Shown here: one piece after another, positions 1 to 64,000 of the stretch
Layout of the letters: each line of letters begins with the position of its first letter
How positions within the stretch are numbered: position 1 is the first letter of the stretch
DNA from: Octopus sinensis
Taxonomy: Eukaryota
Assembly (NCBI RefSeq): GCF_006345805.1
Contig: NC_042998.1
Location: forward strand, 169,074,001-169,138,000
Direction of reading: 5' to 3'
DNA: 64,000 nucleotides
Translations under genes and position numbers: made by a program
Notes under the pieces: generated by a model
Databases searched by the model: none
What the model was told of the DNA's origin: nothing
The model's input: the letters and a program-made list of their open reading frames with translations, nothing else

Positions 1-292
1 ACACACATAAACAGAGAAGGAGGTGGTGGAAAGAACGAGATATCCATTAAAACACTTGATGTCAAATAAGACAGCCTCGAATTCGAATGCGCGGCGCCAA
101 AACATTTCATACTCTTGCGTCCAACACTCTAATGCGTCTACCATCTCACAACATTTAGATCCATTTCTAAAAACGGAAAGCTAACGAAATGGACGCCCTT
201 GGTCATAGATTTCTAGATGATGGCAGGGCAGAAGCTAAACAATACCAACAACAGTATGCATGATATTCGAAAATTAACAAGTCTCGACTTAC

Positions 293-347
293 CTTTTCTG
301 ATGTTGATATGCAACTACAATCCTTCTCAAGAATCAACTTTCTCTAT
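293..347 (-). other. Candidate non-coding (5'UTR or lncRNA) exon, 55 nt
   Basis: Minus strand reads atattttcag|ATAGAG...CAGAAAAG|gtaagt, a consensus acceptor and donor. All three frames contain stops. Splice-site pattern only. Confidence 0.35.
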
Positions 348-1310
348 CTGAAAATATATTCACAAACACACGTATAAGTTTCGCTTACGTGACTATAGTG
401 CGTTTCAAACCTACTAAAGTAACAAACGTTTAAAGACATCTTTTGAAAATAAATTACAATTCGTTATTTACCCAGACGTACAAACATCAATAACAACTAC
501 AGCACATACATAAAGGTTGTGTCAAAAGCATTGCAAAAGGGGCTACATCATTTTTATTAACTGGGTCCTCAACCGTCGCTACGCTACCGGTAAAATTATT
601 TGTTAATCATGCACATACCTTCTTTTGATAGTAGACTGTTATATAGTGAAATTCTTGTTAGTTACTTTTATGACAACACTACCTATCTATCTATCTCTCA
701 TACACGCACACACATTCCCTCTTTCTCTCTCTCTCTCTCTCCCTCTATCTCTCTCTATATATATATTTATCTATCTCCCTCTCCTCTCTTTCTCTCTCTT
801 TCTCTCTCCCTCTCTCTCTCCCTCTCTCTTTCTCTCTCCCCCTCTCTCTCTCCTTCTTTCTCCCTCACTGAATTTCTCTCTCAGCAACAAAAACGTCATT
901 ATAGTGAAAGTCTTTTTTTGAAAAAATACAGAAACACTCAAACACACAGTAATACACACACGCACACACAAACAACAAAACAGATAACTGTCAATGTTTT
1001 TATGAAGTTAAAGCATTTTCTCAATTTTTGAAGCTGTGTTGCATTGCTTTAAGACTTGCACTTGAAATTTTCCTTGTTAGCTGCTATATATTTCCTTGTT
1101 AGTTGCTATATTGATAACACTACCTATCTATCTATCTTCCACATACACACACACTCCCTCCTTTTCTCTCTCTTTATCTCATTATCTCACTGTATTTCTC
1201 CCTCAACAATAACTTTTCTCCTCCCCTATTTTCCTCCCTTCTTTCCTTTCTTTACATATATCTTGTGATGGACAGACAGACGGAGATCAGCATAACACAA
1301 GATAGACATA

Positions 1311-2100
1311 GTACATTGAAATTTCACATGTCGGCAGATTATACTGCTTAACACAGTGTCGATTAGAAGTGGTACAAACTGCAAATCTTCTTGGAAAAAA
1401 ATTCAGGTGTGCACTGTTATGCCCAATACTTCACAGCCACTTTCACATCCTCTGAATCAACAAATCGTTGTTTCCGAAGATTGTCCTTCAATGGGCCAAA
1501 TAAGTGGAAATCAGAGGGCGCAAGATCTAACTTTGCGGTCGATGGCATACCACTAACCAGCACTAGTTTTCCCATTGTCTGATTTATTACCAAACATTTT
1601 GTTGTCATGGTAAATATGAATCATTTTAAAATTCTTGTTCGGTGTCTTCCTTTTCGTAGCTTCTCTAAGCTTTTTAGGTGTATAAATGTACCACTCGTTG
1701 TCTTCTGGCTGTACGCTCGATATCAGCTAGCTGTCCCCTGTACAGCCACGTTCTAGAACACCAATGAGAATGACACCCTTGTCATCCCCAAAACTAGTCC
1801 CCATGGCTTTTTGTACTGATCGTTGGTTCTTGAACACTTTAGACCTTGGAGATAATATGTGATGTCATTCCATAGACTGGGCTTTTTTTTTCGAATTATA
1901 AAGATACGCCCATATTTCACCTCCTAACACCAACTCGGCCTTAAAAAAAAACACTTTTCTGCAGATCAGAGCAATCTTCTGCCAATCATTCACTCAAATT
2001 CAGAGTCATTTATCAATGTATCCACTTTGAAACTTTCAGATGTTCCAAGATTTTCATTATTAGTGTCAATGATTGCAACTGATCATCTCTCACAGCTTAG
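1311..2100 (-). mobile_element. Decayed mariner transposase fragment
   Basis: Minus-strand peptides LDLAPSDFHLFGPLKDNLRKQRF (SPDLAPSDY motif), VFKNQRSVQKAMGTSFGDDKGVILIGVLERG and AQSMEW; broken by frameshifts and stops. Confidence 0.8.
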
Positions 2101-2827
2101 TTTGTATCTAATGCTGATTTTACCTCCTCTAAAATTCAGTTTTCATCAGTGCGCATTGCTCTTGCCAATGGTGTCATCTCTGTAAAGAACCTGAAGCCTT
2201 CTGTGGATACCGAACAACCTGCACCCCTCCATCGTCAAGAACCTAATGAGGGCTCGTCAGCTTGGAACCCATTACACTGTGTAACATGATTTTTATCCTT
2301 GGGTAGCAACTGTTATTTCCAATTTGCTTAGCCCCAGAAAGCATGAAAAATGATTAATATTTCCTTCAAACTTTTCTTTTGTTACATTTATTCAAAACCC
2401 AAATAATCCTTCTCAACACTATGATGCTCCCCCACTACCCCTGCTCATGATCAGAGATGTACATATTGTGAGCCACTAAAGGATATGCTCGAGTGGTTAA
2501 GGTCAAGCAACTGACAAGCAAATCTATCGTATTGAGCAGAATATTTACTATAACGATATTTTTGTTTCAGCAACTCAGTGCTGAATATTTCTGACCAGGT
2601 CAGTTTCAAAACACTGATGTCCAGGTTAACGTTTTGAGTTCAAATTCCGCTGAGGTCAACTTTGCTTTTCATCATTTTCGGAGTCAATAAAATAAGTACC
2701 AATTAAATAGTGGGACCGATGCAATCGACTAGTTCCTTCCACAAAAATTTCAGGCCCTGTGCCTATAGAGGAAGGCTTACTTTTGTTATTAAAGACAAAT
2801 TTTATCTGCTAATATTTAGGAGAGTAT

Positions 2828-2980
2828 GGCGGCGAGCTGGCAGAATCGTTAGCACGCAGGGCAAAATGCTTAGCGGCATTTCGTTCGTCTTTACGTTCTG
2901 ATTCAAATTCCGCCGAGATTGACTTTTACACCCTCCCCACGAAATTGCTAGCCTTGTACCAAAATTTGAAATCAATATTT
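2828..2980 (+). mobile_element. tRNA-headed SINE family A, internally deleted, tail type C
   Basis: Head ggcggcgagctggcagaatcgttagcacg...ttcaaattccgccgag and tail gccttgtaccaaaatttgaaatc; many copies in the window. Confidence 0.8.
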
Positions 2981-4222
2981 GGTACAGTAATATTTTTTAG
3001 ATTTCTTTTCCTTATCCTTGAATTCTTTTAAAAAAATTTCAATTTAAAGTAAAATTAATATTTTCGGTTTAGAATCCGCTTCTCCGTTCAATACTAAATG
3101 GAATGCCTCATGAATTATAAATCATAAATAATTAGATGTTTTAAATTAGGGGTATGTGTAGTAGTTATTCTGCTTTAATCTCTTAATTCCTTTAAATCCT
3201 TATTGATTTAATACTCTCAACCAGAAATAATCACATCTAATGTATAAAATATAACCCTTAAGCTATCTTTTCTTTCACTTTAATAATAATAGTAGTCAAT
3301 TTTCCTATCTTACTAAATTTTTTTAAGTTGTAAACCCTTCTCACGAAAACATTTTTTTAATTATATAATTATTTTCGTGCTAATTTTTCATTATTTTCCA
3401 TTGAACGACGAAGACGACGACGACGACGACAACGTCGTCGACGATGACTACGATGATGATGATGATGACAAGTAATTTTATAACTCGAGAACTCCCACTC
3501 ATTCATTTATATATTTATATATTTATTCATTTAGTAATCTGTACTTCTTGTATTCAATTACATATACCTACTTTCAATTTACTGCTCAATATTCCATACT
3601 GGATAGTGATAAATCTGAGAACCATAACTGACTGAGAACCATAAATAACTATCAGATGATGAAATATAATTTGAGAGAGATGTAGCTGCAATTTCTAGCA
3701 TGTCGAACGCCCATCTGCGTGTGTTTGAGTATTTATAGAGAGAGAGAGAGAAAGAGAGAGAGACTAGATGGTATATCATAAGTGCGATAGAATTAAAGCA
3801 TTTCATATTGCATTCAGTTAATAAGACATTGTTTCACTGATTTCATCGTGAAATAAAAGTTGTTGTTTCAGTCCTATTACGTATTGTTATTACGTGTAAA
3901 GCGAAAGCTTGTCTAGCTTCTTTATATCAGGAAACTCTAAAATAATTTGCTTGGAGTAGCTTCGGAAGACAAAGTTATGACCCCAGTCTGCTCCAAAAAC
4001 AATTGCATATGTATTATGTTGCATACTGTGCAATAGTAAACATTGCTTTACATGTTTTCTTACTTTATAGACAATAAAAATGGCTCCTAGGTTATTTTCG
4101 GTTTAACAGACATTCGGTAGTTACGGTCATTAATTCATCAAATCGAAAATTCTCTCAATCACTCAGCACATATATCTACATACTTACATACATATAGCCA
4201 GACATTTAGATAGGTAGATAGG

Positions 4223-4284
<62 letters not shown>

Positions 4285-4298
4285 CATACATACATACA

Positions 4299-4394
<96 letters not shown>

Positions 4395-4396
<2 letters not shown>

Positions 4397-4573
4397 GGGG
4401 GAATTCACAAAAACGAAATGACGAAGAGAGGTAGTGTAGACAACAAGCAGATGTATTAGTATAACGCTCGGGAAGTGAAAAAGTCTTTAACGTTTCGAGC
4501 CTACGCTCTTTCCCAGAAAGAGACAAGGAGGGAAAATAAAGAATGTGTAGTGGCTAGCGATCTATCATGGCGA
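4395..4573 (-). mobile_element. Penelope-like element terminus with hammerhead-like motif
   Basis: Same sequence as 44238-44440 (+) and 34200-34330 (-); the latter is linked to a GIY-YIG ORF. Confidence 0.7.
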
Positions 4574-4586
4574 ATATATATATATT

Positions 4587-4917
4587 GTCAATCGGTTTAC
4601 ATAGTCGGTCCACTGATCGGCTGAGAAAAACTGGACAGTCGTCTACTATATCACTGTGTAAAAGACCAGTCTAACTAGGAATACAGCCTGAATTTACAAT
4701 ATAGAATGGTGATGAACTATAAACTGCAATTATGTTGAAATTTAGACACAATATTAGCATTTATTGCAAATATACAAATGAGTAACTTGTATTGTTTAAT
4801 TTATTTTATGGTAATAGATATTTTTTCTTTTGAAAATTAGTATATTAGAGTGATATAGAAGACGGCCGTTCAGTTTTTCTCAGCCGATCAGTGGATCGAT
4901 TGCGTAAACCGATCAAC
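4587..4917. mobile_element. MITE-like element with ~69-bp terminal inverted repeats
   Basis: 4587-4655 is the reverse complement of 4849-4917 (shared core ccactgatcggctgagaaaaactg); AT-rich spacer. Confidence 0.65.
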
Positions 4918-5180
4918 GAACTAATCTATAATGACAATCGGAAACAGCTGTAAGTCGAACTTACTACAATAAAAGAATATGTAATGACCATTATTTATAA
5001 CATGTCTTTTTTATACATAACCCTACTGCTACTTTATCACCTCTTGCCTAGTTTATCCTACTTAAACTATAGTTTTCTCTGAGAGTGTGTGTCATTTGCC
5101 ACCTTGAGTTTCCTTGAATAAATTCCTCAAGCAAAATCGCTATGTCTTTTAGTTTTTTGTGGGGGGTTTTCGCCTGGAGC

Positions 5181-5815
5181 TAGTGGTGGCTCGTAGATAA
5201 AATTAGTAGGGGTGCTGCTTCAGAAAATTTTTAGCCGTTATTTTAATATTGTGTAAAAGGAAACAAACATATAAAAAGAAAATTTTTACATAAACTTGAT
5301 CGGTTCGCGTTTTAGCCACTGCCGGGTAGTGTGTTTAATTTGTTCACTGAACACCGCCGCAAATTACACCTTGTTTTTCAAAAATTTCTCCTAAATCACA
5401 AAATAAGTGGGGTAAATGTGCCCTATTTTTCAAATCCTGGCAGCAACACTGAAGCTGGAATTCTACACTTTATCACATTCAAGAATATAAACACGCACAA
5501 AAAGAAACACCCGGCACTGTCGTTCACGCAGTGCTCTCTCTCTCTCTCTCGTGTGAAGCTTCCTATCTCGGACATGTGAGCATGTGCACAACGGCCAAAC
5601 ACCGCGTCGCTGGAACTGTGAAGCGCACATTTTTGTATTTTTGTCATAAATTAGGGGATGGCTACTGACATTAAGCTTAAGGATTATAAAATGTACAAGT
5701 ATAAAGAAAGAATTAGAGAAAAAAAAAGAACTCATTATATTGAATGTTATCGATAATATCGAGTGGAAATAGGGGGTGCTACAGTTCTGCAGTTCCTATA
5801 CATGAACCGCCACTA
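5181..5815. mobile_element. Non-autonomous hAT element
   Basis: TIRs TAGTGGTGGCTC / TAGTGGCGGTTC; 8-bp TSD cctggagc (5173-5180) / cctggaac (5816-5823). Confidence 0.75.
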
Positions 5816-6636
5816 CCTGGAACCTACCTACGTTTAAAGGTTCCTTCTGGTGTGCGACACAGGTTAAGATGTTGTCATCACTCTCGCCATTTACGTTGTA
5901 GCAATATCTCAATATTTTCAATTGCATTTAGCAAAGAAAGCGTCTACTGGATCTTTGGTCATCATTTATTCAATTATGTACTAGTCGGAGTGGTGTCCTC
6001 ATCTTGGTTGCTGCTTTCACTGCATTTCCGCAATATACATTCCAACCTGTCTCAAGTGTATTATGATTCACCCTAATGCCTTGCCTGAGATTAAACTCAG
6101 AACCTCTAGGCGACTGTACAGCATTAACTAGCACCTTTATTCATTGCGCTATGCCCGAAGACAGTGTCAGGCTTATAAACCGAAACTGATATCTTATGTC
6201 GGCTCTGTACCGACATTTGGTCTCCTCCATAACTGAAGATACAAATGAGGTGGTAACACCGAGTCCTGTGTTGTTTCAGTATACAAGTCCCTTTGAGAAA
6301 TTTCTCCGAGACAAAATATTAAAGCTAGCGTCGTTCACGTTTGTATATACATTCAAAATATTAGATGCAACGTGATATTATGATGTAACTCATACTTTTA
6401 GTATATAACTAGGAATTCTCTCCAATGAATTTTGTCTTGCTTTTCTATAACACTGAATGAATACAATATTGAACAAAACATGTTCTTATTTTCTGTTCTG
6501 ACACTGTAATTATTGGGGACGATAGGCCGGCAGCAACACAAATAGAAGTCTTTCTGTAGTAAATATTATTGAACATAGATACAAAATAATCATAAGCTAC
6601 TTTTCCCGTAGCTTTGGCGTGTCTCGTTCTTCTTAA

Positions 6637-6689
<53 letters not shown>

Positions 6690-6694
6690 TCTCT

Positions 6695-6736
<42 letters not shown>

Positions 6737-6746
6737 ATCTTCTCTC

Positions 6747-6786
<40 letters not shown>

Positions 6787-7056
6787 ATCTTTCTCTCACC
6801 TTCTCTCTCTCTCTCTCTCTCTCTATTTCTGCTTGTGTACGCGTGTGCGTGTGATTATATCACTGTTACCTGGTTATCTCTTTCTCTCTCACACTCACAC
6901 AGCAATATACACATGCATACATATACATACTACAACACATACATACATACATACATACATACTACATGCATACATACATACATATACATACATACATACA
7001 TACATGCATACATGCATACATACATACATACATACATACATACATACATACATACA

Positions 7057-7092
<36 letters not shown>

Positions 7093-7094
7093 TA

Positions 7095-7670
7095 TATATA
7101 TGCCAGTCTTAGAAAAACATAGCGGTCGGAACTCTCTTCTTGAAACAAGATAATATCCCACAATGCATTTCAGTACCGATGCTGATTCCAACATTTGGGA
7201 TATTTGACTGCTCTGTAGAGGAAATCCACTCCACAGACGTTAAAATTTGCATGATACTGACATCAAGTGAAAATCTCTACAGAAATAGTGACATCGACAG
7301 GCTCTAAGAAAAGATGGAGGCAGAGGCATGCTATCAGTGCAGACAGTCTTCGAATGTCGTATAGTCTCCTTCAGACAACACCTCCTAAACAACTGCAACA
7401 AAAAGGAATACATTAACTTAGTGCTATAATGTGAAGAGAACAATACCCTACGTGTCGGCAGCGAGCTCCATAGAAAGCACTCTCTTCCTGATGACCTCTC
7501 ATGCAACCCCACAGCAGCTAAACTAACATACTGCAAAGAAAGCCAGGATGTGAAACGCTCAACATACCAAAAAGCTATGCCCGGGTATGTTTCCCGAAGA
7601 CTTGGAAACATAGTAATATCGATATGAAATACAGCCGCTCTTGGACATTACATCACGCTAACCTCTTGGC
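7095..7670 (+). mobile_element. R4/Dong-like non-LTR retrotransposon fragment
   Basis: Frameshifted peptides NKIISHNAF.VPMLIPTFGI and NLYRNSDIDRL..RKDGGRGMLSVQ, the motif series also seen at 41.4-41.7 kb. Confidence 0.7.
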
Positions 7671-7710
7671 CACGCGCCTTCACCTCGTGTGTGTGTGTGT
7701 GTGCGCGCGC

Positions 7711-7842
7711 GTGTAATAAGAATAATAAGGAGTAAAAGGGGTTAATAAATCCAGGTAGATATCTATAAAACAGTCATTGTTGAACGAATTTGGTTAACTA
7801 TAGCTAAAATCCAGATATCATTAAATACATACATACGCGTGT

Positions 7843-7917
<75 letters not shown>

Positions 7918-8043
7918 GTAATAAGAATAATAAGAAGTAAAAGGGGGTTAATAAATCCAGGTAGATATCTATAAAACAGTCATTGTTGAACGAATTTGGT
8001 TAACTATAGCTAAAAACCAGATATCATTAAATACATACATACG
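7711..8043. repeat. Local tandem duplication of a ~127-bp unit between (TG)n tracts
   Basis: 7711-7837 and 7916-8043 match with about 3 differences. Confidence 0.9.
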
Positions 8044-8090
8044 TGTGTGTGTGTGTGTGTGTGTGTGTATGCATGTGTATATGTGTGTGC

Positions 8091-8152
<62 letters not shown>

Positions 8153-8359
8153 TGTGTGTGATATACATAGGTCTCTCCAAGACCTATGTTGCAGCGTTAC
8201 TATACAAGACATTATTATTGTGTGTTGAAATTACAGCCCCTCAAAAATTTTATAAACCATTAATCGTCCAGTGTGATCTTGGCACAGTGTTTAAGAGTGT
8301 TGACATGAAATGAAGCGTTCATCATTCTAATTCGACTTGGGAAAGAGAATTGTGAGGAT

Positions 8360-9160
8360 ATACAGGATACCGAATGTTGAACAGAAACTGAGCACTAAAA
8401 ATCAAGATAACTTTATTTCTATGGTAGGTATAAGGCCTAAAATTCTAATGGAGGTGGAATCTACATGAGTAATAATGCAACATTCCCTGTACATATTGCC
8501 AACATGGTAACATTGTGCAGGCGAGTAGCTGGGTGGATTCTTCTATCAGTCAGAACCAAAGATAAGGATACCTTGCTACTCCTAATTACATTCCCCAACA
8601 GTGGTCGCTGCAGGGCATCAAACTGGTGGCGGAACTTTAGTCAGTCCAGCACCACTACACAAAAAAGATTGACTCGGTGAAACAGATCAGCTACAAGGAG
8701 AGGCTACAAGAACTGAAACTCTACTCACTGGAGATAAGGCGAGAACGATGTGCAGTGATATTCGTATGGAAGATCCTGGAAGGTCTACCCGCCAACTTTG
8801 GGATTAAAGATTATACCAACCACCGAACTAGACGGCACTGCATAATACAAAAGATTCCGTCTTTTTCATCTCGGAGTAGGAGCCAGTACTGCAACAGCTT
8901 GGGTTTCAGGGGACCACAACTGTTTAAACAACCTCAGAGATTTTCGAGGTGAAGATGAGGAGACCATCAAAAAGCAATTGCACCTATTTTCATCTGAAAT
9001 CCCAGATGAAACCACATCGCGGCAGGAGACACAAAGAAGAGCAGCTCTTCCCACGCGTTTCATCACCAAAAATAGTACAAAAGGGAAACCCCAAAACACT
9101 GAAAGGCGGTGCTCCAACATGGCCCTAGTCTTTAGCTGAAACTAGTAAAGGATAAAAGAT
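8360..9160 (+). mobile_element. CR1-like LINE 3' portion (RT C-terminus and tail)
   Basis: GIYMSNNATFPVHIANMVTLCRRVAGWIL and SYKERLQELKLYSLEIRRER..IFVWKILEGL; related to 48941-50175; tail ggcggtgctccaacatggcc...ctgaaactagtaaaggataaaagat. Confidence 0.85.
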
Positions 9161-9423
9161 AGTGTTAGTCGATTGCATCGACTCCATTGCTCAAGTGGTA
9201 CTTATTTTACTGACCCTGAAAGGATGAAAGGCGAAGCCAACCACGGTGAAACTTGAACTCAGAACGTAAAGGCCCGAAGAAATACTGCTAAGCACTTTTA
9301 CGACTTACAATGATTCTTATAGCTCGAAGTGTATCTAAAAACGCACCAATGCTTCTGGCAGCTCGAAATATAGCTAAACTCCTTGTCTGTATGCGGATCT
9401 TTTTAGAAATACGCGCGCGCGCA

Positions 9424-9459
<36 letters not shown>

Positions 9460-9912
9460 CGCGCATACGTCTGTATTGTATAAGTATTGTTGTATTTTGG
9501 AAACAACCTTTCGATAAAGCAACATTGGTTGTTGAAATCCTGTCTTTGTGAACTTTGACTTTCTTACTTTGTGGTAAGTTAAATAAGCACCATTCAAGTA
9601 CTGGTGTCGGTTTAATCGACTGTACCCTCTTCAAAACCATTTCGTCTTCTACTGATGTTAGAAACTAGTATTATGTTATTTTTATTCAATGTTTTAGCCT
9701 TTTCTGTCGCTGTATGGTTGCGTTTGTTTCACAGACCACTTATTACAGCAAAGTCAATTTGGCACTACACGCACAAACGCGCGCGGGCGCCCACACACAC
9801 ATACATATACACACACACACTCACACACACTCAAACACACACACTCACACACAAACTCAAACGCGCGCATGCACACACACGCGTGTGTGTATATATATAT
9901 TATATACGCATG

Positions 9913-10014
<102 letters not shown>

Positions 10015-10091
10015 TGTATGTATGTAATAATAGAAATGGTAAGACAACAAAAGAATGAAAGAGACCTCAATATCATGTAAATAGAGGAATT

Positions 10092-10298
10092 TATCTGTAA
10101 ATGTAATATGTGACAATTATTCAGTAGCCATGATAAAACTCCGACTTTCGAATGTCGTGGTGGAAATCCACGCCGCCATCTCTTCAGTTATCCCTGTAAT
10201 ATGTGAAGAGATGCCGGCGTGGATTTCCACCCCGAAATCCGAAACTCGGAGTTTTATCATGGCTACCGAATAATTGTCATATATTACAATTACAGATA
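10092..10298. repeat. Long palindrome (95-bp arms, 17-nt loop)
   Basis: 10092-10186 is the near-perfect reverse complement of 10204-10298; TA dinucleotide at both ends. Confidence 0.9.
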
Positions 10299-10568
10299 TA
10301 TATATATGTATATTTGGAGAAAGAAATGTTCTCAAAGAGTTAAGATTGAGAAAAAAAACCTTTTTAGAAAGTCGAAATACACTAACTTTTGGGAAGAGAT
10401 TTCACAAATTGTGTGTAGGCTTTGCTTTTATAGATGTGCAATTGCTTTCAGTTCTTGACGTTTTCAAGATTAGTGTCTTTCATATTATAACTGTATCAAG
10501 GAATTTCCAAAACATTCTTGCGTTCTTGTCCCACTTTGTAATTTATATTTTATATTTTATATTTGATT

Positions 10569-10602
<34 letters not shown>

Positions 10603-10788
10603 GTTATATCGTTATATTTGGGGATTTCATATTTTTGCCAATCAACGCGCTCTATACTTGGTCTTCACTTTAGCTTTATTCTCATTTTTATTTTAGTCTG
10701 AAATATTCTGTCACACTTCCTGTTACCTCTTCAGAGACTCTACATCCCACTTCGTCGATCTTGTTCTGCTTAATCCATTCTCTATTTA

Positions 10789-12186
10789 TAGTCATGGCCA
10801 GAATGGATGACTTACTACATGTTTTAACTTTATAAATAAGAGATCGAATATTTCCTATGAAAATACTTTTTAATCAGTAAGAAATTAACATCTTTCCGAA
10901 ATTCTGATTTAATATTATAAGAAATGAACATCAGATGGTCCTTACAGAATCAGTATTTCATATGTAGTCCTTTGTTGTGAATCACGGCGTCAATTCTTTG
11001 GGGGTATTGATGAGCACAATTTTTTGCAAAAACCAGGTATTATCAAATTTCTTTGATGGCATTTTTCAATTCCGATAGTGACGTTGGATTACGAGCGGTT
11101 ACTTTCGGTTTCAGAATAACCCAACAATGCTCTAATGGGTTGAGATCGGGGAGTTTCCTAGCCACGGACCCAAGATCTCATACCCATAATTGTTCAGCCA
11201 CTACTTTACTGATCTTGTCTGATAGCATGGAGTCCTATCATGCTGGAAGTGTGTGCACTGCTTGAGCTCCGTAAATGGTGGGACTTTCGTTTGCAGAATT
11301 TCAAAGTAATGAGTTACCTTGATAGTTGCACATGAACAACAATCCACATCTTCCATCAGCACAAATAGCTCCCCACACCATAACTTTTGGAGCATTTTTA
11401 ACACTTGGCATAACGTAGCGAGAATTATCCCTTCGCTTAGGTCTTCTCACATGTCTGCAAAAGGCATAAAATTGTGACACCTGCGTTTCATCCGAAAAAC
11501 ATAATTCGTTTCCATTGTTTCACTGACCAATTTCTATACTTTTGGCAAAATACCAAACGATCAGCAATATTTTTCGAGGTTAGACTTGGTTTCCTTGAAG
11601 ATTTGTAGAACTTAAGGCTGGCATCAAATAATTTGCACGAACTGTCATTTGGCTAGGAACTTTGTCTTTTGGCGGTAGACCAGCTTGAATAGCTTCAGAA
11701 GACTTTCTGAGTGACATTTTGGCGGCTGGAATGATAGCATCGTCCACTCGCATGATGGTGGGTTTTGGGTGACCCGTAGGTTTAGCAAATCCATATTTTC
11801 CAGTAGATTTCGAGTTTTCATTGACTTTGAAACAATTCTCTGTGCCAATTTCAATCTTTCACCAACATGTCGAGTGCTGTATCCTTCTTCGTATAGAATA
11901 TTTATCTGAGTATGACTTCCCGGCAAAATTCTTCGAGCAGGCATTCTTTACAACGACAGGAAAATGATTAAGAAGAATGAGTTGTCATACGATATTTTAG
12001 TGACAGCTTATCAGAGATTGGATCAGTTAATCAGAGCACATCATCCAGTGAGGGTTCAGTAATCATGCAGAAAACACGTTAACACTGAGAGAAGAGAAAA
12101 CAAATTTGAACAATCGACTAGTGATTATAAATAGCATCATTGTGATGAATTCTTCTTTATAAGTCAGTGAGTCATCCATTCTGACC
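10789..12186 (-). mobile_element. Tc1-family transposon, near full length, decayed
   Basis: TIR (t)agtcatggccagaatggatgacttac vs gtgagtcatccattctgacca; peptides INILYEEGYSTRHVGERL, HFQHDRTPC and WLGNSPDLNPLEHCWVILK. Confidence 0.85.
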
Positions 12187-12374
12187 AGATATATATATAT
12201 GTATATATGCATACATGAGCAGTCAGGAAGAGAGTCTAAGACAATGTTGTGCAATCTGGGAAACAAAACAATGCTGTGCATGTAATAATAGTTCGTTCTA
12301 ACACTTTTGGTATTGAAAACCTTGCCACAATTATGCATTTGACAAGTATAAATATACATTGTTTTGTGTGTTTG

Positions 12375-12542
<168 letters not shown>

Positions 12543-12657
12543 TCTTTAATAAGCAGCATTTGAAAATTTGCAGAAAGTGAACAACTAGAGCTTTGAAATA
12601 TAAACAAAATATATGTATAACGCTTAAAAGCAAACGAAATAGATTTTTAATCTCACG

Positions 12658-12713
<56 letters not shown>

Positions 12714-12750
12714 GTACGTACATACATACATACATACATACATACATACA

Positions 12751-12781
<31 letters not shown>

Positions 12782-13250
12782 CATACATCAATGTTAGTTA
12801 ACTGTTAGTTTATTTATAAAATCCTCTTAAAAATCAAAATGCATATTTTTTATAAATTTAATAATTTTGGGGCAGAATATGAATCTCTAATGTTCAAAGT
12901 ATATAAATCCAAAACCGTTTCGACAAAACACGTAACAGAAATGCTTGAGTAAGGATTAAGAAAATCCCTGCTAAAGAGGATAATTGCATTCTTCTTTAGC
13001 AAGATAATTTCTGCAGAAAATAATAACTTTATCACTGTTGCAGTTATTTTTAATTTATATGTTGCACGCATTGTAATACAAAAAAGAATAATTAACTGGA
13101 TATATGTTTGTGTATGTATGTGAACAGGAGAGAGAGAAAAGTGAAGGAAACGGGAAAGCTATATGGACAAAATTAGCTTTTGAAAGCTAATGTGTCGAAA
13201 TTTATTAATGAAGTTGCTAGACAAATAAAAAAGCAAGCTATGTTCTTTTC

Positions 13251-13396
13251 TACTCTAGGCACAAGGCCCAGAATTTCGGGGGAGGGGAGGCCAGTCGATT
13301 AGATCGACCACAGTATGCAACTGGTACTTAATTTATCGACCCTGTAAGGACGAAAGGCGGAATTTGAACTCAGAACGTAAAGACAGGCGAAATACC
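13251..13396 (-). mobile_element. SINE family A, head-less body with tail type B
   Basis: Minus strand ggtatttcgcctgtctttacgttctgagttcaaattccgcc...ggccttgtgcctagagtagaaaag. Confidence 0.8.
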
Positions 13397-15035
13397 GATT
13401 TCAACATAGAAGGTACGTGCATAATATCGGGGAACTAAAATTATAAAAAGGAGGCATAAAGAAAGAAGCAAAATTAGAAGAAACGAATGAATCATGAAAA
13501 AGATAATATAATGAGGCGGTTGCCCACTCGACCCCCGAAGTCGAGTGGTTACATTGAAACCGTTTTACCGTTCAATCACACCTATCTAAAATTCAGCAGT
13601 TCAATACCGTAGTCATGTTTTAGTTCGATATAACAGGTCTGTTTTGGCAATTGCTCTCTTTCCACGATCATCGTCCACAACTCAGTACCCTTATCAACAT
13701 TTTTATTTACTATCTCCATTTGTGCCTTATTTAACAATGGGCATATAATAGGATCACCATCTACATCGAAGAATTCCACTTCGACCACATCCTTCCACTC
13801 GCTCACCAGGTTTACAACTTCATCCTCCGCGTCCGCATACAAAACGCAAGCAAAACAAACAAGGGGAGAGGGAGCCATATCTACATCATGTGTGTTTGCA
13901 TTTCTTTTCTGTTTTGTTGTTGGAGGGGAATGGGTAGGTTTGGTGTTTACATGGGAAGAGTGTGGTGAAAAGGGAGAGGGAGGGCACTAGGTGGGTTGGG
14001 GTTCACGAGTACTTACTTTCTTTTTCTTTTTTTTTCTTTTCCCAGCTATTTCCCATTCCCTATCTTCTAATACAGGAGTTTTTCTTTCTACTTCTTCTAT
14101 CCTCTCCTGTGGTGGTGGCTGTAGCCCTTCTACCATTTTGGGTGGTGGACGGCTGTTCACTCTTATGTGGCCTTTCCGGCCACATTTAAAGCAGCGAGGA
14201 ATCCGGTCCTCCACCCACACTTTCAGGATCAAATCCCCAATCCACAGGTTCTCGGGAAGCACTTCGAGGACCTCCACCTCAGCTTGGACGGTAATTTCGA
14301 TGATTTGTCCCTTCCATGTTGCTTCTTCCATCACTTCCGTTTGAATTACCTTCACCTCTTTTTCTCTTTCAATAAAGAGAGCCGCCACCACCCAAGCCGC
14401 ATCGATTTCAGGGGGAATCCCATCCACTTTGAATTTGGCAATTCTCTTGCCCATGTAAGACGGCAAGAGGACTACCTTTTCCGTTTTTAAGACTTTGGCA
14501 GCGTGGGCTATCGCTCTTTCCTCTGTTTTATAATGAACAATAATCGTCCCGAACTTGCTACCTCTGGCCAAATAGGTAATATCGGGCCAGACTGTCATCA
14601 GCGCCTTGTCTATCTCTTTTCCCTAAATGTGGTCGACTCTCTTTTTCTCAACTGAGTAAACTTTGTAAGTTACCATCTTCTTTTGGATTTCCTCCATCCT
14701 TGTCTGCGGTGGGGACAACATCACGTCGTTCCCCACCTTTACAGCCATTCTACTGTCTCTTTCCATATTTGCCAGGTTTATTTTCTTCATTCTCATCTCG
14801 ATTGCCTCTGCAAAACTTTTCTTTTCCAGACATGCGTCCAACATCTTTACTGTCTTAATCAGTTCTTCCTCCGAAGCGGACAACTCAGTTTCGCTTAGGT
14901 CCGAATATACACGACTTCCACCTGCCATCTCTCAGTACTGCCGAGAGACAGCACAACAACTCAAAAACCGCTGCAAACGCAGCACAAAGAACTACAGACC
15001 AAACAAACAAGCTCGTACAACTCACAGAGATGATA
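13397..15035 (-). mobile_element. ORF1-only (gag-like) non-LTR retroelement, L1/Tx1-like
   Basis: 5' leader, one long reading frame with a zinc knuckle, 3'UTR stem-loop and T-rich tail; no APE or RT. The 5' boundary is approximate. Confidence 0.6.
13582..14928 (-). pseudogene. ORF1p/gag-like protein (~448 codons, two in-frame TAG stops)
   Basis: ORF-track pieces 14623-14928, 13987-14598 and 13582-13878 lie in one frame and the linkers translate openly (GKEIDKAL; CPPSPFSPHSSHV...). Degenerate CCHC knuckle RCFKCGRKGHIRVNS followed by a Lys-rich stretch. Confidence 0.7.
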
Positions 15036-15481
15036 TATCTATATTTCTTTACTACCCACAAGGGGCTAAACACAGAAGAGACAAACAAGGACAGACAAAC
15101 GGTTCAAGCCTACGCTTGAAGATGTGTGTGCGTATGTGTGTATCTGTGTGTGTGCGCGAGTGTGTATCTATGTATGGTCGCGCATATATATATGAATAAA
15201 TTATTAGAAATGGCTTTTCTACTTTAATAAATAAATGTTTGTAAGTTATTAGGTGCTTACAAAAAAGACTTCGATGTGAGTTTCTCGTTTAAAAGCGGTT
15301 TTCATTTGATATTTTAGAGTTTTTACCCACTATTTAGGTCACCTTGTGTACATACCTAATAACTTATAAAAATCTAATTATTAAAGTGGAAAAATTATCA
15401 AAAAGTCTTTTCAATTAATTTTTTCAAATATATAATACTATATCAAGCACTTTCTATTTCTTATTCTACTACATAAGTGTA

Positions 15482-16320
15482 CGAGGTCTGATCAATAAGT
15501 ATTCGGACTGTTGCTATAGTAACAAAGCTAAAACACACAGAGTAAAGCCGCTCGGCAAAGCTTAACCTTGAACTCTGATGTGCATGTTCACTAAGTTTTA
15601 GCGTTCTAGCTCACTTACGCTGTTCACAGCAGTGCTCGGAAGGAAGGTGTATAGCGTGTAATCGTCGCATTGATCAAGACAGAAAAAGTTGCCATGGCAA
15701 TACTTGCTTAGAGGTCTACACAAAGTTGCAGAAAGAATATGGAGAGGAGTGTTTGAGCCACACAAATGTACGATGGTTCAGACGTTTCCAAGATGGCCGA
15801 AAAATGTAGATAGTGACAAACGTTCTGGAAACCAGCTACCAGCAGAACTGAGAAAAACATTGCAGATGTGCGTGTAGCTGTGAGGGGAAATCGTCAAATC
15901 ACCATCCATGAGTTATCAGAGAATGTGCAGATTAGTTACAGTTCATTTCAGTCCATAATCATTGAAGATTTGGGTATGAGACGCATGTCTGCCATGTTTG
16001 TGCCAAAAGTACACTCGGGTTTCAGATGCACAAAATCTTGATTGTGTTAAGAACGATGAAAGCTTTTTGAAAACTTTGCGTATGCCTCTGAGCAGATATC
16101 ACCAAACTTTTGGGGAAAATCTGATGCAAATTGTTCGCTCAACTTTCTTTGTCATAGTCAATGCGACTATTACTCGCTACACACCTTCCTTCCAAGCACT
16201 GCTGTAAACAACGGAAGTGAGCTAGAACGTTAAAACTTAGTGCACATCACAGCGGAGTTCAAGCTCAATATGTGCCAAGCGGTTTCACTATGTGTGCTTT
16301 AGCTTCGTTATTATGGCAAT
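15482..16320 (+). mobile_element. Internally deleted mariner with long (~165-bp) inverted termini
   Basis: TA|cgaggtctgatcaataagt start; ~15510-15675 inverted at ~16155-16320; transposase remnant between. Confidence 0.8.
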
Positions 16321-16330
16321 ATATATATAT

Positions 16331-16920
16331 AAATAAATATATATATATATACCGGAGTAAGCACATAAATGTGAAACAAGGTGGAAAAAAGAGTTCTCAA
16401 ATACCAGAGGTAGAGTAATATGCTTTATTTAAAAGCAGCAGAGATATAACAAAAGCTGTTACTCAGATGTTCACGGACAGCTTTGTTAAAATGGAACAGA
16501 ATATAACGATATAATCAAAACTAGTTAAAGGATACACCTTTAAAAATGAAACTAGTTAAAGGAACACCTTTAAAAACGAAACCTGGCCTTTCATCGTGTC
16601 ATGGATAATTTAATTAAAGCATCACCTTACAGACACCGTGCGCATAAAAAACCCATCAAATGTAATTTATGTCTTTTGGAAAAATTCTATATTTTATTCT
16701 AGAACAATAGCGCTTTGAATCAAAGACGCGAACTCCTGAATTCCTGCAGACACGCAACAAAATTTAAAATGTCAGCTGACAAAATACCATACGGATAATA
16801 TATATTTTTTGAATCTTGAACTAGTTTTCAATCCCACTGTTGGATTTATATTTTGTAGTGCAGGGTTTATTTCGCATCGCAAAGATATTGTATATATTTC
16901 GACGTATTTCTTAAGAAAAC
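16331..16920 (-). mobile_element. Penelope-like 3' end; inverted partner at ~18055-18192 (+)
   Basis: ~135 bp shared in inverted orientation; partner has a hammerhead-like motif at 18121-18158; weak C-terminal remnants SKYIQYL and ACLQE. Confidence 0.55.
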
Positions 16921-18205
16921 CTTCGACTGTTATATGTATATATTATTTTCATTTTTAAGATTTTATTTTTTTTTCATTTTATTGTATTTTACAAACCCAT
17001 TTAATCGTTATATTTATAGATAATTCGATTTTTGGTGTTCCATTTTTCATATGTTTTTATCCGATTTTTATTATTATACACTCAGCAATTTTTTAAAATG
17101 TTGTTTAGGACCTAGATATGTTTTCATGTGGATGGCTGTATCGTAGGCATGCTTATGTATTTGTATGTGTGCGTCTGTGTATATGTGTAAGTAAGCGTGT
17201 ATGTTTATACTTGTACACATACGCACATGGATGTATATGTATGCATGTATACACTTATATTTGTGTGAATATGTATTTAGATGCATATTTCCATATATTT
17301 ATATACGTGATCGTATATATGTATTTATATGTTAATATATACTTATGTGTATAGATGTGTGTGTGTGTGCATGCGTGCGTGTGTGTAATATTATTTTGTG
17401 TACGTTTGTTATACATATTCTATCACTTATCTCTCTTTCTTTTTTCTTTCCTTACACAAAGTATCCTTTTTCTCCCCATTCGTTAATTTGATAACGTCCT
17501 TAAACAATGCATTCCTCTTCTCCCACCTCTTACTTCTCTCTTTCTTTAGCTAGCTGTTACGTTTACGGTTCTTCTTATTTTCTTTTTCTTTCCCCCCTCT
17601 CTACGTCTAAGATATACTGCCAATCTCTTTTGTCTGTTATAACTGAATTGTATATGTCTAACACCAAGAGATTTTTGTACACGGGCATAGCTGCGTACAT
17701 ATATGTGAAAATACACATATGTGCATATGTGTACTTGTGCGCATGTTTATGTCTTACATATATATACCTGTATATGTGTGTAACTATGTGCATGCATCTG
17801 TGTATTTTGATGTATGTATGTATATCATAGATGGTCTAGTATGGATATATACTGTTGTAAAATATTTATGTAATGCAGCGTAAAAATTTTAATTTTAATT
17901 TATTAATTGACTTATATTGCGTATATAATTATTTACAATATGTATTTTTAATCTACTCTTCGATTTACAATAGAACGAATTTATATTGAATTCATTTATT
18001 TTGTTCATTGCATGCTTAAGACCGTTAATTGAAAGGACCAATGAAACAAATCCATTTTTAAAGGTGTATCCTTTAACTAGTTTTGATTATATCGTTATAT
18101 TCTGTTCCATTTTAACAAAACTGTCCGACGAACGGGAACGTGAAACTCTGAATAACGGCTTTTTTTATATTTCTACTGCTTTTAAATAAAGTATATATAT
18201 ATATA

Positions 18206-18388
18206 TTCTTTTATTTGTTTCAGCCATTTGACTGTGGCCATGCAGGAGCACCGCCTCTAGCCGAACAAAAATCGCCCCCACGACTTAGTCTTTGTAAGCC
18301 TGGTACTTATTCTATCGGTCTCTTTTCCGAACCTCTACGTTTTGTGGACGTAAAGACACCAACATGGTGGAGGACAAAAACAGACACA

Positions 18389-18454
<66 letters not shown>

Positions 18455-18627
18455 ATATATATATACCACGGGCTTCTTTCAGTTTCCGTGTACCAAATCC
18501 ACCAAGGCTTTGGTCGGACCGAGGCTATAGTAGAATACACCAGCCTAAGGTGCCACATAGTAAGACTGAACCCGGAACCATGTGGCTGGTAAGCAAGCTA
18601 CTTACCACCACACAACCACTCCTGCGC
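18206..18627 (-). mobile_element. tRNA-derived CORE-like SINE (family B) with internal (TA)/(TG) tract
   Basis: tRNA-like head, CORE-like segment, tail ggcggtgctcctgcatggccacagtc...ctgaaacaaataaaagaa. Other copies at 38595-38912, 44009-44690, 36770-36965 and 56240-56398. Confidence 0.85.
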
Positions 18628-18637
18628 ATATATATAT

Positions 18638-18715
<78 letters not shown>

Positions 18716-19033
18716 ATATAATATATATATATATATATGTATGTATGTATGTATATATGTATATACTAAACACTAGGCATAGCCTAGTAGTAGGGTGTTG
18801 CACTAACGATCGCGTGTTTTTGAGCAAAACACTTCATCTCAAGTTGCTCTGCGATCACTTCGACGTGTGACGCGTGATAGACCGTGGACCTGTTCAGACA
18901 ATATGGATTTGATGGAGAGAATGACCTAATGTCTGACACGAACATTTGACATTTGATCACATTAAACGTATCATTTGTGCAGTTCGTTCAGGAAAAACCG
19001 AAGGTTCATACGTCGTCTTCGACGGGAGACTCT

Positions 19034-19093
<60 letters not shown>

Positions 19094-21502
19094 CATACAT
19101 ACATACATACACACATACATACATACATACTACATACATACATACATACATACATACATAAGGTCAAGTAGAATTATTAGTAAATAATACAGCTTAAGAA
19201 AATAGCCCGAAATAAATGCTGCTCAATATCCTTGGGTCTCCGTAAAATCATTTTGACCATATAAATCATTTGCATTATTGTAATTGTGCTTGTTTTGTTT
19301 TTTTTATTCCTTTTCAATTCTTAAGTAGATGAAATGTTTCGCCTTGTCAGTGATTTGATAACATAGAAAGGGCGGTTAAGGGAAAAGTCATAATAGACAT
19401 AAACACAGAATTGTGAGCCAAAATTAGTTTATAAAATTGCACCTATTTCATAATTGTATTCATCTTGGGGTACTTGTTGCTTTTTGTTTTGTTTTGTATT
19501 TCTTTTTTCTAGTTTATCTTGTTTAGGTCTACATACATGTTAATTACATCTCGGATTAACTGACATAAAAGTAGCCTCTAGGTGAAACAACTTGATGACA
19601 ACTCCAGTCATTGGAACAATGATTTAATTTAATATAAAAGAATATATTTCTATGGCAAATTTGTAACTGAGAACCCCCTGAAGAGATAGGCTAGTTTAAA
19701 ATTGGAAATAAATATAAAGATTCTAAAAATATCACTGGGAAAGCAAGTGATATTAAAATAAAGCTATCGTATGAAAAGAATATGCAGGAAGTTTTAAGAA
19801 AAAGACCTTCGCTGGCATGGTATCCGTAAACTGCTTTAATTTCCTGCAATATCAGGTATGTCATGAATTCTGTATTGGAAGAAAGTTATTCAAAATTAAT
19901 TTTTATATGTGTAACAAGGCTTTTTTGTGATTTCACACGCGTGTAGTGTTCCCTCGCGCAATAAAGTGGTGTATGCAATAATAATGTTTGACCATAAAAG
20001 AGATGCAGTTAAAATTCTGAATTCTTTTTCCTTATGGAGGATGCATTTAAATTTAAACCTTAGGCTAATCCAATGGTTTTAATTGTTTTCTATTCCACGC
20101 TCGATCACGACTACTTTAGATAGCAAATTTCATTTCCCTTTTTATTTTTCAGTTATCCTTAATGTTAACACGGATCGGCTTATAATTAGTAGAAGATGGT
20201 AAGATTGTACTTTCAATTTGCCTAAAGACTAATTTATTCTCTTATTGAATATAAAGTCTGAATGTGTGTTTTTTTTTGGGGGGGGCGGTTCTTTATTTTA
20301 GGAAAGTTTCATAAAAGAGTATCCATTAAATTCATGAAACAACTATAAAAAAATTTTAGAAGCTGTAAAATTCAAGAACATTTTAAAGGCCACTTTTAAT
20401 AAGTCAGAAGGTAAAAATATTAAATATTAAACTTTTAAATAATTCGGACCAAACTATTGGAGCAAATCTCGAATGAGTAACTTGATCGTTGTTTAATTCT
20501 AGTATCGTCCACTAATTTCATGTCAAAATTGCGCTTTTGGTTACTTATATATAAAATCCAATAACTACTTATGCCCCTTTATTCGATTTCATTGGTATTT
20601 AAATGCATTTTATTGACTCCAGAACGACGTACAATTTATAACTGCAGCGACATTCGAGTTCGCGAATGTATGATTCTAAACAGATATTCATACAGTATCC
20701 TTGCTACTGTACATATCAGCTGTTGATATACTTTATATTCTTTAAGATTGTATAAACAATATAGCATCGATTGACTATGGCTTATTCTTGAGTGACTGAT
20801 AAAGCGTCAGTTTAGCAAACTTTTGCCATAGCTTGTAACCAAATGTGCACACAACCACATGTTCTATAACCTAATTCCTTAGGCAGCATATTCAGAACAA
20901 AGAGGATACAGAACGTCGAGGCAACAATATGAATAAATTTTATTGTTTTTGTGCACAGTTCTTGATGCTTGTTTTTACGGTTAATAGTTTGACCTAAATG
21001 AAAGTTCATCCCTAGGATATAAAAAATTGTGAAAGGATACTTTTATAAAAGTTCCCATATAGCCTCAGTATTTAACTTCCATTGTGCTATATGATTTTTG
21101 TACTGTTTGCTACATGTGACAATACATGTAAATGTGAGGTGTGTAAATCTTATTCTAATACTTTATGAATTTTGATAAATCCTTTTATTAACATCTTAAA
21201 TAATAACATTCAGGAATCGATTTTCAATAAGGAAATAAATTAAACGAAAATAGTCATCTAACATCGAGTGCAAATAAATACTCTAAATAATATTATGAAC
21301 AAGGAATATCTAGATTTCTGAATCTATAATCTGTTATTAGATATCTGATTGACATCATACTTATATGCAAACAAAATTCGCCCGGTTATTCAACAGCAAC
21401 TAATGCACGATATCTGAGATGTTTGTACAACACTGATAATACTTAAAGAAAATCTTTGATAACCTATTATCAACGATTTTTTGTAAGCCTAACCTGTTCT
21501 GA

Positions 21503-21787
<285 letters not shown>

Positions 21788-21795
21788 ATATATAT

Positions 21796-21835
<40 letters not shown>

Positions 21836-22596
21836 GTTATTGTTGTTAATAATATCACGGATTTCCTAGCAAAGATCACACTGGTGTTATAAAATGGATC
21901 ATATTTTCATAAAGAATAAACAACGTACTAGATTTGTTTTTGTACCTTACGCCTAAATTATTTCTCTGATGTGACTAAGCAACCAGACAGTACTATCGGG
22001 ATTCAGAATTTATGGATATAGATATAAATAAACGAGCAGTAGGTTGCACGCTTCTAAAGATATCTGCTTTAATATAAAACTTTACGATGTCTGATAATAT
22101 GCAATTATCATGGATGAATATATATATAAAAAAAGACACATCATTAATATTAGTTTTATGCTTTGCTATTTGTTTATAGACTGCATTGATATTAAAAGCA
22201 TGAACGTATATAGGATTACAAAAATTTCAAATATGCTGCTTTCATTTTTAATGGCAACTTTATAGGAATCTATTAACTCCACAAGGAATCGATACAAAGT
22301 GTAATATAGCGATAGAGAGGTAGAACAGGAGATTTGCTAAATAAACTAAAAATATATGCCAGCCTAGAAACGATTGATTTTCAATCTTTTATTTAGGAAA
22401 ACGAAAACGGACCTTGGTCAATACTGGATAATTCTGAAGTTGATTGATTGACCGAGAGTCACCAAATACCCTACCTTCCGGTTAATTGCAGTCTAGCGCA
22501 CACACACATACACACACACAGATACACACACATTCATACACACATACATACATACATACATACATACATACATACATACATACATACATACATACA

Positions 22597-22628
<32 letters not shown>

Positions 22629-23142
22629 CATGCGTGTTCGCTAAAATGCAACTAACTGTTGTATAACTGTTACATAACGTTTTAATTTTCGCACTTAATT
22701 ATGAATAAATTTAATATATAACTATGTGTATAAAATTAGTGTATGCATGTGCGTGTGTGTACGTATGTCTGTGTGACCACACTCGTAAGTTTGTTCACAT
22801 TCACGTTTCAGTGTACATCTTCCTAATGAATATTGTAACTATTTAGTAAACTAGAAAGTATAATTGTAAACATTGGATAATTTAGCTCAGTTTAAAAAGA
22901 ATAACTATTTCATCGTATTGATTTGATGTTGGAGTAATGAGGTAGCATATGGCAATTTCATGTGAGAATACACCACTTTGAAGATGAATTATGTAAAATT
23001 CATATAGGAAAGCAATTAAGTATTATGCACATTATATATATGCGTCAACGATTCAGTTACATTAACATTGATAAACTATAATAATAAACCGCTTAAATTA
23101 AAATTATTTCATCTTTATTTTTATGACAACTAAGTTAAATTA

Positions 23143-23975
23143 ATGCACAGATTCACACACACACACATGCACATACGCACACACAAATACTCGTTCACAT
23201 ACACATACACACACAAATACTTTCTCATGCACACCCAAATACTCTCACACACACTCACACGCACATACACACGCAAATGCACGCTCATACACATACAACA
23301 CGAACGCACACACGCACACACATACGCACACACACACACGCACGCACACATGCATATACACACACACAAATACTCATTCACACACACACACACACACACA
23401 AATACTATCTCACGCACACACAAATATTCTCACACACACTCACACGCACATACACACGCAAACGCACGCGCATACACATACAACACGAACGCACACACGC
23501 ACACACATACGCACACATACGCACGCACACATGCATATACACACACACAAATACTCATTCACATACACACTTACAAATACTATCTCCCGCACGCACAAAT
23601 ACTCTCACACACACACTCACACCCACATACACACGCACGCGCACACACATACAGCACGCACACACACACACGCATACACACATGCACACACTCACACAAA
23701 TACTCATTCACATACACACACACACAAATACTCTCTCACGCACACACACATACTCTCACACACACACACTCACACCCACATACACACGCACGCGCACACA
23801 CATACAGCACGCACACACACACACGCATACACACATGCACACACACACAAATACTCATTCACATACACACACACACAAATACTCTCTCACGCACACACAA
23901 ATACTCTCACACACACACACATACACACTCACACATACACACACTCACACACACATGCACACACACACACACACT
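23143..23975. repeat. Higher-order CA-rich minisatellite
   Basis: Recurrent cacacacaaatactcattcacatacac...caaatactctcac blocks with ~125-190-bp periods; source of the spurious 352-aa ORF. Confidence 0.85.
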
Positions 23976-24203
23976 TGTAGAGTCAGACATGAAACGAATA
24001 TCTCAACATGCCTCGCATTCTGACGAGCGCACAGTTATATGCTTCACGCATGCGTACAAGCTCATAGACGCAGTTAACAAAAGCGCGGTTGATAAACATA
24101 TTGGTTTCAAAGAAATAAATCAACTTATTTATGAAAGGATCCTGCCATCGCCAGCTGTTGTGATAAAAGAGGAAATGATTACTGAGATTTACTGTTCGTA
24201 GTG

Positions 24204-24254
<51 letters not shown>

Positions 24255-24323
24255 TGTGTGTGCGTGCGCGTGTGTGTGTGTGTATGTGTGTGTGTTATGT
24301 GTGTGTGTATGTGTGTGTGTGTG

Positions 24324-24366
<43 letters not shown>

Positions 24367-25266
24367 TGTGTGTGTTTTGAAGATATCTTCGAATGACAGT
24401 TTTAGGTTTGTTGTGTTTCTTTCTCACAATATCGCATACAAAAATACTGTTGAATAGACAAGAATGTTTGTCGTTGTCTTATCCAAGAAATGATTTAAGC
24501 TACCTGTGTTTGACTTCAGAAAAATATGTTACTTGACACGCCACTAAAATAAAATAAGAGACAACCTCACAAAGCGATAAGCCTATATATATATATGTGT
24601 GTGTGTGTGGTATCTGTGTGGGTGTTGGTGTGCGCGCGTGTGTGTGTGGCTTTATATGTAGATTATAAAGACAGTTGTTTCATATTAAGTCCGCTTTGAC
24701 ATTATAATATATAGAAATCACCATTACATGAGCGTTTCTGTCGTCACCAAGACCCATAACTCGGGCATGGTGTACAATTCTAACAGACCACACGGTTTAA
24801 TCACTTCTTGGTCCTTCGACGGGTGTCTTTGGGAGAGTTTGTTATGCTGCAAGCAATGGGTCAAAACCTAGATCTACTCCCGTCCACGTCCAGATTTTTT
24901 TCATGCAGATCTTCAGACAATGGGACCGTCACAAGCACAAGAGATGGTTTTAAATATTTAAGGAGTAGAACGTACAATTTCCTGTAAGTCAGACAAAATA
25001 GGAAAAGCGTTGGCCTGGAGGATAGTATAGGAGATGCGCTGGGACAGTCACTTAAACTCACGGGGGTCGCACTTGCAGACAGCAATCTGTGTCACGGTAG
25101 TGGTGAACAGGGACATCGTCCGGGAGCCAGAAACGCCGGAGGTTCCCACTGTCACAGACTCGACCACAAACCTATCGGTGAGCCTGAGCTGGTAATCAGC
25201 CTCAAAGTCTACGGTAGATCTCATCTATTTCGAATGCAAACTTGCGGTTCTTCTCCATGGGCTTAA

Positions 25267-25656
25267 TCTCTATATATATAAAGCTGAAGTTGTCTGTGTA
25301 TGGCAGGTTTGGTAGCCTTCAGCTAACACTATCTCCTCCAAGACCCTGCGGCGCAAGTTGACCAAAATTGAGAGTATGATAGAAGAAGGCTTGCTCTTCC
25401 TTCGGTAGAAGAAAAAATTCAAATCGGACCATGTTAACACCAAAAATTATTTACATCAAAAAGATGCTTTTTTCTATGAAAATCCCTATTTTTTACGATT
25501 TTTTCATAGCTGTGTCGCTATTTTTCGATGTATTTCAACCAGAAAAATGTTCACTTAAAGAAAATAACAACTACATAATGCAAAATTTTTACTTTTCGAA
25601 AATTCCAATTCCAAAGGATCGAAACAAACCCGAGCAACGCCGGGCGATACTGCTAG
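25267..25656 (+). mobile_element. Non-autonomous Helitron, family 1
   Basis: A|TC start, 3' hairpin cccgagcaacgccggg, CTAG|T end. Confidence 0.8.
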
Positions 25657-26056
25657 TTATAAATAAAAATAAAATACACGTTGCAACAGCGCTGATGAGA
25701 TGAGAACTATGAACTTTCCGGTTATTTTTAGCCCGACACAATTTAAATTCTGTATAGTAAGAGAAAACTCCAATGTCAAATGCTTTCAGAAAAGAAAATA
25801 CTGAACAATATCATTTTCTTCTTTGCTATAAATATGTTGCCTTAACAGATATGCGTGGAATAGCAGCATACAGGAAATTAGATGTTCAACAACAGTCATG
25901 TCTCTTTAGCTGTCACTTCAAAAGTCCTCCTTAAGTACAACATATATCTAAAACGTTTTTGTAAAAGACGAAAAGGACATTCTAAATTGTACAGCAACTA
26001 GCATCCTTCAGTGCTATTTAGAAGGAAAAAAAGCTAAAAAAAATCCAATATCCAAT

Positions 26057-26352
26057 GATCCAGGAGAAGAAGAAGAAGAAGAAGAAGAAGAAGAAGAAGA
26101 AGGAGGAGGAGGAGGGGGAGGAGGGGGATGGGGGAGGAAGAGGAGGAGGAGGAAAAGGTGGTGGTGGTGGTGGTGGTGGTAGTGGTGGGTCGGGATGGTG
26201 GTGGGTCGGGATGGTGTTAGGAGGGAGGTGAGGGGTGGGGTGGGGGAGGGGAGGGTGGGTGTGTGGGGTTGGGACGGTGTTGGAGGGGGAGGGTTGGGAC
26301 GGTGTGAGGAGGAGGAGGAGGAGGAGGAGGAAGGGAGGGAGGAGAGAGGAGA
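26057..26352. repeat. Purine/G-rich low-complexity tract (GAA, GGA, GGT)
   Basis: Direct inspection; many G3+ runs. Confidence 0.9.
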
Positions 26353-27545
26353 TTTTTTCTTATCATCAACAAGGAATCGAAAAGATGCAGAAAAATATCA
26401 GACCTTCACAAAGGACTTTTACAAAGAAAACGATTGGCGTGTTGACGGAAAAGATATACAAAGATGGGTGAGGGAGTGAAAACATTATACAATATTATAC
26501 AATATATAAATGGACGAATTAAGATTTTACATGTTCAATTCCTGCACGGAAATAAATAAGAAATATTTACAATAAATTAAAACAAGGCATAATTAAAAGG
26601 AAATAAAGCGTGAAAGCCTATAGGCAAGATCAGGTTGGTGAGCACTACTTCTTTTCTTGCCAGCCAATCTTTATATTTCTTGTGCACCCAAAAATGTTTG
26701 TTAGCATTTTGTTAGTATACATATATATCATTCTAAGCTAATTGCAACAATTCAACCTCAGAAATCATCTGCTGTTTTACGCATATAATTATCACAACCA
26801 AATGGAAAACGGTGCTCCAACTCTGCCCTAACCACCGAATATCTTTCATCACACGTTCATACATTAATGAACAAACGAAACTCATTTTTACAAACTTTAA
26901 AAGGTTTACTTGAACTCGTTCTACCGGAGAAATCGACAGCAATGCAAAACCGCATTAGTTGCATTCATCCAATTGAGTGTAGATGTATTTAACCCTTCAA
27001 CCGCGAAATTAAATTTCATGTGATTCAGATGATGATGTTAAATATCTACCAAAATATAGAATTGGTATTTCGCATTACATTACCTCAGTAAATTTGACAT
27101 ACCTCAGCAAAATTAGTTGCAAACATGTTTTTCTTCAACAAAGGATAGATTAGTAATTCAGTATTGAGTAGATATATATGATTTCAGCAGTAAAGGGGTT
27201 TAAAAAAACACAACACTCATGGCAATATAAAAGCTATAATCCCAAAAACACAACTGAAATAGCCAGCTTGATGAAAAGTAAGGGTAACTGGATCTCTTCA
27301 GTTTCACACACATATTTTTTAATTATCTTAATTTTTTAACTAAACAGTTTGAAACTTCGTATACTGGTGTAATTTCTCACGCTGACACGGCTTACTTTCA
27401 ACAATTTTGACTAAATTTCGTATTTTAGATGTTATTTCGTGTTAAAGTTGTCGTATTTGGGTAATTTTAACCAATCAACGACGTGTATTCAGCTGAAGAC
27501 AGTTACTGCTGTATGCAATAGTAATCGAAGAGCAACAACTTCCGG

Positions 27546-28090
27546 GTCATCTCTCCTAAATGTCACCACTCTGTTCTATTTATTTTTGTTTACTGCCTGT
27601 GTTGCATATTACACGCTTTTTTTTTTTTGATTTTTCGATCGCCTCTTTGTACGAGTGGTGAAAAGAAGCGATCGAAAAGCAAAGAAAAAAAGCGTGTAAT
27701 ATATAACCACCACCACCTCCACCGTGAACGACCAGGTTATCAGATGTTGCTACGCATCGCTGGTTACAATGCGCTTCGCATTGTTTTAGCCTTCAAATGA
27801 CGCCACCCCGCTGGGTAAGCGAGCAGGCCAACAGAAGAAAGAGTGAGAAAAAGTTGTGGCGAAATAGTACAGCAGGGGGTGCCATCACCCCCTGCCGGAG
27901 CCTCGTGGAGCTTTAAGTGTTTTCGCTCAATAAACACTCACAACGCCCGGTCTGGGAATCGAAACTGCGATTCTACAACCGCGAGCCCGCTGCCTTAATC
28001 ACTGGGCTATTGCACCTCCACGCAATATATAACACAGGCAGTAAACAAAGATGAAATAGAACAGAGTGGTGACATTTAGTAGAGATGATC
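27546..28090. repeat. ~220-bp palindromic element split by a SINE insertion
   Basis: Left arm ~27546-27645; right arm ~27658-27707 continuing at ~28034-28090. Confidence 0.8.
27708..28020 (-). mobile_element. tRNA-derived SINE (family C), full length
   Basis: Head ggaggtgcaatagcccagtgattaaggcagcgggctcg...gtttcgattcccagacc; 13-bp TSD tgtaatatataac / cgcaatatataac. Confidence 0.85.
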
Positions 28091-28190
28091 GAACACCAAG
28101 GAAAACAGAAACAGAATTAATTATCAAACAACTAAAGGAAATCACGAAGAACAAACCATAAAAAAAACAGATAAGTGACAATTACTTATA

Positions 28191-28703
28191 TCTATATATA
28201 TAAAACTGTAGTTGTGTGAGTGTCTGTCCCCTTCGATTTAGATTCCTAACTACTCCCACATTTTGCGGTGCAGTTTAACCAAATTCGGGTATCTTATAGT
28301 CGTGATTCATATCGAGCCCGTCTGAGTATTAGCGCGCGTCTACGATGAGTCTACGATTTTAAAAATAATTTAACATCATTTTTTATTCCATTTTAATGCA
28401 TAATTTTTCGTGTGTCGATGGCGGCGGAGTTGGCGTCCATGGTCACACCTGCACCTGTTTGCTTCTCCCCCTTCTTCCCTCCCTCGTGAAGCTGTGGGGA
28501 AAGGAGTGTAAGGAAATCAACGTCGTAAAGCGTTGTCAAGGAGACCAGCGTTCTTTTAGAATAACGACTTCATGGCTTGAAGACACCAAAACAGAAATGG
28601 CTAAGAAAGCCCGAATTGGCATCTATAAGGGAAGTAACTCTCTAAAAATGCTTATATGGTTATTTCCCTTACAAACCCGAGCAACGCCGGACGATACTGC
28701 TAG
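28191..28703 (+). mobile_element. Non-autonomous Helitron, family 2
   Basis: A|TCtatatata start, cccgagcaacgccgg hairpin, CTAG|T end; near-identical to 47914-48420. Confidence 0.85.
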
Positions 28704-28906
28704 TTTAATATAAACCGCGAAACAAGCAATAAAACACTGCTTATAAAAATTAGCAGTATCAAGAACAACAACTGCCCAGCTAAAATCCAACTCGCAATAA
28801 TAATCACAATTAACATACCCACACTTTGACATGGAACAATTGTCCTCGTCAAACTTTTATTGAAAATCGTCAATAGAGAAAGAAACGAAAAATAAAAATG
28901 CATACC

Positions 28907-29454
28907 GATTTCTTTACGACCCACAAGGGGCTAAACACAGAGAGGACAAACAAGGACAGACAAACGATTAAGTCGATTATATCGGCCCCAGTGCGTAACT
29001 GGTAATTATTTAATCGACCCCGAAAAGATGAAGGGCAAAGTCGACCTCGGCAGAATTTGAACTCAGAACGCAGCGGCAGACGAAATACATATTTCTTTAC
29101 AACCCACAGGGGGCTAAACACAGAGAGGACAAACAAGGACAGACAAATGGATTAAGTCGATTATATCGACCCCAGTGCGTAAATGGTACTTAATTTATCG
29201 ACCCCGAAAGGATGAAGGGCAAAGTCGACCTCGGCAGAATTTGAACTCAGAACGCAGCGGCAGACGAAATACATATTTCTTAACAACCCACAGGGGGCTA
29301 AACACAGAGAGGACAAACAAGGACAGACAAATGGATTAAGTCGATTATATCGACCCAAGTGCGTAAATGGTACTTAATTTATCGACCCCGAAAGGATGAA
29401 GGAGTCGACCTCGGCGGAATTTGAACTCAGAACGTTACGGCAGACGAAATACGG
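28907..29454 (-). mobile_element. Head-to-tail trimer of the head-less SINE-A unit (tail A)
   Basis: Units of 183, 184 and 181 bp; flanked by 21-bp TSD 28886-28906 / 29455-29475. Confidence 0.9.
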
Positions 29455-29739
29455 CGAAAAATAAAAATACATACCTTCGACATGTGGTAAAGATGTGCCT
29501 AAAAGAGCAGATGATTTCTAAGGACGAATTGTTGCAGTTAGCTTAGTTAGGTAGATGTGTGCACTACAAAAAAAAAGGCTAACAAACACTTTTGGGTGCA
29601 CAAGGAAAAAATATAAAGATTGGCTGGCAGACAGAGAAGTAATGCTCACTAACCTCATTTAGCCAATACTCTTGCACGATTTATTTAGTTCCCTTCCTTA
29701 TAGTAAGTATCTAAAAAGTAATATCTAAAGCTAACAAAA

Positions 29740-29970
29740 GGCGGCGAGCTGGCAGAAACGTTAGCACGCCGGGCGAAATGCGTAGCTATATTTCGTCTGC
29801 CGTTACGTTCCGAGTTCAAATTCCGCCGAGGTCGACTTTGCCTTTCATCCTTTCGGGGTCGATAAATTAACAACCAGTTACGCACTAGGATCGATGTAAT
29901 CGACTTAATCTGTTTATCTGTCCTTGTTTGTCCCCTCTGTGTTTAGCCCCTTGTGGGCAGTAAAGAAATA
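29740..29970 (+). mobile_element. SINE family A, full head with tail A
   Basis: ggcggcgagctggcagaaacg...gtttagccccttgtgggcagtaaagaaata. Confidence 0.9.
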
Positions 29971-31876
29971 TATCTAATGCCACAACCAATAACTAAAAAG
30001 TGTTGAACTCTGAAACAATCACAGATTTACTCCCCAAATATGCAGAGCCTGAAGCGATCTCTACCCTCACCAAATATGTACAAATACTCGTACAAACACT
30101 GCTAAATACCCAACATTTTGAAACCAGATAACATCATCAAATTTGTAAAGTCAAGACAACTCAATTAAACTAGCGTCTATTTTTAAGCTATACCTGCACA
30201 ACCCTCCCACACTTCCTCAGAACATACAGGCTAAAGTGCAAATAGCATTACACACATCAAAGAAGTTGTATAATTAATCTTCGTTTTCGTCAATGATTTA
30301 GGAAGAAAGTAGCGTCATCTCCCTTCTTACCTATATCGCCAGAGAACATCACTTACCTTAACACTCACAAACATAAACTTAGCACATACACACAGAATAC
30401 AAAATTACAACAAATTATATACAACACCTTCACTTCATTCACACAAAAGAATGCAAAACTTCACACAAACATTCTATGAACATTTGTGCAACAGAAATGC
30501 TTAGCGAAATGCTTAGCGGTACTTCGTCTGCCGCTACGTTCTGAGTTCAAGGGTTAGGGTTAGGGGGAGGTTTAGGGTTATTTACAGGATGTTGTCTCAG
30601 TTTTAGACGCAGCAAATGATTTTAGCTCAAAAGAGAGCATAGGATTGGTTAAAATTCGAAAAATTAAACTACGTTAAACAAACAAATTACAATTTTCTCA
30701 AGAAACAAGAGATAAAAATGTTTTATTTTGACACATTCTACCAGTATACGAAGTTTTAAAGTGTTTAGTTAACTAGAAATTGTCTGCCGTTCAAAAGGAA
30801 AAGATCTCGGCATTATATAAAAAAAAACAATATAGTTTCACTGAAAAGACGAACATTCCAAAGGTTATCCTCTCTCATCACTATTTCTCTGACTGAAGAT
30901 AGCTCTTTTAACCAATATGATAAACCAAAGTGGACTCGGACGCTAGTGTAATCGGAGAACAAGCAGCAACATTTTGCATCTGATAATAAAGAAACGACGA
31001 ATGGTCGGATAATCAGAGTAAAAGAAATTTAGTAAAGTTGGTGTAAAATTTAGGAAACATTTTAGTAAAATTGATAAAGTACACAAAACTAAGAGTGCCC
31101 AAGAGTGTGAAGAAACAGCAGAATAGAACCAATAACAGCAGAAGCACCGGACTCAAATCTTGAAAAGCTTCCATATTTCTTTAAATAATTCTAGATAAAA
31201 ATTAAAACCAACTCTACATAAAAATTTACATTGCTCAAAACTGCTTATATTAATTTGAAATACGTTCTCTCTGAAGACCTCAGAATTGATAGAAAGAGAT
31301 ATTATTTCCATTTTCCAGTCGTCAACACCTACATTGTATATGCAAATGATAAGCATCTCATCAATTTGTTTTTTCTAGCGTCACAAGTTGTAAACAGTCT
31401 TTCTGAAAATTTATAAAATCACACGTTTGTAAATAACGTGATTTTCATCTTTTTTAATATTCTTTATCCAAATTTTTTTTTTATTAAATATTGAATAATT
31501 TTCCATAATTGTCACAACATTATTTACAAGTGTCCACGCGGTGTCTTCGAAAAGTGTATACGTTCAAATATTAATTTAAATATTGAATTATTTTTGTTGT
31601 GAAATCCTTCCTCGAGAAAAGGGCTGGGGTTTTGTTAGATGGAATATGTAATGAATTGCAATTACCAATTTGGAGACTACCATCTAACAAGAAGCCTTGC
31701 TGTATTTACTTACAGCTCAGGAGGTTCTGTGTTCAAATCCTGTCGTGGTTAATATTTTGCCTTTCATTTTTTTCTTAGAGTCAATAAAATGAATTAACAG
31801 TCAAGTACTGGTATGAATTTAATCTACTAATTCTTTCCCCACCTCAGATTTCTAGCCTACTGGCTATGTAAGAAAA

Positions 31877-31916
<40 letters not shown>

Positions 31917-31968
31917 ATTATCATCATCATTATAATTATTATTATTATTATCATCATCATCATTATTA

Positions 31969-32345
31969 AGACGGTAAGGTGGCAGAATCGTTAGCATACC
32001 AGGCAAAATTTAGTGGTATTTCGTCTGCCGTTACGTTCTGAGTTCAAATTCCGCCTAGGTCGACTTTGCCTTTCATCCTTTCGGGGTCGATAAATTAAGT
32101 ACCAGTTACGCACTGGGGCCGATATAATCGATTTACTCCGTTTTACTGTCCTTGTTTGTCCTCTCTGTGTTTAGCCCCTCGTGGGTAGTAAGGAAATAGG
32201 TATTTCGTCTGTCGGGGTCGATTTTGCCTTTCATCCTTTCGGGATCGATAAATTAAGTACTTGTTACGTACTGGGGTCGATGTAATCGACTGATCCCCTC
32301 CCCCAAAACTTCAGCCTTGTGCTTTTAGGGGAAAGGATTATTATT
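31969..32345 (+). mobile_element. SINE-A dimer (head-core-tailA + core-tailB) between (ATT)n tracts
   Basis: Junction gaaata|ggtatttcg at 32198/32199. Same layout at 38933-39330 (-); similar at 62925-63270 (-). A monomer lies at 32503-32740. Confidence 0.85.
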
Positions 32346-32436
32346 ATTAATATTTATTTTTAATCTGCATGTTTGTCACAATCACTTGCCGAGACACATC
32401 CAGCATCATAGAGTGAGTGAAGGATAAGAGATGTTA

Positions 32437-32491
<55 letters not shown>

Positions 32492-32749
32492 ATTATTATT
32501 AAGGTGGCGACCTGATAAAATTGTTAGCTCGCTAGACGAAATGCTTAGCGGTATTTTGTCTATCGCTACGTTCTGAGTTCAAATTCAGCCGAGATCGACT
32601 TTGCCTTTCATAATTTCGGAGCTGATAAATTAAGTAGCACTAGAACACTGGCGGTCGATGTAATCGACTAGTCACCTCCCGACAAATTTCAGGCCTTGTG
32701 CCTTTAGTAGAAAGGATTATTGTTATTATTATTATTATTATTTGTCTAC

Positions 32750-33337
32750 AATGTCATGATCAACCAAAAGAATGTTTCGGTTCAAGGAAAGAGAGACAGC
32801 TGCAGAAAGGGAAGCATACGAAGAAACGAACAGACTGTGCACTACAAATGCTAGAGCATCTCAAAGTGATGAACAGAGGTATGCACGGCTGACAAGGAAT
32901 AGAATCTTCACTGCACAACGAAGGGCAGTTGCAACAGGTTAGAGAATCAACTTCTATTAAGCAGTTTTCAACTTTGATCCAGCAGTTCATTATGCAGATG
33001 ATGCTAGAGTTTCCATTGGTGCAATGACAACTGAGTGCATTCATTGTAAAGCAAGGAAGTGCTCTGGAAAGCACTGTGCTGCAGTGGTGGAAAGGTTAAA
33101 CTCCCTGCAGTCCCTCACCCTTAGGAGCCACTGAAGAAACTGTTGTCATCAACTGACCAAGATTCCAAGCACTTCAAAAACAAAATTAGACAATACAACG
33201 CTGCACTACAGATGGCATCATTTGGAGCCACAAGAGATTTAATTGAGCCAGGATTCATACAAACTTTCAAGATCCGAGGTCAGATTTATCATCGAATTGG
33301 CCTTCTAATACCTCTGTCAAATGAATCACCGAAATAA
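32750..33337 (+). mobile_element. Helitron RepHel N-terminal fragment
   Basis: IGAMTTECIHCKARK, CSGGKVKLP and KIRQYNAALQMASFG...FKIRGQIYHRIGLLIP, the typical Helitron pre-Rep region. Confidence 0.85.
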
Positions 33338-33640
33338 GCCTTTCATTGTTTATAATCTGTACCTGTTTTTTCGTTACGAAATAAGCTACACAAATCATGT
33401 TTTTGAATTATATGTATTTACTTTATATACGTATATGAGTTGAAAACTTTCTTTTAACGTTTCACTTAACGTCTATGTTCCATGCTGGCATGGGTTGGAG
33501 AGTTATTACTGTAGAAAGTTGGTATCTTAGCTACTAGTAGTTGAGACCTGCGTAATCTTGACGGCTTTTTTAAATTTCATTATTCTCTTTTACCTGGGCA
33601 AAGCCGTGTATTTCTGCCTGTGTCTTTTATTCTTTTCCTT

Positions 33641-33740
33641 NNNNNNNNNNNNNNNNNNNNNNNNNNNNNNNNNNNNNNNNNNNNNNNNNNNNNNNNNNNN
33701 NNNNNNNNNNNNNNNNNNNNNNNNNNNNNNNNNNNNNNNN
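33641..33740. other. Assembly gap (100 N)
   Basis: N run. Confidence 1.
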
Positions 33741-34199
33741 TAAAAATACACATGCATATACATATAGATATATATGTGTGTGTGTACACGTCTGTGTATG
33801 TGCGTGTGCGTGTCTATGCGCGCGCGCCCACGCACGCGTGTGTGTATGTGTCTGTGAGTACACACCCACTAGAGTGTTACCTTTGTCACTGTGGATATTA
33901 TCAGAAAATGTGGGATGTGTACATTGATTACAAAATCATGAATTTTTATGCTAATCTTCAAAAGAAAAATATTTAGAACTTTAGTATAAAATTCAACAAA
34001 ACAATATTCAGAGAGTGAGGAAACAACTGAAAGAAAAATTATTCTCCGTGATGATTTTATATTCTATAACTCCATTCACTTTCTCTCTTTTCTCCCTCAC
34101 TCCCTCTATCTCTCTTTCTCTCTTTCTCCACGCCTATACGCATATATATAGATATATAATATACATATATACATACATAATATATATATATATATATAT

Positions 34200-35215
34200 A
34201 TTTGAAATTTACAGAAAACAAAAGACAAAGGCAGGTGCATGAACAACAAGCAAGTGTATTAGATTGACACCAAGGAAAGTGGGAAAGTCTTTTACATTTC
34301 GAGCCTACGCTCTTCAACAGATACGAATAAGAGAAAATAAACAGAGAAAGAATTAAAAGAAAGAAAAAGAATTTAGTGGGTAAGCATGGCGACTGGTTGG
34401 AAAAAAGGTTTGACAGGAAAGGTTGAAAGAAGGGGCGATAATAAAGCATTTGTAATCCCAAAACGAAGGTGTGCGAGCGTATGTGTTTATGTGAGAATGT
34501 GTGTATGTGTGGATAGGGGTTAGTGACTTTGATGTGTGTGTATGTGTGCATGTGTAAGTGTGTGGGTCTGTAACGAGTGGTTGTGTGAATGATGGTGTGT
34601 AAGTATGCGATTGATGGTGTGTGGTGTGCGCGTTGGAAAGTGATCAGTGCTAGTGTGTGGGGTGGTGTGATGTGGTGTAGGGTGTGGGGTGGGTGGGGTG
34701 GGTGGTGTGGGGTGGAAGTCGGGTGGGAGTGGGATATGCGTTGGATGTGGTGTAGGGGTTGGGTGGAGCGTAAGGTGGGGTGTAGGAGTGGTATCAAGGA
34801 GTAGGGAAGGTCGGTAGAAGTGAAGAGAGGAAGTAAGTGTCAGATGAAGAGAGCAGAGGAAGCGTGAGTGAGAGTGAAGAAAGGAAGTGTGTATGAGATG
34901 TAGAGAGGATAGGAAGGAAGTCAAATAAAGAGAAGAGGGGATTTGAGCCAATATGGTGCAAACGAGCGAAGACAGAAGATCAATTGCAGTTCACAGCGAA
35001 GGTGGCAGTCCGGATGGCAAAGACAATCCTAACACAGACAGGTGTTGTAGTTAATGACCGGAAATGGCGCGAGATCGGGGTGCCATTGCCGAGTCTGATG
35101 TCTCGGAGGTGCTCCGCGAACCGGTCAGCCAAGCAGCGTCCCGTTTGACCGATATACAACCATGCAAGAGGTTGTACTGGATTCATGAGAGACCTCACAA
35201 GTAACTGCATACGCA
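34200..35215 (-). mobile_element. Penelope-like element 3' part with GIY-YIG endonuclease remnant
   Basis: LYIGQTGRCLADRFAEHLRDIRLGNGTPISRHF at ~35040-35170; low-complexity 3' region; hammerhead-like motif at 34289-34324. Confidence 0.85.
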
Positions 35216-35341
35216 CGCGTATACATATATATATACACACACAAGACACACACGCACACAAAGTATGGGAGTTTAGTTTACAGGTGATCTAAAAGATCAG
35301 GTACGCTAGGTAAGTGTTGTAACGGATTACTTTCCCTATTT

Positions 35342-35397
35342 GTCTCTGATGAAGGAATATCCTATGCTCTGGGATATCTCAGAAACAGCTGTAAGAC
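35342..35397 (+). ncRNA. Minimal type I hammerhead ribozyme motif (weak stem II base)
   Basis: gtct CTGATGA [atatcc..ggatat] GAAA C-AGCT-G TA agac; a 3' half-copy gaaacagctgtaagtc at 4941-4956. Confidence 0.65.
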
Positions 35398-35479
35398 TTT
35401 GAATTTTTTCCATATAATAATAATGTATATGTTTGCCTTACCTTAATGTTCGTTGTCCTCTTAACAATTCTATATATTA

Positions 35480-35570
35480 TAGATATAGATATAGATATAT
35501 ATACATATACATACACATTACATATGCAGTATACATTTATATATATATATATATATATACATATGCATAT

Positions 35571-35638
<68 letters not shown>

Positions 35639-35888
35639 TATATATATATACATATATTTGCATATATATATATTTATATATACATACATATATGCATATA
35701 TATATATATACATATATACATATATATACAAAATATACATATATACATATATCTATACGCACATATATATATATATAAATATCTATACATATATATCTAT
35801 ACATACATATATATATATATATATCTATACATACATATATATATCTATACATATATCTCTATATACATATATACATACATATATATAT

Positions 35889-35929
<41 letters not shown>

Positions 35930-35982
35930 GCATTATATATATATAAATACATATATATATATATACATATATATATACATAC

Positions 35983-36013
<31 letters not shown>

Positions 36014-36180
36014 CATACATATATATATACATACATACATACGTATATATATACATACATATATATATACATATATATATACATACATATATGTATGTAC
36101 ATACATACGTATGTATGTATGTATGTATGTATGTATGTATGTATGTATGTATGTATGTATGTATGTATGTATGCATGTAT
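35480..36180. repeat. Compound (TA)/(TACA)/(GTAT) microsatellite
   Basis: Direct inspection. Confidence 0.97.
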
Positions 36181-36229
36181 GTTGATAGAGCTGGAGCATC
36201 ATCCCCTAATGTATGTATGCATGTGTATG

Positions 36230-36715
36230 TACGAGTGTGGACTGAAAAGTTCATAGGATCTCTATGAAAGAGTGATGCTGGTGTTGTGAAATCTTGCATG
36301 CATTACTGTCAACTCTTGTTTCTTTCCATGTGAACTGACATTTGACCGTTCAAAGAAGACTTCGAAATTAACTAGTAATGACTTCTCTAAAAAATGAATA
36401 AGATTTAGTATTGTGATGTTATCAGGTACCTGCTGAAAAAAGGTTTAGCCCCCAACGGCATTCATACTGACATGGTAAGTACATTAAGGGAAGATGCTCC
36501 AGCTCTATCAACTGTGCAAAAGTGGGCAGCCGAATTTAGGAACAGAAGGGAGAAACTGAGGAAAACATTGATCGTGTTCACCACATAATGATGGATGACA
36601 GACAATTGACTATAAATCAAATAGCCAATGCTGTTAGTATATCCTGTGAGAGAATTGAGAATATTCTGTTCAAGGAACTTGGCATGACGAAGGCTTTTGC
36701 TCGCTGGGTGCAAAC
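36230..36715 (+). mobile_element. Mariner 5' half, decayed
   Basis: tacgagtgtggactgaaaagttcatagg terminus; HTH region ...DAPALSTVQKWAAEFR and MMDDRQLTINQIANAVSISCERIENIL. Confidence 0.8.
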
Positions 36716-38932
36716 CGTCGTATACACACACATACACATACACACATCTATATGTATGTGTGCGTTTGTGTCTGCATTTGTCCTCTATTACTACTTGACA
36801 ACCGGTGTTGGTGTGTTTAGGCTCAAGTAAATCGGCAAAAGAGATTAATAGAATAAGTTCCAGGCTCAATAAAGACATTGGGGTCGATTCGTTCGACTAA
36901 AAATGTTTCAAGGTGGACCCCACGCATGGCCGCAGTCTAATCAATGAAATGAATAAAAAATAAAAATCCTTTTGCTTTCGTTAAATCAATATCTGTCTGA
37001 GCTAAAATGAAACGGCTTTCGCCAGGTATCGAAACCTGCTCGGAAAATTGACGTTCCATATTACTGCTTGATCTATACTGTTGCCACTAGATTTTTCATG
37101 ATCAGGGATAATAAGGAAAAGCTTAAGGAGTGTTGGAAATTAAACTATCGAGTTTTGAATCATGGCTACATATCCGCTACAAACGTTTTTTTTTTTTTTG
37201 TTTTTTTTTTCACATGTCATGGTGCATCGAGCTGCCTGAAAAAGGAATCGTATATTCTGAAAATATATGCATTAAACTGATGCCTTATCTTGAGAATGAG
37301 AATCAACCGTCGTTTACTTCATGCTGCTAAATCCTGGGATGAGAAGAGACCATATGAAACGTCTGTTGCTCCTGGTAACAACTCTCTTTTTATCATTCTC
37401 ATCAATGTCAAATGGTGCATAAATAACGTTAAGTGTTGCATAAAGATGATGCACAAAACATTTATAGAATTGCTCAAAATAAATTATACTTATTTCCAGC
37501 TTATCAAGTATAAAAAATTCACATTGACAGAAACAAATATTTGGTGAGGGAAAAATACCGCAAACGGTCTTAATTTACTTTCCAATTAAGTGTATAAAAA
37601 TATATATATACTCTCTAGCAGAAAAACATAATTAAATGCAAATTTTAATTTTCTGCAGGAAAAAATACTCAGTTTTATATTTTTATAATATTTTTTATTA
37701 TCTAACACTTCACTAACAACCAGCTGTCTCTTGAGTTCCAATTTTAAAATAGTGAAAAAAAAAATTATCTCGTACGCTTTTTAAATCAACATCCGCCAAT
37801 GGGATTCAAAGAAAATAATGGCTATATATAGTTAAAAGATTTTTTTTACATTCGGCACATGACCAACATCTTAAGCATATGGGGGACGAGATGCGAGTCA
37901 ATTGAATCTACCCCCTGGTGGATTTGACGTCGGTAATAATTGCACTCAATCCTTTTTGCTTTTCCATTGTAGCTTGTAATAATAGACGCATTTTTAATAT
38001 TGATTTCTAACATTGGCACCAAGCCACAACTCTTTTGTGGAGAAGGTTTAATCGACTGAATCGAACATAATACCTGACTGGAGATTATTTTATCGAACCT
38101 GGAATGATGAATGTAAAGTCAACTACTGCTGTGTTTGGATTCAAAACATTGTACATAAAAAATGCTAACTCAGTCATACTACAAAAATTTAATTTGACAC
38201 TCAAGTGTTTATTCCATCTACTGCTTACCTATAGTATATAGAGAGCCAACAATAATGGTTTCAAATTTTAGCACAGTGCCAGCAATTTTTGAGGTGAGTG
38301 GAAATAATCGATTGCATCAACCCCAGTACTCAACTGGTACTTATTCTATCGATCCCAAAAGCATAAAAAAAAACGAAGCCAACTTGGATGGAATTTGAAC
38401 TCAGAACGTAAAGACGGATGAAATGCTGGTAAGTATATTGCCTGATGTGCTAACGATTCTGCCAGCTCGCCGCCTTGAAACTATGGTGGAATGAAGAATA
38501 AAGCATAATGCTCACAGTAAGACCACACATATTAAAAATGGCATTAAGGCAATTAAGCGTTCTAAGATATTCACAAAACAATGACATATTTTGATTAGGT
38601 AACCAGTGGCCATGCTGAGGTACCGCCTTCATGGAAATTTAGTCGAATAAATCGCCCCCAGTACTTACTATTTTAAAATCTGTTAATTATTCTGAGTCTC
38701 TTCTTAACAGCTACTTTAAGGAATATAAAAGAAAAATCATGACCACAGTCTAATGACTGAAATTAATCAAAGGATAAAAGGATGCACGCATATACACACA
38801 CAACGGACATTCACACAGTTTCCGGTCTATGTTTATCGGCCGCGCAGTGGAATTGAACCTGAAACTATGTAGTTGCAATGCGAGCTACTTAAGCACACAG
38901 CCGTGCCTGCGCCTAATAAGACATAAATATTC

Positions 38933-39330
38933 TTTTCTACTGTAGACACAAGGCCCGAAATTTGGGGGGAGGCGGGGCCAGTCGATTAAATCGACCTAGT
39001 ACGCAACTGTTACTTAATTTATCGACTCCGAAATGATGAAAGGCAAAGTCGACCTCGGCGGAATTTGAACTCAGAACGTAGCGGCAGACGAAATACCTAT
39101 TTCTTTACTACCCACAAGGGGCTAAACACAGAGAGGACAAACAAGGACAGACAAATGGATAATTAAGTCGATTACATCGACCCCAGTGCGTAACTGGTAC
39201 TTATTTAATCGACCCCGAAAGATGAAAGGCAAAGTCGACCTCGTCGGAATTTGAACTCAGAACGTAACGGCAAACGAAATACCACTAAGCATCTCGCCCG
39301 GCTTGCTAACGTTTCTGCCAGCTCGCCGCC
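38933..39330 (-). mobile_element. SINE-A dimer (head-core-tailA + core-tailB)
   Basis: Junction gaaata|ggtatttcg at 39098/39097. Confidence 0.88.
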
Positions 39331-40699
39331 TTATAATACATAAATATTAATATAGTGTGAAATGCTTTTACTAAGCCACTCGTGTTGACAGAATGAAGCA
39401 AGGAAACAGTAAATCAAAACAAGATCTCGTGAAAACAAATTTCATCAATGAATAAGAATATCTTGTGAGTAAAATGACACTTAATCAGTTTCGAAATACT
39501 ACATAAATGTTATTAATAGTATATGACTATTGACAAGATACCACTACGGCTTCCTGATCCATACGTTATGAATGCCATCTCGACTTTGAATATCTGTGCA
39601 GAGCATTCAGCTCTACAACCATCAGTCTTATTCGATAAATTGCACAAGCGGACTTGGTGACAAACAACAGATCTAACTAGATTTCTATCTTCGTTAGTCT
39701 GTAATTTCAATACTGAATAGTTTGAATTATCAAAATAATTCTAACTATAGAGTTTATATTCATATAGAAATTATGTGGAGGTAGAGTATGCAATAAAAAC
39801 CAAGGTCATCAGCTATAACATTCTGTCTGATCTTTCACCTCTAATGACGAAAGAAGCTCGGCTTTGGGAAATCAAGGACGCTAGTCCGAGTAATACTCAT
39901 AGTGAAAAAGGTGTTTGCATGGAAAGTTCTGGACGGTATGGCCAGTTTAACCTTATCGACATATCAAACATCAGTCTCTTCTCTACAACTACACCATGAC
40001 TGTAAATGTTGAAGCCATATAGTAGTCGAAACTATTGGCAGAATAATAGTAATCTTTTCTACTACAGATACAAATCCTCAAGATTTGGAGAGGGCGCTAA
40101 TTTCTTACATCGACATCAGTGCTCGACTGGTATTTATTTCATCGACTCCAAAAGGATGAAGGACAAAGTCGATTCGGCGGAATTTGAACTCAGAATGTAA
40201 TGATGGACGAATTTCAGCAATGCATTTTGCCCGGCATGCTAACGAGTCTACCTGTTTACTGTCTTAATAATAGCAATAACAACGGTTTCAAATTTTGGCA
40301 CAAGGCCAGCAATTTCGGGAAGGGGATAAGTGATTACATCGGCCCCAATACTCAACTGGTACTTAATTTATTGACCTTGAAAAGATGAACGGCAAAGTCA
40401 ACCAACCTCGGCAGAATTTGAACTCAGAACGCAAAGACTGACGAAATGCAGATATTGAAATCTCGACCTCGAATGAATGAAAGGCAAAGACATATGTGGC
40501 ATTTGAACTCGAAACGTATAGCCAGAAGAAATGCCGAATGAAGAAGAAGAAGAAGAAGAAGAAGAAGGATGTGGGAGTGCCATGACAGTAGTATGTTAAA
40601 TGGTCAACTGTCCGCTGTGGATGGTAGTAGTAATTGTTGAATTCCTGTTCTGAGGATACATACATACATATACCTTGAGGTGGAAAATCTACTACCATA

Positions 40700-42570
40700 T
40701 GAACAGAAATAATGTAGAAAAAGTTCTAAAGGGACAAGCTACCTATTATATATAGATCAAGAAGTCCTCCGGGACGTCAAAAGCAGGAAGAAAAACTTAA
40801 CATTATGGATTGATTATCAAAAGGTATATGATTGTGTGTCACACTCACGGATTCTACGATGCTTCAATATATTTAGGATAACTGAAAATGTCCAGCACTT
40901 ACAAAACAGAATTCCAGCATGGAGAACTATATTAGCATCAGGTCAAGATAAATTAGGTGAAGTAGGGGAATATTCCAAGGTTATACACTCAACTATGCTA
41001 CTCGAGGTTACTATTATCCCTCTTACATTGACCTTGAGAGTAGCTAAATCAGGTTACAAATTTAGTAGTGGTGAAGAAAAACCCAAACCACCTCCTGTTT
41101 ATGGATGATCTGAGGTTATTTGCCAAAAGTAAGAAAAATTTAGTTTCAATTGTCCAGGCTGTTAGAGTTGCGAGTGACGACATTGGTATGATGTTTGGAA
41201 TTGGTAAGTGTGCGACGCTAGTAATAGGGAGAGAAAAAATATCCAAGTCAGAAGGGATTAAACTCCCAGATGAGACATCAGTTAAAGCAATAATGAAGGT
41301 GACAGTTACAAATACCTTGGTGTATTGGAGACAGATAGAATTCTCTATCAAGAAATGAAAGGGAATGTGAGAAATGAATATTGCAGGAGAGAAAGAAGGT
41401 ACTAAGCTCAAAACTGAATGGAGGGAAAAGCATCTCTGCAGCAAATGCATGGACAGGGTCTCTAATACAATATTCTTCTAATTTCTTGAACTAGTCTAAG
41501 GAAGAACTAAGAGACATAGATTGTAAAAGCAGAAACTCAATGTCCACGTACATCCCAGAGACAGTGTCGATAGGTTATACCGACCACAAGAGGAGGGAGG
41601 AGGAATTTTATCAGTAGGCGATAGTCTTGAGATATCAGAACGTGATATAGAAAGGTGTGTGAGACGTAACATAGAAAACCTGATTTCAGTTGCCAGAGGA
41701 GAAAGAGGTTGTGGAGACTGTCACGGAATATAAGAAAAGACAAAAACAAGAGCGAGAAGAAACATCTGGGGAAAAGAAATGTACGTTCAACGTCTCAGAC
41801 AAACGCAGGACGCAGCAGCTGATGAGTCTTGGTTATGGATGAAGAATGGAGAGTTTAAGAAAGAAACGGAAAAACTCATAATGGCTAACCAAAGCCAGTT
41901 ATTGCGGACGAATATCATTAAGGCAAAAGAAGACAAATCCGCGAAAAATGCGAGGAGCAGAGTATGTAATGAGAAAGAGAAACTCATTATGTACATAATA
42001 AGTTCAAGTAGTTCTTTTGAATATGAGTATAGACGCAGATACGGTTGGGTGAGCAAGGTACTACACTGGGACATATTACGGCCAAGAGGTTTTGGAGTAG
42101 GAAGAAAATGGTACGAACATCTACCAGAGAGTGTAATAGAGAACGACCAGTATAAAGTTTCATGAGATTTTGATATACAGGCTGATCGCGAAATTCATGA
42201 CAGGTGACCAGATATTAACGTTCTGGACAAGATTTTAAAAAGTAGTACATCACAATGGATGTTGCTATATCTGCAAACATGTAGCAATGAAAGAACATGA
42301 GAAAATATGAAAATGCTAGGAATTAGCTAGGGAAATGCGAAGAAAGTGAAGAGTTTCTACAAAAGTAATCCCAGTTGTTATAGGTGCCCGAGGTACCATC
42401 ACCAACAGAATTGGCAGTTTCCTTGTTGAGTTTGGTGTAACTACAAGAGTTGCATTAATTCAGAAATTTCCTCTATTGGGAACACCAAGGATTGTAAGAA
42501 AGTAACTCGATAAGAAACTGGTTGTGACCCGTTATCAAGGACACTGATTCTGAACGTGAATAATGATAAT
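40700..42570 (+). mobile_element. R4/Dong-like non-LTR retrotransposon (RT, zinc knuckle, restriction-like endonuclease), decayed
   Basis: WIDYQKVYDCVSH, LLFMDDLRLFAKS...FGIGKCA, HPRDSVDRLYRP.EEGG, RVCNEKE...LHWDI...WYEHLPESVIEND, DFDIQADR..PDI; ends gtgaataatgataat. Confidence 0.85.
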
Positions 42571-44205
42571 GCTTACAAATTCTGGTTCAATGCCTGCAAT
42601 TTTGGTGTAGGGGGCAAGGCAAAGTCAACCTCGGTGGAATTTGAACTCAGAACATAAAAATAGATGAAATGCCACAAATCATTTTTTCCGACGTGCTAAC
42701 GATTCTGCTAGTAATGATAATCCTTTCTCATTTTGGCTCAAGGCCAGCAATTTTAAGAAGTGGGTTTAGTCGATTACATTGACCCCAGTGTTCAACTATA
42801 TTATCGATCACCAAAGTATGAAAGGAAAACACCTTGTCGACATTTGAACTCTGAAGGTACAGCTGAGAAAATGCCGAATAATAATAAAAGTTATAATTAT
42901 AACAACATCTGAAAGATCTAAGCGCTGAAATTAGATATTGCATGATGTTAATGAACTCGAGCAGTCATATTGAAAATAAATAGTCATATTGAACTTAGCA
43001 CGATATTCACTCTATGCAGTGATGCAATAAAGAATTAAGCAAACATTGGGGAAAAGATTTTGTATTTATACTACCATCAAGAAGCGAAAACCTCCTGGTT
43101 ACAAGGGTATGCCATTTTTTCGCTGGCATTTATATAAAAGAATAAATTGTTATAATGATCAACAGTAGATAACTGATAACCGAGTCGACAGAACAATAAA
43201 CAACCAGACTAGAGGTGTCTATGGACAATATATTTGTATGTCAACGTTACTTTTCATCCCTTCGGGGTCGATAAAAATAAAGTAATTACTGCACAGTAGA
43301 TAGGCAGAACAGTAAGAACGTCAGACCGAATACGTTAGCATATTTGTTCCGGCTAATGTCCTCGGTTCAAATCCTACTGTAGTTTCTTAGTGGTTTATTT
43401 AATCTGTCTCTTGGATTAACACCACTATCTGGTACATTGAAAACCTTTAGCGGAATCCACTTTGTTACAGGCATCTGGGACAGGCTTTCAGCTTATGGAT
43501 ACCTTCCTCCAACCAGTTTCGGAGACATTGTAAGAGAGACAATGATCATTGTTTTACCTCCTGACTGAAAGATTAAAAACAGGCTTAGGAGTTGATATTG
43601 GATTTCCGGGTATCGTGCAAGAACCAGACGATAGGTTCTTTTCGTTCTTGGTCTAAAGACGAGCATGATAAATCTCAAATGGGCAACAATTCCAAGTCTT
43701 GGTACTGAATCCATGGATACGACAAGTAGTAAATCCAAATTAAACAACCAATAATTGGTGTCATGTTCCTTACCAAGATTGTTGTAGTTCAACTACCCGG
43801 GTATTTTCATTCTGCAGGTGGGGTAATTTACTGCTGTTATAATACTGTGGAATTTACGAGAATTTCATTAACTTGCAGGACAGTTCATGTCTCCTACAGG
43901 TAAAGCTCCACACAAGATTATGGCGTTCTAGCCAGGTGAGGTTTCTCATTTATCTACTTAACATTACACACAGTGGAAATAAACACCAACCTAGTGAAAT
44001 TGTTTTATCTCTTACTTGTTTCAGTCATTGCGGCCATGCTGGGGCACTGCTTTGAAGAGTTTATTCGAACCATTGACACCATTACTTATTTTTACGTCTG
44101 ATACTTTATTCTATCGGTCTCCTTTAACCGTTATGCTATGGAGACATACAAAAAACAATATTGTTTGCCAAACAGTAGTGGGGGTACAAACATAAACACA
44201 CACAC

Positions 44206-44541
<336 letters not shown>

Positions 44542-45799
44542 GACAAGCTTCCTCACAGTTTCTGGCGAACAAAGTCACTCTCAAGGCATTAGTCGGCCTT
44601 GAATTTCAGCAGAAGACACCCAAGGTAAAGTGGAATGGGACTAAATTCGAAAGTACAGAGTTAAGCGAGCTTCTTAACTACAAGCTATGCCTGTGCATAT
44701 ATTGGAATATTGGTATATGTAAAAAGTGGGAAAAATTAACATTAAACTCAACTTTCTATCAGAAATATCTATTCCTACTTCACTGTAGTGTTAATTCCAC
44801 TTCAAAAGATTATACCCGTAGTTTTCTTTCCTAACTGCCATTATATTGCTAATTTTAAATTTTACAACCGTCAATCTTCACCAAAATGTTGCAAATATTG
44901 AAAAGACCGTGTATTCTCCTTGAAATCAGTATTATTAACCATAAGTATACACACACATTGATACAAATGCAAATACCTGCTTGTAAACACACATTCATCA
45001 TATCACCAGTGACTAATAACACACACTGATGCTTTTATAAATAATGGTAGCATATATGTGTGTGTGCGTTTGCATACATACTCACGCATATACACACACG
45101 CTCTGAGATTAACAGAAAAACATTGTAACAATACTATAAAAAAACGCGTGGGAGAGGTTACCCGTAATTTTCTCAACTAACGTGTGAAGCCAAAGATTTT
45201 TAAAGGAAAGGAAAAAATTCCTGTTATTATATACGTGCCGTTCCTACGAATATGAGCAAAGTTTGCTGGAAGCATACATTTTAGTTTGTAGCTCTTGTCT
45301 TAATAATATGTACTTGAATAAATTTATATTACAATTTGCTTTGTTCCTCAGTTGTTGGTTATAAAATTCAGATCAAACATTTGTATGATTTTAGTGGGTT
45401 AGGCAGGAACGAAATATAAGTATTCATAGATGGTAAAAGAACACATTTTTCAAAGGTTACTTTAATATTCACAAGTTACGAAGGTCTAAAGAATTTGTTT
45501 TGCAATTCCCGTTTTAAGTCATATCTCTTCATCATGCAGCTAATACTTTTGGGAAAAAACCTAAACTTCACGACTCAGCATTATTCCTCTATTAAAAGAC
45601 AATTGCCAACTCAAAAAGAATTATGTAAAGACATTAGCACTAAAAATCGAATTGGAATTAAACTAAAGAAACGTTGTTTGTTTTCACTTCACTACATCTC
45701 AATGTTGGGACGTAGTAGTCATGTCTCTATCAAATTACACCCTATTACCACATAGAAAATAGGAAACAGCGTAATATCAGGATCAAAGAGGCTTATAGA

Positions 45800-46005
45800 G
45801 TCAGTTTTCGGGTTTCTGTGGCGTATATATTCCCCCTTGAACGGGAGACCAGTCTGTCACAAAATTACTCATTTTGCCAGCTGAGTGGACTGGAGCAACG
45901 TGAAATGAAGTGTTTTGCTCAAGAACACAACGCTCGCCCGGTCCAGGAATCGAAACTACAATCTTACGATCATGAGCGCAACACGCCAATCACAAACCCA
46001 AGCGC
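45800..46005 (-). mobile_element. tRNA-derived SINE (family D)
   Basis: tRNA-like gtttcgattcctggaccggg followed by ttgagcaaaacacttcatttcacgttgctccagtccactcagctggcaaaatgagt; related fragments near 18780-18960 and 51690-51790. Confidence 0.7.
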
Positions 46006-46418
46006 TTATGAATATATGAAACAGCGGAATGCTCCCGATTAGAACTCCACTGATCATACGCCTTGGACTGACCTGTGAGTAGTCAACATGAACAATTGCA
46101 AACAATGTCAGATATCTATTATAATAGCAGTAGCAGGAATATTTTTTCGACTAAACACGACCAACCCTGAAAAAGTTCGTTACATATATTTCCAAAATTC
46201 TCCAAACACTTCTACTTTTCTTACCAATCATTAGTGAGTACATTTAGATAGACATTTTCCATTGCTAAACTGGTAAATACGTAATGTTTATGACTCGCTT
46301 ATGATGTCGTAATAAATACTGAAATATGTCTAGGATAGTCCTTTCGAGTTCGATAAAATAAGTACCAATTGAACTAGCTCCCTCCAACAAAATTGCTAGC
46401 GATGTGTCAACATTAGAA

Positions 46419-46449
<31 letters not shown>

Positions 46450-47146
46450 CATACATACATACAACGGGCCTCTTTCAGTTTCCATCTACCGAATGCACGC
46501 TATGGAAGTGAACACAAGACTATTTGATTGAAAAAGCAAACTTCTTACCAAATAACCAAATTGATATATTGATGTATTGTTTTCTTGAACCACACAGTAA
46601 AGGCTAGAGATGACCTCAGCAGGATTTAGAATCATATCGTTAACTAAATATTGTAATTTATTTAATCTTTGTATTCTATTTCCTGCATTCAGCTAACGCG
46701 CGCATATACGCAAATTTTAGGAAATACAAACAGCATGACACGTATAACAAACACGCGATCGCCCGCCTTTCTACATGGATTCTAAATATCTAAGTTATTT
46801 TGGTGTTCCAGTTTGCATTATCTGCAGCATATTGTTGTTCCAACAAATGGATGTAAGAAAGTCAAGAATTTTCTTTAGAATTAAGAAAAACTTCCTTTTG
46901 TTATTTACACTGAATTTCCTGATAAAGAAAGAAATCGTGCAAAACATAAATTTGTATTATGTATTCATTACAATATGAAATTGATTTTGTATGATGTTTC
47001 AATGAGTTTTATAACGAGATGTTTTTAAGGTGATATATATATTTATGTGTATGTATGTGTGTGTATGTGATATACATATATCAGCCTTAGGGCTGAAACA
47101 TATAGAAGAATATAAGAATATTATTTATATGTATACATGTATATAT

Positions 47147-47201
<55 letters not shown>

Positions 47202-47330
47202 TATGTATTATATGTATGTATGTATGGAGAGAAATACATATAATGCATATAAATATATATGATAAACATACTTATGTGCATGTATATACAAATATATATT
47301 CATATGTATATAAAAATAAATGCATATATA

Positions 47331-47361
<31 letters not shown>

Positions 47362-47913
47362 CATATAGAGAAATGTAGACATGAATACACACGCACACAC
47401 ATATATATATTATGCAGGTTGACAGACTTTAATAGATGAAAATAGATGAATATAGTTCTCAAATGAATGTTCCAATAACATGCAAACGGGAAATTCTAAG
47501 TGCACTTCCGGGGAATATATTTCTCTTCCGGTTTTATTGTAAGCTGGAGTTACAGCAATCCATTTTAATTTTCTAATATCCTTCAAAAATTATTTATTCC
47601 ATTACTCCGTTCCATAAGACAAATCATAGGTTTTATATATCTATAGGTATTGTAGCAATATGATATAGCAATACGACACAGTCATAGCAAGTAATGAGCG
47701 CAGCTTTAAGTATCCACTCCTAAATCATAGAGCAGTAAAAGCTCTTTAGTGTATAATTATGTGTGTTTGTTATACACATACACACACCACACATATATAT
47801 ATATATATGTGTGTGTGCGTGTGTGTGTGTATAATGTATATTATATACATATATACAAATATATAGCATTCACATATGTATATTGTATATCTAAATATAT
47901 ATATATATATATA

Positions 47914-48888
47914 CTAGCAGTATCGCCCGGCGTTGCTCGGGTTTGTAAGGGAAATAACTATATAAGCATTTTGAGAGTTACTTCCTTTATAGATGCCAAT
48001 TCGGTTTTTAGCCATTTCTGTTTGGTGTCTTCAAGCCATGAAGTCGTTGTTCTAAAAGAACGCTGGTCTCCTTGACAACGCTTTACGACGTTGATTTCCT
48101 TACACTCCCTTCCCCACAGCTTCACGAGGGAGGGAAGAAGGGGGAGAAGCAAACAGGTGCAGGTGTGACCATGGATGCCAACTCCGCCGCCATCGACACA
48201 CGAAAAATTATGCATTAAAATGGAATAAAAAATTATGTTAAATTATTTTTAAAATCGTAGACTCATCGTAGACGCGCGCTAATACTCAGACGGGCTTGAT
48301 ATGAATTACGACTATAAGATACCCGAATTCGGTTAAACTGCACCGCAAAATGTGGGAGTAGTTAGGAATCTAAATCGAAGGGGACAGACACTCACACAAC
48401 TACAGTTTTATATATATAGACTAGCAGTATCGCCCGGCGTTGCTCGGGTTTGTAAGGGAAATAACTATATAAGCATTTTTAGAGAGTTACTTCCTTTATA
48501 GATGCCAATTCGGGCTTTCTTAGCCATTTCTGTTTTGGTGTCTTCAAGCCATGAAGTCGTTGTTCTAAAAGAACGCTGGTCTCCTTGACAATGCATTACG
48601 ACGTTGATTTCCTTGAACACAGGTGCAGGTGTTTGAGCGTGGACGCCAACTCCGCCGCCATCGACACACGAAAAATTATGCATTAAAATGGAATAAAAAA
48701 TGATGTTAAATTATTTTTAAAATTGTAGATTCATCGTAGACGCGCGCTAATAGCCAGACGGGCTCGATATGAATTACGACTATAAGATACCCGGTTTTGG
48801 TTAAACTGCACCGCAAAATGTGGGAGGAGTTAGGAATCTAAATCGTAGGAGACAGACACTCACACAACTACAGTTTTATATATATAGA
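47914..48888 (-). mobile_element. Two tandem non-autonomous Helitrons (family 2)
   Basis: Copies 47914-48420 and 48421-48888 joined CTAG|TC with no spacer; outer ends A|TC and CTAG|T. Confidence 0.9.
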
Positions 48889-48905
48889 TATATAGATATA
48901 GATAT

Positions 48906-48940
<35 letters not shown>

Positions 48941-48941
<1 letters not shown>

Positions 48942-49391
48942 CACTCTTTTACACTTTGATGTTTCAGACATGTGGCCATGGTCATGCTGGAGCACCACCA
49001 TGGTCTTTCTAACTTCCTCAGTCCGAGTGTTTCACATCCACACTCCTGTATGTGCCTTTGTCTCGGCTGTTGGTGTATTTGGTGTATAAGGGAGTTTGAT
49101 TCCGCTGCCCTCGTCTGCACCTCATCTGGGGCTGTTGGTTCATCCGGTATTGTGGAGAGGAAGATGTCTAGTTCCTTTTTGACGACATCTACTTCCACCT
49201 TATGCAGATTTCTTAATTTTTGTAACAGGGCATTGAAGAGCAGTGGGCCTTTGAACCCTAGATTTTTGCAGTACCTGGTCTTGAATTTAGATGGAGTGGA
49301 TGGTACCTTTGGTACAATACAATAGCAGCTTGTTCTGGTATTTGCATAACACTCAATGCCAAAGTTAGGTACTAGCCCTTCTAGGATTTTG

Positions 49392-49426
<35 letters not shown>

Positions 49427-50175
49427 TATATATATGTATATATATTATTGCATATCTCTAACGCCTTCGCTCCAGGTAGTAAAGTTGTAGATTTCTCAGC
49501 TTATCCGTGTAACTCATCTGCTGCACTGTTTCAGTCTTTTTAATGTAGTGTCGTTGGACTGCTTCAAGCTCCGCTGTTAGTTTGATACAATGAGGTGACC
49601 ATAACTGGGAGCCGTAGTCCAGGCGGCTGAGAACAAAGGTTCTCCACAGGGTCAACAAGTTTCTTGGCCTCTTGTCTTCAAAGACCTCAGTATCCATCCT
49701 GTCAGTTGTCTGCACTTTGCTGCCATCTTGCTAATGTGCATATAAAATGATGCTTCATTGCACATATTGATCCCCAAGTCTTTCAATGCGTGTGACTCTG
49801 GGATAGTAGTGCCTTCGAGTCCTGTATATGTAGATTGAACTGTATTCGTGAGTTGATAGTGCACTGCTTGAAATTTTGCAGCATGTTGTTTATTTCAGCT
49901 CACTTGTATATTGAATTTAAGTCCCGCTGTAAGTTTGTGACATCATCTTGGTTTTTTATTGCCTGTGATAATTTTATACCATTGGCACAGCTAGTGACAG
50001 TGGCTGTCTGAGTAACCGCGGGCATGTCTAAAAGGGCTGATATGAACAGTAATGGCCCCAGAACAGTTCCCTGGGGGGACACCACTTAAGATTTGAGCTG
50101 TCTCAGAAAGGGCACCATTGGCTGCAACTACCTGACTTCTGTCTTTAGGAAAGTAATGCAGCCACTCTCCCAGTA
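48941..50175 (-). mobile_element. CR1-like LINE, 5'-truncated, decayed
   Basis: SGVPQGTVLGPLLFI, SRLDYGSQLWSP, LEAVQR..., FLSTIPDEP; (TA)n expansion near 49400; tail ggtggtgctccagcatg...ctgaaaca. Confidence 0.9.
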
Positions 50176-50332
50176 TATATCATATACCTCTACATAAGTG
50201 TATGTATAATATATATATATATATATCAGATACGTTGTGTGTGTGCATGTATATATAGAGAGATAGATAGATAGAGATATACATCTATATATAAACATAT
50301 ATATATACACACACACACATACACACACACAA

Positions 50333-50385
<53 letters not shown>

Positions 50386-50612
50386 TATATATGTATACAT
50401 ATGTATGCTACAATAGTAGCCCATTAGATATATTTCAAAAGCTAAGCGATTAAACCGCTTACACCAGATCACCTTAAAATTTCTACATTCCTATTGGAAT
50501 TAACTCTTTTATTTCTGTATCTCCAACTAAATTACTCATCCCTCTATGAGCTTTAATAAAATTTCAAAATATTCCATATTTTATAATTATTTTATAAATG
50601 AACTAAATGTTT

Positions 50613-51009
50613 TGTACATTATTTACATTCGACGGATATTTTTCATCTTGTTTGTTGTTAACACAACATTTCGGTTGAATGTACCCTCCAGCCTTCTTCA
50701 GGTGTCTTGGGGAAATTTCGAACCTGGGTTCTCATTCTTAAGATATTTTTCGATGTTATTATCATTATTATCTAGGTCACTGCCTGGAATCGAACTCGGA
50801 ATCTTGGGGTTAGTAGCCCGCGCTCGTAACCACTACACCATGACCTGGATAATAATAATAATAACATCGAAAAATACCTTAGGAATGAGAACCCAGGTTC
50901 GAAATTTCCCCAAGACACCTGAAGAAGTCTGGAGGGTATATCAGCCGAAACGTTGTGATAACAACAAAAAAGATGAGGATAAATATCCGTCGAATGTAAA
51001 TAACGTACA
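50613..51009. mobile_element. tRNA-headed hammerhead-bearing element in an inverted (palindromic) arrangement
   Basis: Arms 50613-50779 / 50841-51009; spacer is a tRNA-like head (A box TGGTGTAGTGG, B box GTTCGATTCC, minus strand); hammerhead motif in each arm. Confidence 0.8.
50915..50958 (+). ncRNA. Minimal hammerhead ribozyme (palindromic ACGU stem III)
   Basis: acac CTGAAGA [a-gtctg..tcagcc] GAAACGT T gtga; mirror copy on the minus strand at 50661-50705. Confidence 0.65.
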
Positions 51010-51062
51010 TAATGTACATAATTCGTCATCTCTTAAATATAGAACTGTAAATGTTTTGTGTG

Positions 51063-51130
<68 letters not shown>

Positions 51131-51939
51131 CATATATATACATACATATATATGTGTATATACGAACATACATAATTCTTATACAAAAATGTTGTTGACG
51201 GTACTAGGACAAAATCCTCCCACTCCCAGACAAAATCTCTTTCAACAAAATACTCTAAGTGGGTTTATGAAAACAATTCTCCGCTAACCTGAGGACAAAT
51301 GTATAAGCCATAATAAAATAATAAAGCAATCAAACGAACGTAATAGAATTTTAATAAGAAGTTTAAAAAAAAGGCAATTCATTAGTTTATAACGAACAAG
51401 GTAATTCATCAATTCAACAATATTCCTGGGGGATTTTCTCCTCGAGAGATTTTGTACTCGGGGGCATTTTGTCCTGATACCCTTGTCGACAGTAACTTCA
51501 AGATTTCGCCCAGCTAAGACGATGGTTTAGTTGGCTGAAACTTCATAAGAAACTGCATAAGAATAATAGATATGTACTCTACAAAAGTATTGAGTAACCC
51601 ACCCGATTAACAGAAAATTGTTTTTTTCATTATAATGGAACATAAAAACAAGCATTAATATATATATTATATATTATATTATACATGGCTTGTGTGTGTG
51701 GAACTCACAATTGGAAGATTGTAGCTTCGATTTGCAGACCGGAGACACGTCGTGTTCTTCAGCAAAGCACTTCATTTCATGTTCTTACTTTGAGTAAGAA
51801 GTAAGCAACGTTTTCAACCATGAAGTATTTGTACCGGATTTTGCAGTTCTTAATTATTTTTTAACTTTTTTTTATTTTGCAATTATCTGATAGTACAGAC
51901 ATAGACGTGCCTAAATGTATCAATAAATTAACGTTGATA

Positions 51940-53048
51940 TTTTTTCACCGTTGTTATAATCAGCTGAAATGAAACTGTCATAGAGAGATATTCGAATAAT
52001 TTTGCTATAAAACTTCATAAAAGGACGTAAAGCAGATGAAACTACTCGCAATATCAGCGAAATGTTTGGTGTATGTAAATAACCAGTGAGTGGTCAGCTC
52101 ACAAATGGTTTAAACGATTTTTTAGTAGAGACCTAAGCCTTGAAGATGGCGAGCGTAGTGGACTCGCATCTGGCATCGATGACCGTCAAGTAAAGACCGT
52201 CATTGGGAAAGATCCATGTAAATTCACTCGAGAACTGGTAAAAGAACTGCTTGCAACCATTTGCATGCGATCGGAAAGTCAAAACGGCTAGACAAGTAGA
52301 TACCACACGATTTGAATGAAAATCAGAAAATGCGTAGATGTGAAATTTGCTCCTCGCTTCTTCTCCCTAACCAGATCCATTTCTTGATTGCATTATAACT
52401 TGCGATGAAAAGTGGATTCTGTACAATAATAAAAACGTTACTCGCAGTGGTTGGACCAACATGAAATACCGAAAACGTTCCGTAAGCTTGAGCTCTTCAA
52501 AAAGGTGGTTATAGTGATTGTTTGGTGGTGTACTGCCGGACTTAACCATTATGACTTCTTAAAACTCGAATAAATTATTACTGCAGAACCATATTGCCAT
52601 GAAATTGCCAAATGAACGAAAAACTGCTACTCCTCCGTCCCAGTCCGGTCAACAGAAGAGGGCCAATCATTCTTCATGACAATGCTCGACCACACGTTTC
52701 ACTAATGGCGCCCTAGAAGTTGAGTGAACTTGCTATGAAGTTCTAATCCACCCAGCTCATTCCTCAGACCTTTCTCCTACTGACTATCACTTCTGCAAGC
52801 ACCCTGACGGATTTCCTGCGAGAGAATGAGTTGAGAAATCAAACTGTTGCTGAAAGTGCGTTCAAAGAGTTCATCAGCTCCAGAACTCCAGCTTTTATGT
52901 TACCGGAATAAGCAAATTTGTTACTCGTTGGCAAAAATGTGTGATTATAATGGTACTTACATTGATGAATAAAATTTCCGTATTATTGAAATATATTGTT
53001 ATGAATTTGATGTTTCAAAACGTTGCTTACTTTTTATTCAGCCTGATA
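51940..53048 (+). mobile_element. Hsmar1/SETMAR-like mariner, near full length, decayed
   Basis: ITCDEKWILYNN, HDNARPH, H.AHSSDLSPTDYHF and RWQKCV; 3' terminus ...ttacttttattcagcctgata. Confidence 0.9.
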
Positions 53049-53233
53049 CATATATCCATTCAGCTGTAAATGGGGACCCATGCAACGAACAAGTCTTCCG
53101 TTCAGAGGGGATGTTAACCTGCTGCTTAGCCAGTGGAGGGGCATCATTCGAAAGCTATAACGATGTGAGGAAGCGCATAGTAAGCAGTAGTGTATAACGA
53201 TGTCCGATAGTCTGGTCGACACAGATATATATA

Positions 53234-53346
<113 letters not shown>

Positions 53347-53629
53347 TTATATATATATATATATACATGATATATGTATATTATATATATATATATATAT
53401 ATAATATATATATATATAATACATATATATAATATATATATATATAATTTATAATATGCATATATAAAATGTATGTATATATATATATAATACATACATA
53501 CAATATATATATATATGATATATGTATATTATATATATTATATATATATTATATAATATGTATGTGATATATATAATACATATAATATAATATATATGAT
53601 ATATATAAATATATGTATATGTATATATG

Positions 53630-55110
53630 TGTATTTTTCAATGTATACAAATAACACGGAAAAAATAAATAAATAGTTACCAGGGCAGCAAAAAATTCAC
53701 ATAAATATCAAGGATGTTACAGCCTACTTAAAAGGTAGAAATTCCATGGTTTAGTGAAATGTTTTTGTATAACAGATAAATAAAGAAATGGAGTTATACG
53801 CAGGTGTTATTCAAATCTTTATACTTCCGACATATGTTTCGAAGAAAACATTGGTATTACTCCAGAGGGAATAAAATGATGTAAAACAATGGGATCTTCT
53901 CATCAGAGAAAAAAAGAGAAACAACATGAATAAGCCATTTTAACCGAATGTGATGACTGCGTATATGATGAAGGGAACACTCGCAAGTTATTTTTTTTAA
54001 ACCATTAATAGATGTAACGTCAAATGCAATTTAGAAAAAGAGGAGGAAGATAGAAAATAGCAGAAAACCAAGAGTGGAGAAATATAGTGCGATAAATGAA
54101 TGGGAATAAAGCTTAAAAGTGTGGAAATAGATATATTTAGTGGAAATGAAATGTAAGAAGACAGTTAAAGGTCGAATTTTATAGATTGGTAGAAATTACT
54201 TATAGGAACTAAAGGTATGTTTTTGCCAATGTTTGCAACGTTAAACGCCTTCTTTAAACGTGTTTACAAGAGAATTCTCTGAGAACAGGATGAGATAGAG
54301 TTCTTCGATACAGAGCGGACAAGAAGATTTACCTTTATCATATGGAAAGGCCCTACATAGAATATTCCATTCCAAATCAAGTTGTTTATTATGTTCTTTC
54401 AGAGACCAAATTAATTTACTAAGCCCAGTATTGTTCCGTTTATCGAAGAACTACCTATGTAAAAAAGACATAGGAATCGGAAGTAATTTTACATTGATAA
54501 ACAGTTTGTAGTCTTAGAATTGCTGCTAAGGAAACGAATGCGATTGAAATTTATATAAAAAATACTAACATTGTTATTATTGTTCAATAATATCAATGTT
54601 ATTATTTTCATTAAGTGGATTTGTATTTAGCAACTTATTTTTACGAAGAGATGATTTGTGAAAGGTTTTTGTAGTTTGAAAACCCTACTCTGATTCGGTG
54701 TGAATTGATAATAGAATGGTATCTTGAATTTTGGAGGAAATTCTTATCTATAGCTTCACAAAACTGGTAAGAGCGGTTGGATTTCATCTGCGTACCATAT
54801 GAAATTATCAACCAAACAGTTTTACTAGAACATAGCTTGTTATTAGGGTAATTGTCTTTAAAAGTCCTAGATGTATTTTATAACGATGAAAGGGTCTTAA
54901 AGAATGGTTATCTCCTTTACGCTTAAAGTCAAATTTTTTGATGTAGTGTTATTATTCGAACTAAAATTTATATTATTATTACCGTTATGCCGTGATTGCA
55001 TGTCCTGATTAATAGAGGCAGAATTAATGCCAATAGGGTTAATATGGGTAATTTTTTCTTTCTAGCCTGCTTTAAGTAAAGCAGAGTTATAAAATTCGAC
55101 CTTTTCATTG
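53630..55110 (-). mobile_element. Penelope-like element 3' half, decayed
   Basis: NNTGLSKLIWSLKEHNKQLDLEWNILCRAFPYDKGKSSCPLCIEELYLIL matches the PLE GIY-YIG C-terminal pattern; hammerhead lies downstream in sense orientation. Confidence 0.8.
53825..53910 (-). ncRNA. Canonical-core minimal type I hammerhead ribozyme
   Basis: Minus strand: ttct CTGATGA gaaga-(49 nt)-tcttc GAAA C-ATAT-G TC ggaa; GUC cleavage triplet. Confidence 0.8.
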
Positions 55111-55222
55111 AAGATATATATATATAACACAAATAGGATTTAAAATTTACTACAGCTGTTTTGGTATCATTTCACTGATAGATTAAATATGTGTGTGTGT
55201 GTGCGTGTGTGTGTGTGCGTGA

Positions 55223-55254
<32 letters not shown>

Positions 55255-56153
55255 TACAGCAGTGTTTCGTAAACAACAAAAGGTTCTTACATAAATTTGT
55301 TATGGAATCTCAGACTGCTAATTACAGGTAAATCTAGAAAAACACCTATTTTATATATTGTTTAAATTTGTATTTATATCGCACCATGTAAAACCGGTTA
55401 TTAACCACTGTGTATTATTTTACATACTAAATGCCTATTATTACACACAATGTAAAAAAATAAATAAATACACTATTTCGTGCTGAACAGAAATTTTGGT
55501 TGGTTTATGTGTCTGGACAAACGTTGTGAATTGTTGTCCTGAGTGGCATTATTTTAAAGGAAGTACTATTCGTATGCATTGCTATTTAGAAAATACTGTA
55601 GTGTTAGTTTTGTAAGAGCTGTCTATGGTTCATTTTACAGAGCACTGAAGCATCTCAAACATCACAGTTAATAGCAACACTGACTGTGACCATATCTTTA
55701 TAAAACGTAGACCAAGGGTTCCTAACCTTTTTACTACCAAGGACCCCTCTTATTTAAATGAGTTTTGCCCGGTTCCCTTTTAATATGTTTATCCTTATGT
55801 ATGTATATACGTATATATATATATAAATGAGTAACTAAGATGTACAAGTGTCAATGAATTGACACCTGTACATCTTTGCTATTCATTTATATTCTGTTCA
55901 TCTACCTTGGAATCTACATTTCGGAAATACTATAGAAAGTACCTTTATGAAAAGTACGTGTCTAAATTACAAAGAGCGGGTATAACCACTTAGCTGGGTT
56001 GCGTTGTCTGCACACGCGGTTGGAACATCATGTGCAAATACCCCTGAACGGAGTCTTGATATTCAATATTCAATCAATATTGAGTGCGTATTATATCGAC
56101 CTAGCAAGGTACCTCAAGTTAAGCATCTAATTCAATTCAACGGAATTTTAATC

Positions 56154-56188
<35 letters not shown>

Positions 56189-56190
56189 CA

Positions 56191-56222
<32 letters not shown>

Positions 56223-59200
56223 ACTTGTGTTGATGTGCTTTTGTTCCCGAAACTTAGGGGTTCGGCAAAAGAGTCCGGTAGAATACGTACCAAGCTTAAG
56301 GGAAAAGAAAGTATTGTTGGCGATTCATTTGACTAAAAATTCTATCAAGGTCGAGCCCCAACATGGCCGCAGTCTCAGGACTGAAACAAGTAAAAGATAC
56401 AGTGTATTTCTTTTTGTTTAACTTGTTCCTTTTGTAATATTCTTTCCAGTTTGTGTTTTTCTAATTTACATGTGAATACGTATCAGTATTCGTTTTGAAA
56501 AATTTCTATATTATCTATATCTGAAAGATGTATAGAGCGCATAGATACGCATGCTCACAAACAAACAAAACAATGAGAAGGTCTTTACAGATACCTAGGA
56601 ATCATAGCATTTCTCGTTAAATGTTTTCTTTTTCCACATAAAAATCTGCTGAGTGTAGGCACTGCATTGTGTTTTTAATTGTACTTCTTAGTAATGAATA
56701 GCCAGAAGCTAATGCGAATAATTCTTTCAGTTTCTATTTCGAGGATGACTACCGATGTCTAAAAGACGTCTTTTTTTTCCCCCTTCAAATTAGTATGTTC
56801 TACGAGATCATCTCATTTTAAAACAAAATCTCATAGGTTAATTATCAGAGCTAGTAGTTGTTTTTTGTTATTATTGTTGTTGCTGCTGCTGCTACTGTTT
56901 TTTGTTTTATTTGGGTTTTTTGTTGTTTTTTTTCATTAAACAGATTGCTTATAGAACGTAACCTTTTAACTCCTCTTACAGTGTCAAATATTATTATGTC
57001 CGTCTTATAGACAAAATCTGATTAAAATCAATCAGCACCTTAGAAAGAATACAGGGAATTTCAATTGCAGGAAAAAATGGATTTAGGGATGAGAAGAAAT
57101 AACTTACGGAAAGTCTTATGGAAATTGCAATATTCTATTTTCAGCTTCAACGAAAATAAAAAAAAATCATCGGAATGATTAGTTAGCGTAACTTAATCAA
57201 TCACAGTCCAAAGACAAAGAATGTAGGTTCAATTTTTCATCATAATTGCGATGAAGTAAACATGTAGGCGTTTTCATGTAAGTATGTGTCAGAGTTGAAG
57301 ATACATTTTTCATGCTCATTATAAGAAACAGAGAAAGATGGCGAACTGGCCAAAATCATTAGCACACCGGAGGAAATTCTTAGCGGCATTTCGTCCGTTT
57401 TTATTTTCTAAGTTGAAATTCCGCCGTGGTCGATCTCGATAAATTAAGTACCAGTAAAACACTGGATCGTTGTAATCAACTTGTCCACTCCCCCAAATGT
57501 CAGGCCTTTAGTAGAAAGGATTATCAGAAATAGAGAGGAACGACAGATGAGAAATAGAAAAGGTAGTTTCGAATTAAATAATTTACAGTATTAAATTCTG
57601 TCACTCCTTTGCATTTTTCGTTTAAATCTCGTCATGGCTGACTTTAACTCTCATGCATCCAACGTCAGCGATGAAATAAGACTAGTCATATATTACAGCC
57701 ACCTAAACAGGTTGAACATTTCGGTTACACATATTTGCGATATTGTGTCCATGTATGAAATCATTACTAGAAACATGGAGAACGTTTTAATAATGAAGAC
57801 TGTATAAATATTAATGCCATGCAATAAGTGAACTGGGGGTACGAAATTTCACATCACTCATTGCACATTTTGCAATATTATATTTCCTCTCCTCTAAATC
57901 AGGTAGGTCTTGCGTCTGTGTAAGAAGTAATTATTTAAAACGGAAATTCACAGCTATTTAAGGTCAACTTTGCCGTTCAACAATCTAGAGTCGATTACAT
58001 AAAGTACCAGTCAACTCCTGAGTCGAATTAATATTCTCATAAAGTATCTTTGTGTGAATAGAATTATAACAGAAGACTAAAACCGGGATTGCCGTTGTTG
58101 TCAGATAATCCTGAGTTAGCCCTAATCGATCAGTCTTATTGCACACAAGTGATGAAGCACGATCAACAAGTCCTAACTGAATTCCATACTGCATAATCTG
58201 ACATGCAGCGAGGAATTATATATAAGCGTCTAGATATGTTGTATCTATCCACTCTCCAGCCTATTTCTATAGCCATAAGATGGTGGCTGCAGTAGGGTTT
58301 TACAGTTTTAGGGATGAAGAGAAATTAGAATTGGTAGCCTTTATTTTTCTTAGAGGAATATTCCATCTAATAAGTATCGAAACTTGTCAATAGACTGTGT
58401 TCGCCTGGTTCATATTTTTTTTGTTCACTACGGCACTAGTTTCTGACCTCAAATTTTAAGTAACCTAGAAACACATATTTTTAAACATTTACAATTAATA
58501 CCCAATGTGTTTCTTGTTGGCCTTTCTCAGAACGAACTATTCAGCTTGGTATATTTATATACTTGTAAGCTGAATGCATGATGTAACAATCAGCTGAAGA
58601 ATAAAATTTAAAAAAATTTAGAATGGAAAATCAATAAGTCTATGAACAACAAGCTCGTAAAATACTGGTACTTTAGGAAAACTTATAAAAAGAAATTGAA
58701 TTCTTTTGAATGTTCAATTCATCTAATTTCATTGTCTCTTATTTTCTTTATGAGAACATGGGCTGGATCAACTTGAAGAATAGGTAATTAGTGAGCAGGT
58801 AGATACTTTCCATATATTTATTTTTGGTAAATGTTCATGTAAACACTTAGAGACAGATATGCAACCACTAGTTTTACAGTGTAACAATCTTGCAATAATT
58901 GCGCAATCAGTATGACATCTTTGATACTAGACAAACAATAAATAGCGATGGGTGGTCTTTCGTTTCAGTAATATCATTTAAAGGAAGTTAGGTGAGTTTG
59001 GCATCTGCAAATGACTGGTAGGATTTCCAATCAAGTAAGCAATTCGAGCGAGAATAAAAACGGTTTTTCGATTTATATAAGAATAAATTTTAATATTATT
59101 TTTAAGTATTGGAACAAGGTATCACATTTTGGAATGGAATATAGAAACAGAGGCCGTGCATTAGAAGAATAGGTAGAACAACATACAAACTGCTTTACGT

Positions 59201-59567
59201 TCTGAGTTCAAATCCTACTTAGAGCAACTTCAGTACCCAACTTTCCAGGGTCAAAAGAATAGATACCAATGAGGTACTAATTCATTTCAATGATACCTTT
59301 TCCAAAAGGTGTCTTACCTTGTAACTATTTTAAAAACTAATATGCCAAATATAACTAAGATTGACAGAATTGCCTGAGTGACGTAAAGAATTTCTTTTGG
59401 TTTTAGAGGCATCGCTTTTCATTCTTATGCTAGAATCCTACCAATCAACCAGACTTTGCATCATTCTATGATCGATAAAATAAGTTCCAATCATGTACTG
59501 AGATCAGCTTAATTAACTATTCTCGTTCTGTATAATAAATATGGCTAATATTAGAAGCGCTATATAA

Positions 59568-59995
59568 TGCAGCGAACTGGCAGAATCATTAGCACGCCGG
59601 GAAAAATGTTTAGTATCATTTCGCCTGTCGTTGCGTTCACATTCTGCCAAGGTCGACTTTACCTTTCATCCCTTTCGGGATCGGTAAAATAAGTACCAGT
59701 GGAATATTGGAGTCGATGTAATCGACTTACTCCTTCTACGAAAATTTCAGGCCTTGTTCCTAGAAAGGAATATTACAAACACAATTAAGGCGGTAAACTG
59801 GCAGAATCGTCAACACGCCGAACAAAGTGCTTAACGGCATTTCGTCCGTCTTTACGTTCAAATTCCGTCGAGGTCGATTTTGTTTTTCATACTTTCGAGG
59901 TTGATCAAATAAGTACCAGTTTAGTACTGGGGTCGGTGTAATCGACTTGTCCCTTTTTTGAAATTGCTGGCCTTATGCCAAAATTTGAAAGGAAT
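59568..59995 (+). mobile_element. Two adjacent SINE-A copies (tails B and C); other copies at ~9170, 38260, 40070-40450, 42575-42890 and 57338
   Basis: Head and core motif tttcatcc(c)tttcgggg..gataaaataagtaccag. Confidence 0.8.
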
Positions 59996-60459
59996 AATAG
60001 AAACACTATTGCTAAAAGTCGAATACTGAAGTTTATAAATCTAATTAATTACTAATAGTTGAATATTCAAGCTTACATGAATGCTAAACTCAAACCTACT
60101 GTTGAAACAAAAATAAAGAACATTTTATTCGTTAGTATTCGATAATTTCGTTATGAAAGTTTAAGTTCAAATCCTTTTCAGATTCTAATAAACTCAGCTG
60201 TAACTGGTTAGGTTCGAGCCATTGGCTTCCCACGGATATATCATGATATTATATTGTGTTCTACACAGCGGTTAAGGTGTTTATGAGGATTAAAATCAGT
60301 CATGGTCAAGTTGCTGCCTTCGGGACTCTCTGAATGGTACGCCTAACGAAAAATTACCTACAATTATTTTAGTAGTGAGGCCCGCTTGGTGATGAGCTAA
60401 GAAATGTCGTGTCAACGATTAGCTGGTGATAATTTTTAAAATGAGAATATTTGAAATAA

Positions 60460-60925
60460 ACTCGACTGCTCTCACAAACGAGAATACTAAAAATGAACCC
60501 GACCGCTCTCAAAAATTAAGTAAAGGAAAAACGGAAAAATAATCCAGAATCCTTGTACGTTTTAAATGAATAGCATGAGACCTTTTGCTTTTCTCTTCTC
60601 TTAAATTCTGGCATTCCTTTGGTATAGAATTATGTATGTATGTAAGTATACCCTAAATTGTTAATATGTGTGTATAATATATAAGGGAGATAATATAGTA
60701 TATTTAGACTTCATCTAAAGTAAATATAACAAAAAATAATCCAGAGTCTTTGTCCTGTACCGGATTAATTCCAAAATTTAATCAGTTCGTGCCAGTCCCA
60801 AGACCAAACAACCCAGAAAGTTTCATTCGAATCCATCCAGCGGTTCTTGAGATATCTTGTCCACGGACAGACAAGCAAACGCGACCGAAAACAATCCCTC
60901 CACCTTCGCTAAGGCGGAGTTAACA
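60460..60925 (+). mobile_element. Putative Helentron-associated (HINE-like) non-autonomous element
   Basis: 3' end cggacagacaagcaaac...aaaacaatccctccaccttcgctaaggcggagttaa with a terminal hairpin; class assignment is from memory. Confidence 0.35.
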
Positions 60926-62057
60926 AGGACACCGTGTAATTTAAGAATTAGGGTTATAAATAATGAGATCACAGAAATACTGGAAACCACTAAGTTGAGG
61001 TAATATCACGAATCCAAGGAAGGTGTTGGTACACTACATCGGAAATAATGAGATAAAAGGAAAGTTCGATAGGTGAGTTGAATAAATTAATTTGCCGAGT
61101 GGCAATTGGTCACAACAAACTTTTTCTGTGACTTTTCCTGATGGTAATTGTATGAGCTTAGTACGGATAATATACAGTTTTCGGCATTGAATATTATTTA
61201 GTTCTCTATTAGAATTTAAACACTTTCAGCCTTTTGGAGTCCCTTAGTTTCGGGGGCCTTTTGTGTGTGTGTGTGTGTGCGTGCGTGCGCGTGTGTGTGT
61301 GAGTGTGTCTGCGTGTGTGTGTGTGTGCGTGTGTGTGTGTTTTGTCATCGTAGCTATAATCATGCTGAAGCATTTTAGTGTAATATTGCTCTAAAATAAA
61401 ATATGCTTTTCCAACAATAAAGGATCGCACATCCTTCATTTCTTAAACCCTTCAGAAGTTAGATTCCAAAATTGTTTGGTGCAAGGCCAAATACATATTT
61501 CTATAAAAAAAATTTACTTAAGCGTAAATTTCCTTCGGGAGGATTAATTAATATTTGAAGCATAATGTGTGTGAGAAAAGAAATCCTGAGAGAATATATT
61601 TTACTGAGTTATTTTCAGAGAATCTCAAGTTGTTTTTTACAATACGTAGACAAAACAAAGGAAATGAAATCAGAACGTGAACAACGGTATTTGATCCACC
61701 AGACTATACGCGTTCAATAAAATTTTTAATGTTTTTCACTGAGGATGAGTATTTAAACTAGTGAGGTTTGAGGCGGGGCAATAAAACCTCCACCTACTGT
61801 ATAGAACTATTCTACATTAGTGTTGGTTGGAAAGAGGACCTTGCTATGTGACAAAGATTTTATTGCACAACATATGTTGGTTTCATTCTTACCAAGCAAA
61901 ACCTCGCCAGATTAAACGACTTTCTTAATGGTCACGGAATACGTTCAAATACCGCTATTCCATTCTTCTATTTGGTCATCCCATAAATAATGCGGTTTTT
62001 TTCAATTGCATGAACTAAAAGTCGGAGATGGGTGGGATAAACTACCTGCATCAACTT

Positions 62058-62925
62058 ATTATAAAATCAGGTAGTAATTTTCCCTTATACTTAGTGCGAG
62101 TTTTGAAGAGTGCAGTTCGATTTTAATAGTTATTTTTTCAAAACTATAATGGAAATGACAAAGGAGCGTATTCAGCATATTTTGCATTATGAGTTCAATA
62201 AAGGCCACAGTACACCCGAAGGTGCGAGGAATATTAATGCAGTATATGGGGATCGGACAATAAGTGTACGCCAATATCAACGGTGGTTCCAGAAATCCCG
62301 AGTTGGAAACTACAGCCTAGAAGACGAGCCTCATCTTGGAAGATATGTAGAGCTAGACGAGGATGTCTTGATAACCCTGATGGAACAAAATTCCAGCGTA
62401 ACTATTGAGGAAGTGGCAGAGAAGCTTGGATTTGGTCGTTCAACCATTCATCGACAGCTGCGTGTCATCAGAAAAGTCTGCAAATTGGGTCAATGGGTTC
62501 TTCACAAACTTTCCAAGTCTAGTCGCGTGCAGAGAGTGAATGTGTGTTCTTCTTTGCTGTCATGTCTCACGAATGAACCTTTGGGGGGGGGGACCGAACA
62601 GTGACTGGTGACGATAAATGGGTTCCCTACAAAAATGTCAAGCGCCGAAGACAGTGGGTAGGGAAAAGAGAAACACCAGCACCCCAGGCTAAAGGTCTTC
62701 AACCATGTATGGTGTTGCTATAAGTTTTGGTGGGATATGAAAGGTTTAGTCCACTTTGAACATTTCAACCGAAACCAAACGATAACAAAAGAGATCTACT
62801 GCGAGCATCTTGAGCGGCTTAAGTCAGCGCTAGAAGAAAAACGACCATCTTTGGTTTCAAGACGAAAGGTGTTCTTCTATCCGGCCACATACAGCGAGGA
62901 TGACATTCAAAGGCTGAAGTGGTTT
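62058..62925 (+). mobile_element. Mariner transposase, 5' two-thirds
   Basis: 164-aa ORF 62110-62604 with HTH motifs (RWFQKSR..LEDEP..GR; KLGQWVLHKL), then VTGDDKW and GLVHFE...ITKEIYCEHLERLK; cut by SINE-A at ~62925. Confidence 0.9.
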
Positions 62926-63270
62926 CTTTTCTACTCTAAGCACAAGGCTTGAAAGTTTGGTGGGAAGGGACCAGTTGATTAGATCGACGCCAGTACGCAA
63001 CTGGTACTTAATTTATCGCTCCCGAACGGATGAAAGGCAAAGTCAACCTTGGCGGAATTTGAATTTAGAACATAAAGACAGACGAAATACCTCAAAGCAT
63101 TTCGTTCGGCGTGCTAATGTTTCTTATTTCTTCATTGCCCACAAGGGGCTAAACATAGAGGGGACAAACAAGAACAGGCAAAGGGATTAAGTCGATTGCA
63201 TAACTGGTAAAGGGATTAAGTCGAGTGCGTAACTGGTACTTAATTTATCGACCCCGAAAGGATGAAAGAT
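62925..63270 (-). mobile_element. SINE-A composite (tail A unit joined to tail B unit)
   Basis: Junction gaagaaata|agaaacattagc near 63125. Confidence 0.8.
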
Positions 63271-64000
63271 ATTGGCCATGAGTTGTACCCATGAAATATG
63301 CGGATGTCGAAACTTATGCCTTCTATGATGAAGAAGTAAATAAGTGTATATAATGTTTATCTAAATTTGAGTTTGCGCGCTTTATACTGAAGATTAATAT
63401 ACATGACAGGAGAAAAATCATCTTTTCGTAAATACAATACAGAAATTTAAACTTTAACTGCATTGGAAATTCCACACTATACATTACATTGAACAATATA
63501 TAATTTTAAAACCCATTCCAAAAACAAAGATGGACTGTCCTGTTGAATCGAAAACAATAGAAAGGGTAAAATGAAGGTCATGTGAATTATTCAGAACAAT
63601 TGTATATTTACCATTTTACTGTAGGAGACCATTACACTTCACGACGAAGGCATTCGTCACCATTTTGGACTAAACAGCCTTTGCCAGTTGTTGGATATCT
63701 GACTATGAAGTAGACTAGCAGATATTATTTTCATCTTTATCAAGCAAAACGTCTGTAGTTTCTTTAAAGTCTTCCTTTGAAAAGTGTCCAATACAATATT
63801 CGTCTCTCTAAATGGTCTAAGAAATAATGTTTGTTAAGTTGATGAGTACTTAACCTGTGATTTTCCTAAGAAACCCAGAGGCCTAATTAGGTTTATTTTA
63901 CCAAAATCAATAAGTTTTATAACAATCTGCTAAAATTAGGCTGATCAGTCGAAAAAGATTATGTTTTAGGGGAAAGTGGATAATAAATTTTATCATTTAA

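What the first reader, a model, noticed from the sequence alone, without database searches (positions are those of the whole stretch)
28886..29475. Head-less 183-bp SINE unit inserted as a trimer inside a single 21-bp TSD
Seen: three head-to-tail units that all start at GTATTTCG (lacking the tRNA A-box head present at 29740) and end at GAAAT(A/C). One TSD (cgaaaaataaaaat(g/a)catacc) brackets the whole array. Unit ends are complementary (GUAUUUC...GAAAUA). Inference: a concatemer was reverse-transcribed in one event, either by rolling around a circular RNA or by repeated template jumping, as proposed for retrozymes, although I find no ribozyme in the unit. Units 2 and 3 share variants with each other more than with unit 1, so post-insertion duplication may contribute.
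Basis: partly seen in the sequence, partly recalled or inferred. Interest (0 to 1): 0.7.

Follow-up and report, generated by a model that had tools for sequence, protein, structure and literature searches.

The report
Headless SINE dimer grown to trimer
Three tandem copies of a short retrotransposon lacking its promoter "head" sit inside one insertion scar in an octopus-like genome. Two copies, from different source elements, most likely arrived joined in a single retrotransposition event, and the third was added later by unequal recombination, so no circular RNA is needed.

Summary
Window 28907-29452 (minus strand) holds three head-to-tail ~183-bp units. Each is nt 49-231 of a ~231-bp tRNA-like SINE whose full copy lies at 29740-29970. 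A 21-bp target-site duplication (20/21 identical) brackets the array, and no duplication lies between units.

The trimer was not made in one step. The middle unit is a perfect chimera. Its first 58 columns equal the downstream unit and the rest equals the upstream unit. It has no private change. That is the expected product of one unequal crossover in an ancestral dimer.

The two ancestral units differ at four subfamily-diagnostic sites that unrelated copies share, including one on an Octopus vulgaris chromosome. They therefore came from two source sequences. This excludes rolling-circle copying of one circle and simple local duplication. No ribozyme is present.

The same junction (tail ...AAAGAAATA | nt 48/49 GGTATTTCG) recurs in two other composites in the window, which look independent. 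Six of 13 5'-truncated units start at nt 48-51, the loop/3'-arm boundary of a predicted head hairpin.

Best reading: the reverse transcriptase jumped from nt 48/49 of one SINE RNA to the 3' end of another within one insertion event, and the array later expanded at the DNA level. This is a known kind of event with a position-specific twist. Only 64 kb could be surveyed.

The parts
28886..28906 (.). Target-site duplication, copy next to the 3' end of the element (CGAAAAATAAAAATGCATACC on +)
   Evidence: 20/21 identical to 29455-29475
28907..29088 (-). Unit u3, the 3'-most unit: headless SINE nt 49-231, subfamily with CCGCTGCG and GATTAAATAA; ancestral unit
29089..29272 (-). Unit u2, the middle unit: chimera. 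Alignment columns 1-58 are identical to u3 (58/58) and columns 59-184 match u1 (124/126). No private change. Product of unequal crossover
29273..29452 (-). Unit u1, the 5'-most unit: headless SINE nt 49-231, subfamily with CCGT(T>A)ACG and GATAAATTAA, private 4-nt deletion; ancestral unit
29453..29454 (-). Two extra nucleotides (CC in SINE orientation) between the 5' TSD copy and the first unit. They may be untemplated or remnants of head nt 47-48
29455..29475 (.). Target-site duplication, copy next to the 5' end of the element (CGAAAAATAAAAATACATACC on +)
29740..29970 (+). Full-length monomer of the same SINE (head nt 1-48, core 49-166, tail A 167-231), used as the coordinate reference
38929..39330 (-). 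Related composite: full-length tail-A unit joined at ...AAAGAAATA|GGTATTTCG to a headless unit with tail B1 (...GTAGAAAAGAAT). One 15-bp TSD (39331-39345 and 38914-38928, 13/15 identical) brackets both units
31970..32340 (+). Related composite: full-length tail-A unit joined at ...AAGGAAATA|GGTATTTCG to a headless unit (with an internal deletion) carrying tail B2 (...GGAAAGGATTATT). It lies in an (ATT)n tract, so the TSD cannot be read
13243..13395 (-). Headless monomer (tail B1) starting at nt 48 (GGTATTTCG). No head or tail-A sequence lies upstream
40284..40535 (-). Two successive headless units. The first starts at about nt 48 and ends near nt 126. It is joined directly to nt 49 of a headless tail-C unit
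62924..63268 (-). Composite with a different donor point: a 5'-truncated tail-A unit whose exact 3' end (...GAAGAAATA) is joined to head nt 15 of a tail-B1 unit

Best explanation
The locus began as a heterodimer of two headless units (nt 49-231) of a tRNA-like, CORE-type octopus SINE with 'tail A'. The dimer was inserted in one target-primed reverse-transcription event. The reverse transcriptase started on one tail-A SINE RNA and copied it up to nt 48/49. It then continued, end to end, on the 3' terminus of a second tail-A SINE RNA from a different subfamily, and again stopped at nt 48/49. The cDNA was then joined to the target, which left one 21-bp TSD.

Nt 48/49 is the loop/3'-arm boundary of a predicted hairpin in the SINE head. 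It is a general hot spot where cDNA synthesis ends in this family. Either the template RNAs are already cut there, or the re-forming hairpin ejects the nascent cDNA.

Later, one unequal homologous crossover (or an equivalent slippage) between the two units added a third, chimeric unit.

Shown: the anatomy, the single TSD, the chimera, the different origin of the two outer units, recurrence of the junction, and the hot spot.
Inferred: template jumping.
Speculative: why the stop falls at nt 48/49.
For: (1) Single TSD, 20/21 identical, with no TSD at the internal junctions.

(2) Chimera. u2 equals u3 over columns 1-58 (58/58, covering 5 variant events). u2 equals u1 over columns 59-184 (124/126; both differences are private to u1). 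u2 has no private change. The polarity (5' part of the downstream unit plus 3' part of the upstream unit) is exactly that of an unequal-crossover product. The ordering test gives P = 0.0018.

(3) Different sources. u3 carries C17, G19, T78 and A81 (CCGCTGCG, GATTAAATAA), exactly like the unrelated copy on O. vulgaris chromosome OX597819.1 (L005:10145-10375). u1 carries the alternative states found in 29740 and 31977.

(4) Recurrent junction. The same junction occurs in the composites at 38929-39330 (with its own outer TSD) and 31970-32340. These have different B-tail subtypes and different A variants, so they look independent.

(5) Hot spot. By my reading of the maps, 6 of 13 5'-truncated units start at nt 48-51, against 0.29 expected (P about 2e-7). 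This includes monomers with no head or tail A upstream.

(6) Hairpin. The fold of the full-length RNA puts a 12-bp hairpin at nt 32-43/48-59. Its GAAAU/AUUUC core is kept in 11 copies.

(7) The junction base varies (T in the trimer, G in the heterodimers), and there is an extra CC at the 5' end. Both fit untemplated additions at end-to-end jumps.

(8) Template switching of LINE reverse transcriptases is the accepted route to composite SINEs (PMC4758252).
Against: - Only 64 kb of this genome, one 20-kb O. vulgaris locus and one 1.5-kb read-assembly contig could be examined. Independence of the three junction events rests on a few diagnostic sites.
- No RNA data exist. A 5' end at nt 48/49 on an RNA is not shown.
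- The hairpin shows little covariation, and its consensus energy is weak (-2.7 kcal/mol).
- A 6-bp AU-rich end complementarity is too weak to prove any docking role.
- The partner LINE and its enzyme are unidentified.
- A pre-existing genomic heterodimer that was transcribed and copied would give the same anatomy at this locus.
Confidence: 0.6

Rival explanations
1. Copy of a multimeric master. A genomic tandem array or dimer of headless tail-A units already existed elsewhere, was transcribed as one RNA, and a two-unit stretch was retrotransposed here. The trimer still arose later by unequal crossover.
For: It explains heterogeneous units within one TSD equally well. The TSD begins GGTAT, like the start of a unit, as if the target primer had annealed to a following unit on a longer RNA. 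Dimeric SINEs that amplify as dimers are well known, and the origin of rodent SINE multimers is stated to be unresolved (PMC8466645, PMC10702118).
Against: Headless units lack the A-box-like part of the promoter. Both ends of the insert would have to fall at unit boundaries. Three composites in 64 kb have three different unit combinations (A1|A2, A|B1, A|B2), which would need three masters. No longer array of this unit exists in the window.
Confidence: 0.22
2. One-event trimer by repeated template jumping. Three RNAs were copied in succession, with an extra internal switch producing the mosaic middle unit.
For: Single TSD and identical junction sequence at both internal junctions.
Against: It needs two RNA species each used twice, plus one homologous internal switch. 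u2 would also have to share even the non-diagnostic changes of u1 (T91, C183, T191 in the alignment) and of u3 (T38). One unequal crossover explains all of this, including the absence of private changes in u2.
Confidence: 0.07
3. Monomer insertion followed only by DNA-level tandem duplications.
For: Tandem duplication is common, and the last step here clearly was DNA-level.
Against: The duplicated segment would have to coincide with both element ends to within 1-2 nt. A crossover between the TSD copies would leave a TSD between units, and none is seen. u1 and u3 differ at four sites shared with unrelated copies. The same junction joins units with different tails elsewhere, which local duplication cannot produce.
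Confidence: 0.05
4. Rolling-circle reverse transcription of a ~183-nt circular RNA (retrozyme-like).
For: Unit size, low G+C, tandem arrangement within a long TSD and complementary unit ends all resemble non-LTR retrozymes (PMC7229834).
Against: No hammerhead or other ribozyme was found: Rfam at gathering score and at E<=10, and the CUGANGA...GAAA scan. The unit RNA is not unusually self-paired (z = -0.17). The outer units come from different subfamilies, and the middle one is a DNA-level recombinant. Heterodimers with two different tails share the junction.
Confidence: 0.03
5. Successive independent insertions of one SINE next to or into the tail of another.
For: This is the usual explanation for head-to-tail SINE pairs in mammals (PMC8466645). 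The TSDs of tail-A insertions tend to start with RGTAT, which resembles nt 48-52 of the SINE.
Against: There is no internal TSD or duplicated tail at the junctions. The outer TSD brackets the whole composite both here and at 38929-39330. An insertion into nt 47/48 of a resident copy would leave that copy's head upstream, and it is absent.
Confidence: 0.03

Closest known systems
Chimeric retrocopies and composite SINEs made by LINE reverse-transcriptase template switching (U6/L1 chimeras, R2 end-to-end template jumping, module exchange in 'jigsaw' SINEs; PMC4758252; the U6/L1 and R2 examples are from my own knowledge)
   Same: Two RNA-derived parts lie inside one TSD. The upstream part is joined at its exact 3' end and the downstream part is 5'-truncated. 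The parts come from different sources, and the junction base is variable.
   Different: Here both partners are SINEs of one family. The donor break point is fixed at nt 48/49 in most events rather than scattered, and the product lacks any promoter head.
Dimeric and multimeric SINEs (Alu, Twin, colugo t-SINE trimers, bovine Bov-A2 made of two headless A units; rodent B2/B1/Dip multimers of up to eight units, PMC8466645, PMC10702118; some names are from my own knowledge)
   Same: Head-to-tail SINE units. Bov-A2 in particular is a tandem of units without a tRNA head.
   Different: Those families amplify from dimeric masters or are of unresolved origin. This locus shows heterogeneous units, and no evidence was obtainable that the dimer itself is an amplifying family.
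SINE-derived satellites (squamate sSats, PMC10702118)
   Same: A portion of a SINE becomes the unit of a tandem array, and unequal homologous recombination is invoked for the expansion.
   Different: Only three units are present here. The first duplication step seems to be RNA-mediated, inside one TSD, rather than DNA-mediated.
Non-LTR retrozymes of animals (PMC7229834; bioRxiv 10.64898/2026.07.22.740005)
   Same: 150-450-bp AT-rich tandem units, dimers to multimers, with long TSDs when present.
   Different: The defining type I hammerhead is absent and the RNA is not highly self-paired. The units are SINE bodies with a B-box-like motif and are not identical to each other.
Penelope-like elements inserting as partial tandems (from my own knowledge)
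   Same: Head-to-tail copies with a 5'-truncated upstream copy, produced in one insertion and attributed to template jumping.
   Different: No relation of tail A to a Penelope-like element could be tested. Here every unit is truncated at the same point.

Membership tests
tRNA-derived (CORE-type) SINE | Internal RNA polymerase III promoter (A and B boxes) in a tRNA-related head | tested here: inconclusive
   The sequence of full copies shows an A-box-like TGGCAGAAACG (nt 11-21) and a B-box-like GAGTTCAAATTCC (nt 74-86). ARAGORN finds no tRNA, and Rfam finds no tRNA match in 28700-30100 (which holds the array and the full copy) even at E<=10. The three units keep only the B-box-like motif.
tRNA-derived (CORE-type) SINE | Short, non-coding, many dispersed copies with variable-length TSDs | tested here: met
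   About 25 copies or fragments in 64 kb. TSDs of 21 bp (trimer), 15 bp (38929-39330) and about 22 bp (L005 copy).
tRNA-derived (CORE-type) SINE | Conserved CORE central domain; 3' tail shared with a partner LINE | not tested
   The resemblance of nt ~95-140 to the CORE domain is recalled from memory. PMC4758252 states that the octopus OR2 SINE is a CORE-SINE. No LINE with tail A was available. Three tail types (A, B, C) share one head and core.
Non-LTR retrozyme | Type I hammerhead ribozyme in every tandem unit | tested here: not met
   No Rfam family reaches gathering score in the whole window. No ribozyme appears at E<=10 in 28700-30100 on either strand, a search that covers both junctions. 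No CUGANGA(N4-30)GAAA lies inside 28886-29475.
Non-LTR retrozyme | 150-450-bp low-GC tandem units | tested here: met
   Period 184, three copies.
Non-LTR retrozyme | Highly self-paired RNA that accumulates as a circle | tested here: not met
   Unit fold -39.9 kcal/mol against a shuffle mean of -39.2 (z = -0.17). Circularity itself cannot be tested with these tools.
Composite retrocopy by RT template switching | One TSD around the whole composite and none at the internal junction | tested here: met
Composite retrocopy by RT template switching | Upstream partner joined at its exact 3' terminus; downstream partner 5'-truncated | tested here: met
   Tail A ends ...AAAGAAATA(T) in the monomers at 29740, 15042 and L005, and at every junction. 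The downstream unit starts at nt 48/49.
Composite retrocopy by RT template switching | Partners derive from different source sequences | tested here: met
   Four diagnostic sites separate u1 from u3, and each state is shared with unrelated copies.
Tandem expansion by unequal crossover | New unit is a chimera: 5' part of the downstream unit plus 3' part of the upstream unit, with a single breakpoint | tested here: met
   58/58 then 124/126 identity, breakpoint between columns 54 and 63, P = 0.0018.
Dimeric SINE family amplifying from a dimeric master | Many loci with the same dimer, the same diagnostic variants and different TSDs | not testable with these tools
   Collection scans for the junction and the core found no related DNA; the four genome-contig hits to the junction 20-mer were chance matches in bacterial MAGs. 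Protein-space searches with a junction-spanning ORF gave only two monomer loci.

The most novel reading that the evidence does not exclude
Octopus CORE-type SINE RNAs are cut, or their cDNA is ejected, at one defined point: the loop/3'-arm boundary of the head hairpin, nt 48/49. The resulting headless molecules are habitually concatenated onto the 3' ends of tail-A SINE RNAs during reverse transcription. This would be a position-specific, RNA-level route that repeatedly seeds promoter-less SINE tandems, which unequal crossover can then grow into satellite-like arrays.
Probability: 0.2. Interest if true: 0.55.

Novelty: new variant of a known kind. Interest (0 to 1): 0.35.

Why it matters
How head-to-tail SINE multimers arise is openly stated as unresolved, even for mouse B2 and jerboa Dip. 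The candidates are insertion into tails, dimeric masters or template switching (PMC8466645). This locus separates the steps cleanly. An RNA-level joining of two different SINE RNAs inside one TSD came first, and a DNA-level unequal crossover followed. It also points to a fixed break point at a hairpin in the SINE head, which could be tested genome-wide in octopus assemblies, where SINEs make up more than 10% of the DNA (PMC13282606). It further shows a plausible first step from an interspersed repeat to a tandem repeat. It does not reveal a new class of element, and it gives no support for a ribozyme-free retrozyme.

Tried and rejected
- Ribozyme or tRNA in the unit. Rfam at gathering score (whole window) and at E<=10 (28700-30100), ARAGORN, and a hammerhead-core pattern all found nothing in the array.

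- More copies from public DNA. I scanned for the junction 20-mer and a 25-mer of the core. Metagenome contigs gave 0 and 0. Viral contigs gave 0 and 0. Genome contigs, scanned for the junction only, gave 4 chance hits in bacterial MAGs that match only the 20-mer.

- Multimers through protein space. A junction-spanning 88-aa ORF gave one O. vulgaris 'hypothetical protein' (a monomer locus, L005) and one 68-aa ORF on a 1.5-kb read-assembly contig (L006, copies with heads). Neither spans a junction.

- Locating the window in a public assembly. Two window ORFs were not on record.

- Microhomology-guided switching. I checked the tail GAAAT against the head GAAAT at nt 36-40, and UAU overlaps. Each predicts a junction different from the one observed, so I rejected them.

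- Insertion of a tail-A element into nt 47/48 of a resident SINE. Rejected, because no displaced head lies upstream and the outer TSD brackets the composite.

- An internal polymerase III start from a cryptic A box, and a tRNA-intron splice site at nt 48. The sequence gives no support for either.

- TATTT at nt 50-54 as a polymerase III terminator for tail-A RNAs. It is suggestive in the light of PMC8466645, but it would also truncate full-length transcripts, so I left it as a note.

- Literature. A search for a 16-nt stretch of the SINE core in papers gave 0 hits.

Full report
1. WHAT IS THERE

Tandem Repeats Finder reports one array at 28908-29452, with period 184, 3.0 copies and 94% matches. 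Reading both strands shows that the repeated element lies on the minus strand relative to a full-length copy at 29740-29970. A blastn of that full copy against the window finds about 25 copies or fragments. It aligns each of the three units to nt 50-231 of the ~231-nt element (the first base is nt 49 by direct reading).

A module map divides the family into three parts:
- a head (nt 1-48), with the A-box-like TGGCAGAAACG;
- a core (nt 49-166), beginning GGTATTTCG and containing the B-box-like GAGTTCAAATTCC;
- alternative tails. Tail A ends ...GTAAAGAAATA. Tail B ends either ...GTAGAAAAGAA or ...GTAGAAAGGATTATT. There is also a tail C.

The three units are head-less core-plus-tail-A units.

The 21-bp direct repeat CGAAAAATAAAAAT(G/A)CATACC lies at 28886-28906 and 29455-29475. 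20 of 21 bases are identical, with a chance probability of about 7e-11. Two extra bases sit between the repeat and the 5' unit. Nothing resembling the TSD lies at the two internal junctions, which both read ...AAGAAATAT|GTATTTCG.

2. WHOSE GENOME

No tool names the source of the window. A junction-spanning 88-aa ORF (28870-29136, minus strand) finds a single protein in 5.8 billion, a 'hypothetical predicted protein' of Octopus vulgaris. Its locus on chromosome OX597819.1 (L005) carries a full-length tail-A monomer that is 91% identical to the window copy, with a ~22-bp TSD.

The window is dense in microsatellites and holds a mariner remnant. PMC4758252 lists the octopus OR2 element as a CORE-SINE. 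The central part of this element looks CORE-like to me, but I did not test that. I therefore call it an octopus-type, tRNA-like, CORE-type SINE, and I treat the species as unproven.

3. THE TRIMER WAS NOT MADE IN ONE STEP

I number the units in SINE orientation: u1 is the 5' unit (29452->29273), u2 the middle unit (29272->29089), and u3 the 3' unit (29088->28907).

- Over alignment columns 1-58, u2 is identical to u3 (58/58). u1 differs there at five events.
- Over columns 59-184, u2 matches u1 (124/126). u3 differs there at twelve columns.
- The two exceptions are changes private to u1.
- u2 has no private change at all.

The chance that the five informative events favouring u3 are the first five of nineteen is 0.0018.

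The polarity matters. An unequal crossover in a dimer a-b gives a-[5' part of b + 3' part of a]-b, which is exactly the arrangement seen. One well-known DNA-level event therefore turns a u1-u3 dimer into the present trimer. A single-event trimer would need two RNA species each used twice, plus an extra internal switch.

4. THE ANCESTRAL DIMER WAS MADE OF TWO DIFFERENT ELEMENTS

u1 and u3 are 88% identical. In the alignment, four of their differences are not random decay.
- u3 has CCGCTGCG and GATTAAATAA. The unrelated O. vulgaris copy in L005 has exactly these states. The second is also present in the copy at 39330.
- u1 has the alternative states, CCGTTACG (with one private change) and GATAAATTAA. 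The copies at 29740 and 31977 and most other copies carry these.

Each unit then carries roughly half a dozen changes of its own by my count. That is broadly in line with the 1/21 difference between the TSD copies.

So two distinct source sequences were joined before or during insertion. This excludes rolling-circle copying of one circular monomer. It also excludes duplication of a monomer after insertion.

5. THE JUNCTION IS RECURRENT AND ITS DONOR SIDE IS A HOT SPOT

Two other composites in the window have the same junction (...A(A/G)GAAATA|GGTATTTCG).
- 38929-39330 (minus strand) is a full-length tail-A unit followed by a headless tail-B unit. One 15-bp TSD brackets both.
- 31970-32340 (plus strand) has the same architecture, inside an (ATT)n tract.

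These two carry different B-tail subtypes and different A variants, so they do not look like copies of one dimeric master.

A fourth composite (62924-63268) joins the exact end of tail A to head nt 15 of a tail-B unit. A fifth (40284-40535) joins an internal point of one headless unit to nt 49 of another. There are also headless monomers with no head or tail-A sequence upstream (13243-13395).

By my reading of the maps, 6 of 13 5'-truncated units start at nt 48-51, where 0.29 would be expected (P about 2e-7). The acceptor side is the exact 3' end of tail A in four of the five composites.

6. WHY NT 48/49

The minimum-energy fold of a full-length copy places a 12-bp hairpin at nt 32-43/48-59 with a 4-nt loop, so the headless unit starts at the first base of the 3' arm. 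The GAAAU/AUUUC core of that hairpin is kept in all 11 heads aligned. Covariation is slight and the consensus energy is weak.

The end of tail A (GAAAUA) imitates the 5' arm. This is why the unit ends are complementary and why the junction is palindromic.

I considered microhomology-guided switches. Each predicts a junction different from the blunt one observed. The variable junction base (T or G) and the extra CC at the 5' end fit end-to-end jumps with untemplated additions.

Two explanations remain, and I cannot separate them:
- SINE RNAs are cut in the hairpin loop, so the enzyme runs off a real 5' end;
- the re-forming hairpin strips the nascent cDNA end once the 3' arm has been copied.

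7. NOT A RETROZYME

Animal non-LTR retrozymes are defined by a type I hammerhead in every repeat and by highly self-paired circular RNAs (PMC7229834; bioRxiv 10.64898/2026.07.22.740005). Rfam finds nothing in the window at gathering score, and no ribozyme at E<=10 across the array and its junctions. No CUGANGA...GAAA core lies in the array. The unit folds no better than shuffles (z = -0.17). The resemblance is limited to unit size and tandem arrangement.

8. COMPARISON AND VERDICT

Template switching by LINE reverse transcriptases is the standard explanation for composite SINEs (PMC4758252). Head-to-tail SINE multimers are abundant in some rodents, and their origin is left open there (PMC8466645). 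SINE pieces can also seed satellites by unequal recombination (PMC10702118).

This locus is a clear example that shows both steps in order. Its added feature is a fixed break point and promoter-less units. I rate it a new variant of a known kind, of moderate interest.

The main rival is that a heterodimeric master elsewhere was copied here. I could not exclude it, because no further octopus DNA was reachable: the collection scans and protein-space searches gave nothing useful.

Noticed in passing
window 50640-50990: Inverted arms of about 120 bp surround a tRNA-like segment lying in reverse (about 50778-50848, with GTAGTGGTTA...GGTTCGATTCC motifs on the minus strand). It looks like a foldback or MITE-like element, or a second tRNA-derived SINE family inside a palindrome. 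Neither ARAGORN nor Rfam calls it.
   Followed up: partly
window 28886-28906 and L005:10376-10398: The TSDs of tail-A insertions begin with a sequence like the start of a unit: GGTATG at the trimer and AGTATAT at the O. vulgaris monomer, against GGTATTTCG. This could mean target-primer annealing to RNA that extends past tail A into a following unit, or it could reflect endonuclease preference. The copies at 29740 and 15042 do not show it clearly.
   Followed up: partly
window 63173-63238: A 29-bp x 2.3 tandem duplication lies inside the tail-A unit of the composite at 62924-63268.
   Followed up: no
window 62110-62604 (+): A 164-aa ORF carries the HTH_48 domain of Mos1/mariner transposases (E = 2.7e-15). 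It is a mariner remnant.
   Followed up: partly
window 13987-14598 (-): A 203-aa ORF with a weak CCHC zinc-knuckle match and a lysine-rich tail looks like a retroelement gag remnant. The exact protein is not on record in public assemblies.
   Followed up: partly
window 7687-8126 and 23154-23927: Two other long-period tandem arrays are present. One is 206 bp x 2.1, flanked by (GT)n. The other is a CA-rich 185 bp x 4.3 array. Both are unrelated to the SINE.
   Followed up: no
window about 33640-33740: A run of 100 N marks an assembly gap. It shows up as 100 N in the base count and as a stretch of X in an ORF translation.
   Followed up: no
window 38880-38913 (-): Immediately downstream of the 39330 composite, another tRNA-like SINE of a different family begins (GGCGCAGGCACGGCTGTGTGCTTAAG...GGTTCAATTC).
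   Followed up: no
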